Below are positions 1 through 64,000 of a stretch of 64,000 nucleotides of DNA, in pieces. Source of the DNA: an uncultured Gammaproteobacteria bacterium (GTDB taxonomy: Bacteria; Patescibacteriota; Microgenomatia; Levybacterales; UBA12049); NCBI GenBank assembly GCA_964391315.1, contig CAYMJR010000003.1:64542-128541 (forward strand), written 5' to 3'. A program made the position numbers and the translations under genes. The notes under the pieces were generated by a model. It saw only the letters and a program-made list of their open reading frames with translations, was not told the origin of the DNA and ran no database searches. Numbering within the stretch: the first letter of the stretch is position 1; every line of letters starts with the position of its first letter.

Positions 1-7
1 TAATCGA

Positions 8-97
8 GGAGGGATCGCATAGTGGACTAGTGCGCACGCTTGGAAAGCGTGTATGACCGCAAGGTTATCGGGGGTTCGAATCCCCCTCCCTCCGCCA
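8..97 (+). tRNA. tRNA-Ser (anticodon GGA), CCA encoded
   Basis: Hand-folded cloverleaf. Acceptor GGAGGGA (8-14) pairs with TCCCTCC (87-93). Anticodon stem CACGC/GCGTG with loop TTGGAAA. Long variable arm (class II). T-loop GGTTCGAATCC. Discriminator G94, then CCA 95-97. Resembles E. coli tRNA-Ser(GGA) as I recall it. Confidence 0.93.
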
Positions 98-144
98 GTT
101 TTTTACTTGACTTTACTCAACAAATCAATCACACTAAAATCACT

Positions 145-2448
145 ATGCGCAATCTGTCCCGCGTGTTTTTTCGTTGTTTGAGCCTCAGTCTCATCTTCAT
201 TTTCTTGTTGCCTACTTTTATCTCCGTAGCTCATGCCCAGACACCACCTCCTGCTGCTTATCAATTGGCTTCGCCAAATTTAGATCCAGATGTCCCCCAA
301 AATCAACATACATTTATTCAGTCGCTTTTTCTTGAGATGCTTTTGGCTGTAGATTGTCAACTGACTGGAATTGACCTTACTAATCCTTCTAAATCCTGTC
401 TTGGGCTAGATCTTAAAACAGGAAAACTTGGCTATGCACCATCTGATCTTTCCCAACAAAGTAGTCCTCAGATTGGCGGCCTCCTGGGAGTTGCGACGCA
501 AGGAATTAGCTCAATGTATACACCAACATTTGGATCCCATGAATATTTCAGTTACCTCTCAGATAACTTTGGCATTGTGAAACAAACACATGCAGCTCCC
601 TATACTGGCTTTCAGGGCCTACAACCTGTACTTGCGCTTTGGAAAACAACACGCGATATCTCATACTATCTGCTCATTGTTGCTTTTATTTTTATTGGCA
701 TCGGCGTGATGCTGCGTCTTAAAATTGACCCGCGAACAGTGATGACAGTACAAAATCAAATTCCCCGCGTGATTATCTGTATTATCCTGATCACCTTTTC
801 TTATGCTTTTGCAGGACTGATGATTGACGCAATGTGGACTGTGACATATATGGGTATCAACAAACTCACTGATACTGCAATTACTAATCCTCTAACAGTA
901 AGTAATACCGAACATCTCAATCAAACTGCAACAAAGGATGTCTTGAGTACTCCATTCGGTTTTGTTATGGATACTTTTCAGGCTCCTGGTGGTCTTAACG
1001 GTTTGGCAAACATTGGCTGGGGAGTAGGACAAGCACTTGGAAGAGTTGAATCAAGTGTTATCATTAGTCTCATTTTCGGCAATTCATCAGCAAGTTGTGG
1101 TTGGACTAACTTACAAGGCTGCATGCAATCTGTTTTAGGATGGATCTTTGGTTTTCTTTGGATGTTTATTGTTGCGATAGCTCTCTTGATTTCTCTATTT
1201 CGTATTTGGTTTGAGCTTCTCAGAGCTTATATTATGGTACTTATCTACGTTATCCTTGCTCCAATTTGGATTGTCTTTGGTCTATTACCAAAACGGCCAC
1301 TTGGCTTTGAGAGATGGCTTCGTGTTTTCTTTGCCAATTTAGCTGTCTTCCCTGCCACTGTCCTTCTTATTATTGGCGCACGAATACTTCACGAGCTCTT
1401 TAATAATTCAAATGTCTTAGGAATATCTACTGTTAGAGATACACCCGCTGTTTTACAAGCAGCTACGCAACTCCAATATCATTTTGTTCCTCCTCTTGTC
1501 GGTAATCCTGCAGAGAATAGCTTTGGGTCAATCCTTGAGTTTGGTGTATTCTTGATAACACCAGGAATTTTGAGTACTCTCCGTGAGAAACTCGGCGTAC
1601 CTCCAAACAAACAAGTGAGTCAAGGACTGCAAACATTTTCTGCAGCACGAGGAGCTGCCGGCGCACCTGCCAAGCAGACCATGAAGCACTTGAATAAACG
1701 AGATCAATATGGGAATGCTGTTGGACCTCTCGCTGTTGCGAGCGATAGAGCAACAAAATGGACAAGTCATAAAGTAAGTAAAGTCCCAGGTCTTTCTCTC
1801 TTTAGTAAGTCCGTAGACCAAAAAGATTGGCAAGCGCAACATTATGGCTCTATTGTCGGTTACGATAAAGCAGCACAAGATTATAAAACTGCACGCAATG
1901 CAGAAAAAGCAAAAGGTAAAGGTGCGCTTAAAGACTTTGACGACAAACATAAAGGAAGTGTTACAAATTGGGCACAAGCTACCGGTTGGTCCCAAAATAA
2001 TGGAGCAGTCAATCCTCCACACATTCCACCAACAGGAGGAGCGCCAACAGGAGGAGCACCAACAGGAGGAGCACCAACAGGAGGAGCACCAACAGGAGGA
2101 GCGCCAACGGGCGGAACACCACCAACAGGGCAGATGCCATCTGGTAAACTTACTATTAATATAAAAGGCCCTGGTGGAAAGGAACAATCAGTAACACTTC
2201 AAGGGAGAACTGATGTTGTCCGTGATTTTGTGATACCACACCTTCCTGATGAGAGTACTCCAGAAGGACAAGCAGCACGAGCAGAAATGAGGCAACATGC
2301 GGCTGATCCAGAATCTATGTTTAGCAAACATTTAGAGGACCTCACTCCAGAACAAGCTACTGATGTAGAACATTTTGTTAACAAATGGAATCCATCAGGC
2401 TCACATGGATCTGAGACAGGAGGAGAAGCTTCGGGAGGAACTGAATAA
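145..2448 (+). CDS. TrbL/VirB6-like polytopic membrane protein with C-terminal PTGGA-repeat tail
   Basis: ORF track 40..2448. Start moved to ATG 145 because codons 40-97 overlap tRNA-Ser and [31 protein letters not shown] reads as a signal peptide. Several long hydrophobic spans ([87 protein letters not shown]) precede a ~300-aa hydrophilic tail. Topology and neighbourhood suggest a VirB6/TrbL role; there is no motif-level proof. Confidence 0.5.
2029..2118 (+). repeat. 15-bp in-frame tandem repeat, 6 copies (CCAACAGGAGGAGCR), encoding (PTGGA)n
   Basis: Units counted by hand at 2029, 2044, 2059, 2074, 2089 and 2104. The first five differ only at the last base; the sixth is diverged (CCAACGGGCGGAACA). 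Confidence 0.95.
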
Positions 2449-2477
2449 CGTATCCTAATAAATCTGGTAGATAGTTA

Positions 2478-5474
2478 CTAACTAGTGGCGCTCTTAAGGG
2501 ATTCCTTAGCAATAATACTAAACATCTTACCAATACCAAGCCCATCTTTGTCTGTTTTATCAAAAAGACTACTAAGCCACCATTTGAGATGGAATCCAAA
2601 TGGTCCAAGATCAACGCCAAGGACAACACCATTCAATGCCCTCTCCTTCAACCACGCGATATCCTCATCAGAAAAGAAATGTTCTTTAGCATTGACGCCA
2701 TATTTTTTTAATTCATCAATTTCGATATTTTTGCCTAAAATACCATTTTTCAATGCATCAATCGCATTGAGATAAAATACAGGACTGAGTCTAAGATCCG
2801 TGCTAAACATTTGTTGATGCCTATACATATCAGCAGCAATTTCAGTCAAAATGATTTGCTTTACGGCTTGAAGTCGTTGTTCAGCTGTTTGAATTTTATT
2901 AAAATCTATCTCATGAAGACCATTATGTTTGATATAATTTCCATTTTTATCCTGCTTCCAGAAGTCCTTACGATTTAGCTCGTCATACCCAAATACCAAC
3001 ATGCCAAGCTTACAATCTCGCCATTCTGCTTTTCCTGTTTTTGGATTGATAAATTGTCCACGCACGTCTTCATTAAAATTAGTATATTTATACTTTTTCC
3101 ACATATCCCGGACTTTACCAATCAAATCCCCCTGGATCTTTTGGATAAATTCCTGTCTTTCAAAACGGACACCTCCAAACGAATCAAAGTGAACAAACTT
3201 CCCAAAATCAATTCCTTCTCCTTTCATGACACGATTCATCCAGGTAAGACCTGGCTCCAAATGAACAGTAACATATTCACGTTGCGCATTCTCCAAGAAG
3301 TTAATCTGACCAACCTCATTCTGATACGTACTGTTAAACTCCTTTGTTCGCTGATCTAATTGCCGCATGATTCTCTCTTTTTCTTCAGGATTATCAACAG
3401 CCCGAAGCTCAAGATCCATAATGTTCAACACTTGCTGCTGATCAGTTCGAAGCTTATGTAAATCTTGTAAGGCTTCCAAGATAGATTTTGATCGTTCTCC
3501 AATATATCTTCCATAGTCATCATATACTGCTACTTTCTGTTCTGTGGTAATTGCCATCATCGGAATAATCGCAGCGGCCATATGCTTACCAAGTGTCAAT
3601 TCATTTCCATACGGTTTACCTTCACCTCTTGCGTATTTACGTCTGTTTGCATCAAGATAAAAGAACTTGCCCATCGCATCATGGACAGAAGGATTACCTG
3701 CATCATCATTTCTTGCACCTCCCCCCATGAGGCGGTTAAAGAACCATGCTTTTGCTTCAGTAAGTGACATACTCACTTCTACATTTTTCGCATGAATATT
3801 TAAGTTATATTTATGAGCTACTGAGTGAAGGATTGCGCGACGGACAATGAGTTCCAAAAACGCGTCAGGTAAATTGGTTGTGAAGAGGTTGATAAACTGA
3901 GTAAATTTCTTTCTATCTTTCAGTTTTCCTGTTTGGTCATCAAATGCTTCATCAAAAAGTTTTGCACGATCCGAAGACAAAATCGTGCTCCCACCAACAC
4001 CTTTTGCCATGCGCTCTCCAGTAACTTCTCTAATTGCGTCAAGAATACCATTTCTCGTAAAAAACGATGAGTCAGCACCAAGCACATTTTGTAATGCAGT
4101 AAAATCACCAAGATTATAATAGGCAAGCACCATTTCCACCCATGCGCTTCCGAGTTTGTTATCACTTAATGTTTTCCCTTTATTTTCGCCTGTTCTTCCT
4201 TCTCGGAAATCGAGCATATCTGACGCCAATTTCTGGATCAAATTTGTGCGGAAACCCAATTTAGTCAGCGGATTCATATAAGTCATTTTCTTATATTCCT
4301 CGACAAACACTTTCTCATCACTCATAGCCTGTCGATAATGGATATCCTGTTCGTAAAGGTTTTGGAATTGATTTATTTCCCACAAGACCTGTAACCACAA
4401 TTTTTGATATGTTGTCTGTCCGTCTTCACTATTAAATAGTTTCCCTCGCTGCTCAAGCATGCCGTCAAGAGTAAGCCCTGCAAATTGCTTACGAACTATA
4501 ATTTCATGTCCGAAATTAACAGGAGTATTTGGACCCTTAATATCATACAAATCTTCAACTTCTGTTCTAAACCAGAAAAGGAAATTCGATTCATTAATAT
4601 AATATTTTCCCCAACTTTTATCACCATGCTTCATATCTTCCTCCCTCTCCTCTTTTGTTTTCAGTCGTGCCTCAAGCAAAGCGAATTTGGCTCCAACCTT
4701 CCATGTGCTTGGGCTACCACTACCTCCAAGTCCCATTTGCCAAGCAAGCCCTTCAATACTATCAGGATCCAACTGAAACTCTTGCGAGTCACGAAGAGCC
4801 CTCCCAAAGATAGTACGGGTGGCACTCTTTTGTAAAAGAGGAAACACGTTTTCAAGAACTTGCTGTTGCCAGGCTCCTCCTCCATATCTTTGGTTCTCTG
4901 CACTGTTTAATATATCCTGATTTTCTGAAATGAGCTGAGAAGCTTCTTGTGAATCATATCCTGCCAATAACAGCGCATCAATAGTACGCGCAACCTGTTC
5001 ATCGGAGAACTTCAGCTTCTGCTTCAACGTCTGTTCAATACTTCCTTTTTGTTCAGTTTGCCAGCCATGTTCCTCCCAATCAGCTTCGGTAAATTTTGTT
5101 AGGTCAGTTACTTTACCGATAGGTGGTTTTTCCGTAATCTCTGCGTCTCTTGAGAGCTCTGCCATAATTTTTTCAAGTTTTTTTCCTGCAGCTCCATATT
5201 CAAATTCTTCTTTCTCTCCATGATGCTCTTCTTTATGTGGATCATTACCTCTTTGTCGTGATTGTTGTGTATTCTCTGGATTGCGGTTTGCTCGTCTCTC
5301 AGATCTTCTCTCTGTAGTATCCCCAGGCCGCGTACCATTCGAAACAAGAATATTGATTACTTGACGAACAGCAGATGTTAACGGGGTCCCTTCTCGCAGC
5401 ATATGCTGTTCCCATTCTTGACGAAGTTCATCTTGCTCATTTCTTGAATTTGTTTCTCCTGTTGGCTCTGACAT
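2478..5474 (-). CDS. hypothetical protein, 998 aa, no recognisable domain
   Basis: Single uninterrupted 998-codon frame. SD-like AGAGAGGA lies 8 nt upstream of ATG 5474 on the minus strand. Charged low-complexity N-terminus. No P-loop or clear TM helices seen. Co-directional with, and 85 bp downstream of, the ATPase-wHTH gene. Confidence 0.75.
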   Translation of the reverse strand: MSEPTGETNSRNEQDELRQEWEQHMLREGTPLTSAVRQVINILVSNGTRPGDTTERRSERRANRNPENTQQSRQRGNDPHKEEHHGEKEEFEYGAAGKKLEKIMAELSRDAEITEKPPIGKVTDLTKFTEADWEEHGWQTEQKGSIEQTLKQKLKFSDEQVARTIDALLLAGYDSQEASQLISENQDILNSAENQRYGGGAWQQQVLENVFPLLQKSATRTIFGRALRDSQEFQLDPDSIEGLAWQMGLGGSGSPSTWKVGAKFALLEARLKTKEEREEDMKHGDKSWGKYYINESNFLFWFRTEVEDLYDIKGPNTPVNFGHEIIVRKQFAGLTLDGMLEQRGKLFNSEDGQTTYQKLWLQVLWEINQFQNLYEQDIHYRQAMSDEKVFVEEYKKMTYMNPLTKLGFRTNLIQKLASDMLDFREGRTGENKGKTLSDNKLGSAWVEMVLAYYNLGDFTALQNVLGADSSFFTRNGILDAIREVTGERMAKGVGGSTILSSDRAKLFDEAFDDQTGKLKDRKKFTQFINLFTTNLPDAFLELIVRRAILHSVAHKYNLNIHAKNVEVSMSLTEAKAWFFNRLMGGGARNDDAGNPSVHDAMGKFFYLDANRRKYARGEGKPYGNELTLGKHMAAAIIPMMAITTEQKVAVYDDYGRYIGERSKSILEALQDLHKLRTDQQQVLNIMDLELRAVDNPEEKERIMRQLDQRTKEFNSTYQNEVGQINFLENAQREYVTVHLEPGLTWMNRVMKGEGIDFGKFVHFDSFGGVRFERQEFIQKIQGDLIGKVRDMWKKYKYTNFNEDVRGQFINPKTGKAEWRDCKLGMLVFGYDELNRKDFWKQDKNGNYIKHNGLHEIDFNKIQTAEQRLQAVKQIILTEIAADMYRHQQMFSTDLRLSPVFYLNAIDALKNGILGKNIEIDELKKYGVNAKEHFFSDEDIAWLKERALNGVVLGVDLGPFGFHLKWWLSSLFDKTDKDGLGIGKMFSIIAKESLKSATS

Positions 5475-5559
5475 AGGCTTTATCCTCTCTTTATCATATC
5501 GTTGTCATAAATCTAACACAATCCCTTCGTGTATACTTTATAGAAACGTGACAAAACAA

Positions 5560-6888
5560 TTACAAAACAAATTTAAACCCTCTTCCCTTTACGGTTTGAA
5601 GGTGAATGGGGTTGTTGGCATCTTCTTCAATTTTCCTTCGAAGGCGAAAGATCAGTTGATCAACAGCCTGATCGGTAATCCCTGCAGTTGATTTGTTATC
5701 TCCCCAAACTGCATCAATCAACTCTTCCCGCTCGACAATCCGATCTGGATTTTGCAGCATAAATCGAAACAGTTTAAACTCCGATGCTGTCAGTTTGTCT
5801 GAGACAATTTCATCACCTTTTTTAATTGTATTCGTGTATTCATCATACCTGATGTTTTTTTGTCCTGTTTGCTGTCCACCTACCTGTTCATGGATAAATT
5901 GCTCAAAAAGTGGAATCTGAATTCTGTTCTCATGCAGCATGCCAACTGCCTCAAGATAAGAGACAGCCTCACGATCATCAAATTGCAGTTTGAGAAGTGT
6001 CTGTTGTTCAGAAGGAGTAAAAATTGACCATATTTCAGAAAGCGCACCGGTAATTGTTTTCTGTTGTAAAAGAAATTCTGCTAAATTCCGCTGTTCTTGC
6101 CCATATGCAAGCACAGCTTCAACAGAAAGTTTGATCAACCGCCCCATACCACCACTCAGACGTTCAATTTCTTCCAAAACTTCTTTTGCAATTTTTTTAC
6201 CAGTTATTTTTTCAATATAGCCGACACGAAATTCTGTCGCTGTGGTATCAACAAGAGGAAGATAGACGACATTTCCTGCAACAAATTCATAAAAGTCAGA
6301 AAGCACCGATGCCTCAAGAAAATTCTCAAGCGGTCGGTATACAGAAAAAATCACTGAAAATTTGTATTTTGCACGATTTCGAAGAACTCGAAGATTGGCA
6401 AAAAATGCATCTGTCACCATCGGGATGTACTCTTCAAACCTATCAAAAAGGAGAACAACCTGAATATTTTTTTCAAGACAAAGATAATCTATTGCTTCTT
6501 TAAACCCTTGAAATAAAATCAGTTCATCATTAAATTGTAAATGCTCTCTGAAAATATCTCCTACCGCCTTATGTTCGTCTAGCATTTTTCTCTCTCGCAA
6601 CGATTCAGTAACGTTAAGAAAAAGAAACTTCATGACATCAAACAGTGGCCGTTTTCTGATTTCAGAAAAATTTGCCATCACAAAATGCACTGCCTTATGA
6701 TGTTCCCCAAAATGTTTCATACGTACTTGCCTATTATTTGCTAACAATGACAGCAATGTCGAACGCCCTGTTCCTGGCAGACCAATAAGCTGACAAGAAC
6801 CGCCTTCTCTGACAAAATCGAGCAACTTGGTAATTTCTACAAGACGTGTTGTCTCAGGATATAATGATTCAAAAGAAATATCAGACAT
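5560..6888 (-). CDS. P-loop ATPase fused to C-terminal OmpR/PhoB-type winged-helix DNA-binding domain
   Basis: Walker-A-like GLPGTGRST (Arg where Lys is canonical). Walker-B-like VVLLFDRFEE. The C-terminal ~75 aa follow the trans_reg_C pattern (LTASEFKLFRFML..REELIDAVWG...VDQLIFRLRRKIE...IHLQTVKGRGFKF). No receiver domain. Confidence 0.75.
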   Translation of the reverse strand: MSDISFESLYPETTRLVEITKLLDFVREGGSCQLIGLPGTGRSTLLSLLANNRQVRMKHFGEHHKAVHFVMANFSEIRKRPLFDVMKFLFLNVTESLRERKMLDEHKAVGDIFREHLQFNDELILFQGFKEAIDYLCLEKNIQVVLLFDRFEEYIPMVTDAFFANLRVLRNRAKYKFSVIFSVYRPLENFLEASVLSDFYEFVAGNVVYLPLVDTTATEFRVGYIEKITGKKIAKEVLEEIERLSGGMGRLIKLSVEAVLAYGQEQRNLAEFLLQQKTITGALSEIWSIFTPSEQQTLLKLQFDDREAVSYLEAVGMLHENRIQIPLFEQFIHEQVGGQQTGQKNIRYDEYTNTIKKGDEIVSDKLTASEFKLFRFMLQNPDRIVEREELIDAVWGDNKSTAGITDQAVDQLIFRLRRKIEEDANNPIHLQTVKGRGFKFVL

Positions 6889-6976
6889 ACATCTATTCTA
6901 CGTTTTCTCTCTTGTTTGAGCAACCTCTCTCGTCAACGCTCTTGTAATTTTAATGAAACCATAGTAGGCTAACCAT

Positions 6977-7300
6977 ATGAGTTCTCTTTTGTCATTTACC
7001 TTTGGCGGTCAACAAGTAACCGCACCATCAGGATTCCCATCAGGAGGTATCTCGGACTTACAAAAATACATGAATAACTTTTTGACAATTTTTATTATCG
7101 CAGGAATCTTTCTTTTAGTTATCTATATCGTCTGGGCTGGCATACAATGGATAACTTCTGGTGGAGATAAACAAAAAATCTCAACAGCAAGGAGTAGATT
7201 AACAGCTGCTGTAATTGGACTTATTATCATTCTTCTTGCCACTGCTATCGTCAATGCCGTTGGATACTTCTTTAAAGTCAACTTACTCAAGCTCAGCTAA
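6977..7300 (+). CDS. TrbC/VirB2-like T4SS pilin paralog 1
   Basis: 107 aa with two TM helices flanking the shared motif WAGIQWITSGGDKQKISTARSRLTAAVIGLIIILLA. No classical signal peptide. Confidence 0.7.
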   Translation: MSSLLSFTFGGQQVTAPSGFPSGGISDLQKYMNNFLTIFIIAGIFLLVIYIVWAGIQWITSGGDKQKISTARSRLTAAVIGLIIILLATAIVNAVGYFFKVNLLKLS

Positions 7301-7364
7301 TGCAGGATAAAATTGGTCCTTGACAAGAATAAAAAAAGTATCATATGATGAATATTAGAAGAGT

Positions 7365-7787
7365 ATGAAAAAACTTTTTACAACAGTAACCGGAGCAAGT
7401 GCAGCAATCGCAACTTATCTTAGTCTTGCCCTTCCAGCAGCAGCACAGGTTTCAGTAAATCCTTGCCCAAATGGCAATACAGGAGGTACAAATTTTAACG
7501 TTCTTTGTACACTTACTGCAAATAATACAGGTTCTATTATTGCTTCTGCTGTCACAATTCTTCTTATCGCAGCTGCATTAATTGCACTCTTTTTCCTTAT
7601 TGTTGGAGGTATTCGCTGGATCACTTCAGGTGGAGATAAATCAAAAGTTGAATCTGCACGAAACACAATTATTGCATCAGTTATCGGTCTTATTATTGCA
7701 CTTCTTGCCTACTTCATCATCACTGTTGTCCTTGGACTGTTTGGACTTTCTCTTACCAACCTCACGCTTCCAAAAATTGTGAAATAA
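7365..7787 (+). CDS. TrbC/VirB2-like T4SS pilin paralog 2
   Basis: Signal peptide MKKLFTTVTGASAAIATYLSLALPAAAQ. Motif GGIRWITSGGDKSKVESARNTIIASVIGLIIALLA between two hydrophobic helices. Confidence 0.75.
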   Translation: MKKLFTTVTGASAAIATYLSLALPAAAQVSVNPCPNGNTGGTNFNVLCTLTANNTGSIIASAVTILLIAAALIALFFLIVGGIRWITSGGDKSKVESARNTIIASVIGLIIALLAYFIITVVLGLFGLSLTNLTLPKIVK

Positions 7788-7834
7788 ATTTGTAACTCTT
7801 GCTTTTTTTGACGAATATTTGTTAGTCTACATAT

Positions 7835-8239
7835 ATGAAGTTCTCTATTTTATTGTTCTTATTTTTCAGCTTGATATTATTATCTTCCCCACAACCTGTT
7901 CATGCTGCTTTTTCTTGGAATTGTTTTGACAACAGCATTCTGGGAGCAAATGACGTAGCAACGGTAAATTGTCTACCAGTAGTTGTTTTGAATGTAACAA
8001 ATGCATTTCTCTTATTTGGTGGTGCTGTTTCCCTTTTTATTATTGTGTGGGCTGGGATACGATATATTACCTCAGGTGGAGATGCAAAGCAAATGAGCAG
8101 TGCTCGCTCTATGATAACGTATGCCATCATTGGGCTTGTTGTTGTCCTCTCTTCCTATTCCCTGCTTTTCTTCATCGGTTATGTAACAAAAACTTCAAAT
8201 TGCATCACCAACCTCACTACACTTACAACTGGATGCTAA
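7835..8239 (+). CDS. TrbC/VirB2-like T4SS pilin paralog 3
   Basis: Signal peptide MKFSILLFLFFSLILLSSPQPVHA. Motif WAGIRYITSGGDAKQMSSARSMITYAIIGLVVVL. Four Cys: two in the N-terminal ectodomain and two in the C-terminal tail. Confidence 0.75.
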   Translation: MKFSILLFLFFSLILLSSPQPVHAAFSWNCFDNSILGANDVATVNCLPVVVLNVTNAFLLFGGAVSLFIIVWAGIRYITSGGDAKQMSSARSMITYAIIGLVVVLSSYSLLFFIGYVTKTSNCITNLTTLTTGC

Positions 8240-8327
8240 AATAGCTCTTCTTTTCACGACTAGCCTCAAACTTTGACCTACTTTGTTAGGGTTGCAATCA
8301 GATTTTTCACGTTATACACTTTTTGAG

Positions 8328-9623
8328 ATGGACAATCATCCGATACCACAAGATGTTACAGGATTTCAATTCAAATTGATTGGAAGCATGACAATCAAAC
8401 AATTTGGATATGTTCTCGCTGGTGTAATAATAGCGGCAATTTTATATTATCTTCCTCTTAATTCTGCCATTGGAATACTGTTTAAAACAATTTTTATCCC
8501 TCTTATAGGAAGTAGCGGATTTGTTCTTGCGTTTCTTCCCATCGAAGGAAGACCCGTTGATGTAATGATTGGCAACTTTATGAGAGCTCTTTTGGCACCA
8601 AACCAATTTGTCTATCAAAAAACAGGAAGACTTTTTAGTTTTTCATCAATTCCTGCATCCAGACCTGCTATAGCAAAACCCCAGGCACATCCCCAGACGA
8701 AAACGAATGCTGACAAAACACAACAACTGCAACAATTACTGAATGCCTCTCATACACAGAAACAAAATGCACTTGATATGAAAGAAGCAACATTTTTACA
8801 AGCTTTCTCTTCTCCTGCAGTATCTACTGCTAAACAACCAGTCGCACAACCACAACCTGTATTGCAACAACAACCTATCCAACAACCTATCCAACAACCT
8901 ATCCAACAGCAACGTGCTTTACCACCAACTCCACAAACTCCTGAGCAAACACAGAATACACTTGAAAAGCAAGAACAAGCACTAAATCAACAATTGCAAC
9001 AAGCTAAAAAAGAAGAACAAATCCAACAAGCTCGTGGTGCTACATCTGAAGCCCATCAAAAGGCACTCATGCTTGAGAGACAAGTCCAAACCCTTCACTT
9101 CCAGAGACAACAACTCGAAGAGCAATTAGAGTATTTAAAGAAACAATTGTCTGCACAAAAAGAGGCAGTACACCCTGCAGCTCCAACAACGCCAACAACT
9201 ACAACAACTACTGCCCCAGCAGCACCTGCCCCTGCTACTGTTCCTCTGCAACAAACAGCACAACAATCAAAGGCTGTTCCTCAAAATACAGTGAATAAAG
9301 TTGGTCTCCCTCACATACCTGATACGCCAAATGTCATTGCTGGAGTTGTCCGAGATCCTCGCGGAAATGTCCTTCCGAATATTCTTGTTGAAGTAAAAGA
9401 TAAAGATGGTAATCCAGTTCGTGCATTTAAAACAAATGCACGTGGGCAATTTGCGTCCGCAACTCCATTAACTCCTGGTAACTATACTGTCGAGCTCGAA
9501 GATCCAAAAAAACAAAATACTTTCAGTATTATTCAACTTGCAGCCACAAACCAAATCCTTCTCCCAATTGAGATTGTTTCACATGATGCACGAGAGGAAT
9601 TAAGAAAACAGCTTTTTAATTAA
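8328..9623 (+). CDS. PrgI/VirB3-like membrane protein fused to Q-rich coiled-coil and carboxypeptidase-regulatory-like beta-sandwich domain
   Basis: ORF track starts at TTG 8283; the first ATG is 8328. The N-terminus IPQDVTGFQFKLIGSMTIKQFGYVLAGVIIAAILYYL plus a second TM fits the PrgI family pattern. Middle section is Q/P-rich (QQPIx3) and heptad-like. The C-terminus IAGVVRDPRGNVLPNILVEVKDKDGNPVRAFKTNARGQFASATPLTPGNYTVELE fits the CarboxypepD_reg pattern. Confidence 0.6.
   Translation: MDNHPIPQDVTGFQFKLIGSMTIKQFGYVLAGVIIAAILYYLPLNSAIGILFKTIFIPLIGSSGFVLAFLPIEGRPVDVMIGNFMRALLAPNQFVYQKTGRLFSFSSIPASRPAIAKPQAHPQTKTNADKTQQLQQLLNASHTQKQNALDMKEATFLQAFSSPAVSTAKQPVAQPQPVLQQQPIQQPIQQPIQQQRALPPTPQTPEQTQNTLEKQEQALNQQLQQAKKEEQIQQARGATSEAHQKALMLERQVQTLHFQRQQLEEQLEYLKKQLSAQKEAVHPAAPTTPTTTTTTAPAAPAPATVPLQQTAQQSKAVPQNTVNKVGLPHIPDTPNVIAGVVRDPRGNVLPNILVEVKDKDGNPVRAFKTNARGQFASATPLTPGNYTVELEDPKKQNTFSIIQLAATNQILLPIEIVSHDAREELRKQLFN
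8868..8903 (+). repeat. 12-bp perfect tandem repeat x3 (CAACAACCTATC) encoding QQPI
   Basis: Three identical units counted at 8868, 8880 and 8892, in frame within the CDS. Confidence 0.95.
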
Positions 9624-9628
9624 TTACT

Positions 9629-10300
9629 ATGCCTGCCCAAAAAATTCAAGCATCAACACAAAAATTTACAGAGATTATCGATTTTGTCGGTAGCACAGTT
9701 ATCATGGCTGGAGGTAATGCTTGTCTTATTATTGAGATAACAGCAAGTAACTTTACTCTTCTTTCAAAAAGAGAACAGGATATCAGGGTATATTCCTATG
9801 CAGGTCTTCTTAACTCCCTTTCTTTCCCTATTCAAATTCTTATTCGAAATAAACGTATGGACATTTCTTCTTATCTTGAAGAACTTGATTCTGTAATCAC
9901 CAACACCAAAAATGTGCGATTAAGCGAATATATAAAATACTACCGTGCCTTTGTTCAGGAAATGGTTACGGTTAATACTGTATTGAATAAAGCATTTTAC
10001 GTTATTATCCCCTATTCATCATTGGAGCAAGGAGCAACAGGTGCTACCCAAGTACAACAAACAAGTCAATCGCAAGTTGAAGCATTTGCTCAAGGTGCAC
10101 GTAAAGCTCTTGAAGCAAAAGCATCAACTATTTTAGGACAGCTACAGAAATTCTCCGTATCAGCAAGAGTGTTGGAGAGAGAAGATCTCATCCAACTTTT
10201 CTATGAGCTCTTTAATGAAGGAAATCAAATTGAAGTAAATCATCTTGAACAAGGAATTAATACTGCAATTATTACAGGAGGAGGTGGAGCAAATAAATGA
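9629..10300 (+). CDS. hypothetical soluble protein, T4SS-cluster associated
   Basis: 223-aa ORF between the PrgI-like and VirB4 genes; its stop overlaps the VirB4 start (ATGA at 10297). No family recognised. The N-terminal beta-rich pattern is vaguely reminiscent of the VirB4 N-domain. Confidence 0.6.
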   Translation: MPAQKIQASTQKFTEIIDFVGSTVIMAGGNACLIIEITASNFTLLSKREQDIRVYSYAGLLNSLSFPIQILIRNKRMDISSYLEELDSVITNTKNVRLSEYIKYYRAFVQEMVTVNTVLNKAFYVIIPYSSLEQGATGATQVQQTSQSQVEAFAQGARKALEAKASTILGQLQKFSVSARVLEREDLIQLFYELFNEGNQIEVNHLEQGINTAIITGGGGANK

Positions 10301-12270
10301 ACTTTCCCTTTGGAAAAAAACCAGCTCAAGCAAGTACACCTGCTCCTCAAACTGACACACAAAACTCACTTGCCACGGTGCAGAAGGGATTAACGTCTGT
10401 TATTGATCTTATTGCTCCTTCCTCAGTTGAAGTTGACTTTCGCTATATACGAATTGGTGAAACATATCACACAACATTATTTATGGCAGGCTATCCTCGC
10501 TATGTCTCTCCTGGATGGCTGCAGTCAGTGATTGATTATGACCATACCATGAATATTTCAATGTTTTGTTATCCAACACAATCAAACAATGTGCTCTCGG
10601 ATCTCAAAAGAAAAATTGCGGAAATGGAAGCGACAATTGCCTCAGATCAAGAACAGGGAAAAGCACCTGATCCAACAGTTACTGCAGCACTCGAGGACGC
10701 TCTTGGTCTACAGGAAGAGCTGGCAAAGGGGATGGAACGATTCTTCCAATTCGGTTTCTATATCTCCCTCTCTGATACGAATCTTCCTAAATTACAACAA
10801 ACAGTAAGAGAATTTCAGACAACACTCGGAGCACTGCTTTTATCTGGGAAAACTGCAACACTTCAGATGGAAGACGGTTTTAAATCAACACTTCCCCTCG
10901 GTCAAGACAGACTTTATATCACACGAAATATGGATACAACATCTCTCGCCTCAACATTTCCTTTCACTTCTTCTATCCTCACCCAAAACAAGGGCGTTAT
11001 GTATGGAGTAAATGAACAAAATGGATCGCTTATTATCTTTGATCGATTTTCTCTGGAAAATGCAAATGAGGTTGTTCTTGGGAAATCTGGATCTGGAAAA
11101 TCATACACAATCAAACTTGAAATTGCCAGACAGTTTATGTTGGGTGCTGAAGTAATCGTCATTGACCCTGAAGGTGAATATGAAAAATTAGCTCCAGCAC
11201 TTGGCGGTGAGGTTGTTGACTTCTCATCAAATGCCCCCATCAAAATCAACCCCTTTGACCTATCAGAGTTGTATGAAGAAGGGGAAAATGAGCTTGGACT
11301 TAAAATTCTGTCCCTTCATGGACTGTTAAAGATTATCACCGGAGAATTAACAGCAGAACAAGGAGCTATTCTTGACCGTGCACTAATTGAAACATATCGA
11401 CAAAAAGGTATTACCCCAGATCCTGCCACACAGAGAAAGACACCACCGCTTATGGAAGATTTATATAAGACGTTGCTTGGTATGGAAAATGAAGCAGCGC
11501 GTGATCTTGCCTTCAGACTTGAAAAATTTATTAAAGGATCTGCCGCAGGAATCTTTAACAATCAATCAAACTTTGATATTACCAACCCCTTAACCGTTTT
11601 TTCTATCCGCAATCTTGAAGAAGATTTACGACCGGTTGCAATGCATATCATTTTAGACTTTGTATGGACAAAAGTAAAAAAGACGCTTAAAAAACGAGTC
11701 CTGGTACTTGATGAGGGTTGGTATATGATGAAATATGAAGATTCTGCCTCCTTTGTATACTCAATTGCCAAGCGGGCACGAAAATATTTTCTTGGTCTGA
11801 CAACAGCAACACAGGATGTCGAAGACTTTCTGTCGAATGACTATGGGAAGGCAGTTCTTACCAATTCATCTATTCAGGTACTCCTTAAACAAGGAACTGC
11901 AGAAGTTGAAACTCTTGGTGAGACATTTTTCCTCTCAGAAGGGGAAAAAACACTACTTCTTTCTGCCGAAGTTGGAGAAGGGCTTTTCTTTGCTGGACAA
12001 AACCATGTCGCAATTAAAGTCTTCGCTGCGCCTTTTGAACATGAACTGATCACTTCAAATCCACAAGAAGTGCTCGAACAACAAAATGAGGAAGCTGCTC
12101 AGCAAACACAACAAGTACAAAACGAACAAACGCCAGCCCCTACTCCTGCTCCGGCACCGGATCAAGCAACAGCTCCTGTTATACAAAAAAATGATGTATT
12201 AGCATATACTGCTCCTGCAGCTACCTCCGGCTTTAAAGCTGCCACCCCTCCTGTTTCCCAACATAAGTAA
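10297..12270 (+). CDS. virB4: VirB4/TrbE/PrgJ-type T4SS ATPase
   Basis: Walker A VVLGKSGSGKSYT, Walker B RVLVLDEGWYMM, then GLTTATQDVEDF. The N-terminal domain (LIAPSSVEVDFRYIRIGETYHTTLFMAGYPRYVSPGWL) is typical of Gram-positive-type VirB4. Confidence 0.85.
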   Translation: MNFPFGKKPAQASTPAPQTDTQNSLATVQKGLTSVIDLIAPSSVEVDFRYIRIGETYHTTLFMAGYPRYVSPGWLQSVIDYDHTMNISMFCYPTQSNNVLSDLKRKIAEMEATIASDQEQGKAPDPTVTAALEDALGLQEELAKGMERFFQFGFYISLSDTNLPKLQQTVREFQTTLGALLLSGKTATLQMEDGFKSTLPLGQDRLYITRNMDTTSLASTFPFTSSILTQNKGVMYGVNEQNGSLIIFDRFSLENANEVVLGKSGSGKSYTIKLEIARQFMLGAEVIVIDPEGEYEKLAPALGGEVVDFSSNAPIKINPFDLSELYEEGENELGLKILSLHGLLKIITGELTAEQGAILDRALIETYRQKGITPDPATQRKTPPLMEDLYKTLLGMENEAARDLAFRLEKFIKGSAAGIFNNQSNFDITNPLTVFSIRNLEEDLRPVAMHIILDFVWTKVKKTLKKRVLVLDEGWYMMKYEDSASFVYSIAKRARKYFLGLTTATQDVEDFLSNDYGKAVLTNSSIQVLLKQGTAEVETLGETFFLSEGEKTLLLSAEVGEGLFFAGQNHVAIKVFAAPFEHELITSNPQEVLEQQNEEAAQQTQQVQNEQTPAPTPAPAPDQATAPVIQKNDVLAYTAPAATSGFKAATPPVSQHK

Positions 12271-12288
12271 TTCTGATACTATAAAAGT

Positions 12289-13842
12289 ATGAGTGACACA
12301 AAAACACGTGACCCCCAGGTGGACGCTGAAGAAAAGCAACGGCTGAGAGAAATATTTGAGAAAGACCAGGAGGAGGCAAGACAAGCAGAGACACCTAGTT
12401 ATCCTCCACAGGAAGAAGAAACTCCTCAAGGGCCAAATACTGGTGACACGCCAATAAGAGACTCTATTCCTAAAGATAGTTCTCAAGGAGACAGACCAAG
12501 TAAACCTCAACAAACTAGCCCAAAAGGAAACGCAAAAAATAATAGTGGTTCACACTTCCAAGGAACGGGAGGAAAAAGCCCTTCCCAAGGAGGAGCTAAA
12601 CCAGGAGGTTCTTCACTCAATGCAGGAAACTTTGCAGGGAAGGCATCTAAAACACCAGGCGGCAATCAATCCTTAGGAACTAAAGCACCACAAGTGGGAA
12701 ATCTCGCCGGAAAGGGTGTAAAAAACCCTAAGAATAATTCTTCCAACTCACATTCTCAAAATCCAACAGGGCCCTCTAATCAAGAGAAAGCACAAAATGC
12801 AGCGAATACTGCATATAAAGCAGTAGATACAGGTCAACGGGTAGGGAGAATAGCAGCTGGAGATGAAACTGCATTAGAGGACTATAAAGATCCCAGAAAA
12901 CTTTGGCAGGATATAAAATACGTTTTTATAGCTATTTTTATTGCCCTAACTATAGTTCTCTTAGTTATTGTTGCCGTAATTGCTTTCCTTATGACCATCT
13001 TTGGTGGTGGCAATGGAACAAATTCAGCGGTAGCACAAGCAAACCAATTTCTTACTGTCACCAAAACATCTGACCCATCAGAAGTCCAGAATGGTCAGCA
13101 GTTTAAATATACGATTAGTGTCACTGCAAAAGAAGGAGCAGGAGATGTCACTGTGATTGATCCTCTTCCTCCCGAAGTAAGATATGTTGGTTCATCTGGT
13201 CAAGCGACTATGCAAAATGATACTGTTATCTGGAGCTCAAAAATCAACAACCTTACCGCACCATTTACGACTTCTTTCACCATCACAGTTGCACCAATCG
13301 TTAATGATACCTATGTTGTTAATCAAACAGTGGGAACTGTTACAGCAACAGGACCAGCTCCAGGAACTGGACCTGTCTCAGGTTATATTCCCCCTGCACC
13401 TGCGAATAGTTGTAATGGTAAATATACTAGTCTTGTGCTCCAAAACTATCTCTTACCAAAAAACTATGGAGATCCTGTTTGTGATTATTCTAAAAACGCT
13501 CAATACAAGTATCTGCAACAAGTTGACCCAACATATGCAGACCTTTGGTTTTACACGATTACTCCAGGCGAGAGTAGCTATAATCCAAATGATTGGGCAC
13601 CGCCAGTAGGACAACAAGCAACACTTGATGCAGCAGGCGCGTGGGGACTGTATCAAATGGGCAGTAGTTCTCCTCCCGGAAGTCCTCCTCCTGCTCCTGG
13701 GAAAAATGGACAATTCGATCGTGGTGACGTTAATTGGCAAATCCAAACAAATAACGCAATCAATTATAATAGAACTCGTCTCCATTGTAATTTTCGTTAT
13801 TGGGCAACTGCAAGAGCATATTGGGGGAGATATTCATGTTAA
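12289..13842 (+). CDS. membrane-anchored DUF11-repeat plus SLT-like lytic transglycosylase (VirB1-like role)
   Basis: ~200-aa disordered G/S/P/K/N-rich N-terminus, then one TM (FIAIFIALTIVLLVIVAVIAFLMTIF). DUF11-like segment LTVTKTSDPSEVQNGQQFKYTISV...VTVIDPLPPEVRYV. The C-terminal TPGESSYNPN...AAGAWGLYQMG matches the SLT catalytic E-S and G-L-x-Q motifs. Confidence 0.6.
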   Translation: MSDTKTRDPQVDAEEKQRLREIFEKDQEEARQAETPSYPPQEEETPQGPNTGDTPIRDSIPKDSSQGDRPSKPQQTSPKGNAKNNSGSHFQGTGGKSPSQGGAKPGGSSLNAGNFAGKASKTPGGNQSLGTKAPQVGNLAGKGVKNPKNNSSNSHSQNPTGPSNQEKAQNAANTAYKAVDTGQRVGRIAAGDETALEDYKDPRKLWQDIKYVFIAIFIALTIVLLVIVAVIAFLMTIFGGGNGTNSAVAQANQFLTVTKTSDPSEVQNGQQFKYTISVTAKEGAGDVTVIDPLPPEVRYVGSSGQATMQNDTVIWSSKINNLTAPFTTSFTITVAPIVNDTYVVNQTVGTVTATGPAPGTGPVSGYIPPAPANSCNGKYTSLVLQNYLLPKNYGDPVCDYSKNAQYKYLQQVDPTYADLWFYTITPGESSYNPNDWAPPVGQQATLDAAGAWGLYQMGSSSPPGSPPPAPGKNGQFDRGDVNWQIQTNNAINYNRTRLHCNFRYWATARAYWGRYSC

Positions 13843-14456
13843 ATATAGAAAAAATTATTACAGTGATAAAAAAGAATAAATCATTTATTCCGATACTTTG
13901 TTGTGCAATAATTTTATTAATTATTATCATAAGTATCGCGATAATTTCTATTACAAATAATCCACAAACAACACAAGAAAAATCAACACCTATTTCTAAA
14001 ACAACAATAACGCCGTCATTTCCTACCTCTACAACACGTCATTCCACTCCTACTCCAACGTCAACTGAACAAAAAACAACTCCTCCTGTTCATTATGATG
14101 ATGCTGGACAAAGCAGTCTATTAAATAAAGTTGAGCATAGGAAATCACTCTCTCAATCTGATCTCACTGTTAGAAATAAATTAATTTCCACTCTCCCGTC
14201 AGGTTCAGGCACACTTTTTCAATCTACAGACGTAAGCATCCAGTACGTTTCAGCTCCCAATGTTTTTCAAGTTGAAATATTAACTACCAGTCTTGATCAG
14301 GCTAAAAAAGAAGCAAATGCATGGTTTTTGCTTCAAGGATTTAGTCAAGATGCTATTTGTAATTATCCCGTACAGTTTTATATTAACTTTTATATCGCTC
14401 AACAATTACGTGGTCATAATATCACCTTTAACCCTCTTGCCCCTGGCTGTATATAA
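13836..14456 (+). CDS. hypothetical N-terminally anchored protein with T/P/S-rich linker
   Basis: ORF track 13800..14456. ATG 13836 chosen (MLNIEKIITVIKK...); it overlaps the upstream stop by 7 nt. One TM (FIPILCCAIILLIIIISIAIISI). No family recognised. Confidence 0.55.
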   Translation: MLNIEKIITVIKKNKSFIPILCCAIILLIIIISIAIISITNNPQTTQEKSTPISKTTITPSFPTSTTRHSTPTPTSTEQKTTPPVHYDDAGQSSLLNKVEHRKSLSQSDLTVRNKLISTLPSGSGTLFQSTDVSIQYVSAPNVFQVEILTTSLDQAKKEANAWFLLQGFSQDAICNYPVQFYINFYIAQQLRGHNITFNPLAPGCI

Positions 14457-14505
14457 GTTCCTCTTGATTACTGAAGCGTATTAGTCTTATGATTAAGAGA
14501 GATCT

Positions 14506-15177
14506 ATGAATAAACTACCTAAAATAATTACTATAGTTTTAGTGAGTCTCGTATTGATTTTTTCCATTTTTCTTATTTCCTTCTCAACTCCCACCGCTTT
14601 TGCTCAAGCGGTTGGCTGTGCAATCACAAAGGTCGGTAATCCACAAGGATCTATACCACCATTCCCAACAGATTGTGTGTTTACTGGTGGAGCTGGAGCT
14701 GGAGCTCCAGCTGGTACATGGCCGTTTGTAGAAAAAAGTCCTTCCCAGTATAGACGAGTCGATCAAGGATGGGACCTTCAAGAAAATAAAATTACTGATC
14801 CTGCTGCAGGTAAAACTTGGATCTATGCTATTGCTCCCGGAACTGTACATCATATTACTGATGCATGTCCTTCCTGCAATGGCGGCGACTTTGGACCATG
14901 GTATCCCTATGTAGATCTCGATAAACCATTTACCTTTAAGGGTGAGTATCACATTAGTTATTACTATGGTCACACTCATATGATAGATGCGTTGGAAAGA
15001 AAACATGTCAATACCGGGGACAAGGTAGCGTGGGTTGATCAAAATGCTGTTGGAAATGGTGGACCATACTGGATGGAAGCTGGTTGGAGTATTCATAATT
15101 CACCAGAAGCACCTTTACATTTATGTTGTCCTACAGTACAAGGACAAAATATGAAGGATTGGTTATTAGGACAATAA
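14506..15177 (+). CDS. secreted protein, possibly degenerate LytM/M23-like fold
   Basis: Signal peptide ending AFAQA. The spacing DQGWD...APGTVHHI...YYYGHTHM...VNTGDKVAWVDQ..VGNGG loosely follows the M23 layout, but the canonical HxxxD and HxH metal ligands are not intact. Confidence 0.3.
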   Translation: MNKLPKIITIVLVSLVLIFSIFLISFSTPTAFAQAVGCAITKVGNPQGSIPPFPTDCVFTGGAGAGAPAGTWPFVEKSPSQYRRVDQGWDLQENKITDPAAGKTWIYAIAPGTVHHITDACPSCNGGDFGPWYPYVDLDKPFTFKGEYHISYYYGHTHMIDALERKHVNTGDKVAWVDQNAVGNGGPYWMEAGWSIHNSPEAPLHLCCPTVQGQNMKDWLLGQ

Positions 15178-15180
15178 GCT

Positions 15181-15873
15181 ATGGAGAACGAAAATCAAAA
15201 TCAAGATCAAAATCAAAACATGATAAGAAATAATATGATGCTTGTTTTTGCATTTCTTAAAAAAAATCCTATTTTAATCCTTGCCGGAATTGTGGTTGTT
15301 TGCTTTTTCTCTCTTATCTTTTTTTCCTTTTTATCATCTTCACAACAGAATTCTTCTACTAATCCTTCTCCAGGCCCTTCAGAAACAACTCACCTCTCGC
15401 CTACAGTTTCATCTGGAAAAAGTCCAAACGACGAGCCGAATGACAAAGATTTTGAAAAAAAATGGCAGGAAATTCCTTTCTCAAAAGATGACTTTCAAAA
15501 AATAAATGCTCAAAACGAAGCGCTTTCTAACGGATCCATTAAATATACATATGCGTCTGAAAACCCGCAGAGACCCAATGTCACAATTGTTAAAGATAAT
15601 GTTGCCATTGCCCAACGCACACTTATGTTTAACTACTCTCTTACTAATTTAACAGCATATCTTGGTAAACCTGACTATATTGCATCTGGATCGAAATTCT
15701 GGGGAGCAAACGCTGTGATATATATTTATTTTGAGCGCGGTCTTGCATATACCCTTAATCCGCAAACACAAGAGGTCTATGAACAATTTGAATTCAAACC
15801 TGTTCCGCCTGATCAATTTAAACAGACATATGGTGATGATATTGATATGATAGGCGATCTTAAAAAGCAATAA
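15181..15873 (+). CDS. hypothetical N-terminally anchored protein
   Basis: 230-aa ORF with one TM (PILILAGIVVVCFFSLIFFSFL), an S/P linker and a ~140-aa C-terminal domain. Last gene of the plus-strand cluster; its stop is 5 nt from the dnaN stop. Confidence 0.55.
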   Translation: MENENQNQDQNQNMIRNNMMLVFAFLKKNPILILAGIVVVCFFSLIFFSFLSSSQQNSSTNPSPGPSETTHLSPTVSSGKSPNDEPNDKDFEKKWQEIPFSKDDFQKINAQNEALSNGSIKYTYASENPQRPNVTIVKDNVAIAQRTLMFNYSLTNLTAYLGKPDYIASGSKFWGANAVIYIYFERGLAYTLNPQTQEVYEQFEFKPVPPDQFKQTYGDDIDMIGDLKKQ

Positions 15874-15878
15874 AGAAT

Positions 15879-16988
15879 TTATCCCTGTACTCGAATTGGC
15901 ATAATCAGATGAAGATATGAAGGATCATTCTTTATTTTAAATACACCTGGATTGAGAGGACCTGTCATTTCAAACACCATTTCTTCTGCCGTGACATTGG
16001 CAAAAAGATCCAAAAGATAGCGGGCATTAAAGGCAATTTCATTTTCTTCCCCTGACAATTTTGCGTCGACATCAACCGTATTTTCTCCAACTGATGATGA
16101 TTGGGAAGAAACAGTAATATGATCTTTATAGAATGACAGTTTAATAATGTTTGCAGCATCCCTGGCAAAGATAGAACACACTTTTACTGCCTTCTGCATA
16201 TCTTCTGTGTCAAACGCAACGCTTACTGAGAAGTCTGAGGGGATAATTTTTTCAAACTGAGGAAACTCTGCTTCAATAAGCCTTCCGACAAGCACTGTTT
16301 CTCCTTTTTCAAATAATATCTGGTTACTTCCTTGAGACACATACATATGAATCGCTTGCTGTTCTTCCTGTATTGCCATCAATTCCTTAAACACGCGGGC
16401 CGGTACAATAAACGATTGATCTTCCAACGCCTCACTGTTTACGACCTTATAATGCTTTAAAGACAATCTGTAGCCGTCTGTAGCAACCAACAAGAAGCCT
16501 TCTGCTTCTTTTCTGACCAATACGCCGGAAAGAGCCGGTCGTGTCGTATCAATACTTGATGAAAAAACAACTGAAGAAAAATCTTTTTTGAGTTCTTCTT
16601 CAGGAAGTGTTGCAATTTTCTCTCCTTTTTCTTCATAAAGAGTTGGGAAATCTTCTTTATTATTAGTTTGAAAAACACTTTTCGTTTTTTTACTCACTAC
16701 TTCAAGAATACCTTCTTTTGTTTGAAGGGTAATTGTATCATCAGGAAGAGAATTGATAAGCTCAGTAAATGTCTTTGCAGGAAGCGTCGTTGCTCCTTCT
16801 TCTTCAATAGTTACTGGAAGATATGTTTCAATACCTATTTCAAGATCTGTTGTACTCAATTTTAGTTTTCCGTCTTTTGTTTCTAAAAGGATATTTAAAA
16901 GAATCGGCAATTGACTTTTACTTGATACTCCATGATTAAGAAAAGAAAGCTTTTTTTGTAAGTTAGCGGTTAAAAGTGATACTTTCAT
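15879..16988 (-). CDS. dnaN: DNA polymerase III beta sliding clamp
   Basis: 369 aa. The N-terminus MKVSLLTANLQKKLSFLNHGVSSKSQLPILLNILLETKDGKLKLSTTDLEIGI is typical of DnaN. Sits immediately downstream of dnaA. Confidence 0.93.
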   Translation of the reverse strand: MKVSLLTANLQKKLSFLNHGVSSKSQLPILLNILLETKDGKLKLSTTDLEIGIETYLPVTIEEEGATTLPAKTFTELINSLPDDTITLQTKEGILEVVSKKTKSVFQTNNKEDFPTLYEEKGEKIATLPEEELKKDFSSVVFSSSIDTTRPALSGVLVRKEAEGFLLVATDGYRLSLKHYKVVNSEALEDQSFIVPARVFKELMAIQEEQQAIHMYVSQGSNQILFEKGETVLVGRLIEAEFPQFEKIIPSDFSVSVAFDTEDMQKAVKVCSIFARDAANIIKLSFYKDHITVSSQSSSVGENTVDVDAKLSGEENEIAFNARYLLDLFANVTAEEMVFEMTGPLNPGVFKIKNDPSYLHLIMPIRVQG

Positions 16989-17300
16989 ATATCTTTTTTT
17001 GTTGTTGTTGTAGTGTATCTGGAAAAGTGGGAAAAATCAAGAAGAGAAGACTCATAATAGTAGGAATATAAAACCTTTTCCATTTACGGCTTGTCCTATA
17101 TGTAAAATATGGAAAATATTTTTCGTGCCTGATCATTTGTGGATAAGATGTGGAGTAAATTGGGGAAAGAATGTTAATAAGAATAGGAGAGTTAGGTTAT
17201 CACCGTGTTATCCACTGAAGTATTTAGTAATACCCAAGATATCCACAGTGACTTTATCTTTGTTATCCACATTCTTAGCTATCTTATCCACACCATGCAT
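16989..17300. promoter_or_regulatory. putative oriC segment: DnaA-box cluster in the dnaA-dnaN spacer and dnaA 3' end
   Basis: Perfect TTATCCACA at 17138-17146 (reverse orientation), 17263-17271 and 17284-17292. One-mismatch boxes at 17208-17216 (TTATCCACT) and 17239-17247 (ATATCCACA). The spacer 16989-17130 is AT-rich. Confidence 0.6.
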
Positions 17301-18563
17301 GATGGTAGTATGGTCGCGCCCACCAAGAATATTTCCTATGTCAACATATGTTAAACCAAGTTTGGTGTAGAGAAGATACATACAGACCTGTCTTGCTTTG
17401 ACAAGTGAGGCATCTCTTTTGGGACCTTTAAGTTGGGTGGTTTTAACATTGTAGTATTCGCACACATAATTCACGACATCGTCAGGGTGGAGATGTTGTC
17501 TCCTCTCCGAAACGACATTTCCAAGTGCTTGTTGCGCTAAATCAAGGGTAATACTAATTGAAGAAGCGTTTGCTTGGGTAATAACTCGTAAAAGCAAGCC
17601 TTCGAGACTTCGGGTATCCTCTGCGTTTTCTGCTAGGTATAAAGCGACTTCTGTGGGAAGTTCATGACCGAATTTTTCTGCTTTTTTTTGCAGGATTGCT
17701 GTTTTAAGTTCCAAGTCTGGTTTTCCAACATCAACTGTTAATCCACCGGCAAAGCGGGAAGATAAACGCTTTTCAAGTTTTTTAATTTCTTGTGGAGGAC
17801 GGTCTGACGTCATACAAATTTGCGAACCTTGATCAATAAGAATATTAAAGGTATGGAATAGTTCTTCTTGAACACGATCCTTTCCTTCGATAAATTGAAT
17901 ATCATCAATAAGGAGAATGTATGCAGTCCTGAAGCGCTTTTTCATTTTGCCCGTGTCGTTATTACGGATTGCTTCAACAACTTCGTTGGTAAATTCCTCA
18001 CTAGTGATATAAATAATTTTTTTCTCAGGAGTTTTTTGATAGACACTATTGGCAACTGCATGCATAAGATGGGTCTTGCCTACTCCAACAGGTCCATAGA
18101 TAAAAAGCGGGTTATATGATTGTCCGATATTTTCGGCAACAGTTTGTGCAGAAACAAAAGCAAGTTGATTCGAGCTTGAAACAGCAAAATTCGCAAACGT
18201 AAAATCAGGACGCACCCGGGGAAGATGTCCTACAAGCGGTTTGACAGGAGCAGTAGTTGGTTGAGTGGTTTCGAATAAGGGAGCAGAAAATTCTTTTGTG
18301 GAGGTTACAGGTTTGGTCTTAACCACAAAAATGATATCAATATCACGACCAAGTTGTTTGCGAAGAAGATCTTTTATTTGTCCTGAGAACCTTTTTTGGA
18401 GGAGTCCGACCATAATGGGTGCAGAAGCAGCTATCGTTGCAATATCATCTTCAAGAGAGATAAGAAATGTTGGCTTTAAAATGGTGTTGAAATTTCCTGT
18501 CGAAACAGACGGTTTGATCTCCGATAATATGTTTTCCCAAAGAGTTTTGAGGTCATTTTCCAT
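17208..18563 (-). CDS. dnaA: chromosomal replication initiator protein DnaA
   Basis: Walker A GPVGVGKTHL, Walker B LLIDDIQF, sensor and box VII region, C-terminal HTH (HTTIMHGVDKI). Confidence 0.96.
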   Translation of the reverse strand: MENDLKTLWENILSEIKPSVSTGNFNTILKPTFLISLEDDIATIAASAPIMVGLLQKRFSGQIKDLLRKQLGRDIDIIFVVKTKPVTSTKEFSAPLFETTQPTTAPVKPLVGHLPRVRPDFTFANFAVSSSNQLAFVSAQTVAENIGQSYNPLFIYGPVGVGKTHLMHAVANSVYQKTPEKKIIYITSEEFTNEVVEAIRNNDTGKMKKRFRTAYILLIDDIQFIEGKDRVQEELFHTFNILIDQGSQICMTSDRPPQEIKKLEKRLSSRFAGGLTVDVGKPDLELKTAILQKKAEKFGHELPTEVALYLAENAEDTRSLEGLLLRVITQANASSISITLDLAQQALGNVVSERRQHLHPDDVVNYVCEYYNVKTTQLKGPKRDASLVKARQVCMYLLYTKLGLTYVDIGNILGGRDHTTIMHGVDKIAKNVDNKDKVTVDILGITKYFSG

Positions 18564-18579
18564 AAACAGTGTATGAGCA

Positions 18580-18608
18580 ATTTAATAATGTGGATAACTT
18601 ATTGTCAA
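18580..18608 (-). promoter_or_regulatory. dnaA promoter with a DnaA box in the spacer
   Basis: Minus strand reads TTGACA (18608-18603), a 17-nt spacer, then TTAAAT (18585-18580), with ATG 16 nt downstream. The spacer contains a perfect TTATCCACA (18597-18589). Confidence 0.55.
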
Positions 18609-18667
18609 GAGGGAATTATTAAAATATCCTGAATACCAGTATTTTGTTTGTGAAATAGGAAATCTCA

Positions 18668-18676
18668 TGCTATAAT
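18668..18676 (+). promoter_or_regulatory. extended -10 promoter (TGCTATAAT) for rpmH
   Basis: TGnTATAAT at 18668-18676. The rpmH ATG lies 8 nt downstream of the hexamer, implying a leaderless or near-leaderless mRNA. Confidence 0.5.
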
Positions 18677-18684
18677 ACCACCAT

Positions 18685-18822
18685 ATGGAAAAAATGACAT
18701 TGAAGACCAAGAAGGTTAAACGCCAGCGAAAACACGGCTTTTTAGCTCGCATGAAATCTCATGGTGGTAAAAAAGTTTTGAAAAGACGCAGAGACGAAGG
18801 AAGAAAGAGATTAACCGTTTAA
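18685..18822 (+). CDS. rpmH: 50S ribosomal protein L34
   Basis: Absent from the ORF track (45 aa). Hand translation: MEKMTLKTKKVKRQRKHGFLARMKSHGGKKVLKRRRDEGRKRLTV. This matches the L34 pattern (KRxxxHGFxxRM...GxxVLxxRRxKGRKxLTV). Canonical position upstream of rnpA. Confidence 0.9.
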   Translation: MEKMTLKTKKVKRQRKHGFLARMKSHGGKKVLKRRRDEGRKRLTV

Positions 18823-18832
18823 TCTTTCCATC

Positions 18833-19162
18833 ATGTTGCAAAAGCAGTATCGATTGCCCGGAGCAATCAGACTCACATCTCCCACTTCTTTTAGATCATC
18901 GATATTTCTCTTAAAAGTAAGTAGCAATGGTCTTACATATTCGAGATACGGGTTTATCGTTCGAAAGACAGTAGATAAACGAGCAGTTGTTCGTAATAGA
19001 ATCCGAAGGGTTTTCCGTTCTTGTATTGAAGAAATGCAGCAAGAAATAAAGCCGGGATATGACATGCTTTTTTTCCTAACAAGTCAGATACTGGAAATGA
19101 AGAGAGAAGCACTGTATAATGAACTACACGAGTTTCTCAAAGAAAAAAATTATTTACAATGA
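18833..19162 (+). CDS. rnpA: ribonuclease P protein component
   Basis: 109 aa. Basic RNR motif region VDKRAVVRNRIRRVFR. Lies between rpmH and yidD. Confidence 0.88.
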   Translation: MLQKQYRLPGAIRLTSPTSFRSSIFLLKVSSNGLTYSRYGFIVRKTVDKRAVVRNRIRRVFRSCIEEMQQEIKPGYDMLFFLTSQILEMKREALYNELHEFLKEKNYLQ

Positions 19163-19380
19163 AAACAATCGTATTACTTTTACTTTCAGGATATAAAATA
19201 GTCATCTCTCCCCTCCTCCATCAATTATTGGGGCAAAAATCGATGTGCCGTTATGAAGTCTCCTGTTCTGAATATGCACAACAAGTTGTTTCCAAATATG
19301 GAGTTGTAAAAGGAGGAGGACTCGCTTTTTCTCGTTTGTTAAGCTGTCAACCATTTAGTAAATCCTATGCAAATATTTAA
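19159..19380 (+). CDS. yidD: membrane protein insertion efficiency factor YidD
   Basis: 73 aa. ISPLL...CRYEVSCSEYA...GVVKGGGLAFSRLLSCQPF matches the YidD Cys pattern. ATGA overlap with rnpA. Confidence 0.88.
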   Translation: MKTIVLLLLSGYKIVISPLLHQLLGQKSMCRYEVSCSEYAQQVVSKYGVVKGGGLAFSRLLSCQPFSKSYANI

Positions 19381-20176
19381 TACCCTTTTAATACAACCGA
19401 TTATTAATATTCTTGTGATTTTTTATCACCTTTTAACATGGGCTCACATTCCTTATGCACTTGGATTCTCAATCGTCTTGCTCACAGTGTTTATCCGCTT
19501 GCTTCTCTATCCGTTAACAACAAAGCAGCTGCAAATGTCTAAAAAAATGCAGGAGCTCGTTCCACACATGAATAAAATTAAGGAAAAGCATAAAGGTGAC
19601 ATGAAGAAGCAACAGGAAGCAACAATGGCTCTTTACCGTGAACATAATGTAAATCCTGCTGCTGGATGTCTCCCAGGACTTGTGCAGATCGTCATTTTGC
19701 TTTTCGGACTTTATCCGGCATTGAGAGAAATAGTGAGCCTTAATGCTCATACGATTGTTTCTACGGTAAATGGATTAGTATATTTCCCAGGATTGAAACT
19801 GACAGCACCATGGAGTACTGATTTTTTCGGTTTGTTCATCGGAAAAACACCTGCACAGCTTTTTACTATTATCGGACCAATCATCCTTCTTATCCCCGTC
19901 TTTACTGGCGTTTTGCAATTTATTCAATCAAAAATGATGGCACCTGCTACAGCAACCGGCGCAATCACTGTTAAAAATGAGAGTAAACCTGATGACTTTG
20001 CAACCACCTTCCAGAAGCAGTCTTTGTATCTCTTGCCTGTAATGATTGGGTTCTTCTCATGGAACTTTTCCATAGGACTATCTTTGTACTGGAATACTTT
20101 CACAATTTTCGGTATAATACAGCAGTACTTAGTTGCAGGACCAGGTGGACTTGCAGATTGGACCAAAAAGAAATAA
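19367..20176 (+). CDS. yidC: membrane protein insertase YidC (short form)
   Basis: LLYPLTTKQLQMSKKMQELVPHMNKIKEKHKGDMKKQQEATMALYREHNVNPAAGCLP is the conserved YidC/Oxa1 core. Five hydrophobic spans. Confidence 0.9.
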   Translation: MQIFNTLLIQPIINILVIFYHLLTWAHIPYALGFSIVLLTVFIRLLLYPLTTKQLQMSKKMQELVPHMNKIKEKHKGDMKKQQEATMALYREHNVNPAAGCLPGLVQIVILLFGLYPALREIVSLNAHTIVSTVNGLVYFPGLKLTAPWSTDFFGLFIGKTPAQLFTIIGPIILLIPVFTGVLQFIQSKMMAPATATGAITVKNESKPDDFATTFQKQSLYLLPVMIGFFSWNFSIGLSLYWNTFTIFGIIQQYLVAGPGGLADWTKKK

Positions 20177-20179
20177 CTT

Positions 20180-20650
20180 ATGGAACAAGTAAAACTTACA
20201 ACAGACGAACAGAAAATAATTGAGGAAGCAGTCGCAGAATACCTCAAAAAACTTGAAATAGATGGCTCATTCTCAATTGTTGAAAATGGTGACATGCTTG
20301 ATGTCATGCTGGAGACAAAAGACACAGGTATTGTTATTGGTTACCACGGAGAAATCCTTGAATCATTACAGCTCGTTCTCTCTCTTGTTGTTGCAAAGAA
20401 ACTTGGCAGGTTCGTCCGCATCTCAATTGAAGTTGATGGTTACAAGAAAAACAGAATTGAATACCTTGAGAATTTGGCTGCACAAGTAAAAGAAAAAGCA
20501 CTCTCAGAAAATAAAGAACAGGTTCTTATGAATCTTAAATCATGGGAACGACGAATCATTCATGTTTATCTTCAAGACGATGATTCAGTTACCTCAGAAT
20601 CATCAGGAGAAGGCAAAGAGCGTGTTCTTCTTATCAAACCCCGAGTTTAA
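20180..20650 (+). CDS. jag: Jag/KhpB-like RNA-binding protein (KH + R3H)
   Basis: KH-like IGYHGEILESLQLV and R3H-like SWERRIIHVYL. Canonical position after yidC. Confidence 0.8.
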   Translation: MEQVKLTTDEQKIIEEAVAEYLKKLEIDGSFSIVENGDMLDVMLETKDTGIVIGYHGEILESLQLVLSLVVAKKLGRFVRISIEVDGYKKNRIEYLENLAAQVKEKALSENKEQVLMNLKSWERRIIHVYLQDDDSVTSESSGEGKERVLLIKPRV

Positions 20651-20723
20651 TTTCTTCAATTCCGATTTATCGTAAATCTCATCATTCTTTGACACAGCAG
20701 TAGTTCTGTAGTATATACAAAGT

Positions 20724-22049
20724 ATGTTTGTGGAGAAATTAGAATCAACTGTTTTTTATCTCCTCATTCTTTTTTTACCCACCCAACTAGGAAAACACTT
20801 TTGGCCAGATTTCTCTATTATCTCCGGGATCAGAATCGATTACCTCTCCCCCACAGTATATGTAACGGACGTTTTGGTGGGATTAGTGTTTATTACCTGG
20901 TTAGTAAACACAGTTCAAAGGTCAAAGTTCAACTCTTCGACAAAGCTCAGGGCAAGAGTGCAAAGTTACAGTTCAAAGGTTAAAGTTTATTTTATTTTAA
21001 TTTGTTTTCTTCTTTTAAATATCTTCCTTTCTCATAATATTTGGAACGGTTTCTATCACCTTCTCAAACTGCTTGAGTTCTCGTTTCTTGCTTATTATGT
21101 ATCGTCAACAATTACAAGAATTTCACAAATAAAAAAGATTTTTTTCCTGTTAGGAGTAGGTGTATTTGGTCAATCACTTCTCGCGATTGCACAGTTTTTA
21201 ATACAGGCATCCATTGGTGGAATCTTTTACTTTTTTGGAGAGCGGACGTTTACAGCAATGACGCCTGGTATTGCTAATGCGGATATCAATGGGAAATTAC
21301 TTCTTAGATCATATGGAACTTTCTCCCATCCGAATGTCTTAGCAGGGTTTCTTCTTGTCAGCATGATGTGTTTACTTTTTTCTCTGCCATGGGTCAAGAA
21401 AGGATTTGAAAAATATTTTTTGATTGTTGCTCTACTTCTTGGATCGAGTGCTCTTCTTTTGACAATGAGTCGATTGGCAGTGATCCTCTGGGTAGCACTG
21501 TTAGCATTTGTTTTGCTCAATCAGATACAGCAAAAAGTTTATAAACTAGTTGCAGGAGTGATCCTTCTAGGAAGTATCATGTTCCTTCTTTTAGCAACGC
21601 CATTTGGTGCGAGACTTATTCAAACAAATTTAGGTGAAGAATCAGTTGTACAAAGAGAAGTACTCATTCAATCAAGTACGACATTATTTACAAGCCAGCC
21701 ATTTATTGGCATAGGTCTTGGAAATTTTATCCCTCGATTGGCAACTATTCAGAAACCGCTTACCTTAGCATTATATCTACAGCCAGTACATAATATTTTT
21801 CTCTTTGTTTTAGTTGAAACAGGAATTGTTGGACTTGGATTTTTTATTGTGTTTTTATTAAAGACATATAAAAAATTGTTTACAGACATTAAAACAACGA
21901 CATATTTGCTCTCTTCCCGTATCTTTCTTATTGTGTTATCCGTTATGTTGATCATTGGTTTGTTCGATCATTATTGGTTAACTTTGCAACAGGGACAGCT
22001 ACTTTTTTCACTTGTCATTGGATTCTCCTGGGCGAAGCTACATGGCTAG
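20724..22049 (+). CDS. O-antigen ligase (Wzy_C)-like polytopic membrane protein
   Basis: ~11 hydrophobic spans. Motifs FSHPNVLAGFLL, LLTMSRLAV and PVHNIFLFVLVETGIVGLGFF are typical of O-antigen ligase/Wzy_C proteins. Confidence 0.6.
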   Translation: MFVEKLESTVFYLLILFLPTQLGKHFWPDFSIISGIRIDYLSPTVYVTDVLVGLVFITWLVNTVQRSKFNSSTKLRARVQSYSSKVKVYFILICFLLLNIFLSHNIWNGFYHLLKLLEFSFLAYYVSSTITRISQIKKIFFLLGVGVFGQSLLAIAQFLIQASIGGIFYFFGERTFTAMTPGIANADINGKLLLRSYGTFSHPNVLAGFLLVSMMCLLFSLPWVKKGFEKYFLIVALLLGSSALLLTMSRLAVILWVALLAFVLLNQIQQKVYKLVAGVILLGSIMFLLLATPFGARLIQTNLGEESVVQREVLIQSSTTLFTSQPFIGIGLGNFIPRLATIQKPLTLALYLQPVHNIFLFVLVETGIVGLGFFIVFLLKTYKKLFTDIKTTTYLLSSRIFLIVLSVMLIIGLFDHYWLTLQQGQLLFSLVIGFSWAKLHG

Positions 22050-22352
22050 AAATGGCTAAGTTTGGTCACCGTACAAAGAAAAATTTTCGAAGCTCGAGTT
22101 ATTCTTGGAAGGTTCTATCTTTTTTCGTTTTGTTTAGATTATTCTTGAGAAAGATTTTCGAGGCTATAATTCGCATTATTGTCGCATTACTCTTTAATAT
22201 ATAGATAAATATCTTATGAAAATAATAGTTGCCTATTGACTCTCGTGAAATTATATGTTACTCTAATCTTTTACCATTCTTTCCGAAATTTATACGACTC
22301 CTAAGATCAAATGGTCTAGCTTTCTGTTTTACGATTATACACCAGATGGTGT

Positions 22353-25058
22353 ATGATAAAGAGAGCTATGGAACATAAGCGTCCTTCACTTGTCACTGCA
22401 GAAAATAGTACACATACTCCCCTACTCATTATTGATAAGAAGGGAAGTATGGGTTTGTCACTTGCTAAGCAACTACAAGAACAATTCTTGACTGTTTTTG
22501 TAAGTGGGAAAGAACCATCCTTTCATAAGAACCTTATTCATATCCCCTTTCACAAAAAAATTCCTGTTGTCCCTGATAATAGTTATTCACACATCATTGT
22601 TTTTTATTATGGAGAGCAGGAAATTATCGACATACTTCCTTCACTCATGCAAAAAGCAAATGCAGTTAATGGCAAACTGCTTTTTGTGACGTCTCTCCCC
22701 TACAGCAACCCAGAACTTTTGAGATATCTTAGCAGTCCGGCATACCACAATATGCAAATTATTATTTATGGAGAACTGTTTGATAAAGAACTTTCTGAAC
22801 GAAATATTGTTACGCTTTTTATTCATCAGGCAAAATTATTTAATAGAATTGATATTCCGAATGATGGATTAGGTAAGTTATATCCTATTTTTCTTGAGGA
22901 TGTCCTCGAAGCGCTTGTTGCTACCGCATTTACATCAGACAAAAAAAGACGGATCATTTTATTGTTTCCCAAACATTCAATGAGTGAATTAACAGTTGCA
23001 AGATTGCTTCAGAAAAAGCAGCCATTACTCCGTCTTGATTTTGTAAAGTATAAGGGAAGTCCTCCTACCTATTATCTTCCACCGGAAGGAGAATACTATT
23101 TTTCTGACTATCCTTTTGAAAAAAGGCTTCGAGAAGTATTTGACGAATACATATTTAAAGAACCAGTAAAAATGAAGAAAGAAAAAAAGAAACGAGAGTT
23201 TCCTCGGCAGCCTAAAATGATTAACCCGGGTGTCTTTTGGATATTATTTCTTTCACTTTTATTATTGCCAATACTGTTTACTATTATGGCCTCAGTTGTA
23301 GGTGCAGGTGCGATGCAATTATCAATCAAACAAATTGAAAAAGGGAATATTGCTTCTGGTTCCAACTTCGCACAGTTTGCAGAAGGGTCATTAACTTCAG
23401 CAGAGACAGTTGGCGAAAGTCTTTTCTATGTTGATTTTTTTGCAAAGGCGCAAAAGGATGTTTTCATACGTCAAATTGATGTTGGAAAAAGACTAGCAGA
23501 AACAGAAGTTGATCTACTCCATGCAATGAATATACTTCAAGCGGTTTCAGAGAATAAATCCAAATCGCCTAAAAATGATTTCATGCAGGGGATAGCGCTT
23601 CTTAAAAATTCACTTATTATCGTTCAGAAGATGCAAGCAGAAAGAGAACTTCCAACGATAATTGAAAATAAATTGGTCAGTCTTACACCTGTTTTGACAC
23701 CACTTCAAAATACGATAGATGCCTTGCCAAATTTGCTGGGATTCGAAGGAAAACGAACCTATCTTGTGCTTTTCCAAAATAATATGGAACTTCGTCCAGG
23801 TGGAGGATTTATCGGATCGTATGGAATATTAAAAATCGAAAATGGTGTGGTTAAGGATTTTTCAGTACGTGATGTGTACGACGCTGATGGTAAGCTGACG
23901 GTGCATGTTGAGCCACCATATGGATTAAGACGGTATCTTGGTGCGAATCATTGGTTCTTGCGGGATAGCAATTTTGCAATTGATTTTCCTCATGATGCAC
24001 AGCAAGCCGCAACCTTCTTAAATCTTGAAACAGGGGAGAAGGTTGATGGCGTGTTTGGAATGGATACAACGTTTCTTAAAAATGTGTTATCAGCACTAGG
24101 ACAAGTAGATGTCCCAGATTATAAAGAAACGGTAACAGCTGACAATTTTTATATGCGGACACAAATGCATGTAGAAAATAATTTTTTCCCTGGATCAACA
24201 CAAAAAAAAGATTTCTTAGGTTCGTTACTTACAGCAATGGAAACACGATTGGCTGATCATACAAATGTAAAATATGATGCTCTGTTGACTAAAATAGGAG
24301 AGTCACTTCTTGGAAAACATCTATTTTTTGTCTCTTCTGATGCAGCAATACAAAAACTATTTACCGTCAATAATCTCTCATCATCCTTATGGGATGGGAG
24401 AGAAAAAGGAAAAAATACCTATTTGGATTTTTTTGGGGTGGTTGACGCAAATGTCGGACTTAATAAAGCCAATTATTATCTAACACGTTCAATAGATCAA
24501 AAAAGTATTTTAGACGCGACAGGAACACTGACAACAACAGCAACGGTTGTTTATACAAATAACAGTAAAAAGGATAGCCCTTTTGGTGGGGATTATAAAA
24601 ACTATGTCAGGTTTGTTTTACCACCTTCAGCAGTGCTACAAAGCATTTCAATAGATGATACGAAGCAAGATATAACTAATGCAGTTACTGATCCTGCAAT
24701 TTTTACTGCAAATTCATTTGTCCCACCAAAAGGACTTGAAGTAGAAACAGGTCAGGAAGAGGGGAAACAAACCGTTGGATTTTTATTACTCGCCCCAACG
24801 GGAAGTTCTAAGAAAGTAGATATTACGTATAACGTCGTGAATGCTATTTCTCCAGGTGCTTCGACATTCACTTATGATTTATGGGTATTTAAACAGCCAG
24901 GTACAGAGGACGATTCATACTCATATTCTCTTTCGTATCCGTCTGATTATCAACCAATTAAGCTCGATACCCGGTTGGGTAATGTAGGTGGAAAGCTAGT
25001 ATATTCAGGAACGATATCTGAGGACACAAACTTAAAAGTAGAATTTGCAAAGAAATAA
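22353..25058 (+). CDS. DUF4012 domain membrane protein
   Basis: 901 aa. ~290-aa cytoplasmic N-domain, one TM (VFWILFLSLLLLPILFTIMASVV), then LVLFQNNMELRPGGGFIGSYG, the DUF4012 signature as I recall it. Confidence 0.7.
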   Translation: MIKRAMEHKRPSLVTAENSTHTPLLIIDKKGSMGLSLAKQLQEQFLTVFVSGKEPSFHKNLIHIPFHKKIPVVPDNSYSHIIVFYYGEQEIIDILPSLMQKANAVNGKLLFVTSLPYSNPELLRYLSSPAYHNMQIIIYGELFDKELSERNIVTLFIHQAKLFNRIDIPNDGLGKLYPIFLEDVLEALVATAFTSDKKRRIILLFPKHSMSELTVARLLQKKQPLLRLDFVKYKGSPPTYYLPPEGEYYFSDYPFEKRLREVFDEYIFKEPVKMKKEKKKREFPRQPKMINPGVFWILFLSLLLLPILFTIMASVVGAGAMQLSIKQIEKGNIASGSNFAQFAEGSLTSAETVGESLFYVDFFAKAQKDVFIRQIDVGKRLAETEVDLLHAMNILQAVSENKSKSPKNDFMQGIALLKNSLIIVQKMQAERELPTIIENKLVSLTPVLTPLQNTIDALPNLLGFEGKRTYLVLFQNNMELRPGGGFIGSYGILKIENGVVKDFSVRDVYDADGKLTVHVEPPYGLRRYLGANHWFLRDSNFAIDFPHDAQQAATFLNLETGEKVDGVFGMDTTFLKNVLSALGQVDVPDYKETVTADNFYMRTQMHVENNFFPGSTQKKDFLGSLLTAMETRLADHTNVKYDALLTKIGESLLGKHLFFVSSDAAIQKLFTVNNLSSSLWDGREKGKNTYLDFFGVVDANVGLNKANYYLTRSIDQKSILDATGTLTTTATVVYTNNSKKDSPFGGDYKNYVRFVLPPSAVLQSISIDDTKQDITNAVTDPAIFTANSFVPPKGLEVETGQEEGKQTVGFLLLAPTGSSKKVDITYNVVNAISPGASTFTYDLWVFKQPGTEDDSYSYSLSYPSDYQPIKLDTRLGNVGGKLVYSGTISEDTNLKVEFAKK

Positions 25059-25095
25059 TCCAGGTTGAATTCAAGACTTTGTTATAATTAGGCCC

Positions 25096-26010
25096 ATGGA
25101 AATTTTTTCTATCCTTCTTATTATTGCTGGTCTTTGTTTGTTTGAAACGATTTCAAGTATTGATAATGCAATTATTAATGCAGAGATTCTTTCAAAGATG
25201 GGGAAGAGTACAAAACGATGGTTTTTAGGTTGGGGCTTAATTATCTCTGTTTTTTTTATTCGAGGTCTTTTACCCTGGGCAATTGTTTGGACTACAATAC
25301 CTTCCCTTGGTCCTGTGGGTGCCTTAACAGCAACATTTAGTAGTAATCCACAAGTTCATGATGCAATTGAAAAAGCATCTCCAATCCTTCTCATTGGTGG
25401 AGGTATATTTCTTTTGTTTCTTTTTTTCAGCTGGCTTTTTTTGGAAGAAAAACAATATGGTCTTGCTGCAGAGAAATTTTTTCAAAAGCAGGCAGTCTGG
25501 TTTTTTGCAGTTGTTTCGGTGATATTGGCAGCAATAGTGTGGTTTGCTTTACAAATGAATCCTTTTATGGCATTTGGTGCCGTGTTAGGATCAACAGTAT
25601 TTTTTATTACGCATGGGTTTAGAGAAAACGCAGAAAAACAAGAAAAGGAGTTGTTAAGAGAAGATAATAGGATTTCAGACACAAGTAAACTTTTTTTCCT
25701 TCTCATTATTGATGCAACATTTTCTTTGGATGGTGTGCTTGGAGCATTTGCTTTTACTCTTTCTGTGCCGCTTATTCTTATTGGGAATGGTCTGGGCGCT
25801 GTGGTTGTCAGACAGTTAACTGTTAGTAATATTGAAAGAATTAAACGGTATATTTATCTCAAAAATGGTGCGCTGTATTCTATTGGTGTTTTGGGAATTA
25901 TTATGATTCTTGAAAGCTTTGGTTATAAAATTCCACAATGGGTTTCACCGCTGGTAACGTTTATTATTGTTGGATATTTTTTCTTCAAATCGAAAAAGGT
26001 ACTTAAGTAG
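25096..26010 (+). CDS. DUF475/TerC-related integral membrane protein
   Basis: ETISSIDNAIINAEIL and IIDATFSLDGVLGAFAFT are duplicated DUF475-type motifs. Multiple TMs. TGTTATAAT lies 7 nt upstream of the ATG. Confidence 0.65.
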   Translation: MEIFSILLIIAGLCLFETISSIDNAIINAEILSKMGKSTKRWFLGWGLIISVFFIRGLLPWAIVWTTIPSLGPVGALTATFSSNPQVHDAIEKASPILLIGGGIFLLFLFFSWLFLEEKQYGLAAEKFFQKQAVWFFAVVSVILAAIVWFALQMNPFMAFGAVLGSTVFFITHGFRENAEKQEKELLREDNRISDTSKLFFLLIIDATFSLDGVLGAFAFTLSVPLILIGNGLGAVVVRQLTVSNIERIKRYIYLKNGALYSIGVLGIIMILESFGYKIPQWVSPLVTFIIVGYFFFKSKKVLK

Positions 26011-26641
26011 TTTTCTTACGAGGAAATAAGTGGAGTTTGTGATTAATATACCAAGCAATAAGAACAACAAATCCAAAGAGTATTACAATTTTAAATTTAT
26101 TAAAAATTGGTTCTAAAGTATCCCACCGATTTCCAAAGTAAACTCCAACATACACCATAGCAGAAGACCAGATGAGTGCTCCTAAAAACGTGTAAAGTGA
26201 AAACTTTTTGAGATTCATTTTGACTGCTCCTGCAGGAAGAGAAATAAGGTAGCGAAGGCCTGGAAGAAGTTTGCCAATAAAAACAATTTTGTCGCCATAT
26301 TTATTAAACCATTCAGAAGCCTTGTAATAGTCATGATGACTTAAGAGAACATATTTGCCATGTTTTTTGATGAGATTGACAATGACTGTTTCTTCAAGAA
26401 AATAACCGATACTGTAAGCAATAAGAGATCCTCCAAGATCGCCAAGTGCGGCAATCAAAACGATAAGTGGAAAAGAAAACGTTCCTTTACTGACAAGAAA
26501 TCCGGCAAAAGGAAGAACGATTTCTGATGGAACAGGAATAAGAGCAGTACCAAGCGCCATAAGGAAGAAAACGCCAAGATAGCCTGTGGATTGGATAAAG
26601 TTTATGATAAGTTCTGTTGCTTGTGCCAGCATAGTAGTCAT
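26003..26641 (-). CDS. DedA family membrane protein
   Basis: YLGVFFLMALGTALIPVPSEIVLPFAGFL and IGKLLPGLRYLISLPAGAVKM match the DedA/SNARE-associated pattern. Confidence 0.8.
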   Translation of the reverse strand: MTTMLAQATELIINFIQSTGYLGVFFLMALGTALIPVPSEIVLPFAGFLVSKGTFSFPLIVLIAALGDLGGSLIAYSIGYFLEETVIVNLIKKHGKYVLLSHHDYYKASEWFNKYGDKIVFIGKLLPGLRYLISLPAGAVKMNLKKFSLYTFLGALIWSSAMVYVGVYFGNRWDTLEPIFNKFKIVILFGFVVLIAWYINHKLHLFPRKKTT

Positions 26642-27825
26642 TATATCATCTTTTTTGTCTTTTTGAGAGCTTCAATGCCTGGAAGTGTGCCGTTTTCAAT
26701 AAATTCTAGCATTGCGCCCCCACCCATGGAAATATGAGTAATTTTATCCAAATATTCTTTGTTGTTGAGTGCAGCGAGTGTGTCACCACCACCAACAACA
26801 GAGATAGCATGTCGGTTTTCTGTTATTGAATAGTAGAGAAAATCAGTGCCCCGTTTGAAATGAGGATTTTCGATATATCCAACAGGTCCGTTCCAAACAA
26901 TTGTGTGAGCTTTTGCAATGACCGCCCCAAAATCTGCCTGTGTTTCAGGACCGATGTCAAGAACAAGGTCATTTTTTTTAATTTCCTCCACTTTTTTTAT
27001 CTGTGTTTGTTTCGCATGTAAATCAGGTCCAACTACTGCATCTTGAGGGAGAATAATTTCTGTATGCTCTTTTTTTGCAAGTGCAAGAATTTTTTGAGCG
27101 AGTTTTACTTCCTCTTTATCTAAGAAACTTTCCCCAAGTTCAAGACCTTGTGCTATGAGAAATGTATTAGCAAGGCCGCCTCCAAGGAGTACAGAATCGG
27201 CAATAGTTACCAATTTATTAATAAATTTAATTTTGGTTGAAATTTTTTTGCCACCCATGATTGCAATAAAGGGTTTTTGCGGATGTTTCATAATCATCTC
27301 AAGCGACGTTATCTCTTTTTTGAGGAGGAAACCTGCATAAGAGGGTAGTAAAGCAGGAAGACCAACAATTGATGCGTGTTTTCGGTGACAGACACTGAAT
27401 GCATCGTCAACGTATACATCACCCAGTGCTGCAAGTTGTTTAGCAAAAGCAGGATCATTTTTTGTTTCTCCAGGATAAAAGCGGACATTTTCAAGAAGTA
27501 CTATCTCTGTTTCTTTTTGTTCTTTTAGTGCGATAGCATCTTTAGTAAAGTCATCAATAAAAACAATTTTATTATGAGGAAGGTATTCTTGGAGTCTTCG
27601 TGCAACACGGGCAAGTGAATCCGCAGCATTTCTTTTTTCCGGTTCGCCAAGATGAGCGATGAGAATAATTTTATTATGGTGTTTAAGGAGATACTCAATT
27701 GTGGGAAGAGACATTCGAATGCGGGCATCATCGGCGATGGTGTGATTGGGGTTAAGAGAGACATTAAAGTCTACACGAAGCAGGATTTTTTTATTGGTGA
27801 TTTGAGCTTCATCAATATATTTCAT
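26641..27825 (-). CDS. pgk: phosphoglycerate kinase
   Basis: ORF track extends to 27915. ATG 27825 chosen (MKYIDEAQITNKKILLRVDFNVSL...ARIRMSLPTIEYLL...IAHLGEP), as in PGK N-termini. C-terminal VVGGGDT..A and ISMGGGAMLEF. Confidence 0.92.
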   Translation of the reverse strand: MKYIDEAQITNKKILLRVDFNVSLNPNHTIADDARIRMSLPTIEYLLKHHNKIILIAHLGEPEKRNAADSLARVARRLQEYLPHNKIVFIDDFTKDAIALKEQKETEIVLLENVRFYPGETKNDPAFAKQLAALGDVYVDDAFSVCHRKHASIVGLPALLPSYAGFLLKKEITSLEMIMKHPQKPFIAIMGGKKISTKIKFINKLVTIADSVLLGGGLANTFLIAQGLELGESFLDKEEVKLAQKILALAKKEHTEIILPQDAVVGPDLHAKQTQIKKVEEIKKNDLVLDIGPETQADFGAVIAKAHTIVWNGPVGYIENPHFKRGTDFLYYSITENRHAISVVGGGDTLAALNNKEYLDKITHISMGGGAMLEFIENGTLPGIEALKKTKKMI

Positions 27826-27903
27826 GGCAGAATAATAGTAGTATAGCATGAACAAAAATTTATTTTCTTGCAAAGTTGAAGCCATGTGATATACAATACC
27901 CTC

Positions 27904-29199
27904 ATGGAGAACCATATTCCTGAAATGCTTTACCCTGTCACATTTCGACAGGAAGATGCAAAGAAACTAGGGAAATATCTCGAGCAGCGCAGAAGCGTAA
28001 ATCTTATTGGCATGCGCAGAGTAGGTATTAGCAATTTTCTCCGCTTTTTCCTTTATAATCCACACGTCGTCTCAACATATATCAGCAACGAACAAAAACA
28101 TCTTTTTATCCCTGTTGATCTCAATGATCTCGTCGAACGAGAAATCTATCCTTTTTGGACATTGACGCTCAAACGAGTGGTTGACGCATCTGAGACAACA
28201 ACATTGCCTGATACCGTAAAAGAGAAGATTAATTCACTTTTTTTGACAAGTATTCAATCACAAGATCTTTTTCTCGTTATTGATACTCTCAGAAGGGCAC
28301 TGCTTTTGCTTGTTGAGAATAATATGTATCCCACACTTTTTTTCTTGCGGTTTGACCGTCTGCAGGATGCATTTAACCCGACCTTCTTTGATAATTTGGA
28401 AGGCCTCTATGACGCCGCACACGAGCGTTTAGCATATGTTTTTACCAGTTACCGTAGTCTTGATAGTATCTTTCCAACTGCAAAGACTTCATTATCTGTT
28501 TTTGCTCAGCAAATGTTTGTTCATCCAGCTTTGGAAGAAGACATGGAAATTGTTTATCAAACATATAAAGATCGATACAATCTTGATTTGTCTCCTAAGG
28601 TTGAAAAAGAGCTGTTTTCTCTGGTTGGGGGAAATATCCAATATCTCCAGTTAGCGCTTATTATTTTGAATGAAAAAAAGAAAGAAAAAATTGCAACAGA
28701 AAAACAGTTAAAGGATTTATTACTTTCGGATGAACGTATTACACTTGAATCTGAAGAATTGTGGGAGAGTTTGAATAGGGAAGAACAAAAAGTGCTTCTT
28801 GCAGTTGTAAACAATGAAGAAGTTTCTCAAAAAGATGAAATCACAGCTACATATCTTTGGGATACTGGGTTTATCAAAGAAAACAAAGTATTTAGTCCGC
28901 TATTTACTGAATACTTGCTTCATAAATCTTTAGATGAAAATAAGTCTGAAGAAAAGGTCCATTTAACACGAAAAGAACATTTACTGTTTAAATTACTTGA
29001 AGCACATTTGGGTGATATTTGTGAGCGGGATGGAATTATCGAGACTGTCTGGCCTGAATATAAAGAATTTGGTGTATCTGACTGGGCGATTGACCGACTT
29101 GTTGCAAGAGTGCGCGTAAAACTTCGCGAACAGAAAAGTCCGTATGAAATTGTCACAGTTCGTACCCGCGGATACAAACTCTCTACCGTGAAAGAGTAA
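27904..29199 (+). CDS. paralog of 5560..6888: degenerate ATPase-like domain + OmpR/PhoB-type winged helix
   Basis: ATG 27904 gives MENHIPEMLYPVT, aligning with MSDISFESLYPET of the paralog. The P-loop position reads LIGMRRVGISNFL (no G-K/R-S/T). C-terminal LTRKEHLLFKLL...ETVWPE...IDRLVARVRVKLRE...IVTVRTRGYKL is trans_reg_C-like. Confidence 0.7.
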   Translation: MENHIPEMLYPVTFRQEDAKKLGKYLEQRRSVNLIGMRRVGISNFLRFFLYNPHVVSTYISNEQKHLFIPVDLNDLVEREIYPFWTLTLKRVVDASETTTLPDTVKEKINSLFLTSIQSQDLFLVIDTLRRALLLLVENNMYPTLFFLRFDRLQDAFNPTFFDNLEGLYDAAHERLAYVFTSYRSLDSIFPTAKTSLSVFAQQMFVHPALEEDMEIVYQTYKDRYNLDLSPKVEKELFSLVGGNIQYLQLALIILNEKKKEKIATEKQLKDLLLSDERITLESEELWESLNREEQKVLLAVVNNEEVSQKDEITATYLWDTGFIKENKVFSPLFTEYLLHKSLDENKSEEKVHLTRKEHLLFKLLEAHLGDICERDGIIETVWPEYKEFGVSDWAIDRLVARVRVKLREQKSPYEIVTVRTRGYKLSTVKE

Positions 29200-29278
29200 G
29201 CCTCATTTGTACTTGACTTCTTTATTGCTGAGTGATTAAATGCCATGAGTAAAACTGTTTGGATTAATACCATGGGCT

Positions 29279-31384
29279 ATGGCAGAAACTATTCGACCAA
29301 ATGGTCAAAGAAGAAAATCGCTGGAACATCGTCGTCATCCAGTAAGAACGTTTAGTGTTCGTTCTGTTGATACATCACAAACACCTCAACCTCAACAAGA
29401 GTGGAAATCTGAATTCCCCAATCATTTTAAAGCAAATCTTCGAGACACAACATTTATGCTCTTTGAAGTTTTGGGACGCGGTGATGTTTATGGACAAGGT
29501 CCATTTGAGAATATCGATACTACCATGGCAAAAAACGTGCTAGGTATGGCGGTTGACACGGCAAGGGTGATGGGAGAATCCTACATGGATGATGACAGAC
29601 ATCCGACTGTTTATGATCCAGCAACAAAGACTGTTACGCTGTCTGATGGTTTTAAAAGAGCATATCATGCATATTTAGATTCTGAATTATTTAGATTTGG
29701 ATTACCAGTGGAACTTGAGGGTGCAGGTGCTCCGCCAAGTCTTACCTGGTCAATGAATGAATTCTTTCTTGCCGGTCATACACCCGCATTTTTAAATGCA
29801 CTTGGTCCTCCGATGACAGTAGTACAGCTGCAAATGGGACCGCATCCATCTAAAGAGCCACCTGAGGATCCAGAAAAACGTAAAGAATGGGAGGCTCAAC
29901 GAAAGCAAAGGAAGTTCCAAGATCAGCTTGCGAAATTAATAGAAGAGAAACAATGGACAGCAAGGATGGTTTTGACAGAACCGGATGCGGGATCTGATGT
30001 AGGTGCTGCCAGGACGAAAGCAACCCCACACGAAGATGGAACATGGCGAGTAGATGGTATAAAAAGATTTATAACCGGTGGAGAACATGGAGTGGCAGAT
30101 AATAATATCGATTATGTACTTGCACGAACAGATGATCCTTCAACAGGTACTGATGGTTTGTCTCTTTTTGCTGTACCAAAGTATAAATTTGATCCGGAGA
30201 CAGGAGAATTGGGTGAACCAAATGGAGTAACGGAAGAACGTCTGGAGAAAAAAATGGGTTTGAAATCATCACCCACTACAGAACTGAAGTTTGATTCTGC
30301 GGTTGGTTACCTTATCGGAGAAAAAAATAAAGGGCTTAAAGAAATGTTTCATGTGATGAGGTATATGAGAATGACGATAGGTGCAAAGGCCGTTGCAGGA
30401 ATGTCTTTGGCATATCTCCATGCTCGTGATGAGGCAAAACGAAGGGAACAGGGTGCGGATATAACCAGGGCACTGGAGAAGGGAGCTCCAAAGGTCAGAA
30501 TTATTGACCATGCACCGATAAGAAGAAGTCTCCTTGAACAAAAAGCATATGCAGAAGGATTTAGAGCACTCCTTCTTTACACTGCATCGCTAATGGATGA
30601 TCGTGTTCTGGCAGAAGCTGAAGGGAAATCAGGTGAGAAGCAAAAAAGACTTATCGACCTTTTTTTGCCACTTGTTAAAGGAGCTGGTTCGGAACAGGAA
30701 CAAAAACAGGTAAGAAAAGCGCTTGAGATTTTTGGTGGATCAGGATATTTGCAAGATAATCCACTTGAGCAATACGTTCGTGATGCCCAAATAGATACAA
30801 TCTACGAAGGGACTACGACAATTCAAAGTATGGATTTTGTTTTTCGTAATGTATTGCGTGAAAATGGCAAAGTGTTGAGTGGAGTTCTTGATGAAGTTAG
30901 TGGTTTTGTTCATAGAGATTGGTTAAAGAAGAAAGCTGATGTTGCAAAAGTAGTTTTTCAAAGAGGCGAGGATGCTAAAACAAACTTAGGAAGAGAATAT
31001 CAGTTATTAGGTAAGGCAGTTAACAAATTTAGGTCGATGTCCAGAACAATGAGACTTGCAGCATTGAGGGCGACAAAAGATTTACCTGGACTTAAAGCGG
31101 ATAAAGATAAGCTACATAAGATTAATCAACATGGTCAATTATTTATGGAGGCGTTTGGTGATTTGATGGTTGGATATTTATTACTGCGACAAGCAGAAGT
31201 TGCTAAGGAAAAACTCAAGACTGCAACAGGAGCAGAGAGAGATTTTTATGAAGGGAAAATTGCCTCAGCACGTTATTTTGCCAATAACATCCTCCCACAA
31301 ATTTCTTCTGATCGTGAGATCATGAGACAAAATATGAGGGTAGGAAGTTTTGATATCAAATCCGTACCAGAAGCCGCTTTCTAA
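29279..31384 (+). CDS. long-form acyl-CoA dehydrogenase (FadE-like, ~700 aa)
   Basis: LTEPDAGSDVGAARTKA, WRVDGIKRFITGGEH, GLSLFAVPKY, FGGSGYLQDNPLEQYVRDAQIDTIYEGTTTIQSMDF are classical ACAD middle and C-terminal motifs. The N-terminal ANLRDTTFMLFEVLG fits the long-ACAD N-domain. It is preceded by a ~50-aa R/H/Q-rich extension. Confidence 0.88.
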   Translation: MAETIRPNGQRRKSLEHRRHPVRTFSVRSVDTSQTPQPQQEWKSEFPNHFKANLRDTTFMLFEVLGRGDVYGQGPFENIDTTMAKNVLGMAVDTARVMGESYMDDDRHPTVYDPATKTVTLSDGFKRAYHAYLDSELFRFGLPVELEGAGAPPSLTWSMNEFFLAGHTPAFLNALGPPMTVVQLQMGPHPSKEPPEDPEKRKEWEAQRKQRKFQDQLAKLIEEKQWTARMVLTEPDAGSDVGAARTKATPHEDGTWRVDGIKRFITGGEHGVADNNIDYVLARTDDPSTGTDGLSLFAVPKYKFDPETGELGEPNGVTEERLEKKMGLKSSPTTELKFDSAVGYLIGEKNKGLKEMFHVMRYMRMTIGAKAVAGMSLAYLHARDEAKRREQGADITRALEKGAPKVRIIDHAPIRRSLLEQKAYAEGFRALLLYTASLMDDRVLAEAEGKSGEKQKRLIDLFLPLVKGAGSEQEQKQVRKALEIFGGSGYLQDNPLEQYVRDAQIDTIYEGTTTIQSMDFVFRNVLRENGKVLSGVLDEVSGFVHRDWLKKKADVAKVVFQRGEDAKTNLGREYQLLGKAVNKFRSMSRTMRLAALRATKDLPGLKADKDKLHKINQHGQLFMEAFGDLMVGYLLLRQAEVAKEKLKTATGAERDFYEGKIASARYFANNILPQISSDREIMRQNMRVGSFDIKSVPEAAF

Positions 31385-31431
31385 CGGCTTCTTCCTTTGT
31401 TGATCTCCAGCATGATATAATTAGCCTCAGT

Positions 31432-33699
31432 ATGGATAAAGTATATAGACATCAAGAAGTTGAAGAGAAGATTTATAAAGACTGGGAAGAAAAAGGATAT
31501 TTCAAACCAGAGGTAAATCCAAACGGAAAACCTTACACGATTATTCTTCCACCACCAAATGCTAATGGAGATCTTCATTTTGGTCATGCAATGTTTGTCG
31601 TTGAAGATATTTTGATTCGCTATCACCGCATGGTTGGCGACGCTGCATTATGGCTTCCAGGAACTGACCATGCAGGGACTGAAACACAATTTGTTTTTGA
31701 GAAAAAACTGCAGGCAGAAGGCAAGTCTCGTTTCGACTATAGTCGCGAAGAACTCTACAAAATGATTTGGGATTATGTTGCAGAAAATCGGGGAGGTATT
31801 GAAAATCAGTTGAAAAGGCTTGGTTTTTCGCTTGATTGGTCTCGAGAGAAATTTACCTTAGATAAAGATGTTGTCTCAATTGTGAACGACACTTTCCGAA
31901 AAATGTATGATGATGGATTGGTTTACCGAGATTACCGATTAGTTAACTATTGCACGCGAGATGGTACGTCTTTTTCAGATCTTGAAGTTGTTCATGAAGA
32001 ACGGACCGATCCGCTTTATTACGTCAAATATGGTCCTTTAGTTCTCGCAACGACACGTCCAGAGACAAAATTTGGTGATACGGCTGTTGCTGTTAATCCA
32101 AATGATAAACGATACAAAGAATATATCGGACAAGAAATTGAAATTGAAACAGTGCTTGGAAAAGCAAAGATTAAAGTGATTGCTGATGACTATGTAGACC
32201 CGGAATTTGGAACAGGTGTTGTGAAGATGACTCCTGCTCATGACTTTAATGATTTTGAAGTAGGGAAGCGGCACAATCTTGAAATGCGGCAAGTGATTGG
32301 ATTTGATGGCAAGATGAATCATTATGCAGGAAAATTTGAAGGATTGTATGTCAAACAGGCACGAAAAGCTGTTGTTGAGGAAATGCAACAAAAAGGACTC
32401 ATTGAAAAAATCGATGAGAACTATGTTCATCGCGTTGGTGTTTGTTACAAGTGTAAAACTGTTCTTGAACCATTACCTCTTGAGCAATGGTATGTAAAAG
32501 TAAAGCCATTGATTGAAAACGCAGAGAGAGCAATCGACAATGGCTTTGTAAAGATTTATCCGCAAAATTTTGTTCATACACTCAAGCAATGGTATGCAGG
32601 CCTTCGTGATTGGAATATCTCACGGCAAAATGTCTGGGGAATACAAATTCCTGTTTGGTATGAAATCGATGATGAAGCAAACTTCTCTGTTAATTTTATT
32701 GATAAAGAAAAAAACTTGCAGAAAGGAACACTTCGTGAAGTTTTGGAAAGAGGACATGATTTGGAAGAGATTGTTAAAGGCTTACAAAAAGTAATTGCTC
32801 CGATTGAGGCAAAAGTTGTTTTTGAAGACCAAAAAGAGGTAGGAAAACGATATCTTCCGGAAACAGATACGTTTGATACATGGTTTTCTTCAGGACAATG
32901 GCCATACGTGACATTAAAGACGACGAAAGAAGGAGATTTTGAAAAGTTTTATCCAACATCTGTAATGGAAACAGGTTATGATATTTTGCGGGCGTGGGTT
33001 TCCCGTATGTTGATCCTTGGTCTGTACGTTGCCAATGGCAAGCATGTTACCGATCCTGAGATTTTGCAAAAGACTGTTCCTTTTAAGGATGTTATTCTTC
33101 ATGGATTGGTTAATGATCCCTATGGAAAGAAAATGAGTAAAAGTAAGGGAAATGTGGTAAGCCCTTTGGAAGTTGCAGATCAATATGGTGCGGATGCTGT
33201 ACGTCTTGCTCTCGTTTATGGAACAGGTCTTGGAAATGATCAGGCAATGTCTTATCCAAAATTAGATGCAGCAAAGAAGTTTGCAAATAAGTTGTGGAAC
33301 ATGGCACGCTTCATAGAAATGAAGCGATCTCAAATCTCAAATCTCAAATCTCAAATCTCATCGTTGGAAGAATTAGCAAAAATTGCGGAAAACGAATCAG
33401 ACAAAGAGTGGGTTAAAAGGGTTGAGGAATTAACGAAAGAAATTTCAAAATATTTGGATAGTTATCAGTTTAATCTCGCTGCTGAACGACTTTACGAATT
33501 TAGCTGGCATGAATTTGCTGATAAATATATTGAAGATGTTAAAAACCGTATTGATGACAATTCATTCAGGATTCTTAATTCATTATTCATAATTCAATTA
33601 AAGCTTCTTCATCCGTTTATGCCATTTATTACCGAGGAGATTTATCAGAAACTCGGTGGAGAAGGATCTATCATGATTTCCACATGGCCTCAACAATAG
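31432..33699 (+). CDS. valS: valine--tRNA ligase (short, no long C-terminal coiled coil)
   Basis: HIGH region PPPNANGDLHFGHA, TTRPETKFGDTAVAVNPNDKRY, DWNISRQ, DTWFSSGQWP, KMSKSKGN. Confidence 0.93.
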   Translation: MDKVYRHQEVEEKIYKDWEEKGYFKPEVNPNGKPYTIILPPPNANGDLHFGHAMFVVEDILIRYHRMVGDAALWLPGTDHAGTETQFVFEKKLQAEGKSRFDYSREELYKMIWDYVAENRGGIENQLKRLGFSLDWSREKFTLDKDVVSIVNDTFRKMYDDGLVYRDYRLVNYCTRDGTSFSDLEVVHEERTDPLYYVKYGPLVLATTRPETKFGDTAVAVNPNDKRYKEYIGQEIEIETVLGKAKIKVIADDYVDPEFGTGVVKMTPAHDFNDFEVGKRHNLEMRQVIGFDGKMNHYAGKFEGLYVKQARKAVVEEMQQKGLIEKIDENYVHRVGVCYKCKTVLEPLPLEQWYVKVKPLIENAERAIDNGFVKIYPQNFVHTLKQWYAGLRDWNISRQNVWGIQIPVWYEIDDEANFSVNFIDKEKNLQKGTLREVLERGHDLEEIVKGLQKVIAPIEAKVVFEDQKEVGKRYLPETDTFDTWFSSGQWPYVTLKTTKEGDFEKFYPTSVMETGYDILRAWVSRMLILGLYVANGKHVTDPEILQKTVPFKDVILHGLVNDPYGKKMSKSKGNVVSPLEVADQYGADAVRLALVYGTGLGNDQAMSYPKLDAAKKFANKLWNMARFIEMKRSQISNLKSQISSLEELAKIAENESDKEWVKRVEELTKEISKYLDSYQFNLAAERLYEFSWHEFADKYIEDVKNRIDDNSFRILNSLFIIQLKLLHPFMPFITEEIYQKLGGEGSIMISTWPQQ
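33327..33360 (+). repeat. 7-bp microsatellite (ATCTCAA) x4.9 inside valS
   Basis: Units at 33327, 33334, 33341, 33348 and a partial unit at 33355. Encodes SQISNLKSQIS in a variable linker of ValRS. Confidence 0.95.
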
Positions 33700-33725
33700 T
33701 CTTGTTTCTTCTCTAAAAAAGGTTT

Positions 33726-34121
33726 ATGATGGGTCGTATGCAAGAGCATCAGCCTCAGACCTCAGCATTATTCCCGAAGATTTTCCGATTTATTACCGAA
33801 AGAGCTGTGTTAGTCGTAATTAGCCTCGTTTCCTTAGTTCTTCTGACCGCAATTGTGATGCAGGGATTACAGCTTCAGAAGACACTTCATCAATCAGAAA
33901 TTGCTAAAGCAAAGCGGGCAGAACTCACAAAAGAACTCGCCTATTGGCAAGATGTTGTCAGGCAGTATGGTAATTATCGCGATGCCTATTTTAAAATTGC
34001 GACAATCCAATATCAGTTAGGACAAGTTGCGCAAGCAAAAAGTACATTGGAAAAGGTAATTGCGCTTGATCCAAATTTTGAAAATGCAAAGGTGCTTGGA
34101 GCTAAAATTTCCGCACAATAA
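33726..34121 (+). CDS. membrane-anchored TPR-like protein
   Basis: One TM (AVLVVISLVSLVLLTAIVM), then YRDAYFKIATIQYQLGQVAQAKSTLEKVIALDPNFENAK, which is a TPR-like motif. Confidence 0.55.
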   Translation: MMGRMQEHQPQTSALFPKIFRFITERAVLVVISLVSLVLLTAIVMQGLQLQKTLHQSEIAKAKRAELTKELAYWQDVVRQYGNYRDAYFKIATIQYQLGQVAQAKSTLEKVIALDPNFENAKVLGAKISAQ

Positions 34122-34209
34122 CCCTTTATCTTACATATTTTACGCACAATATTTACACAATTGTTGACATTGAGTGATATAAGAATGTAGTGTATAATTG
34201 CCTCTTCAT

Positions 34210-35814
34210 ATGAATCCATTATTTGGTAAGTCTCTGCTTAATTCTCTTTTGCAAGAAATAAGGAATATGCGAAAACGCCTCAGAGAGACACGAGATGCAG
34301 CACGCGAAGAGGCAAGTATGTGGTTAAAAGGACTAGATGCGCCTTGGACACGAGAAAGACTACAGCTTTTTGTTAAAGATGCACTTAAAGGTAGAAAAAT
34401 CTTTGTTGTTGCTAATCGGGAACCATATATCCATAAAAAAATAGGAGATCAGATAAGTTATTATGTGCCGGCAAGTGGGATTGTAACCGCCTTAGAACCT
34501 GTCATGCAGGCATGTGGTGGCATGTGGATTGGGCATGGGAGTGGAAATGCAGACAAGCTTGTAGTTGACGAGAGAGATAGAGTAGAAGTCCCACCGAAGG
34601 AGCCCCGTTATACACTAAAAAGAGTATGGTTATCAGATAAGGAAGAACAAGGATATTATTTAGGTTTTTCAAATGAAAGTATTTGGCCGCTTTGTCATAT
34701 AGCCTATGTTCGTCCAGTTTTTAAAAAAGCAGACTGGGAGCTATATAAGGAAGTTAATGAAAAATTTGCTGATGCCGTCCTTGAGGAAATAAAGGATCAA
34801 GAAAAGCCGATGGTATTAATTCAGGATTATCATTTTGCATTGCTTCCGCGTCTGATTAAAAACAAAAGACCAGACGCAATAATTGGTCTTTTTTGGCATA
34901 TTCCCTGGCCCAATGCAGAATCATTTAGTATTTGTCCATGGAAAAAAGAATTACTGACTGGCATGCTTGGTGCAGATCTTATTGGATTTCATACACAATT
35001 CCACTGCAATAACTTTATTGATACTGTGGGACGGCAACTTGAAGCACTTATTTCCTGGGATAAGTTTACGATCACAAAAGACGGTCATAGGACCGCTATA
35101 AAAGCATTTCCGATTAGTATTGAATTTAATAATTTACAAATTTCAGAAGAGGAACAAAGAATAAATAAGGAAGAAAAGAAGCAATTGTTAGAAACAGTTG
35201 GAGTTACATCTCAATATATCGGTGTCGGTGTTGATCGACTCGACTATACAAAAGGAATTCTTGAACGGTTAAAGGCAGTTGAAATTTTTTTAGATAAATA
35301 CCCTTCATATATTGGTAACTTTACGTTTATTCAGCTTTCATCCCCAAGTAGAACCTCAGTCAAAGAGTATGCAGATTTTGCTGATAAGGTTGCAAAGGAA
35401 ATTGAAAGAATTAATAATCGTTTGCAAAAGGATAATTGGAAACCAATTATCTATTTAGAAGAACATAGAGATCATGAATTTATTGATACACTTTACCGGT
35501 CGGCGAATTTTTGTCTTGTTACCTCTCTCCATGATGGAATGAATCTAGTGTCAAAGGAATTTGTCGCGGCGCGATATGATGAGAAAGGAGTTTTGATTCT
35601 TAGTCAATTCGCAGGATCTGCACAAGAACTGCGTGGTGCATTAATTATTAATCCGTATGATGCAGATCAAACTGCAGATTCCATTTTCAAAGCGCTTCAT
35701 ATGAAAGAGTCAGAGCAGCAAAGTCGTATGAAACGGATGCGTGAAACAATAAAGGATCACAATGTCTTTCAGTGGTCTGCGGAATTATTGAAAACGTTGG
35801 TAGATTTGAGATAG
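34210..35814 (+). CDS. otsA: alpha,alpha-trehalose-phosphate synthase (GT20)
   Basis: ORF track starts at TTG 34198; the first ATG is 34210. Motifs VVANREPY, WIGHGSG, IQDYHFALLP, IGFHT, LVTSLHDGMNLVSKEFVA, ILSQFAGSA. Confidence 0.88.
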   Translation: MNPLFGKSLLNSLLQEIRNMRKRLRETRDAAREEASMWLKGLDAPWTRERLQLFVKDALKGRKIFVVANREPYIHKKIGDQISYYVPASGIVTALEPVMQACGGMWIGHGSGNADKLVVDERDRVEVPPKEPRYTLKRVWLSDKEEQGYYLGFSNESIWPLCHIAYVRPVFKKADWELYKEVNEKFADAVLEEIKDQEKPMVLIQDYHFALLPRLIKNKRPDAIIGLFWHIPWPNAESFSICPWKKELLTGMLGADLIGFHTQFHCNNFIDTVGRQLEALISWDKFTITKDGHRTAIKAFPISIEFNNLQISEEEQRINKEEKKQLLETVGVTSQYIGVGVDRLDYTKGILERLKAVEIFLDKYPSYIGNFTFIQLSSPSRTSVKEYADFADKVAKEIERINNRLQKDNWKPIIYLEEHRDHEFIDTLYRSANFCLVTSLHDGMNLVSKEFVAARYDEKGVLILSQFAGSAQELRGALIINPYDADQTADSIFKALHMKESEQQSRMKRMRETIKDHNVFQWSAELLKTLVDLR

Positions 35815-35819
35815 GGGAA

Positions 35820-36518
35820 CTATTCTTTTGCTTCTTCTGATTTTTCTTCCTTTGCTTCACCTTCGCCAGCTTCTTCTTTTGTTTCTCCTTCAGCACCTTC
35901 TTCACCCTCAGCCGCTGCTGCGCCTTCTTCTCCTTCGGCAGGTGCTTCAGGCTCTGGTTCTTCCACAACAAGTTCTCCAATCTTTGCAACTACTTGTTCT
36001 GGTTCGGTAAGAATCGTAACACCATCCGGTGCTTTCAGATTTTCGACTGTGATTTGTTCATCAATTGCAGCTAAATTTTCAACAGAAATTTCGATATTTT
36101 CTGGAAGCTCTTCAGGAAGTGCTTCAATTTCAACTTCTGAAAGTGTTTGAAGAAGGAGTCCAACTTTATCGGTTACTGCTTTTGCTTCACCAGTCAAAAC
36201 AATTGGTACCATAGTTTTGACTTTTTCTTTCAAATTAACTTGGTAGAAATCTACATGAAGTGGAATGTGATGAGGGAAGGTTTGATGCATGTTTTTAACA
36301 AGCACTGGACGTTTTTGTCCATCAACCATGAGATCAATCAAACCTGTTTCTCCAACTTCTTTGAAGACGGTTTGGAAATCAGAAAGTTTTACTTGAATTG
36401 AAGTTGATTCAAGACCTTTTCCGTAGACATTTGCTGGTAAAAGACCTTCTCGGCGAAGCTTTTTTACCTTTTTCCCAAGAACTTTTCTAGGTTCCGAAAC
36501 AAGTTGTGGATGTTTCAT
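35820..36518 (-). CDS. rplY: 50S ribosomal protein L25/Ctc with acidic C-terminal tail
   Basis: LRREGLLPANVYGKGLESTSIQV... is a typical L25/Ctc N-domain. The tail is E/A/G-rich. Confidence 0.85.
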   Translation of the reverse strand: MKHPQLVSEPRKVLGKKVKKLRREGLLPANVYGKGLESTSIQVKLSDFQTVFKEVGETGLIDLMVDGQKRPVLVKNMHQTFPHHIPLHVDFYQVNLKEKVKTMVPIVLTGEAKAVTDKVGLLLQTLSEVEIEALPEELPENIEISVENLAAIDEQITVENLKAPDGVTILTEPEQVVAKIGELVVEEPEPEAPAEGEEGAAAAEGEEGAEGETKEEAGEGEAKEEKSEEAKE

Positions 36519-36611
36519 AACAGTTATACTAATCTAAACAGCAAGACTTGTCAAGCCGAGTTGCAAATCAGCCTTATCTGGTTGAATTAGTCATGTATAA
36601 TAAATGCAATT

Positions 36612-37094
36612 ATGCGTATTTTAGGAGTGGATCCGGGAATTGGAAGGACAGGATGGGGAGTCATCGAAGTGCAGGGGTCACAATTCAAAGTGCAAAGTTT
36701 TGGCTGTATTGAGACTCCTGCAGGGATGCCAACAGAGAAGAGACTGCATGCGCTTTTTGATGAAATTTCCCGAATAATTACCGAGGAAAAACCGAATGCT
36801 TTTGCTATTGAAGATCTCTTTTTCAATACCAATGCCAAAACAGCCTTGGTTGTTGGACAAGCGAGAGGAGTTGTTCTTTTGGTTGCGTCACAACATAATT
36901 TACCATTTGGGGTCTATACCCCTCTTCAAGTAAAAATCGCTGTGACAGGTTACGGCAGGGCAGAGAAAGGACAAGTCGGACAAATGGTAAAAACCATCCT
37001 TAAGCTCCCAAGTATTCCCAAACCCGATGACACCGCAGATGCTTTGGCAATTGCGATTACCCATGCCTTCTCTCACAAGACTCCCAAAATCTGA
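36612..37094 (+). CDS. ruvC: crossover junction endodeoxyribonuclease RuvC
   Basis: MRILGVDPGIGRTGWGVIE..., FAIEDLFF, DTADALAIAITH. Confidence 0.92.
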   Translation: MRILGVDPGIGRTGWGVIEVQGSQFKVQSFGCIETPAGMPTEKRLHALFDEISRIITEEKPNAFAIEDLFFNTNAKTALVVGQARGVVLLVASQHNLPFGVYTPLQVKIAVTGYGRAEKGQVGQMVKTILKLPSIPKPDDTADALAIAITHAFSHKTPKI

Positions 37095-37121
37095 TGTGGT
37101 ATACTCGGACTACTAAACCGC

Positions 37122-37691
37122 ATGATTGGAAGTCTTACTGGAACAGTTGATTATAAAGATGCTTCAAGTTTGATTGTTGCTGTTGGTGGTGTTGGCTACA
37201 AAGTGTTTATTCCTGTCAGTATTTCATCAAATGTTGGAGATCAGATAAAACTTTTCACACACACACATGTCCGCGAAGATGTCTTGGAACTGTATGGATT
37301 TACCGATCCTACGGATTTGAAAGTATTTGAATATCTGATTAGTGTTTCAGGAGTAGGATGCAAAACAGCTCTTGGTGTTTTCTCAGTTGGCTCCCGAAAG
37401 GAAATTATCAATGCAATTACCGGTAATGATGTGGCATTTTTTACTTCGGTTCCACGACTTGGAAAGAAAAATGCTCAAAAAATTATTATTGAATTGAAAA
37501 ACAAACTCGGCGGACAGGAAGATTTAGATTTATCGGCAGCAGATAGTAGTGATACTAATGAAGTTATTGCTGCGCTTAAAAGTTTTGGTTTTTCTCCAGC
37601 AGAATCGCGTGCTGCATTAAAGGGGTTAAATGGACAGGGAGAGAGTGTCTCTGAAAAAGTGCGGTTAGCATTAAAGTACTTGGGAAAATAA
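37122..37691 (+). CDS. ruvA: Holliday junction DNA helicase RuvA
   Basis: MIGSLTG.V......[13 protein letters not shown]; HhH region [13 protein letters not shown]; gene order ruvC-ruvA-ruvB. Confidence 0.9.
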
Positions 37692-37692
37692 T

Positions 37693-38721
37693 ATGGCAAC
37701 AAAAGATCCAAAAATTGAAGAAGTAACACCGGAAGAGGAGAAGCTTTTTACATCCCTTCGTGCAGGATCATGGGCAGAATTTCATGGACAGGAAAACGTG
37801 AAGAAATCATTGCAGATTGCGATTGAAGCTGCAAAGAAACGGGAAGAGGCGATTGAGCATATTCTTTTTTACGGTCCTCCTGGTCTTGGCAAAACAACGC
37901 TTTCTCATATTGTTGCACGGGAAATGGGTGCAAATATTCGGATTACATCAGGTCCAGCGCTTGCACGATCCGGAGATCTTGCATCTATCCTTACCAATTT
38001 AGAAAAGGGAGATATACTGTTTATCGACGAGATTCATAGACTTCATAAAACTGTTGAGGAGACGATGTATTCGGCGATGGAAGATTATGCACTTGATGTG
38101 ATACTCGGTAAGGGGCCGTCTGCACGTACTCTAAGACTTGACCTGCCACCATTCACCATTATTGGTGCTACGACGCGCGCAGGGCTCATTTCAGCTCCTT
38201 TGAGAGACCGTTTTGGTGTTATTCACCGTCTGAATTTTTACGAGCCGGAAGAATTGGGTGTTATTATTTTAGGTGGCGCGAAGAAACTTGGGATTGCTAT
38301 TGATCAGGAAAGTATTCTAGCGATTGGCAGGCGGGCTCGTGGCACGCCTCGTATTGCATTGAAACTTTTGAAACGGGTCCGTGATTATGCGCAGGTGAAA
38401 GGTAAAGGAGCAATTGATTTAAAATCTGCAGAAGAAGCACTCAAGATGCTTGAGGTAGATAGTGTCGGACTTGATCCGTTGGACGTGAAATTTTTGGAAG
38501 CAGTTATTAAAAAACATTCCGGTGGGCCAGTTGGTGTTGAGACGATTGCTGCAACTATTTCAGAAGACAGTGGTACGCTTGAAGATTTGGTTGAGCCATA
38601 TTTGTTGCAACTTGGCTTTCTCAAGCGAACTCCTCGAGGCCGCGTCGCTACCAAAGCAGCCCACGAACATTTAGGTTTATCTTTCAAAGAATCCGTTGAG
38701 AATCAACAAAAACTTATCTAA
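37693..38721 (+). CDS. ruvB: Holliday junction DNA helicase RuvB
   Basis: [37 protein letters not shown]. Confidence 0.95.
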
Positions 38722-41072
38722 ACCGCCAGGTGGAAGAGTTGTTGGAAGAAGGGGACAAAGGTAATAATTATTTGTAACACCGCGATAAGCACCACCGTAA
38801 AGATAAGAAAGACGTTGCCTTTTTTAATTGAATGCCAACCAAGCCATATGACAATTACTAAATGAGCATAAATAAGTCCATTGAAGACAATTGTTTGTGC
38901 ACGGGCAGGAGATATGTGTGGAGAAATAAGATAAAACAGCGTTAAGAGAAGAGCTGTAAGAGAAAGACCAATGGTAAGAATTAAGGTAAGCCGTTTTTTA
39001 TTAAGAATTGGCTCTTTCGGATCTCGTGGTTGATGTGTTAAAACTCGTGCATCATGGTTGCCTGTTGCAAGAGCAATTGCCGGAAGACTGTCTGTTACAA
39101 GATTGATCCACAGGATTTGTGTCGGCAAAAGAGGAAAAGGCATATTGAACAACACTGAGAAAAAAACAATTGACAGTTCTGCTAAGTTACCTGAAAGAAG
39201 ATATAAAATAGCATTAGCAATATTTTTATAAATAATTCTTCCTTCTTCAATTGCGCCAACAAGGGTTTTAAAGTTATTATCAGTGAGGATAATATCGCTT
39301 GCTTCTCGAGCGACATCTGTTCCGCCTTCTCCCATACTGATCCCAACATCAGCTTTTTTCAAAGCTAAGGCGTCATTGACTCCATCTCCTGTAACACCGA
39401 CAACCAATCCTTTGTTTTGCAATAAGGTTGTGATCCGTAATTTTTGTGCAGGAACTGTTCGGGCAAAAACTCTCGTTTTCAAAAGAATTTCTGAGAGTTC
39501 GTCGTCTGAGAGTGTGTCAATTTTATCTCCTGTGACGACATCTTCATCTTTTTCGATAAGATCTATCTCACGGGCAATTGCTAAGGCTGTCAACGGATTA
39601 TCGCCGGTTACCATGCAGACATGAATACCAGCGTTTCGTGCTCTGGTAACTGCATTTTTTATCTCTGGTCGCGGTGGATCATAAATACCAATAAATCCAA
39701 GAAAGGTAAGTGACTGCTCAAGCTGTTTTCGTGTCTTCGTATCCTTATGATGGACAATCCGATTGGCAAAGGCAATTGTCCGGAGTCCCTCTTTGGCAAA
39801 CTCTTCATATTTTTGAATTATTGCTTCTTTTTCCTTTTCAGAAAGATCGGAATGCTCAATAATTGCTTCTGGTGCACCGCGAACAAAGACGTGTTTTTTA
39901 CCGTTTTTCTTCCAAACAGTTGTAATAAGCAGTGAGGTGCTATCAAAAACATATTCATCAATAACTTTTTCATCCTCAGGAGGGACAAAACCATGTTTCT
40001 GTTTTTTTGTCCAAAGAAGCAGTGCTCCATCTGTCTGATCACCAATCACTTCGTATTGTTCGTTGCCTTTTTCTGCGAGTGAGGCTGTATTGCCAAGGAT
40101 ACAGGATTGAATAAGGAGGTTTAGATTCGAACGTTTACGAAGCCAAAATTTTTTAACATGCATTTGATTTTGAGTGATAGTTCCTGTTTTATCAGATAGA
40201 ACTACCTGGACTGCTCCAAGTGTTTCTATTGCTGCCATTTTACGAACAATTGCATCTTTTTTTGCCATGCGGTGCATACCGATTGCGAATGCGATAGTTA
40301 TGACAGCAGGAAGGCCTTCAGGAATTGCCGCAATTGCAATTGATGCTGCAACAAGAACAAGATCGAGTAGATTACGGTGAAAGAGAAGTCCGAGAGGGAT
40401 AATAAGAAATCCGATACCAAGAGCTGCAAGGGAGAGCGTTTTGCCAAGCTGCGCAAGGTTTTTTTGCAGGGGTGTTTGGTCAGTATCAATGGACGAGAGC
40501 GTTTTGGCAATCTGTCCAAACTGGGTTTGCATACCGGTTTTGGTTACTTTGAGTCGGCCATTTCCTTTGGTGATAAGTGTTCCTAGAAGAGCTATATCAC
40601 TTGTTTTTTTAATCACAGCAAGAGATTCTCCTGTCAGAATCGATTCATCTACCTCAAGGTGGGTTGATTCGATAAGCTCTCCGTCGGCAGGGACGCTGCT
40701 TCCTTCTGAAAGAACAACGATATCATCAGGAACAAGTTCTTCGGCAAGAATTTCTTGTTCGCGGCCATCCCGAATGACGCGGGCAGTTGGAGCTGTCAGA
40801 TGTTTGAGTTTTTCTAGAGATTTTTCTGCTCGGTACTCCTGAAAAAATCCGAGTAGTGCGTTGATGATAATAATTGCTAGGATAAAAATGCCATCAGCGT
40901 TATGGTGCAAGAAAAAAGATGCAATTGCTGCAATTATAAGAATAATGTTGATAACAGTTATAAATTGGGCAAAAAGGGTCTCAGCCACAGAAAAAGTACT
41001 TTCCGAGGTAATGATATTTTTGCCGTGCAGTGTGAGTTTTTCTTTGACTTGTTGGGCAGAGAGTCCATCCAT
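38718..41072 (-). CDS. P-type cation-transporting ATPase (type II, Ca2+-like)
   Basis: Phosphorylation site [15 protein letters not shown] actuator motif (ILTGESL). Hinge [23 protein letters not shown]-terminal [17 protein letters not shown]. ~8-10 TMs. Confidence 0.9.
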
Positions 41073-41172
41073 ATATTATGACTACTGTTTTCATTATAGC
41101 TGATTATTCTTGGGTCTGTACGGCAAAGCTTCTGCTATATATTGCAGAGAAGAAAACGAACAATTAGGATAC

Positions 41173-41199
41173 TTATCCCCAAGATATCCACATGGATAA
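41173..41199. promoter_or_regulatory. three adjacent DnaA-box-like 9-mers
   Basis: TTATCCCCA (41173-81) and ATATCCACA (41184-92) each have one mismatch to TTATCCACA. CATGGATAA (41191-99, reverse TTATCCATG) has two. Confidence 0.35.
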
Positions 41200-41543
41200 G
41201 GATTGAATGTGAATAGTTTTCGTCGTTCTCAATAATACTACGAGTTAATGAAAATTTTCATTTTGATACGATTTATATCTTTTCGACTGTCCCAGAGCAG
41301 TAAAAAGTATTCTCATCAAGGCCATTAATGTTATAGGGTATTGACAAGAGTTTGTAAATCGTATTACGCTGGATGTGCGACTCCGATGCATAGGAGAGCT
41401 TACCAAAAGGGTAAGGAAATCTAGATCCCATTAATCCTTAAGGGAAAATATAAAAAAATTCGGATATATCCTTAAAAAAGATATATCTAAGAAAGGTTAT
41501 AAGAATTGTATTTTCAAAAGATACAACTTATGACTCTTTGAAC

Positions 41544-41576
41544 AAAAAAGTCTGCCTCAAAAACAGACTTTTTTGC
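41544..41576. terminator. orphan intrinsic terminator-like hairpin (A-tract, 7-bp stem, T-tract)
   Basis: AAGTCTG (41548-54), a 9-nt loop, then CAGACTT (41564-70), followed by TTTTTT and preceded by AAAAAA. No annotated gene ends here on either strand. Confidence 0.55.
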
Positions 41577-41603
41577 TGTAAAAAACACCTCATTCGGTGA
41601 TTG

Positions 41604-41632
41604 TTGCGCCTCTTTAAGTCTCATAGTATAAT
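41604..41632 (+). promoter_or_regulatory. promoter-like TTGCGC-17-TATAAT, 8 nt upstream of ATG 41641
   Basis: TATAAT at 41627-32 and TTGCGC at 41604-09. ATG at 41641 implies a leaderless transcript. Confidence 0.4.
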
Positions 41633-41640
41633 TATCAGTT

Positions 41641-43098
41641 ATGGGTAGTAATGAACGTGATTTGAGGGTTTCATCCAACACGGCTGAAGGACCTCGTAAA
41701 AAGGAAGGCGTAGGATTTATGCACGTTTCCCCTGAGGAATTAGGGTGGCATGCAGAATCTCCTGTGATAGGAGTGAAAATGCCTCTTGTAATAACAAAGA
41801 AACGAGATCAAGATCTTTTTCTTGCTCTCCAGACACAAGGCTATAGTGGGTATACCTTGCGCGCGCTTCTGCATGCAGCAACATACGACAGAAAAGATCG
41901 TAATGTTCCTTCTTATATTCCCATTGAAGCTGATTGGGATATTTTTCAAAGGGCAAAAGAAGGAAGCAAGAAGGCAGATAGTCTAAGGAAAAGACATGAA
42001 AATGATCCCGAGATCGGTACAACAATGAAGGAATTTGGTAATCGTGTGGAAAGCTGGCGAGCAGCGAATAATAATTCTATTCGTCGTGAAGTTGTTAGAG
42101 GAGAGCGTATTATTAGCCAGCTTCCTTTTGCGCAGATTATTGATGGGCGATTCTCCAGTCAAGTATTACAGGAAATACGTGAGGGAGATTCCCGTGAATG
42201 GGTAGATTTTATATCGGGACAGGGACAAAAAATTGCTAGAGGTATGTATAGCTTACGCATCTTTAACAAGTTTTTGGATAGCCATCAACTTATTGATCCA
42301 ACATTACGATATAAAGTGTTACCAGATTCAACTAATATTTTTAACCCTATACGTGAATATGATGAATGGCATAGTAGAGCGAGTAAATATTTAAAAACAC
42401 ATAATGGATCGGTGTTTACGAAGTATTTAGAATGGCTAGCCTTGCCGGAACAGGAAAAAGTACGTATGGATTTGGTGGGGACATACGTCGCGTCTCATAG
42501 ACATAGCCCTCTGATTGATATAAGCAGACAGGATAAACCTGTTTTGTACCCATTACCTTATTGGGAGAGTATACCAGCTGTGTCCTTTGTCGATGATCGT
42601 CATGTACGTGTTGAGAGGGATGGTGTCTCGTCACTTTTGACCTATCAGCAGATTGATGGAAGAGTGACAGCAATCGATACCACTTTGTCACCGGAATTTC
42701 TTGGACATTGTCTCTTTCCTGTTGTTGCATGGAGGAAAGGTGAGAATGGAAAACGAGAGTTTCTTACATTGGATGAAATAAAAGAGCAATTTGGATCGGC
42801 ATTGGAAGGCATTGTTCCGCAGGATCAAATAGATGATTTCCTTGGTATTGTCTCTTTCCATGCGTTTAGTCTTACGAGGCTTGTAAAAACACCAGAAAGA
42901 GCGCCATTGCATCATATAACAAAAGCGGGAACCACCGTCACAGAAAAAGTCACAGAAAATGATACAAACGCTATCAGTGTATCGCAGATTCCTGTTTGGC
43001 ATAATACGCCAGTTGCAAGAGAAGCCCTTGCAGAAGACCCTGATGGACTTCTAAAAAGTATCGAAGAGCGATTGGGAACTGCTCCCTCTGTTGCTTAA
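41641..43098 (+). CDS. hypothetical protein, 485 aa, first gene of the dnaG-rpoD unit
   Basis: Uninterrupted 485-codon ORF ending 24 nt before dnaG. No TM and no motif recognised. Confidence 0.65.
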   Translation: MGSNERDLRVSSNTAEGPRKKEGVGFMHVSPEELGWHAESPVIGVKMPLVITKKRDQDLFLALQTQGYSGYTLRALLHAATYDRKDRNVPSYIPIEADWDIFQRAKEGSKKADSLRKRHENDPEIGTTMKEFGNRVESWRAANNNSIRREVVRGERIISQLPFAQIIDGRFSSQVLQEIREGDSREWVDFISGQGQKIARGMYSLRIFNKFLDSHQLIDPTLRYKVLPDSTNIFNPIREYDEWHSRASKYLKTHNGSVFTKYLEWLALPEQEKVRMDLVGTYVASHRHSPLIDISRQDKPVLYPLPYWESIPAVSFVDDRHVRVERDGVSSLLTYQQIDGRVTAIDTTLSPEFLGHCLFPVVAWRKGENGKREFLTLDEIKEQFGSALEGIVPQDQIDDFLGIVSFHAFSLTRLVKTPERAPLHHITKAGTTVTEKVTENDTNAISVSQIPVWHNTPVAREALAEDPDGLLKSIEERLGTAPSVA

Positions 43099-43122
43099 TC
43101 TCCTGTGCTATACTAGCCCCAA

Positions 43123-44895
43123 ATGGACCAAGTAGCCCAAATCCGCGAAAAAATAGATATCGTCTCCTTTATTTCTGAATATATTACGTTAAAAAAGATG
43201 GGACGCAATTTCAAAGCAAATTGTCCGTTTCATGGCGAGAAAACTCCCTCATTTGTTGTCTCTCCTGAAAGACAGATATGGCATTGTTTTGGTTGCGGCA
43301 AAGGTGGGGATGTTTATACCTTTTTGATGGAATATGAAAAGCTGGAATTTGCCGAGGCGTTGCGGCTTCTTGCGAAACGAACGGGGATTGAGTTAGTTTC
43401 CCAAAAGGGAACAAGTGGTTTGACATCAAAGAAAGAACTTTTGTATGAAGTTAACAATTTTGCAAAAGAATTTTATCACTACGTTTTGACCAAACTCCCA
43501 GCAGGGAAAACAGCGCGCGAATATTTGGAAAAACGGGGAGTGACACAAAAAGTAATAGAAACCTTCAGACTTGGCTTTTCACCATCATCAGATCACGCAT
43601 TGGTTGATTACCTTGTTAAAAAGAAAAACTATAAAAGAGAAGACATTATTGAGGCTGGTCTTGCCTTTCAAGGAAGATCTGGGCTTGTCGATTTTTTCCG
43701 CGGACGATTGATGTTTCCGCTTATTGATCACCGGGACAATGTCGTCGGATTTGCAGGACGAGTACTGACAGGCGATGTGCCATCGAAATATATCAATACA
43801 CGAGAGACACTTGTTTATCATAAAGGAGAGCATGTTTTTGGACTCAATATCACGAAAGATGCGATCAGACGCGAGAAACAAGTGATATTGGTTGAAGGTG
43901 AGTTTGATGTCCTTTCCTGTTTTGAACATGGCATTGGCAATGTCGTTGCAGTTAAAGGGACAGCACTTACTGAACAGCAGGTGAATTTATTAGGAAGGTT
44001 TGTGTCAAAGATTACGTTTTGCTTTGATGGTGACAAAGCTGGGCAGGAAGCAATAAAGAGAAGTCTGCCGATTGTTGAGAAAAAAGGACTCTCTGTTACT
44101 GTTGTTGTTCCACCAAATGGTAAGGATGCGGATGAAGCATTACAAAATGATCCGGGAATATTTAAAAAAGCGGTAAAAGAAGAGAGTGGTGTGTATGACT
44201 ATCTTTTGCAAAAACTCGTCTCAGATAACGATACAGAGACCGCAGAGGGCAAAAAACAAGTTGTCTCGGAATTTCTTTCCTTTATTTCTTCAGTACAGAA
44301 TGAAGTCGTGAAAGAACATTATCTTCGAAAGTTGAGTACAGAAATTGGAACGTCTTATGAAAGTATTGCACGGGAACTTCAACGGATGTCACGAAATCAG
44401 ATTGCTGCTCCTGTACAGGTAGTAGAAAAGAAAAAACGTCCACGGGAAGAAATGTTGGAAGAATATCTGTTGGCTCTTATTATTCAAAGCGAGAAACCTA
44501 AAGAAACCTTGTCGCGGGTAGTTGCCATTCTTTCTGAAAGTATGAGCCGCGAACGAGCCTATCAAAAAATTCTTTCCCATCTTCTTGAGCATTTTCAGGG
44601 AAATGACCACTTTGATGGCAAACAATTTGGAGATGGTTTGCCAGCAGAACTTCTCTCGAGTTTTAATACTTCAGCATTATTTCCTTTGCCTACATTTTCT
44701 GATCCTAAAAATCTGTTGGAAGAGGTGGATAAGACAGCTTCCCATCTCAAGCGTTTTTATCTACAGAAACGATTGAAAGATTTGGCTCAAGAGATTAAAC
44801 AAAGAGAGACAGAAGGGCCAGAGGAGACAGAAGATCTCTCAGAATTGCGGAAAAAGTACTCAAATCTTGCCTCACAATTACAGGCTATCGAATAG
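43123..44895 (+). CDS. dnaG: DNA primase
   Basis: Zinc ribbon CPFHGEKTPSFVVSPERQIWHCFGCGKGGD. TOPRIM EGEFDVLS and FDGDKAG. Confidence 0.95.
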   Translation: MDQVAQIREKIDIVSFISEYITLKKMGRNFKANCPFHGEKTPSFVVSPERQIWHCFGCGKGGDVYTFLMEYEKLEFAEALRLLAKRTGIELVSQKGTSGLTSKKELLYEVNNFAKEFYHYVLTKLPAGKTAREYLEKRGVTQKVIETFRLGFSPSSDHALVDYLVKKKNYKREDIIEAGLAFQGRSGLVDFFRGRLMFPLIDHRDNVVGFAGRVLTGDVPSKYINTRETLVYHKGEHVFGLNITKDAIRREKQVILVEGEFDVLSCFEHGIGNVVAVKGTALTEQQVNLLGRFVSKITFCFDGDKAGQEAIKRSLPIVEKKGLSVTVVVPPNGKDADEALQNDPGIFKKAVKEESGVYDYLLQKLVSDNDTETAEGKKQVVSEFLSFISSVQNEVVKEHYLRKLSTEIGTSYESIARELQRMSRNQIAAPVQVVEKKKRPREEMLEEYLLALIIQSEKPKETLSRVVAILSESMSRERAYQKILSHLLEHFQGNDHFDGKQFGDGLPAELLSSFNTSALFPLPTFSDPKNLLEEVDKTASHLKRFYLQKRLKDLAQEIKQRETEGPEETEDLSELRKKYSNLASQLQAIE

Positions 44896-44920
44896 TTGCA
44901 TTGTGTGGTAAAATATATAT

Positions 44921-46003
44921 ATGTCCCAAAAGTTATCTCCGCTTCTGACGGATGTGGTCACATCCGCTAAAAAGCGTGGTTATATTACACAAGATGAAAT
45001 TTTAGGTATCTACTCCAAGCCTGAAGAGCATATCGAGGAGCTTGATAGTTTGTATGACAAATTGATTAAGTCCAATATTGATGTGTTTGAAACAATGGCG
45101 CAGCAGCAAGACGATCAAAAACCAATTGAGGATCTTGAGAAAGAACTTGAAGCGCTTACCGTTTTGACCGAAGGATCTGTTTCTGATCCTGTACGCATGT
45201 ATCTGAAGGAAATTGGTCGCATACCACTTCTTACCTTTGATGAAGAAATTGAACTTGCAAAGAAAGTTGAAGAAGGCAATGCGAATGCAAAGAAGAAGCT
45301 GATAAATTCTAACTTGCGTCTTGTTGTTTCTATTGCAAAGAAATATATCGGCCGGGGGTTATCACTTCTTGATTTGATCCAAGAAGGAAATCAAGGTCTT
45401 ATTCGTGCAGTTGAAAAATATGATTGGAGACGTGGATTTAAATTCTCAACCTATGCGACATGGTGGATTAGACAATCAGTTACCCGCGCGATTGCAGATC
45501 AGGCACGAACGATTCGTATCCCAGTTCACATGGTTGAAAATATTAATCGCTTCCTTCGCTCTCAGAGAAAACTGATGCAGGAACTTGGTCGTGAGCCAAC
45601 CCCTGAAGAAGTTGCAAAAGTTCTTGGAATTGAACCAGACAAAGCACTTGAGATTATTAAGATTTCGCAAAATCCAGCTTCTCTTGAAGCACCAGTCGGT
45701 GATGAAGAGGATAGCCGCTTGGGTGATTTCATTCACGATTCATCAGCACCAACGCTTTTTGACTCAGCATCACGTGAGCTTCTTAAGGAACAAGTAGAAC
45801 AAGTGCTGAACACCCTTTCTGACCGCGAGAGAAGAGTGATTGTTGAGCGGTTTGGTCTTAATGACGGTCGTCCAAAGACACTTGAAGAAGTTGGCCGCAT
45901 GTTCCAAGTTACCCGTGAGCGTATCCGCCAGATTGAAGCAAAAGCGCTCAGAAAGATGCGCCACCCATCCCGTGGCAACAAACTCCGCGATTATTTAGTT
46001 TAA
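44921..46003 (+). CDS. rpoD: RNA polymerase sigma-70 factor RpoD
   Basis: Region 2 [35 protein letters not shown]. Region 4 [28 protein letters not shown]. Confidence 0.95.
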
Positions 46004-46933
46004 ATCTGCTTCTTTTTGCCTTTGTGTGTTTGCTTCAATAGCAAGATTTTGTTCATCAGCTTCCATTGCTTTTAAAAGTTCCATGAAGGTGGCTGCTCCT
46101 GCGTTTACTCCTCGGAAGGGTAGTTTGTTTGCGTAGGTATTAATGATACCTACAGCTTGATACATATCGCCTGATTTTAGCGCATCCAGAAGGTATCGCC
46201 AGTTGATATATCGAAGAGCAATGAAAAGTATATTAGCAAAATTTGGATGATCTTCTTCTGAAACGGGTTGTAGTCGTCCACGAAAAGCAAAGTCATCAAA
46301 ATACTCGATAGCGCCGCCGCGTCTGAGAATTTGGTCAGTAATTATTGCAAATGCAGTTGGATACATTTGGTCCATCAGCCTGCTTTTCGGAGGACCCACT
46401 TCAACTCCATACAGTCCATCAACAAGCAAATATTCCCTAAAGCCTGGTTTTACTATTTCGGTTTGTTCAATTATTGGAGGTGGATTAAACGCGTCTTGAA
46501 GAATGAAAGTGATTTTTTCTCGTTGTGCGTCTGTATATTCATTATGAGGAATTGGAGAAGGTCTGTTCAACATATCTATGCCAGCTTGAAGATAAACAAC
46601 TCTTCCCAATTCAAAATCTGAGAACTCAACTGTATCAATACCAAAAGAGAGATCTCTCGTTGAAAAATTATAGCAAGTCACATTTCCTGGTATTTGTTCT
46701 GTAAGTTTATTTATTATGATTCCACGTCCTTCTGCTTGAATTTCAGGTTTCAGAGCAGGATGTAACTGAAGAGGGGGGAAACTAACGCCTATTTTAATGT
46801 GTGAACTCAGCTGATCAATATTGGGACGATGTGCTTCTGGAAAATCAGGTTTTTCCCATACAAAAGAAGATGCTTTTCGTAATTGTTGCTTTATACGAAT
46901 AATATGAGGATTTAGTTCTCCTTCAGGGTTCAT
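45995..46933 (-). CDS. hypothetical protein, 312 aa
   Basis: Uninterrupted ORF whose 3' end overlaps the rpoD 3' end convergently by 9 nt. No family recognised. Confidence 0.6.
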
Positions 46934-46977
46934 TAAAGAATCCTAGCAAAAAAATATTACAAAATCAAACTATAGGG

Positions 46978-47496
46978 TTAATTGTTGAGGCTAATTCGGA
47001 CAAAATGCTTCATTTCTTCCTCGTGAAGCATTCGACGTTTTTTTACAATTTGGTCGGCATAGATCCTGGTTAACGAATTAAGATACTTATCATTTACTAC
47101 ATGTCCTTCTAAGAAGGAATAACCACGTTTTTTCAATCGCATATCGAGAGCTTTATGAAGATGTGCTGCAAGGCCTTTTCCTTGAAAGTTGGGGTGAATA
47201 GCAATTGAAGTGATATATGCAGTATCAGCATTTTCTTTCTTTCTTCGAGGATTAAGTTGTCCAATTGGTTCGGCATATGCATAGCCAATAATTGATTGTC
47301 GAGAAGAACGAAGAATAATTACTATATTATTTTTATTTAAAAAATCTTGTTCCAATATCTCCTCTTGAGGATCATATTGTGGAAAAGCATCAGCTTCAAT
47401 TTTTATTATGGCTTTTCTTATTTTTTTCCACGACAACAGTCGAGGATTATATGTTTGGGCTGTGACGATAGCTCTTTTTCCCTGCCGAGTGGTCAT
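46978..47496 (-). CDS. GNAT family N-acetyltransferase
   Basis: ORF track starts at TTG 47514; ATG 47496 preferred. AYITSIAIHPNFQGKGLAAHLHKAL carries the Q/RxxGxG/A acetyl-CoA motif. Confidence 0.8.
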   Translation of the reverse strand: MTTRQGKRAIVTAQTYNPRLLSWKKIRKAIIKIEADAFPQYDPQEEILEQDFLNKNNIVIILRSSRQSIIGYAYAEPIGQLNPRRKKENADTAYITSIAIHPNFQGKGLAAHLHKALDMRLKKRGYSFLEGHVVNDKYLNSLTRIYADQIVKKRRMLHEEEMKHFVRISLNN

Positions 47497-47547
47497 AGAA
47501 GGGGATTTTACCAAAAATGGGAGAAGATTTCAAACTATAGGGCAAAT

Positions 47548-47775
47548 TTATTCCTCGACAAATGTAAATCTAAAGACTTTTTTTCCATCCTTTTCTATCT
47601 CTTCCAAAAACATTTTTTTTGGGCGTACCCAGAGTTTGCTTCGTTGATTGTCATAAAGAGCCTCATAAACGACTAATTCTTCAAGTGTTTCGCTATGCTT
47701 TGCAACACCAAGAACTCGATAAAATTTTCCTTTGAAATGCTTGTACATAGCACCAACTACAATATCGTTTTGCAT
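47548..47775 (-). CDS. DUF1653 family protein
   Basis: MYKHFKGKFYRVLGVAKHSETLEELVVYEALYD...LWVRPKKMF matches the DUF1653 pattern as I recall it. Confidence 0.7.
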   Translation of the reverse strand: MQNDIVVGAMYKHFKGKFYRVLGVAKHSETLEELVVYEALYDNQRSKLWVRPKKMFLEEIEKDGKKVFRFTFVEE

Positions 47776-47817
47776 TGCTCCATCATGGCAAATGGAGAGA
47801 GAAAAGTAAAGAAAGAG

Positions 47818-48408
47818 CTATTTTCGAGGGAATAGTCCTTGTACTACTCTCTCAAGGTACCGGGTAATGGGATTAGAACTACTTTTTCGTTCATTTTGTA
47901 ATTGTGGAGTGGAAAAAGGTACTTCTTTTTTGATTATAGATGTTCCAAATGTTAATGACCAGTCATAGGATGAAGTTGGATGTATCCGAAACGCTAGGCC
48001 AGTTCTTAAAGTATTAAAATGACCTGGTGTTTCATAAATTAAGGAAGGAAAATTTGTAATATCTTGAGGGTCAAGATCAAGTGTTTCTAGTTTTGTTCTT
48101 TCAAAAATACCACCAGTACAAACCATCTCATTGGGTCCTTGGATCAATCCATAGGCAATAGCAGCTTGAAGTGTCTCATTCCATTGAACAGTGGTTCCAT
48201 CAGTGATAGTAAAATCGACTTCTTTAATTAGTCCAAAACCCACTAAAGTATCTTTTCGATGATTTATCTTTGTAGTTGTCCCTCGTAAGCTACTTCTATC
48301 TATAGGGGTGAGGAGCTCTTCTTTGGAGGAAATAACAGTATCGATTATAGATTGTAGTACTCGTTCTTCTTCAGTGAGTCTTCGTGCTTCTCGTTCCCGA
48401 AATCCCAT
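47818..48408 (-). CDS. hypothetical protein, 196 aa
   Basis: Uninterrupted ORF, first gene of the minus-strand four-gene run. No family recognised. Confidence 0.55.
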   Translation of the reverse strand: MGFREREARRLTEEERVLQSIIDTVISSKEELLTPIDRSSLRGTTTKINHRKDTLVGFGLIKEVDFTITDGTTVQWNETLQAAIAYGLIQGPNEMVCTGGIFERTKLETLDLDPQDITNFPSLIYETPGHFNTLRTGLAFRIHPTSSYDWSLTFGTSIIKKEVPFSTPQLQNERKSSSNPITRYLERVVQGLFPRK

Positions 48409-48506
48409 TTAAAAAATGTACCAATAAAATTTGAGAGAACTAAGAGTATCGTGTAAGGATTATTGCTTTTTTCTTAGAGTTATTATCCTTATTCCTTACG
48501 TTTACA

Positions 48507-48698
48507 ATGCAAGATAGGGAGTATATGGCATCAGGATATGGAAAAAGACCTTTGTGGCAGTGGATACTTATTTATGTGATAATAGGCGGAATTCTGTATG
48601 TTCTGATCTATTACTTATTTTTTGCCAACAAAGGAGGGTACAAATCTCCTCAGAATCCACAATCAAGCCCAGCTCCCTCAAAGGGCCCAGGATATTAA
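48507..48698 (+). CDS. small single-TM protein
   Basis: 63-aa ORF. KRPLWQWILIYVIIGGILYVLIYYLFF is a TM helix, followed by a P/S/Q tail. The start may be the internal Met (MASGYGK). Confidence 0.4.
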   Translation: MQDREYMASGYGKRPLWQWILIYVIIGGILYVLIYYLFFANKGGYKSPQNPQSSPAPSKGPGY

Positions 48699-48728
48699 AA
48701 AACTATCTTTGAAAATACACAATAGTTA

Positions 48729-48758
48729 TTGACAATTCTTTTTTAATTAGAATAATAT
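48729..48758 (+). promoter_or_regulatory. sigma-70-like promoter TTGACA-17/18-ATAATA/TAATAT
   Basis: TTGACA at 48729-34 and a -10 at 48752-58. ATG 48765 lies 6-7 nt downstream, implying a leaderless mRNA that starts at that ATG. Confidence 0.55.
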
Positions 48759-48841
48759 TGGTTTATGGGTTATTATGGTAAATTACCACAGAAAACTCTA
48801 GCACAAAAACTCCGAAAAAAAGGGCTCTCTTATCAGGAATT

Positions 48842-49531
48842 TTGCAAAATGTTTCTGTTTCTAAAGATACACTTAGTCGGTGGTGTAAAGATATACAGTT
48901 AACAGAGAACCAGAAACAGAGGTTAATTAAAAATAAACAATTTGGACAAAAGAAAGGGTCATTGATAGCTGCTGAAAATAAGAGAAATAAAAGATTAAAC
49001 GCAATTACTGAAATCTATCGAAAAGCAAAGGATGATATTGGTGATCTTACTAAGAGAGATATGTTTTTAGTTGGTATTGCGCTCTATGCCGGAGAAGGTT
49101 ACAAGATGGATGGAAAAATCGGATTTACAAACGCTGATCCTAAAATAATATCATTTATGATGAACTGGTTCCTAGTTTTCGGAAAGATTCCTTTAGGGAA
49201 AGTTCGGGGTGCATTATGGTTGCATGAAGGATTAGACGAACAAAAAGCCAAGAAGTTTTGGTCAGAGCAAACAAGGATCCCTCTGGGGCAATTTCATAAG
49301 ACGTATATATCAAAAAATAAAGTAACAAGTAAAAAAATCCGAAAGAATATTCATGAGTATGGAATCTTTTCAATTCGTATTTCTGAAACTCAGCTCCATA
49401 GAAAAATAATGGGGTGGATTTATGCTACTTTAGATGATAAAATAACGAGTATATTCCGCGATAGCTCAATGGTAGAGCAAGAAGCTGTGTTAGCAGCGCT
49501 CGATAGAAATATCGAGATGAAAAGTGGGTGA
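48842..49531 (+). CDS. LAGLIDADG-type homing-endonuclease-like protein, apparently frameshifted near its 5' end
   Basis: FLVGIALYAGEGYKMDGKIGFTNADPKIISFMMNWF resembles a single LAGLIDADG motif plus its following strand. An HTH-like segment is split between frames: ATG 48765 gives MGYYGKLPQKTLAQKLRKKGLSYQEF (stop at 48900-02), and the 48842 frame continues NVSVSKDTLSRWCKDIQL. The last ~25 codons run through the tRNA-Asn 5' exon into the intron. Confidence 0.5.
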   Translation: MQNVSVSKDTLSRWCKDIQLTENQKQRLIKNKQFGQKKGSLIAAENKRNKRLNAITEIYRKAKDDIGDLTKRDMFLVGIALYAGEGYKMDGKIGFTNADPKIISFMMNWFLVFGKIPLGKVRGALWLHEGLDEQKAKKFWSEQTRIPLGQFHKTYISKNKVTSKKIRKNIHEYGIFSIRISETQLHRKIMGWIYATLDDKITSIFRDSSMVEQEAVLAALDRNIEMKSG

Positions 49532-49709
49532 ATTCAGGAGACATCTCGAAGGATAATCCTGAGCCAAGTCAGATACCGAATGGTATCTGGAAGGTGCAGA
49601 GACTAGGTGAGTACACCGTTAAGCGCCCACCACCTAAACCGAAAGGCATGGTGATGAGATAGTCCATTAAGTAACTTCGAGGTTCTAGGTTCGAGTCCTA
49701 GTCGCGGAG
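49455..49709 (+). tRNA. tRNA-Asn (GUU) interrupted by a 183-nt intron in the anticodon loop
   Basis: 5' exon 49455-49488: TCCGCGA TA GCTC AATGGTA GAGC A AGAAG CTGT. 3' exon 49672-49709: TAA CTTCG AGGTT CTAGG TTCGAGT CCTAG TCGCGGA G. Joined, the loop is CTGTTAA (anticodon GTT). U1-A72 and G73 as in E. coli tRNA-Asn. No encoded CCA. Confidence 0.88.
49489..49671 (+). mobile_element. ORF-less group I intron (IC3-like core)
   Basis: The 5' exon ends in U. P1 forms between exon GCTGT (49484-88) and guide GCAGC (49493-97), with a U-G wobble at the splice site. P2 hairpin CTCGATA-GAAA-TATCGAG (49499-49516). Core strings GAGCCAAG (49561), GAAGGTGCAGAGACTAG (49590-49606) and CCCACCACCTAA (49626-49637) resemble the Azoarcus tRNA-Ile intron core as I recall it. 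The last intron base is G (49671). Confidence 0.8.
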
Positions 49710-49838
49710 CACCGAAAGTTAGCCTCAAATCGGCTTGTTTCGTAGCCTCGATTTTTGTTTGACCTAAGTAGGATTCGAACCAAAATTATAGAACTTCAAT
49801 AAATTGGAACTCAAAATATTTCCCCACAAAGTAAGAAA

Positions 49839-51191
49839 TTAGAGGTGTCCTACGCAAGTGTTACCATCATTATTACTGTTTGTTCCGTCAGGACAGGTCG
49901 TATTTGACCAAGAAACTCCAGTAAGTGTCGTGCCGCTCAGATTAGCTTGCGTGAGATTTGCTCCAGTGAAGTTTACATTAGTAAGATTAGTATTTGAAAG
50001 ATTGGCTTTGGTTAAATCTGCATTAGTGAAATTAGATCCGGAAAGATTAGAGCCTGAAAAATTAGCTTGTGTTAAGGTAGCATTTGAAAAGTTAACATTT
50101 TGAAATTGAGCATTAGTGCCATTGACCTTAGTTAAGTCTTGGTTGCTAAAGTTAGCACCGTTGTAATTTGTATGTGAAAGATTTGCCTGAACAAGTCCGC
50201 CAGATGGGATAACTGCAATGACAGCTTGAGATGATCCTGTTAAGTTATTGTTATTAGTAACTAATAATTGCAGTGTGTATGATCCTAATGTGGTATAAGT
50301 GTGAGTATTCGTTACTGATCCTGAACCGTTGCTTTCTGTAACAGTCCCCGTGGAGGTATTAGTATCTCCCCACTTCCATAATACTGTGTCAGGAGCATCG
50401 CCTAGCATGAATGATGCTGAAAAGGTTGTTGATGTATTAATTTTTATTGGAGTAGGAGTCAAATTGATTGTGCCAACGCTTGGGGCAACATCATTAACGA
50501 TTACTGTTGCTGTTCCAGTTCCGATAGCTCCCTGATTGTCAGTTACTTTAACCGTAACAGTATAAGTGCCTTCATCAGTATATTGATGGCTTAAAGAGAA
50601 ATTCTGACCTGAAAGAGAAAGGTTTTGGATCCCTGATCCATCGCCATAATCGACTTTTGCCGTCCAGCTCGTTGAGTCTGAGTCAGTGAATGATCCGGAT
50701 GCAGTATAGGTACTACCCTCGTTTATGGTGGAGTTAGGAATTGAGTTGACAGTGGGTGGTTGGTTAGTTGGACAGGTACCTGTCCAAGGAATTATTTGAG
50801 ATTGTGTTAAAAATTCATCATTAACATCATACAATTCGAAATGTGCTTGGGTTGCTCCACAATCAGAAGGCATTCCTTGATTCGGATCAGTATATAAATT
50901 GTAGATAGTGCAGTGACTTGAAGTACAATTTATATTTCCAGCGAAGTTTCGATTTGTAGTCCAATAGTCCTGTTCACTGATATTTACAATATCGAAAATC
51001 TCAGGACAAAATCCATTACAAAATGTTGAGATATCCTGTGTAAGATCGATATTAGTATCAAAGTCTAATTGTCCAGTTGTAGGATTCCAGGACACATTAC
51101 TTGCGGTAAAACTAGAGTAAGCAAAAGAAGGAGCGGCAGTAAGTAAACCTACGAATATAAAGAATAAAAGTGTTAAAAATATTTTCCTCAT
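49839..51191 (-). CDS. secreted protein: two PKD-like domains + C-terminal pentapeptide repeats
   Basis: ORF track starts at GTG 51206; ATG 51191 gives the signal peptide MRKIFLTLLFFIFVGLLTAAPSFA. PKD-like VDYGDGSG...HQYTDEGTYTVTVKVTDNQG and WKWGDT...HTYTTLGSYTLQLLVTNNN. The tail ANFSNQDLTKVNGTNAQFQNVNFSNATLTQANFSGSNLSGSNFTNADLTKANLSNTNLTNVNFTGANLTQANLSG is a pentapeptide repeat. Confidence 0.75.
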   Translation of the reverse strand: MRKIFLTLLFFIFVGLLTAAPSFAYSSFTASNVSWNPTTGQLDFDTNIDLTQDISTFCNGFCPEIFDIVNISEQDYWTTNRNFAGNINCTSSHCTIYNLYTDPNQGMPSDCGATQAHFELYDVNDEFLTQSQIIPWTGTCPTNQPPTVNSIPNSTINEGSTYTASGSFTDSDSTSWTAKVDYGDGSGIQNLSLSGQNFSLSHQYTDEGTYTVTVKVTDNQGAIGTGTATVIVNDVAPSVGTINLTPTPIKINTSTTFSASFMLGDAPDTVLWKWGDTNTSTGTVTESNGSGSVTNTHTYTTLGSYTLQLLVTNNNNLTGSSQAVIAVIPSGGLVQANLSHTNYNGANFSNQDLTKVNGTNAQFQNVNFSNATLTQANFSGSNLSGSNFTNADLTKANLSNTNLTNVNFTGANLTQANLSGTTLTGVSWSNTTCPDGTNSNNDGNTCVGHL

Positions 51192-51293
51192 TATTTTACT
51201 AACCACTAAATATTTTAATCTTCCTCATTTATACCATACTAATATTAATCAATGTCAAGTAAAAGAAATGTCGTATTGCGGTGCTATGATCCA

Positions 51294-53096
51294 TTATTGA
51301 CAGTACATTTTGTAATCGGCAAGATATGGTTCAATCGTAGGATCAGATTGAGTATTAGTTGGGTTGTATCCGGATAGTCCTAATATGTTGCGTATTGTAG
51401 TACAATCCTTTGGATTTAATTCATTTATTCTTTGAAAAACTCTAAGCTCAGACTTTTTCCAATTCATAAAGTACAGAAAATGTGCCAAATTATACAGACT
51501 GTTGAACGTTTGGTATGTGGGTAGCCGAAATGTAGCATCGGTCATTGCATACTGTTGAATAATTTTTTCGTTCTGTGAGATATTTTTTATAAATATAACG
51601 GTAGTATCATCAAGGTAAACTAATTTCCATTCTTTACTAGTATTCATCAAGTATTGTAAAAGACCGACTTGATTTGGAAGGCCATTGGTGTATCCAAATA
51701 TTAAGGTATTGAAATGATAATGATTGTCACCAGCTTGAAATCCCTTTAAACTGCTTTCCATCGGAATATAGACATTTCGAAAGAAGGAGGCAGGATATGC
51801 TTCAGGCCTTGTGTCCACAAAGAATTTCTCTTTAGGATACACTCTATAGGCAAAATAACTCCCAATATTATAATTGTTATATATGGGACCAGTGAGTTTA
51901 TTGTCAAGAAAAAAATTAACCCCATTTTCATAGCCATGAGTAGCTCCTAATCCTAGTCCACCTAGTTGACTAAATGTCCATAGGGAAAGAGCTGTTGCTA
52001 TTACCGGAAAACCAAGTAGTACAATATTACGAAGATTCTTGTTAGAAAGAAAACGATATTTTTCAAAAAGCGAATTAAAAATAAAAGTAACGGGGATAAA
52101 TGTTACAAAGACAAATATACCAAGATCCCTGATTGCTATGGCTGCGCCAATTATTGTCATAATTGAGATCAATGCATCAATTGGGCGAATCTTTTTATAG
52201 TTAACGATTATTACTAAAACAAGTAAGATTGTTGCTACAATAAATACTTGGACGTTTAAAGATTGCCCAAGTTGGGATATGCCATTGATATTTTGAAAAA
52301 TATTTGCATTTTCCGCTAATGAAAAGCCAGAATTTTGAGCGAAGGTAAGTGGGAAAAGAGTTAAGAGTAAACCTGCCAGGCCAAAAGGATTAACAAGGGA
52401 AACAAGTACAGTGGAAATAAGTACTATCAGTAACATTTTAAGATATTTACCCTCATACTTTTTCCGAAATAATAACACGGCTTCGAAGAGAAAAAGTCCT
52501 ATGAGGAGAATACCGATAATGAAGTAAAGATGCATATTTACCCAGATAAGCTCGAGTGGGATTAACAACCAAATGAGGTTTGTATATTTCTCTCTGAAGT
52601 TATACAGTATGACGACAAAGGTTGCTACGAAAAGGTAACTAAATACTTCCGGTAAAACTGCAGAACGTTGGGTTAATATGACTAGATAACAAGCTGCAAG
52701 AATTGAAACAAGAATGTTATTGTTACGTTTGGCTGTAAAAGTATAAAGGATGGTTACTGAAAATAAGGCAACGGCTGTGGTTAAAAGAATTAATCCGTTG
52801 ATACCTAAAAATGAAAATACGAAATATGATAGTATCTCATACAACCACTCAAGATCAACAGTAGGGTAAGAGGGATTTGTATAGGAAAAAGTATTAGTTG
52901 TAAGTACCGTATGGGATTGAACCATATAGTGACCTCTTAATAGATGGCCTCCTAAGTCTACAAATAATTCTTGTGTGGGGTGAATATAGTCGCTAAAGAA
53001 AATTAATAGAAGAAAAAGTGGCAAGATGATTTTATAGTATCTACTGAAGTATTGACGCATCATAAGTATATAACGAATAATTACTATACCGATCAT
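51294..53096 (-). CDS. large polytopic membrane protein with C-terminal soluble domain (GT-C-like glycosyltransferase?)
   Basis: 600 aa. ~12 hydrophobic spans in the first ~400 aa, then a ~200-aa hydrophilic domain. The architecture resembles the ArnT/PMT/YfhO class, but no diagnostic motif was identified. Confidence 0.35.
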   Translation of the reverse strand: MIGIVIIRYILMMRQYFSRYYKIILPLFLLLIFFSDYIHPTQELFVDLGGHLLRGHYMVQSHTVLTTNTFSYTNPSYPTVDLEWLYEILSYFVFSFLGINGLILLTTAVALFSVTILYTFTAKRNNNILVSILAACYLVILTQRSAVLPEVFSYLFVATFVVILYNFREKYTNLIWLLIPLELIWVNMHLYFIIGILLIGLFLFEAVLLFRKKYEGKYLKMLLIVLISTVLVSLVNPFGLAGLLLTLFPLTFAQNSGFSLAENANIFQNINGISQLGQSLNVQVFIVATILLVLVIIVNYKKIRPIDALISIMTIIGAAIAIRDLGIFVFVTFIPVTFIFNSLFEKYRFLSNKNLRNIVLLGFPVIATALSLWTFSQLGGLGLGATHGYENGVNFFLDNKLTGPIYNNYNIGSYFAYRVYPKEKFFVDTRPEAYPASFFRNVYIPMESSLKGFQAGDNHYHFNTLIFGYTNGLPNQVGLLQYLMNTSKEWKLVYLDDTTVIFIKNISQNEKIIQQYAMTDATFRLPTYQTFNSLYNLAHFLYFMNWKKSELRVFQRINELNPKDCTTIRNILGLSGYNPTNTQSDPTIEPYLADYKMYCQ

Positions 53097-53378
53097 ACAA
53101 TTTCTATATCTTCATTGTAAAGAATTTTGCTATAATCCCTCATTTGGCTGTCTTGGTTGTAAGCTAACGCGCTAAATCTTGCATTTATTGGCCAAGAATT
53201 GTTTATTTCCCTTGTGGTAATTATTTAATAGTGGAAGATTAAGCTTTGAATACAAAATTTTGAAGTCATCAAGCGAGTGGTCAAATTCTAGTTCCCGGTT
53301 GATGAATAAGTCCTTGAGGGGGAGCTCATGAATTTAGCTGTTGAACTTTTTATCCATTAGTGATATTGTGATGACCTA

Positions 53379-53879
53379 ATGAATAAAAATGTTTTAGTTA
53401 TATTTATTCTGATACTCATTGTCGCTTGTTTAGCAGAAGGATTTTTTGTATTTAAAGAGAGACAAGAAAAAATAGTATTAGGACTACAACTAGCTTCAGT
53501 TCAACAAAAATCAATGAAGCCATCAATGCAATTAGGTAAACGTCCTGCACCAATGATGGTCATGAAAGGACAAAAATTTGCAGATACTCCTCTTTTTTCA
53601 AAAGCCTATCTTATCTTTCCAACAAATGGGTCTTTAAGTAGTGATGCTCAAAAAGCTACAACTGGATGGGATATAAAAACAACTTTAAATGCTGATGGTT
53701 CAACACAAGTTGACCTCATCCCAAAAGAGGCAGAGGATGTCAAACAATCCTTCACAGTAAAATCTGGTTATAAATTGTATTTTATAGAGATGACTCTTGT
53801 TGATGATCAAACGGGAGTAGATGAGAATAGAGGAGATGATATAGGAGTATTAGTTAATCAAGATGGTATCGTTCAATAA
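53379..53879 (+). CDS. hypothetical N-terminally anchored protein
   Basis: 166-aa ORF with an N-terminal TM (VLVIFILILIVACLAEGFFVF). No family recognised. Confidence 0.5.
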   Translation: MNKNVLVIFILILIVACLAEGFFVFKERQEKIVLGLQLASVQQKSMKPSMQLGKRPAPMMVMKGQKFADTPLFSKAYLIFPTNGSLSSDAQKATTGWDIKTTLNADGSTQVDLIPKEAEDVKQSFTVKSGYKLYFIEMTLVDDQTGVDENRGDDIGVLVNQDGIVQ

Positions 53880-54009
53880 ATAATTTCTAACACCCTCTAT
53901 TTCTAGGAGCCCTAAAAAAGAACTGGATCAAACTTTTCCTCAGTTTCCATAAAATGCGTTCGAAGTGTGGAAACATCAGGGAGCAAGACTGGATGAGTAG
54001 TCCTCTTTG

Positions 54010-55014
54010 CTATTTTGCCGGTGAGAGACGAATGGCGGGAACTTTCTTTCTGAATTCTTCATAAATACCAATAATAGAACGATGATTGAGTGGAAATTCT
54101 AAAAGTACATGCAATAAGCTCAAGAAATAGAGAGCGAAAAGTCCCGTTTTGTAGTTAACAATATATAGCACAACTGAGGCTATCCATAAGACAATGATGG
54201 CGGTCAAGCGTTGTTTTGAAATGTCATCCCAATGAATGATCTTTGTTTTTGAAAACCAATTGAGATAATGGTAGGTATAGGCAAAGGCAATAAAGCGCAT
54301 GATACTTAAGCCTGCTGGTGATTCATAAATTGCTTTTTGTATATCGGGATTATGAATATTGACTAAACTCATTATTTGTAAATTGACTGATGCAAATGAG
54401 TCGTAGGCACTTTTTATGTAATCATTGACGGTAAAGGTGTTGATATTGACAGTAACTAAGAAAAGTGAGACAAAACACAAAGCAAAAACGACCAGGGAAA
54501 GAATACCAAATCTACTTTTACTTTTTAATGCTCCAAAAAGAATAAAACACGCAGTAAACACAAATACATGAATAATTGTCGGCAATAATATTGCAAAAAT
54601 CGCAAACGAGAGTTGATTGTGTTTAATGAGCAGAGAACAGAGAAAGATGATGCCCATTAAGATGTATCTTAAGCGATTATTGTTTACCGCTACCATCACA
54701 AACGCGCTGAAAAAAGCGAAAAACATCAAGCTCGTGCTGATATCCATCACCAGTGAAGTATCATAAAAAGAAAAAAGAAAAAGGAGTGAACAAATCACGA
54801 GAAAAAAGAGTAATCCATATTTAACACTTATAAAATAGCGTTTATTATGCAGCCAGGAGATTTCAGTGAGATAGTGCAAGGGGCCAAATACCGCATAGGA
54901 AAAAAGGAAAAGGGCAAAGGGAAGAAAGTATGCTAATACTGCAGAGACAATCATGCAGAGAATATTAATAAGATCGACTTTTTCTGTTGGTGTTACTACC
55001 GACAAGGATTTCAT
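54010..55014 (-). CDS. hypothetical polytopic membrane protein (~9 TMs)
   Basis: ORF track extends to 55167 and overlaps the divergent MFS gene. ATG 55014 (MKSLSVVTPTEK...) is preferred. The rest is almost entirely hydrophobic helices. Confidence 0.5.
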   Translation of the reverse strand: MKSLSVVTPTEKVDLINILCMIVSAVLAYFLPFALFLFSYAVFGPLHYLTEISWLHNKRYFISVKYGLLFFLVICSLLFLFSFYDTSLVMDISTSLMFFAFFSAFVMVAVNNNRLRYILMGIIFLCSLLIKHNQLSFAIFAILLPTIIHVFVFTACFILFGALKSKSRFGILSLVVFALCFVSLFLVTVNINTFTVNDYIKSAYDSFASVNLQIMSLVNIHNPDIQKAIYESPAGLSIMRFIAFAYTYHYLNWFSKTKIIHWDDISKQRLTAIIVLWIASVVLYIVNYKTGLFALYFLSLLHVLLEFPLNHRSIIGIYEEFRKKVPAIRLSPAK

Positions 55015-55158
55015 GTAATGAAGAGTTTGCTGTTCTAGCTTAACAAAGTTATTGTGTAAAATAAAGTACACAGTGCATTGTGATGCAAAACTTATTGTTG
55101 TAGAATAGAAGAGCGTTTCTGCTTCTGGTTTACCACCTCTCAGTTCGTTCAAACTTTT

Positions 55159-56442
55159 ATGGATCATATTCGGAAATTTGGGAACAATACATTTGCATCA
55201 TTACATGTCCGCAACTACCGGTTGTATTTTATTGGGCAGGCAATCTCACAATCCGGAACATGGATGCAGACTATTGCACAGGGGTTGTTAGTTCTTAAGC
55301 TTACGAACTCTGGCACCATGCTTGGTATTATTATTGCGTTACAGTTTTTGCCTATTCTCCTTTTTGGTCCGATTGGTGGAGTGATTGCTGATCGATTTCC
55401 AAAACGGAAAATTTTGTACTGCACACAAAGTGCAGCCGGTGCTTTAGCAGTAATTTTGGGTATTTTGGTCTGGACGCAGCTTGTGCAAGTCTGGATGGTA
55501 GGTGTTTTGGCATTTTGTTTGGGGCTTGTGAATATGGTGGATAATCCGACTCGTCAAACGTTTCTTCCGGAGATGGTCGGCAAAGAGACACTTTTTAATG
55601 CTGTTACTATTAATTCTTGGGAGGTTAACCTTACACGGCTTATTGGTCCATCTCTTGCAGGAATCGTTGCAGCAACTATTGGTTTGACTGCCTGTTTTTT
55701 GTTAAATGGTATTTCGTATATTGCTGTTCTCATTGTCTTATCTCTGATGACAACAGAAGATCTCTTTCCTGCTCCACGATCCAAAAAGGTATCAGGACAG
55801 TTGAAAGAAGGATTGGCCTACATTAGAGGTAATTCTGTCCTTCGTAATACTTTAGTGATGCTTGCATTGGTTGGGACATTTACGTACGAATTTCCGGTTA
55901 TTCTCCCGCTTCTTGCAGAATTTACCTTTCATAATCTCAAGTTTGGTTATGCGGCACTTACTGCAGCAATGGGATTTGGCGCTGTTGTTGGAGGATTGTT
56001 TGTTGCAAGCAGAAAGAAAAATTCTCCGAGGCAGCTTATTGTAGCAACAAGTATTTTCAGTATCGCTATGTTTCTTGTCGCGATCTCTCCAACACTTCCT
56101 GTTGCAATAATAGCAATGATGCTTGTAGGTGCTGCATCAATTAATTTTACGTCGTTAGGTAATATTACCTTACAACTTGAGAGTTTGCCGGAAATGCGAG
56201 GGAGAGTAATGTCTTTCTGGACAATTGGATTTTTGGGAACAACACCGATTGGAGGACCGATTATTGGATGGATTGGAGAGCATATCGGACCACGGTGGGG
56301 GTTGGGAGTTGGAGGACTCGCTGCTCTTATTGCAGCAGTATTGGGAATGTTGACGCTTACGTCGATAAAATTGCAGAATATTCCAAAACAAGTGGAAGCA
56401 CGAGATAAAACAACAGAGATACGCCAGAGCGCGAGAGTATAG
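55159..56442 (+). CDS. MFS transporter (MFS_3/EntS-like)
   Basis: FASLHVRNYRLYFIGQAISQSGTWMQTIAQGLLVL is the typical N-terminus of this MFS subfamily. 12 predicted TMs. GGVIADRFPKRKIL is the loop 2-3 motif. Confidence 0.8.
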   Translation: MDHIRKFGNNTFASLHVRNYRLYFIGQAISQSGTWMQTIAQGLLVLKLTNSGTMLGIIIALQFLPILLFGPIGGVIADRFPKRKILYCTQSAAGALAVILGILVWTQLVQVWMVGVLAFCLGLVNMVDNPTRQTFLPEMVGKETLFNAVTINSWEVNLTRLIGPSLAGIVAATIGLTACFLLNGISYIAVLIVLSLMTTEDLFPAPRSKKVSGQLKEGLAYIRGNSVLRNTLVMLALVGTFTYEFPVILPLLAEFTFHNLKFGYAALTAAMGFGAVVGGLFVASRKKNSPRQLIVATSIFSIAMFLVAISPTLPVAIIAMMLVGAASINFTSLGNITLQLESLPEMRGRVMSFWTIGFLGTTPIGGPIIGWIGEHIGPRWGLGVGGLAALIAAVLGMLTLTSIKLQNIPKQVEARDKTTEIRQSARV

Positions 56443-56445
56443 AAT

Positions 56446-56471
56446 AAAAAGCCGTTTGCAACCGGCTTTCT
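56446..56471. terminator. bidirectional intrinsic terminator-like hairpin between convergent genes
   Basis: AAAGCCG (56448-54), an 8-nt loop, then CGGCTTT (56463-69), flanked by an A-run and a T-rich run. Lies between the MFS stop (56442) and the small-gene stop (56483). Confidence 0.5.
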
Positions 56472-56482
56472 ATCTCAATTTA

Positions 56483-56641
56483 CTATCCAAAAAAGACAGT
56501 TTTGATAACAACGACTATTCCGATAAGGGTCCAAAAGAAAATACTCAAGCCAATTGGTGATTCCCAACTGTACCATTTACTCATACCTTCAAGAGATTTA
56601 ATTTTTGCTAAATGCTCAAAATGTTTATCATCTACACTCAT
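56483..56641 (-). CDS. small membrane protein (52 aa) with strong SD
   Basis: ATG 56641 is preceded on the minus strand by AAGGAGGTG with a 6-nt spacer. C-terminal TM IGLSIFFWTLIGIVVVIKTVFF. Confidence 0.6.
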   Translation of the reverse strand: MSVDDKHFEHLAKIKSLEGMSKWYSWESPIGLSIFFWTLIGIVVVIKTVFFG

Positions 56642-56654
56642 ATCATTCACCTCC

Positions 56655-57164
56655 TTAAATATCCAAATATTCAACTGGATTCTCGTCTTTTTTAAAGGAG
56701 TTTTCTACTATTTCATATAACGATGTTGGCAGTTTTGCTTTTAACTCAGCTGCATTTTTACCAACAAAAAGCTCGGATTTTTTAACATTAATCAAATAAT
56801 CACCACTTGATTGCCAGAGTGTCGGATTGGTAAGAAGGGTTGCTTTTGCAACTGTTTGAAGAAGGACCGCAACACTCCCTTTTTGGGTTTTATACATTTG
56901 TGCTTCTAGCCACCAGACTTCGTCATCAGAGAAGCCTGACCATTTTCCAAGGGAATAACCGATGAAGCGTTTCTCTTGTTGAGCATGTTCTTTACCGACT
57001 TTGACGGAAATTTCTTTCATACCTTTTTCTTTTTCCTTATTCCTTGCGATAAACTCGCGAAGTGCGCGTGAGATGACGGAGGAGAGTGCTTCTCCTGCAA
57101 TAGCTTTTGCTTCTTCAAAAAGATTTTCGTCTTTTTCGCTGACATAAATAGTTTTGTTCGGCAT
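56655..57164 (-). CDS. EXLDI-family-like protein
   Basis: ORF track starts at 57221; ATG 57164 (MPNKTIYVSEKDENLFEEAK...) is preferred. The protein ends ...NPVEYLDI, matching the C-terminal E-x-L-D-I motif that names the EXLDI family (recollection). Confidence 0.5.
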   Translation of the reverse strand: MPNKTIYVSEKDENLFEEAKAIAGEALSSVISRALREFIARNKEKEKGMKEISVKVGKEHAQQEKRFIGYSLGKWSGFSDDEVWWLEAQMYKTQKGSVAVLLQTVAKATLLTNPTLWQSSGDYLINVKKSELFVGKNAAELKAKLPTSLYEIVENSFKKDENPVEYLDI

Positions 57165-57250
57165 ATATACGTATAGTATACATATATGTATATGATTTGT
57201 CAAGATGAGGTTTTGTTGCAAACGTACTATATAAAGAGTAGACTTAAATT

Positions 57251-57640
57251 ATGAGAATACATTGGAAGAATGCTTGGGCTGTTTTTGCAGGATTTGCAAC
57301 GGTTTTTATTTTATCCGTAATAACAGATGCTATCTTGGAATCTCTCCACATTTTCCCTCCTGCCACTGAACCTGCTACATATACACAATGGATGCTTCTT
57401 ATTGCTCTTATTTATAGAACTGTGTTTGCAGTCGTTGGAGGTTATGTAACTGCTAAACTTGCACCGAAAAATCCCATGAAACACGCAAAAGTGCTGGCAG
57501 TGATTGGTACGGTTGCAGCGACGCTTGGTCTATTGGCAAATCTTGATAAAGGCAATATTTGGTATCCATTGCTTCTTGCTCTTCTTTCTTATCCAAGTGT
57601 TTGGTATGGCGGCAAACTGGCAACAAAAAAGAAGAAGTAA
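57251..57640 (+). CDS. hypothetical 4-TM membrane protein
   Basis: 129-aa ORF with four hydrophobic spans and a K-rich C-terminus. Confidence 0.5.
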   Translation: MRIHWKNAWAVFAGFATVFILSVITDAILESLHIFPPATEPATYTQWMLLIALIYRTVFAVVGGYVTAKLAPKNPMKHAKVLAVIGTVAATLGLLANLDKGNIWYPLLLALLSYPSVWYGGKLATKKKK

Positions 57641-57662
57641 TTTGCTATACTGTTAACTCCCG

Positions 57663-59066
57663 ATGAATAAAAGTCAAAAGATCATTCTTTTTTTGTTGTC
57701 GTTGTCCATGTTTGTGGTCGTTTTGGACAGCGCGATTATTAATCTTGCTCTTCCTGCTATTAAAAAAGCATTGCAGTTTGATAATGCAACGTTGCAATGG
57801 GTGGTTACCTCCTACATTCTTACCTTTGGCGGCTTTTTAATGCTGGGTGGGCGAACTGCAGATTTGTACGGAAGACGACGAGTGCTCATTCTAGGATTGG
57901 CAGGATTTGCTTTGTGTTCTTTTCTTATCGGTTTTTCAACTTCAAGTACAATGCTTATTATACTTCGGACAGTCCAAGGATTGGCAGGAGCCTTTATGTC
58001 ACCGACAGCTCTTTCAATTTTATTGACGAGCTTTGAAGAAGGACCTGAGCGTAACCGTGCACTTTCTGTCTGGAGTATTGTTGCATCAGGTGGAGCAGCA
58101 GCTGGAGTATTCCTTGGTGGTGTGTTGACCCAGTATCTTGGCTGGCAGTGGTGCTTTTTTGTGAATGTGCCAATCTGTATCGCAGCAATCATCGGTCTCC
58201 AAAAATATTTACCGCCGCATATTAAAGAGGCAAAAGATAAAATTCTTGATATCCCTGGGGCGGTTCTTATAACGGGAGGTTTGATAACACTCGTTTATGC
58301 ATTGACGAATGCATCAACCACCGGCTGGACGGCACTGTCTACACTCTCATCATTTGGCCTTAGCATTATATTGCTTGCAGGATTTTTGTTTAATGAAACT
58401 AAAGCCAAGCATCCGTTGATGCCGCTTTCAATCTTCCGACTCCGAAACCTTGTCGCTGGTAATCTTATTATGCTTCCTGTTATCGCAGGAGCTCTGGGAC
58501 AGTTTTTCTTCCTTTCACTTTACGTGCAGAATGTATTGAAGTATTCGCCATCGATTAGCGGAGTAGCTTTCCTTCCTGTGCCAATTATCATCGGTTTTGT
58601 CTCATACAATACACCAAAGTTATTAAGTAAATTCACTGCCAAACAGTTAACGGTTGCCGGTGTGATTCTTGCAACGTTTGGAGTTTTTTTGATTAGTATG
58701 TTGGGAGAACATTCATCGTATTGGCTCCATATGTTCCCAGCATTTTTATTCCTTGCTGTTGGATTTGGTATCTCATTTGTCGCAATCACTATTGCCGCGA
58801 CATCTGGAATACCGGGAGATGAAGCAGGTTTAGCATCAGGGCTCCTTGGGACAGCACAGCAAATTGGGGGAGCTCTCGGGCTTGCAGTTCTTGCTGTTGT
58901 TGCCAATGCGACAACAAGTGGAGCTATCGCTGCTGGACAGATGCAGACACAGGCAATCATTGCAGGCTACCAGCACGCATTCATCACGGCAGCAAGTTTG
59001 ATGTTTATTGCGTGGCTTGTCTCAATCTTCATCCTCCAGGCTCCAAAAATGTCGCAACAAAAATAG
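57663..59066 (+). CDS. MFS transporter, DHA2 (EmrB/QacA-like, 14 TMs)
   Basis: FVVVLDSAIINLALPAI, GRTADLYGRRRVLILG and the 467-aa length with ~14 hydrophobic spans fit DHA2. Confidence 0.82.
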   Translation: MNKSQKIILFLLSLSMFVVVLDSAIINLALPAIKKALQFDNATLQWVVTSYILTFGGFLMLGGRTADLYGRRRVLILGLAGFALCSFLIGFSTSSTMLIILRTVQGLAGAFMSPTALSILLTSFEEGPERNRALSVWSIVASGGAAAGVFLGGVLTQYLGWQWCFFVNVPICIAAIIGLQKYLPPHIKEAKDKILDIPGAVLITGGLITLVYALTNASTTGWTALSTLSSFGLSIILLAGFLFNETKAKHPLMPLSIFRLRNLVAGNLIMLPVIAGALGQFFFLSLYVQNVLKYSPSISGVAFLPVPIIIGFVSYNTPKLLSKFTAKQLTVAGVILATFGVFLISMLGEHSSYWLHMFPAFLFLAVGFGISFVAITIAATSGIPGDEAGLASGLLGTAQQIGGALGLAVLAVVANATTSGAIAAGQMQTQAIIAGYQHAFITAASLMFIAWLVSIFILQAPKMSQQK

Positions 59067-59081
59067 TGGTATAATTTAAAA

Positions 59082-59357
59082 ATGTGCAGGAATATTAGAA
59101 AACTTTTTAATTTTGAGCCTCATGCAACCAACGAAGAAGTACAGGCAGCTGCACTCCAATATGTGAGGAAGATTTCCGGGTTTACCAAACCTTCGCAGGT
59201 CAATGAAAAAGCATTTAACGAAGCAGTGGCTGAAATTGCACATATATCTGGGCATTTATTGGAAAATTTGAGTACAATTGCCGTACCACTTAATCGTGAA
59301 GTTGAAAGAGCAAAAGCTCACCAAAGAGCACAGAAACGATTTGGTAAGCAAAATTAA
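59082..59357 (+). CDS. DUF2277 family protein
   Basis: MCRNIRKLFNFEPHATNEEVQAAALQYVRKISGFTKPSQVN matches the conserved DUF2277 N-terminus as I recall it. Confidence 0.7.
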   Translation: MCRNIRKLFNFEPHATNEEVQAAALQYVRKISGFTKPSQVNEKAFNEAVAEIAHISGHLLENLSTIAVPLNREVERAKAHQRAQKRFGKQN

Positions 59358-59360
59358 TTG

Positions 59361-59927
59361 ATGAGAAAAATAATTGTTTTTAATTTAATTTCACTTGATG
59401 GATATTTTGCCAGGGAGAATGGTGATATTGATTGGCATAATGTCGATGAGGAGTTTAACGACTTTGCAGTTGAGCACACGGCAGAATTTGGCACAATCAT
59501 TTTTGGCCACACTACCTACAAATTGTTTGAAGAATTCTGGCCTAAGGCAATTACTGATTCCACATTATCTCCTGAAGATCACAAAATAGCACAGATCATT
59601 GATGACGTGGAGAAAATTGTATTCTCAAAAACCTTGAAAGAAGTGACATGGAAGAATTCAAAATTGTTTCATGACATTGATAAGAAAGAAGTTAAGAAAT
59701 GGAAGCAAGAAGAAGGGAAGCCAATGGCAATTTTCGGTAGCGGGACGATTGTGCAGGAGTTTACCCGACTTGGTTTGGTTGATGAATATCGATTGTTACT
59801 TAACCCAATTATTTTAGGAAAAGGAAAGCCCATGTTCAAAGACGTCGATCAAATGAAGTTGAAGCTACTTAGTACAAAAACTTTTGGTAATGGTAACGTA
59901 CTTCTTTGTTACCAGCCACTTCAGTAA
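59361..59927 (+). CDS. dihydrofolate reductase-like (RibD C-terminal domain) family protein
   Basis: MRKIIVFNLISLDGYFA...DIDWH...IIFGHTTY..F...W......K.VFS.TL......S......IFGSGTIV... follows the RibD_C/YwjB pattern. Confidence 0.72.
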   Translation: MRKIIVFNLISLDGYFARENGDIDWHNVDEEFNDFAVEHTAEFGTIIFGHTTYKLFEEFWPKAITDSTLSPEDHKIAQIIDDVEKIVFSKTLKEVTWKNSKLFHDIDKKEVKKWKQEEGKPMAIFGSGTIVQEFTRLGLVDEYRLLLNPIILGKGKPMFKDVDQMKLKLLSTKTFGNGNVLLCYQPLQ

Positions 59928-59928
59928 A

Positions 59929-60300
59929 TTATTTTTTTTTCTTTTGACCCTTACCTCCAAATGATGAAGCGGCGAGGGCAAGTGATGCAAAGAGAATAGC
60001 AAAGTCACGGAAGAGCACATCAAGATCTCCCCAGTTAGCAGTAATAATTGCAAGAAGCGTCAGGCTGGCAAGGAGTGATGCATACAGACTTTTCCAACCA
60101 CTCAGAATCCAGGTGCCCAGAACTAACTGGAATAAAGAGAATCCGATGAGTAAGATACTTGCAGGTGCAAGAACAGTTATGAATTGTGGGATGAAACCAA
60201 TCCAGTTGTATGGTTGTAACGTGGCTGCAACTGCTGCGTAAAGAAAGACACTAGCAATACTTAGCCGTAAAAAAAGAATTACCAATTTGGAATGAGGCAT
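59929..60300 (-). CDS. DoxX-like small membrane protein
   Basis: ORF track starts at TTG 60324; ATG 60300 preferred. Four TMs. LFLRLSIASVFLYAAVAATLQP resembles the DoxX/MauE type. Directly downstream of the cupredoxin gene. Confidence 0.4.
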   Translation of the reverse strand: MPHSKLVILFLRLSIASVFLYAAVAATLQPYNWIGFIPQFITVLAPASILLIGFSLFQLVLGTWILSGWKSLYASLLASLTLLAIITANWGDLDVLFRDFAILFASLALAASSFGGKGQKKKK

Positions 60301-60310
60301 ACTTTTATAT

Positions 60311-60748
60311 TTATTGTACAACAAGTGTTCCCTTCATGCCGCGGTCTGCATGTCCTGGAACAGAACAAATAAAAGTAAAGCTTCCTGTTTTATCAGGAGT
60401 GAAGGCAACGATTGTTTGCTGACCTGGTCCAACCGTGTCAGATTTAACATTCAGTTCTGCAACAGTAAAGTTGTGTGGGTATTGTCCGTTATTTTTAAAG
60501 GTAACGGTAACAGGTTGTCCTTTTTTGACAGTTATAGTTGAGGGGGTGAAGGCGAATTCTGTGCCGGCAACAGTTACTGTCTGACCTGCTTCAGGAGACA
60601 TCATCGCTCCGCTTGGTGTTGCGCTTGGTGAAGGTTGTATCGCTTGCTGTTGGGGTGCAGGAGAGGGAGTTTTATCTTTAAAGATAAAATATACTCCAAC
60701 AAGAGCAATAATGAAGATGACGAAGCTAATCCAAACCTTACTATTCAT
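60311..60748 (-). CDS. membrane-anchored type-1 copper cupredoxin
   Basis: N-terminal TM, P/S/A linker, then a beta-sandwich with ligand pattern ...YPHNFTV... and FICSVPGHADRGMKGTLVV (His...Cys-x4-His-x4-Met). Confidence 0.78.
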   Translation of the reverse strand: MNSKVWISFVIFIIALVGVYFIFKDKTPSPAPQQQAIQPSPSATPSGAMMSPEAGQTVTVAGTEFAFTPSTITVKKGQPVTVTFKNNGQYPHNFTVAELNVKSDTVGPGQQTIVAFTPDKTGSFTFICSVPGHADRGMKGTLVVQ

Positions 60749-60809
60749 ATTTCCATCATATACCTGAATTGGTCTCTGTCAAGTATTCTTATTTTGCTAT
60801 ACTTTTTGT

Positions 60810-61784
60810 ATGGATCAGATTGTACCTTTTTTTCGCGCACGCAAAAAAGCATTGCTCGTTGTTGGTTTTTTTGTTGTTGCCCTTATTGGTGTTCCGCTTA
60901 CAGTTTTTCTTCTCCAACAGCAGCAGATATTTAAAGAACAAGCCTGGTATACTGCGCAGTCTGCTTCATCTGCGTGTGGAGCTGATGGACATCCGGTGAT
61001 TACTGTTAAGTTTTCCAATACTGAGCCATCAGGGGCAAGTAACGCCATGAATGTCACCGTCCGCGATACAGTAACAGGAGGGACAGTGAATCTTGGGACA
61101 GTAAATCCCGGAGAAACAAAAACAGGAACGATCACCACCGTCCAATCATCACTTGCCGCAGGGGGCGTCATCTTTAACCTCACCTGGACGAATGGTCGTT
61201 CAGGGACAGACACAAGAACTGCAACTTATCCGGCTGTTGCAGCATGCGCGCAGCAACCATCCCCATCACCTACACCATCTTCTTCTCCCTCATCTACACC
61301 TACCCAACCTCCATTAAATACACCAACGCCTGTACCAACTGCAACGCCGACTAAGGTTCCAACAATCACACCCACACCAACCAATATTCCTACAACAACA
61401 CCGACGAATACTCCACCACCCGGAGCAACTGCAACACCAACCAGTGTTCCAACGAGTACTCCATCACCTACGCCAACCAACGGTCCTACAGCAACGCCAA
61501 CGAACACCCCACCGCCGGGATCGACGCCAACCCCAACGCCAACCAATGGTCCTACAGCAACACCGACTAACACTCCACCACCTGGAGCAACTGCAACACC
61601 AACAATACCAGGATCACAAAATACACCACAACCAACGACTGTTATTGTGAGAACGCAACAAACTGTTCAAAATACACCTCGGCCAACAGTTGCACCAACA
61701 GGGCCTGAGACATTATTCGCAGGAATCGGAGCGGCAGCAGTGATCTTCACTGTTATTGGTAGCTTATTATTCTTCCTTTTATAA
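60810..61784 (+). CDS. surface protein: N-terminal TM/signal, small globular domain, long P/T-rich repeats, C-terminal TM anchor
   Basis: [21 protein letters not shown] at the N-terminus. ~150 aa of PT repeats. C-terminal [23 protein letters not shown]. No LPXTG motif. Confidence 0.65.
61473..61586 (+). repeat. two copies of a 48-nt unit encoding [16 protein letters not shown], differing only at synonymous sites
   Basis: Copy A is 61473-61520 and copy B is 61539-61586, both in frame. Seven differences (aac/aat, acg/aca, cca/ccg, acg/act, acc/act, ccg/cca, ccg/cct), all third-position and synonymous. Confidence 0.9.
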
Positions 61785-61838
61785 AATTTTTAGAATCACG
61801 AAGCAAGAACCATGAGTTAAGGGGTAAAGAGAAAAAAA

Positions 61839-62123
61839 CTATTCTCTTGTTTTTTCTAATGCAAGTTTGCGTTTTGCCAAAAACATATTTACTGTGACTA
61901 TCCCGGTGTATAGTATTCCTGAGAGACAGAGGTGACCGAAACTTACATGGTTTTGAAAGACCAAGAAAAATCCCGAAATCCATGTGCCGGCAAGGAAAAG
62001 GTAGTTACCGTTTATTTTTTTCTTTGAAGGAGAAACAATACAGTAGGTAGAAAAGAGGATACTGGTAAGCGCGATCACAATATGAAGAATCAGAATCATA
62101 TAAAAATTATATCCTACTAACAA
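61839..62123 (-). CDS. hypothetical 3-TM protein downstream of cyoE
   Basis: 94-aa ORF overlapping the cyoE 3' end by 17 nt. Three hydrophobic spans. Confidence 0.45.
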   Translation of the reverse strand: MLVGYNFYMILILHIVIALTSILFSTYCIVSPSKKKINGNYLFLAGTWISGFFLVFQNHVSFGHLCLSGILYTGIVTVNMFLAKRKLALEKTRE

Positions 62124-62973
62124 AATTATTAATAGAGAGCATGACGCATAATGCCAAAAGAATAATCAAAGAAAATTTGAAGAGACTTCTTGCCCATAAC
62201 GTGTTATCTTTTGTCCTAAAGCCTTTGACGCCCTTAAGAAGCCAAATAAATGAAAGGGTGAACATCACAATAAGATAAATATAGCTTGTATATCCAAGAA
62301 GTGTTAGGAAGGGAATAGTAAGAAGAAAGAGGATGATATAGCCAACGATTTCAATTTTGGTAAACGTGATACCTCGTTTAATTGGTAAAACAGGAATCCC
62401 AGCTTCTTTGTAATCCTGCAAGCGAAAAATGGCAATTGCATAAAAGTGTGGCATCTGCCAGATGACAAGCAGCAAAAACAGGAGCAATGCTCCAAGGTCG
62501 AAATTATTGGTTACAGCAGTATAGCCCACAACTGGAGGGACAGCTCCTGAAATACTGCCAAGAACCGTTCCATAGACAGTTTTTCTTTTGGAAAATGTAT
62601 AGACAATAACATAGAAGAAAAATCCGATGAAGGCGATAAAGGTGGTTAAGAGATTAGTGTATACGTACAGTAATCCAAAACCCAAGATTCCGAGAATGGT
62701 GCCGAAAATGAGTGCATTTTTGACAGGAATCATTTTAGTAACAAGGGCTCGTTTTTTGGTTCGCTCCATTTTCTTATCAATACCGCGATCAATGTAATTA
62801 TTAAATACACAACCTGATGCCATCACCAACCCAATTCCTACTAATGTTGCGACAAAAAGAAGAGGATTGAATGATTCTTTTGAAGCCAGAAAAAAACCTG
62901 CAATCACGGATAATGAATTACCGTAAATGATTCCAGGTTTGGTAAGGAGGTAATAATGTTTTAGTGTTGACAT
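62107..62973 (-). CDS. cyoE: protoheme IX farnesyltransferase (heme O synthase)
   Basis: YYLLTKPGIIYGNSLSVIAGFFLA, NNYIDRGIDKKMERTKKRAL (UbiA-type Asp-rich motif), 8-9 TMs. Operon position after oxidase subunit IV. Confidence 0.88.
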   Translation of the reverse strand: MSTLKHYYLLTKPGIIYGNSLSVIAGFFLASKESFNPLLFVATLVGIGLVMASGCVFNNYIDRGIDKKMERTKKRALVTKMIPVKNALIFGTILGILGFGLLYVYTNLLTTFIAFIGFFFYVIVYTFSKRKTVYGTVLGSISGAVPPVVGYTAVTNNFDLGALLLFLLLVIWQMPHFYAIAIFRLQDYKEAGIPVLPIKRGITFTKIEIVGYIILFLLTIPFLTLLGYTSYIYLIVMFTLSFIWLLKGVKGFRTKDNTLWARSLFKFSLIILLALCVMLSINNFVSRI

Positions 62974-63359
62974 TAGTATGGATTCTCTTCTTGTGTAGGT
63001 TGCTGCATCTGCATGTTTTCATTGTGTAAGATACTATTCTGCATTTCTATTGGTGTCATGTTGTAGTTAAGATGATACATAATCCAAATTGACGCAATAA
63101 TAATAAGCAAGATCATACCTGAGAAAGCAATAAAAACGGCCATATTGTAGCGTGGTTTTTGCTCTTGGCCCATATGTAAAAAGAAAAATAACTGGACAAG
63201 AAGTTGCGCAACAGCAAAGATTAGAATAATAGTAATGACAAGTTCAATGGTGAGGTTTAATTGGCCTTTTAGCACCACAGTAAAATAAGCTGCAAATGTC
63301 AAAAAAAGCGAAAGGATAAATCCTATTATGTACGGTTTGATTGTTAATTTTTCATGCAT
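62973..63359 (-). CDS. cyoD: heme-copper quinol oxidase subunit IV (CyoD/QoxD)
   Basis: 128 aa, three TMs. YIIGFILSLFLTFAAYFTV and LVQLFFFLHM are typical of CyoD/QoxD. Confidence 0.75.
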   Translation of the reverse strand: MHEKLTIKPYIIGFILSLFLTFAAYFTVVLKGQLNLTIELVITIILIFAVAQLLVQLFFFLHMGQEQKPRYNMAVFIAFSGMILLIIIASIWIMYHLNYNMTPIEMQNSILHNENMQMQQPTQEENPY

Positions 63360-63363
63360 ATAT

Positions 63364-63972
63364 TTATAGTACTCCCATTAAATAGACGACGGTAAAGATA
63401 AAAATCCAGACAATATCCAAGAAATGCCAGAAGAGACTGAGAAGTGTTAATTTGCGGATTATACTGGTCGTTAATCCTTTCATCCAGACAAAGATAAGGA
63501 CAATTGCCATCCAGAGAAGACCTGAGGTGATATGAAGTCCGTGAGTTCCGACCAACGTAAAGAATGAAGAGAGGAATGCGCTTCGCCCGAAACCATTTCC
63601 TTCTGAAAAAAGTTTACTGAATTCACTGAGTTCAAGTCCAAGGAAGGCAGCACCCAAAATAAAAGTAATACCAAACCAGAAAAGTACCTGATTTTTTTGT
63701 TTTTTATGTGCCATAAGCATACCTACACCAGATGTAAAGCTACTGGTGAGTAAGATAAGTGTTTCTAATAGAGCGAAAGGAAGATTGTAAATATCCCGTG
63801 TGGTTGGACCGCCAAATGAATTAGTATGCAGCACAGAGTACGTCGCAAACAGCACGCCAAAGATAATAAGGTCTGTCATGAGATAGACCCAAAAACCAAA
63901 ATAGTTTTTATCAAAGGAATGTTCCTCTAGATGTTCAAGCTGTTCTTTTGTTAATTCGTCTTTTAGTGCCAT
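63364..63972 (-). CDS. cyoC: heme-copper quinol oxidase subunit III (CyoC/QoxC)
   Basis: FGFWVYLMTDLIIFGVLFATY, FTLVGTHGLHITSGLLWM, LFWHFLDIVWIFIFTVVYL. Subunits I and II are presumably beyond 64000. Confidence 0.88.
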   Translation of the reverse strand: MALKDELTKEQLEHLEEHSFDKNYFGFWVYLMTDLIIFGVLFATYSVLHTNSFGGPTTRDIYNLPFALLETLILLTSSFTSGVGMLMAHKKQKNQVLFWFGITFILGAAFLGLELSEFSKLFSEGNGFGRSAFLSSFFTLVGTHGLHITSGLLWMAIVLIFVWMKGLTTSIIRKLTLLSLFWHFLDIVWIFIFTVVYLMGVL

Positions 63973-64000
63973 AATTTGTATTTATCGGGCATAGAATTAG

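Follow-up and report, generated by a model that had tools for sequence, protein, structure and literature searches.

The window analysed here, a stretch of 64,000 nt, carries on its forward strand a tRNA-Asn(GUU) gene in two pieces. The 5' exon (49455-49488; TCCGCGATAGCTCAATGGTAGAGCAAGAAGCTGT) spans tRNA positions 1-35 and holds the acceptor 5' strand, the D arm, the 5' strand of the anticodon stem and the loop CUGU up to U35, and the 3' exon (49672-49709; TAACTTCGAGGTTCTAGGTTCGAGTCCTAGTCGCGGAG) runs from U36 to G73. Both were identified by ARAGORN in intron mode and by direct reading, and when joined they form a 72-nt cloverleaf with the anticodon loop CUGUUAA, a U1-A72 pair and the discriminator G73. 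CCA is absent from the gene, and CACC lies directly 3' of the 3' exon. With intron detection ARAGORN returned tRNA-Asn(gtt) with a 183-nt intron and boundaries exactly at 49488/49489 and 49671/49672. Together with direct reading this places the insertion between anticodon positions 35 and 36 (CUGU/...G/UAA), and it bears out a preliminary description of the locus that had proposed these tRNA halves, the restored loop CUGUUAA and a split after anticodon position 35. Run with default settings on the window, ARAGORN missed the gene, its sole call being a tRNA-Ser at 8-97.

Homologs were gathered by a genome scan for a junction pattern with 17 specified bases. Among the 73 matches about 50 were due to chance and were removed on the basis of core motifs and ARAGORN calls, while about 22 were true homologs with a common GTTAGCAGC start and GAGATAGTCC-N(4-7)-G/TAA end. 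The subfamily discussed below has 23 members, and our alignment, A1, comprises 20 sequences. The 5' exon sequence is the same in one homolog (L053) and is conserved with compensatory stem changes over the 23 homologs. Among them the exons' anticodon stem occurs in 10 distinct, covarying versions, so the tRNA is under selection. One pair of that stem in the window, 27-43, is an A.G mismatch; 19 of the 23 members have a purine-purine combination there.

The upstream ORF (48842-49531) matched neither Pfam nor NCBIfam families; its frame stays open across the 5' exon as far as a stop at 49529-49531. In the homologs the stop falls at positions between -20 and +19 with respect to the tRNA. This overlap with the tRNA therefore lacks conservation, and we rejected the ORF as an explanation of the locus. 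That the locus is the mere 3' end of this ORF, or alternatively a tRNA-Thr with an intron at 33/34, is scarcely credible to us. Several homologs are labelled Thr by ARAGORN, and both ARAGORN and tFind often call the family Thr, but a shift of 2 nt would turn omega into A and abolish the wobble pair U.G, the identity expected from G73 and a GUU anticodon is Asn, and the 35/36 site has been confirmed in a relative, in which the junction ligated in vitro was sequenced (PMC13011429). No terminator was detected in a scan of the tRNA surroundings, and no phage record matched 49300-49900 in a blastn search. The 360-residue RpoD encoded in the window, otherwise met only on short Logan contigs, is 76-93% identical (76-88% in one comparison) to that of Levybacteria, Daviesbacteria and "Patescibacteria group" MAGs, with which the window also shares the gene order dnaG-rpoD-...-tRNA-Asn. 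From RpoD and the synteny of the neighbours, with the lineage confirmed, we infer that the host is a Microgenomates/Levybacteria-like Patescibacterium.

The 183 nt between the exons (49489-49671, forward strand) make up an ORF-less group I intron, as had been proposed, by the combined evidence of ARAGORN in intron mode, the Rfam covariance model, the fold, covariation and homology. RF00028 matched 49479-49681 (+) over the full length of the model with 55.6 bits (E = 2e-11), above its curated gathering score of 50 bits, and 19 of 19 homologous loci tested scored 53-82 bits. The match in the window exceeds the gathering score by only 5.6 bits, since the intron has no counterpart to the P9 portion of the model; in the alignment this portion is flagged as non-pairing and extends into the exon. 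The minimum-free-energy fold of the intron (z = -4.0 versus shuffles) recovered P2-P8. The compactness remarked on in the preliminary description holds, as do the group I features named there, namely a final exon U that pairs with G in the guide GCAGC, the GAAA-capped P2 and the terminal G, all of them present and invariant or covarying over 20-23 homologs.

A model covering P1 to P10, with covariation in 20 homologs, could be built where a P1-P9 model had been suggested, P9 itself being absent. All elements lie on the forward strand. In P1 (49484-49497) the exon sequence GCUGU (49484-49488) pairs with the internal guide GCAGC (49493-49497) around the loop GUUA, and a U35.G wobble marks the 5' splice site; this pair and three others are invariant in 20/20 sequences, and the fifth is G-C in 16/20. 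The first four intron nucleotides, GUUA (49489-49492), form the 5' strand of P10 and pair with UAAC (49672-49675), the first nucleotides of the 3' exon, by four pairs that are 100% paired in 20/20, with G-C becoming G-U where position 39 is U. The P2 hairpin (49498-49517) is capped by a GAAA tetraloop (49506-49509) present in 23/23, and all eight of its pairs are changed on both sides, with 98% of cells paired. P3 (GUGGGUG, 49524-49530, with CGCCCAC, 49624-49630) forms a pseudoknot with P7 and has seven pairs, 100% paired, two of them compensatory (G-C to U-A and U-A to C-G). P4 (49533-49538 with 49558-49563) encloses J4/5, P5 (49543-49554) and J5/4; P4 has 98% of its cells paired and hardly varies, three of the four P5 pairs are changed on both sides, and A62, A76 and A77 (precursor numbering) of this region are invariant. 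The next element (49564-49594) consists of P6 (CC/GG), which is invariant, and the P6a hairpin, in which 7/7 aligned pairs are changed on both sides.

P7, which from established knowledge of group I introns we take to be the guanosine-binding helix, is formed by GACUA preceded by G and a bulged A (49599-49605) and by UAGUCC (49660-49665), and its six pairs are invariant in 20/20. Between P7 and the 3' strand of P3 stands an extra, P7.1-like hairpin, GGUG-AGUA-CACC (49606-49617), with four pairs, 100% paired and three changed on both sides. The P8 hairpin (49631-49653), whose stem is 100% paired in A1, carries a motif, CCUAAA...CAUGG, that resembles the 11-nt GAAA-tetraloop receptor; 3/23 homologs have the canonical CCUAAG...UAUGG and 14/23 a close variant, and the motif is likely the docking site for L2. 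The 3' strand of P7 is followed by a tail of six nucleotides, AUUAAG, that ends in omega-G at 49671 (49660-49671 with the P7 strand).

Across A1, 96.4% of cells in helices are paired, against 35-48% when the partners are slid as a control, and 28 of 61 pairs are changed on both sides; none of 500 column shuffles attained the observed covariation. Compensatory changes occur in P2, P3, P5, P6a and P8. P1, P4, P7 and P10 are invariant or nearly so, and covariation is therefore silent on them, for or against. All members (23/23) agree in U-1, in the guide GCAG, in P10 and in omega-G. These covarying helices were observed along with the tRNA halves, their boundaries and the model match, and the conservation extends over more than 20 species. 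Decay into a tRNA pseudogene with a dead intron, the functional tRNA-Asn being encoded elsewhere, would be compatible with a view limited to 64 kb of the genome, with the A27.G43 mismatch and with an RF00028 score near the threshold. We nevertheless hold it most unlikely, given that the architecture is conserved in these species, intron helices and tRNA stems alike showing compensatory changes, that all catalytic-core columns are invariant as well, and that the purine-purine mismatch at 27:43 is itself conserved; nor did any homolog locus examined contain an uninterrupted tRNA-Asn.

With regard to subgroup, the structure has one covarying hairpin at the P7.1 position, a type that is a hallmark of IA introns, and P7.2 is absent. 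The preliminary description had judged the core very close to that of the Azoarcus tRNA-Ile IC3 intron. In the Azoarcus intron the L9 tetraloop docks on P5. This intron of Azoarcus sp. BH72 tRNA-Ile(CAU), 205 nt long, is the standard compact group I ribozyme, whose canonical elements include P9 and P9.0 (PMC13168695). Like the intron in the window it sits in the anticodon loop of a bacterial tRNA, lacks an ORF and has a short P2 with a GAAA loop, a P8 receptor of the 11-nt type and a short P5. The two also have core strings in common (GAGCCAAG, GAAGGUGCAGAGACUAG and CCACCUAA), with 53% identity over the aligned columns to an approximate Azoarcus sequence. The Azoarcus intron, however, is inserted at 36/37 and has P9/P9.0 without a hairpin between P7 and P3', whereas that of the window is 22 nt shorter, has the P7.1-like hairpin and no P9, and groups with IA-labelled introns. 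The subfamily nhmmer profile scored 63-106 bits against IA1/IA2-labelled or listed Patescibacteria Asn introns (106.5 bits for GCA_016700135.1; GCA_016700035.1 gave 54.5 bits), and only 7-37 bits against IC3-labelled ones.

The impression of closeness to Azoarcus thus did not hold up, the shared strings being common core motifs. An Azoarcus-like IC3 intron that had newly colonised a tRNA-Asn gene could account for these strings and for the arrangement of the L2 GAAA and the P8 receptor, but we regard it as very unlikely: the IC3-labelled scores are low, the hairpin between P7 and P3' is present and covaries, P9 and an Azoarcus-type L9 are absent, and none of the Patescibacteria tRNA introns, a family classed as IA, was assigned to IC in PMC13011429. 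The intron in the window is best described as putatively IA-type, a placement that rests on proxy comparison and on the classification of its relatives in PMC13011429 rather than on subgroup covariance models.

An unusual aspect of this intron is its 3' end, where P9 is missing. The spacing from P7' to omega-G is just six nucleotides (AUUAAG), whereas published introns of the IA/Patescibacteria kind have 28-30 nt there and IC3 introns 44-53 nt. P9 is absent in 20 of the 23 subfamily members, these 20 being 173-198 nt long, and is present in three sisters (L006, L008 and L045). No covariation among the homologs supported a substitute pairing between J7.1/3 or J2/3 and the 3' tail, and we rejected it, as matched and permuted partners were equally complementary (2.9 vs 2.87; 2.0 vs 1.96). 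Engineered P9-deleted derivatives of the T4 sunY (nrdD) IA intron keep catalytic activity. These mini-ribozymes resemble the intron of the window in having a core of the IA type, some 180 nt long, and no P9, but they are laboratory truncations assayed in trans, whereas the form in the window is natural, conserved, in cis and located in an essential tRNA gene. A literature search for group I introns "lacking P9" yielded one relevant remark, in a passage of PMC3873408 that describes P9 as essential.

That description, the short distance from P7' to omega-G relative to the published relatives as tabulated, and the tail without compensating pairing would all fit a real group I intron that, having lost P9 and P7.2, does not splice autonomously and depends for excision on some cofactor, such as a protein, or on unusually favourable cellular conditions. 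Against this dependence, the L2 GAAA and the P8 receptor-like motif are retained in 17/23 members, the core is invariant, P10 and omega-G are intact, and the sunY derivatives are active; Patescibacteria proteomes are moreover reduced, and we found no candidate splicing-cofactor gene linked to the locus. We therefore consider the need for a cofactor unlikely. Catalysis and splicing by the P9-less copy in the window are predicted, and we think the odds somewhat favour a natural, conserved lineage of P9-less group I introns of 173-198 nt that would self-splice precisely from an essential tRNA.

The arrangement of this intron in its host tRNA is already on record. The preliminary description had not counted Asn among the known bacterial hosts, but neither this host nor the 35/36 site is new. 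Williams 2020 (bioRxiv 10.1101/2020.01.27.920355), which raised the known types of bacterial tRNA intron from 4 to 21, includes a type "Asn.4Ug" that is cited in PMC13011429. This tFind type is likewise a tRNA-Asn cut after the fourth nucleotide of the anticodon loop, with U-1 and omega-G, and was found with RF00028 and intron-aware ARAGORN, the same route that was effective for the window; it is a catalogue entry there, without structural description or splicing test. Nakagawa, Amikura, Omae and Suzuki (mSystems 2026, PMC13011429; preprint 10.1101/2025.07.03.662931) reported Patescibacteria with a group I intron between positions 35 and 36 of tRNA-Asn(GUU), 15 cases among 95 complete genomes; tRNA-Asp(GUC) is the other host of this intron family. 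They demonstrated guanosine-dependent self-splicing for the Asn intron of GCA_016700035.1 and the Asp intron of GCA_001029755.1, that of the former being accurate and omega-G-dependent in vitro.

Their introns and that of the window share the host tRNA, anticodon, insertion site, U-1, omega-G, lack of an ORF and phylum, as well as the core strings GGGUGAAUUCAGG, CCUGAGCCAAG, AAGGUGCAGAGACUAG, AGCGCCC and GAUGAGAUAGUCC. Identity of the window intron is 71% with the Microgenomatia sequence GCA_016700135.1 and 60% with the Saccharimonadia sequence GCA_016700035.1, for which splicing in vitro was shown. GCA_016700135.1 has the hairpin between P7 and P3' and a second hairpin after P7, whereas the window has a single 4-bp hairpin, and the start GUUAGCAGC was not among the published sequences compared from the supplement of PMC13011429. 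At 183 nt the intron falls just below the minimum of 184 nt in the survey of 333 introns reported there, and its homologs go down to 173 nt. The P9 hairpin is kept in 22/22 of the tabulated introns (28-30 nt from P7' to omega-G, HEG-containing introns not having been measured), and judged from these sequences its loss is the point at which the window lies outside the published set of Patescibacteria tRNA-Asn introns. Novelty is thus limited mainly to the stripped-down form, the tRNA-Asn 35/36 arrangement having already been published with splicing shown.

Taken together, we are confident, though short of certain, that a Microgenomates/Levybacteria-like Patescibacterium has here its predicted functional gene for tRNA-Asn(GUU), which a group I intron of 183 nt and IA type splits at 35/36. 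In the mechanism we propose, the pre-tRNA would be transcribed, possibly jointly with the conserved upstream gene, and the P3-P8 core would fold, braced by L2 (GAAA) docked in the receptor-like motif of P8. An external guanosine at P7 would cleave 3' of U35, after which pairing of the intron GUUA with U36-A37-A38-C39 in P10 would align the 3' exon. Entry of omega-G 49671 into the G site would then allow the exons to be ligated, restoring the loop CUGUUAA.

An intron-split tRNA-Asn is an expected feature of Patescibacteria genomes, and the added value of the present case lies only in its reduced architecture. Because default tRNA finders miss the gene, the genome would look devoid of tRNA-Asn and be scored as less complete, and the window is in this respect one more case of the annotation problem that PMC13011429 raised for missed tRNA genes. 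If the P9-less lineage is as we describe it, its introns would be smaller than that of Azoarcus (205 nt) and than all 333 bacterial tRNA introns surveyed, and should the 173-198-nt forms splice efficiently they would provide a natural scaffold for group I catalysis smaller than Azoarcus. The sisters with P9 (L006, L008 and L045) offer a ready-made natural deletion series, and on the same condition the P9-less introns, together with them, would show how introns can lose a peripheral element regarded as essential.

The tRNA-Asn(GUU) gene consists of a 5' half, TCCGCGATAGCTCAATGGTAGAGCAAGAAGCTGT, at 49455-49488 (+) and a 3' half, TAACTTCGAGGTTCTAGGTTCGAGTCCTAGTCGCGGAG, at 49672-49709 (+), separated by a 183-nt insert at 49489-49671 (+) that begins GTTAGCAGC and ends CATTAAG; direct reading of 49300-49900 found all three where the preliminary description had placed them. 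Two of the checks it had proposed, an intron-aware tRNA search and a comparison with the Rfam group I model, gave the same picture. In intron-detection mode on the excerpt, ARAGORN returned a tRNA-Asn(gtt) with a 183-nt intron and boundaries exactly as read by eye, and the artificially spliced sequence yielded the same cloverleaf of 73 bases; default ARAGORN on the 64-kb window missed the split gene, its sole call being a tRNA-Ser at 8-97. The Rfam model (RF00028) matched at 49479-49681 (+) with 55.6 bits (E = 2e-11; gathering score 50), the only group I match within the 64-kb window. The split tRNA-Asn with its group I intron is confirmed as a real feature that had been correctly described. 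A reading as tRNA-Thr with a 33/34 boundary, the label that standard tools give to 35/36-split genes when they do not miss them (PMC13011429), would require omega, the last intron nucleotide, to be A, and the U.G wobble would be lost. The 3' CCA is not encoded at 49710-49713 (CACC follows G73) and so must be added after transcription, and a simple scan found no terminator-like hairpin downstream of the tRNA.

The intron has a minimum free energy of -56.9 kcal/mol (z = -4.0; matched by none of 200 shuffles), and its unconstrained fold already holds the helices assigned as P2, P3, P4, P5, P6a, the post-P7 hairpin, and P8. For a covariation-based P1-P10 model, likewise proposed earlier as a check, 20 precursors were aligned and a hand-built model was mapped onto the columns, giving standard pairs in 96.4% of cells as against 35-48% with the 3' partners slid by 1-3 columns. 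Both sides had changed in 28 of the 61 pairs (shuffle mean 17.3), and the covariation score was 0.300 against a shuffle mean of 0.129, a value reached by none of 500 shuffles. Compensatory change affected every pair of P2 (8/8) and P6a (7/7), 3/4 pairs in both P5 and the post-P7 hairpin, 2/7 in P3, and one basal and two distal pairs of P8. P4, P6, and P7 were invariant or changed on one side only and hence uninformative, as expected for the catalytic core, and the same held for P1 and P10, as expected where exon sequence fixes the helix. Among the 23 sequences of the subfamily, comprising this intron and its homologs, U-1 (the last 5' exon nucleotide), the guide GCAG, the P10 trinucleotide, the omega-G, and a GAAA L2 loop were each present in all, and in 17 of them the receptor in P8 was the canonical 11-nt motif or close to it. 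The anticodon stem occurred in ten versions, mostly compensating, so selection acts on the exons as a tRNA. With such conservation and compensation in both intron and exons, a pseudogene is very unlikely. At the top pair of this stem, 27/43 (49481/49680), 19 of the 23 members have a purine-purine mismatch, G.A in most and A.G in the window and its nearest relative, which suggests a conserved, lineage-specific trait of this tRNA-Asn.

The helices and boundaries established above match the anatomy of a standard cis-splicing group I intron, and we infer the splicing chemistry from the family and a published assay on a relative. P1 would present U35 as a U.G wobble, and an external guanosine bound in P7, where the G-C pair after the bulged A is invariant, would attack after U35. 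P10 would align the 3' exon by pairing GUUA with U36-A37-A38-C39, and the omega-G (49671) would take the cofactor's place, with the exons joined into the loop CUGUUAA. Two published introns, one in tRNA-Asn and one in tRNA-Asp, self-splice precisely and in an omega-G-dependent manner in vitro (PMC13011429). Dependence of the window's intron on a cofactor is the only serious rival reading, and we consider it improbable. Since P1 reads CUGU only, this guide suits any tRNA with G34-U35 (Asn, Asp, Tyr, and His), which would agree with the related introns published at 35/36 in tRNA-Asp and tRNA-Tyr (PMC13011429).

The core strings had been likened to those of the Azoarcus IC3 intron, a likeness that is accurate, but the affinity it implied was not borne out, the strings being shared core motifs. 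A covarying hairpin between P7 and P3' occupies the position of P7.1, which is a hallmark of IA introns. When a profile HMM of the subfamily was compared with published introns carrying the subgroup labels of PMC13011429, Patescibacteria tRNA-Asn introns scored 54-106 bits and those labelled IA1 or IA2 63-81 bits, as against 7-37 bits for those labelled IC3, including the Nostoc tRNA-Leu control. On these scores and the hairpin, IC3 membership was rejected, and assignment to the IA subgroup is favoured.

Searching one genome per species for the pattern TAGAGC-N6-CTGT-N-TTAGCAG (17 specified bases) recovered 73 loci, with about 70 expected by chance, and about 22 of the matches were true homologs. 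In these, the tRNA-Asn 5' half is followed by GTTAGCAGC..., the group I core, ...GAGATAGTCC, a short tail, and G, after which come TAA and the complementary anticodon-stem strand. All 19 homolog loci tested matched RF00028 above the gathering score (53-82 bits), and intron lengths ranged from 173 to 279 nt, the window's 183 nt being the fifth shortest. One locus, L080 (2922-3192 of IMGVR_UViG_3300024262_000414, 16.9 kb, classed as viral), holds a tRNA-Asn(GUU) with a 197-nt intron of the P9-less subfamily (RF00028 70.1 bits); on the same contig, at least 13 tRNA genes stand in an array, and there is a second tRNA-Asn call at 1486-1576, uninterrupted and oddly long (91 nt). The contig may belong to a phage that acts as a vehicle for the intron, or it may be Patescibacteria DNA that was misclassified. 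Another, L028 (2967-3320 in a groundwater MAG labelled Cyanobacteria), is a tRNA-Asn(GUU) that shares the GTTAGCAGC P1/P10 start but has a different, G+C-rich, 252-nt intron body lacking the AGACTA/ATAGTC core strings, and may represent a different intron lineage on the same site and guide. Two groups of pattern matches arise from conserved sequences that are not tRNAs, with no group I core within 1.3 kb, namely Nostocales loci sharing AATTG-CTGT-N-TTAGCAG (L004, L009, L010, L013, L021, L023, and L050) and, among L076-L079 and L081-L087, 11 viral contigs sharing CAACRCCTAAACGCTKCATAGAGCC....

The window (38.8% G+C) carries dnaG at 43123-44895 and rpoD, encoding a 360-aa RpoD, at 44921-46003, together with other ordinary chromosomal genes (a class I tRNA synthetase, a P-type ATPase, a glycosyltransferase, and a TraG/HerA-like ATPase). 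By tblastx, the order dnaG-rpoD-...-conserved ORF-split tRNA-Asn is conserved with pattern-recovered loci, and the RpoD is 88% identical to that of a Levybacteria MAG (L060), 84-86% to those of two 'Patescibacteria group' MAGs (L016 and L026), and 76-78% to those of other Levybacteria and Daviesbacteria MAGs; Levybacteria are placed in the Microgenomates group of Patescibacteria. Short Logan metagenome contigs are the only records that contain the exact RpoD sequence. In L053, the nearest relative, the tRNA exons are identical to the window's and RpoD is 92.6% identical. The same split tRNA-Asn occurs in all eight MAG contigs labelled 'uncultured Gammaproteobacteria' (L012, L020, L031, L045, L047, L053, and L072) or 'Candidatus Eisenbacteria' (L044). 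In the four with rpoD inside the fetched stretch (L012, L020, L044, and L053), RpoD is 72-93% identical to the window's and dnaG-rpoD synteny is present (tblastx). Because of this Patescibacteria-like RpoD and synteny the 'Gammaproteobacteria' labels are doubtful, and the labels of the eight MAGs are probably wrong.

The conserved ORF upstream of the tRNA (48842-49531, +), which has neither a Pfam nor an NCBIfam family, shows synteny with the tRNA across many Patescibacteria loci. In the window it lacks a stop before the tRNA and runs through the 5' exon to a TGA inside the intron (49529-49531); since the homologs' stops lie between -20 and +19 of the tRNA start, this extension is not conserved, and the ORF was rejected as an explanation of the locus, reading through only because the window has no stop. 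The tight packing suggests that ORF and tRNA are co-transcribed. The product of a convergent gene at 49839-51206 (-) combines PKD domains with pentapeptide repeats and weakly matches the CPR pilus protein PamR family. Elsewhere, a mechanical ORF of 802 aa at 40-2448 (+), read from a TTG, overlaps tRNA-Ser(GGA) (8-97) and belongs to no Pfam family, and the true start therefore probably lies further downstream; its neighbour, a 998-aa ORF at 2478-5474 (-), likewise has no family.

The tRNA-Asn host, which the preliminary description did not count among the known bacterial tRNA-intron hosts, and the 35/36 site had already been published. Williams (2020; bioRxiv 10.1101/2020.01.27.920355) increased the known types of bacterial tRNA intron from 4 to 21 with RF00028 and intron-aware ARAGORN, and Nakagawa et al. 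(preprint July 2025, mSystems January 2026; PMC13011429) described 35/36 group I introns in 15 tRNA-Asn(GUU) and 3 tRNA-Asp genes of 95 complete Patescibacteria genomes, with 35/36 insertions enriched in Patescibacteria and classed as IA, not IC. The window's intron is 71% identical to the Microgenomatia tRNA-Asn intron of GCA_016700135.1, the GGUGAGUACACC hairpin being identical in both, and 60% identical to the spliced Saccharimonadia intron. The locus is of the kind published in 2020 and 2025-26, and this copy is new and unusually reduced.

From P7' to the omega-G the window's intron has only 6 nt (AUUAAG), whereas the introns labelled IA1 or IA2 and the published Patescibacteria introns measured have 28-30 nt, which form a P9 hairpin with a GNRA-type loop, and IC3 introns have 44-53 nt. 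Tails of 4-7 nt occur in 20 of the 23 subfamily members, L006, L008, and L045 keep a 27-30-nt segment with a hairpin, and L008 and L032 keep a second post-P7 hairpin, which gives the subfamily the look of a reduction series, P7.2 and P9 having been lost. Its P9-less introns, of 173-198 nt, are smaller than the Azoarcus intron (205 nt), described as 'compact' in PMC13168695, and the shortest of them lie under the minimum of 184 nt in a 333-intron survey (PMC13011429). A P9-less model is termed 'very unusual', and P9 'essential', in PMC3873408. Complementarity of the tail to J7.1/3 or J2/3 did not exceed that of permuted partners, so no substitute pairing was found. Engineered sunY derivatives without P9 stay active, which makes loss of P9 from the window's intron plausible. 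The minimal form may splice autonomously. The point of note is this P9-less minimal architecture, not the tRNA-Asn host or the 35/36 site.
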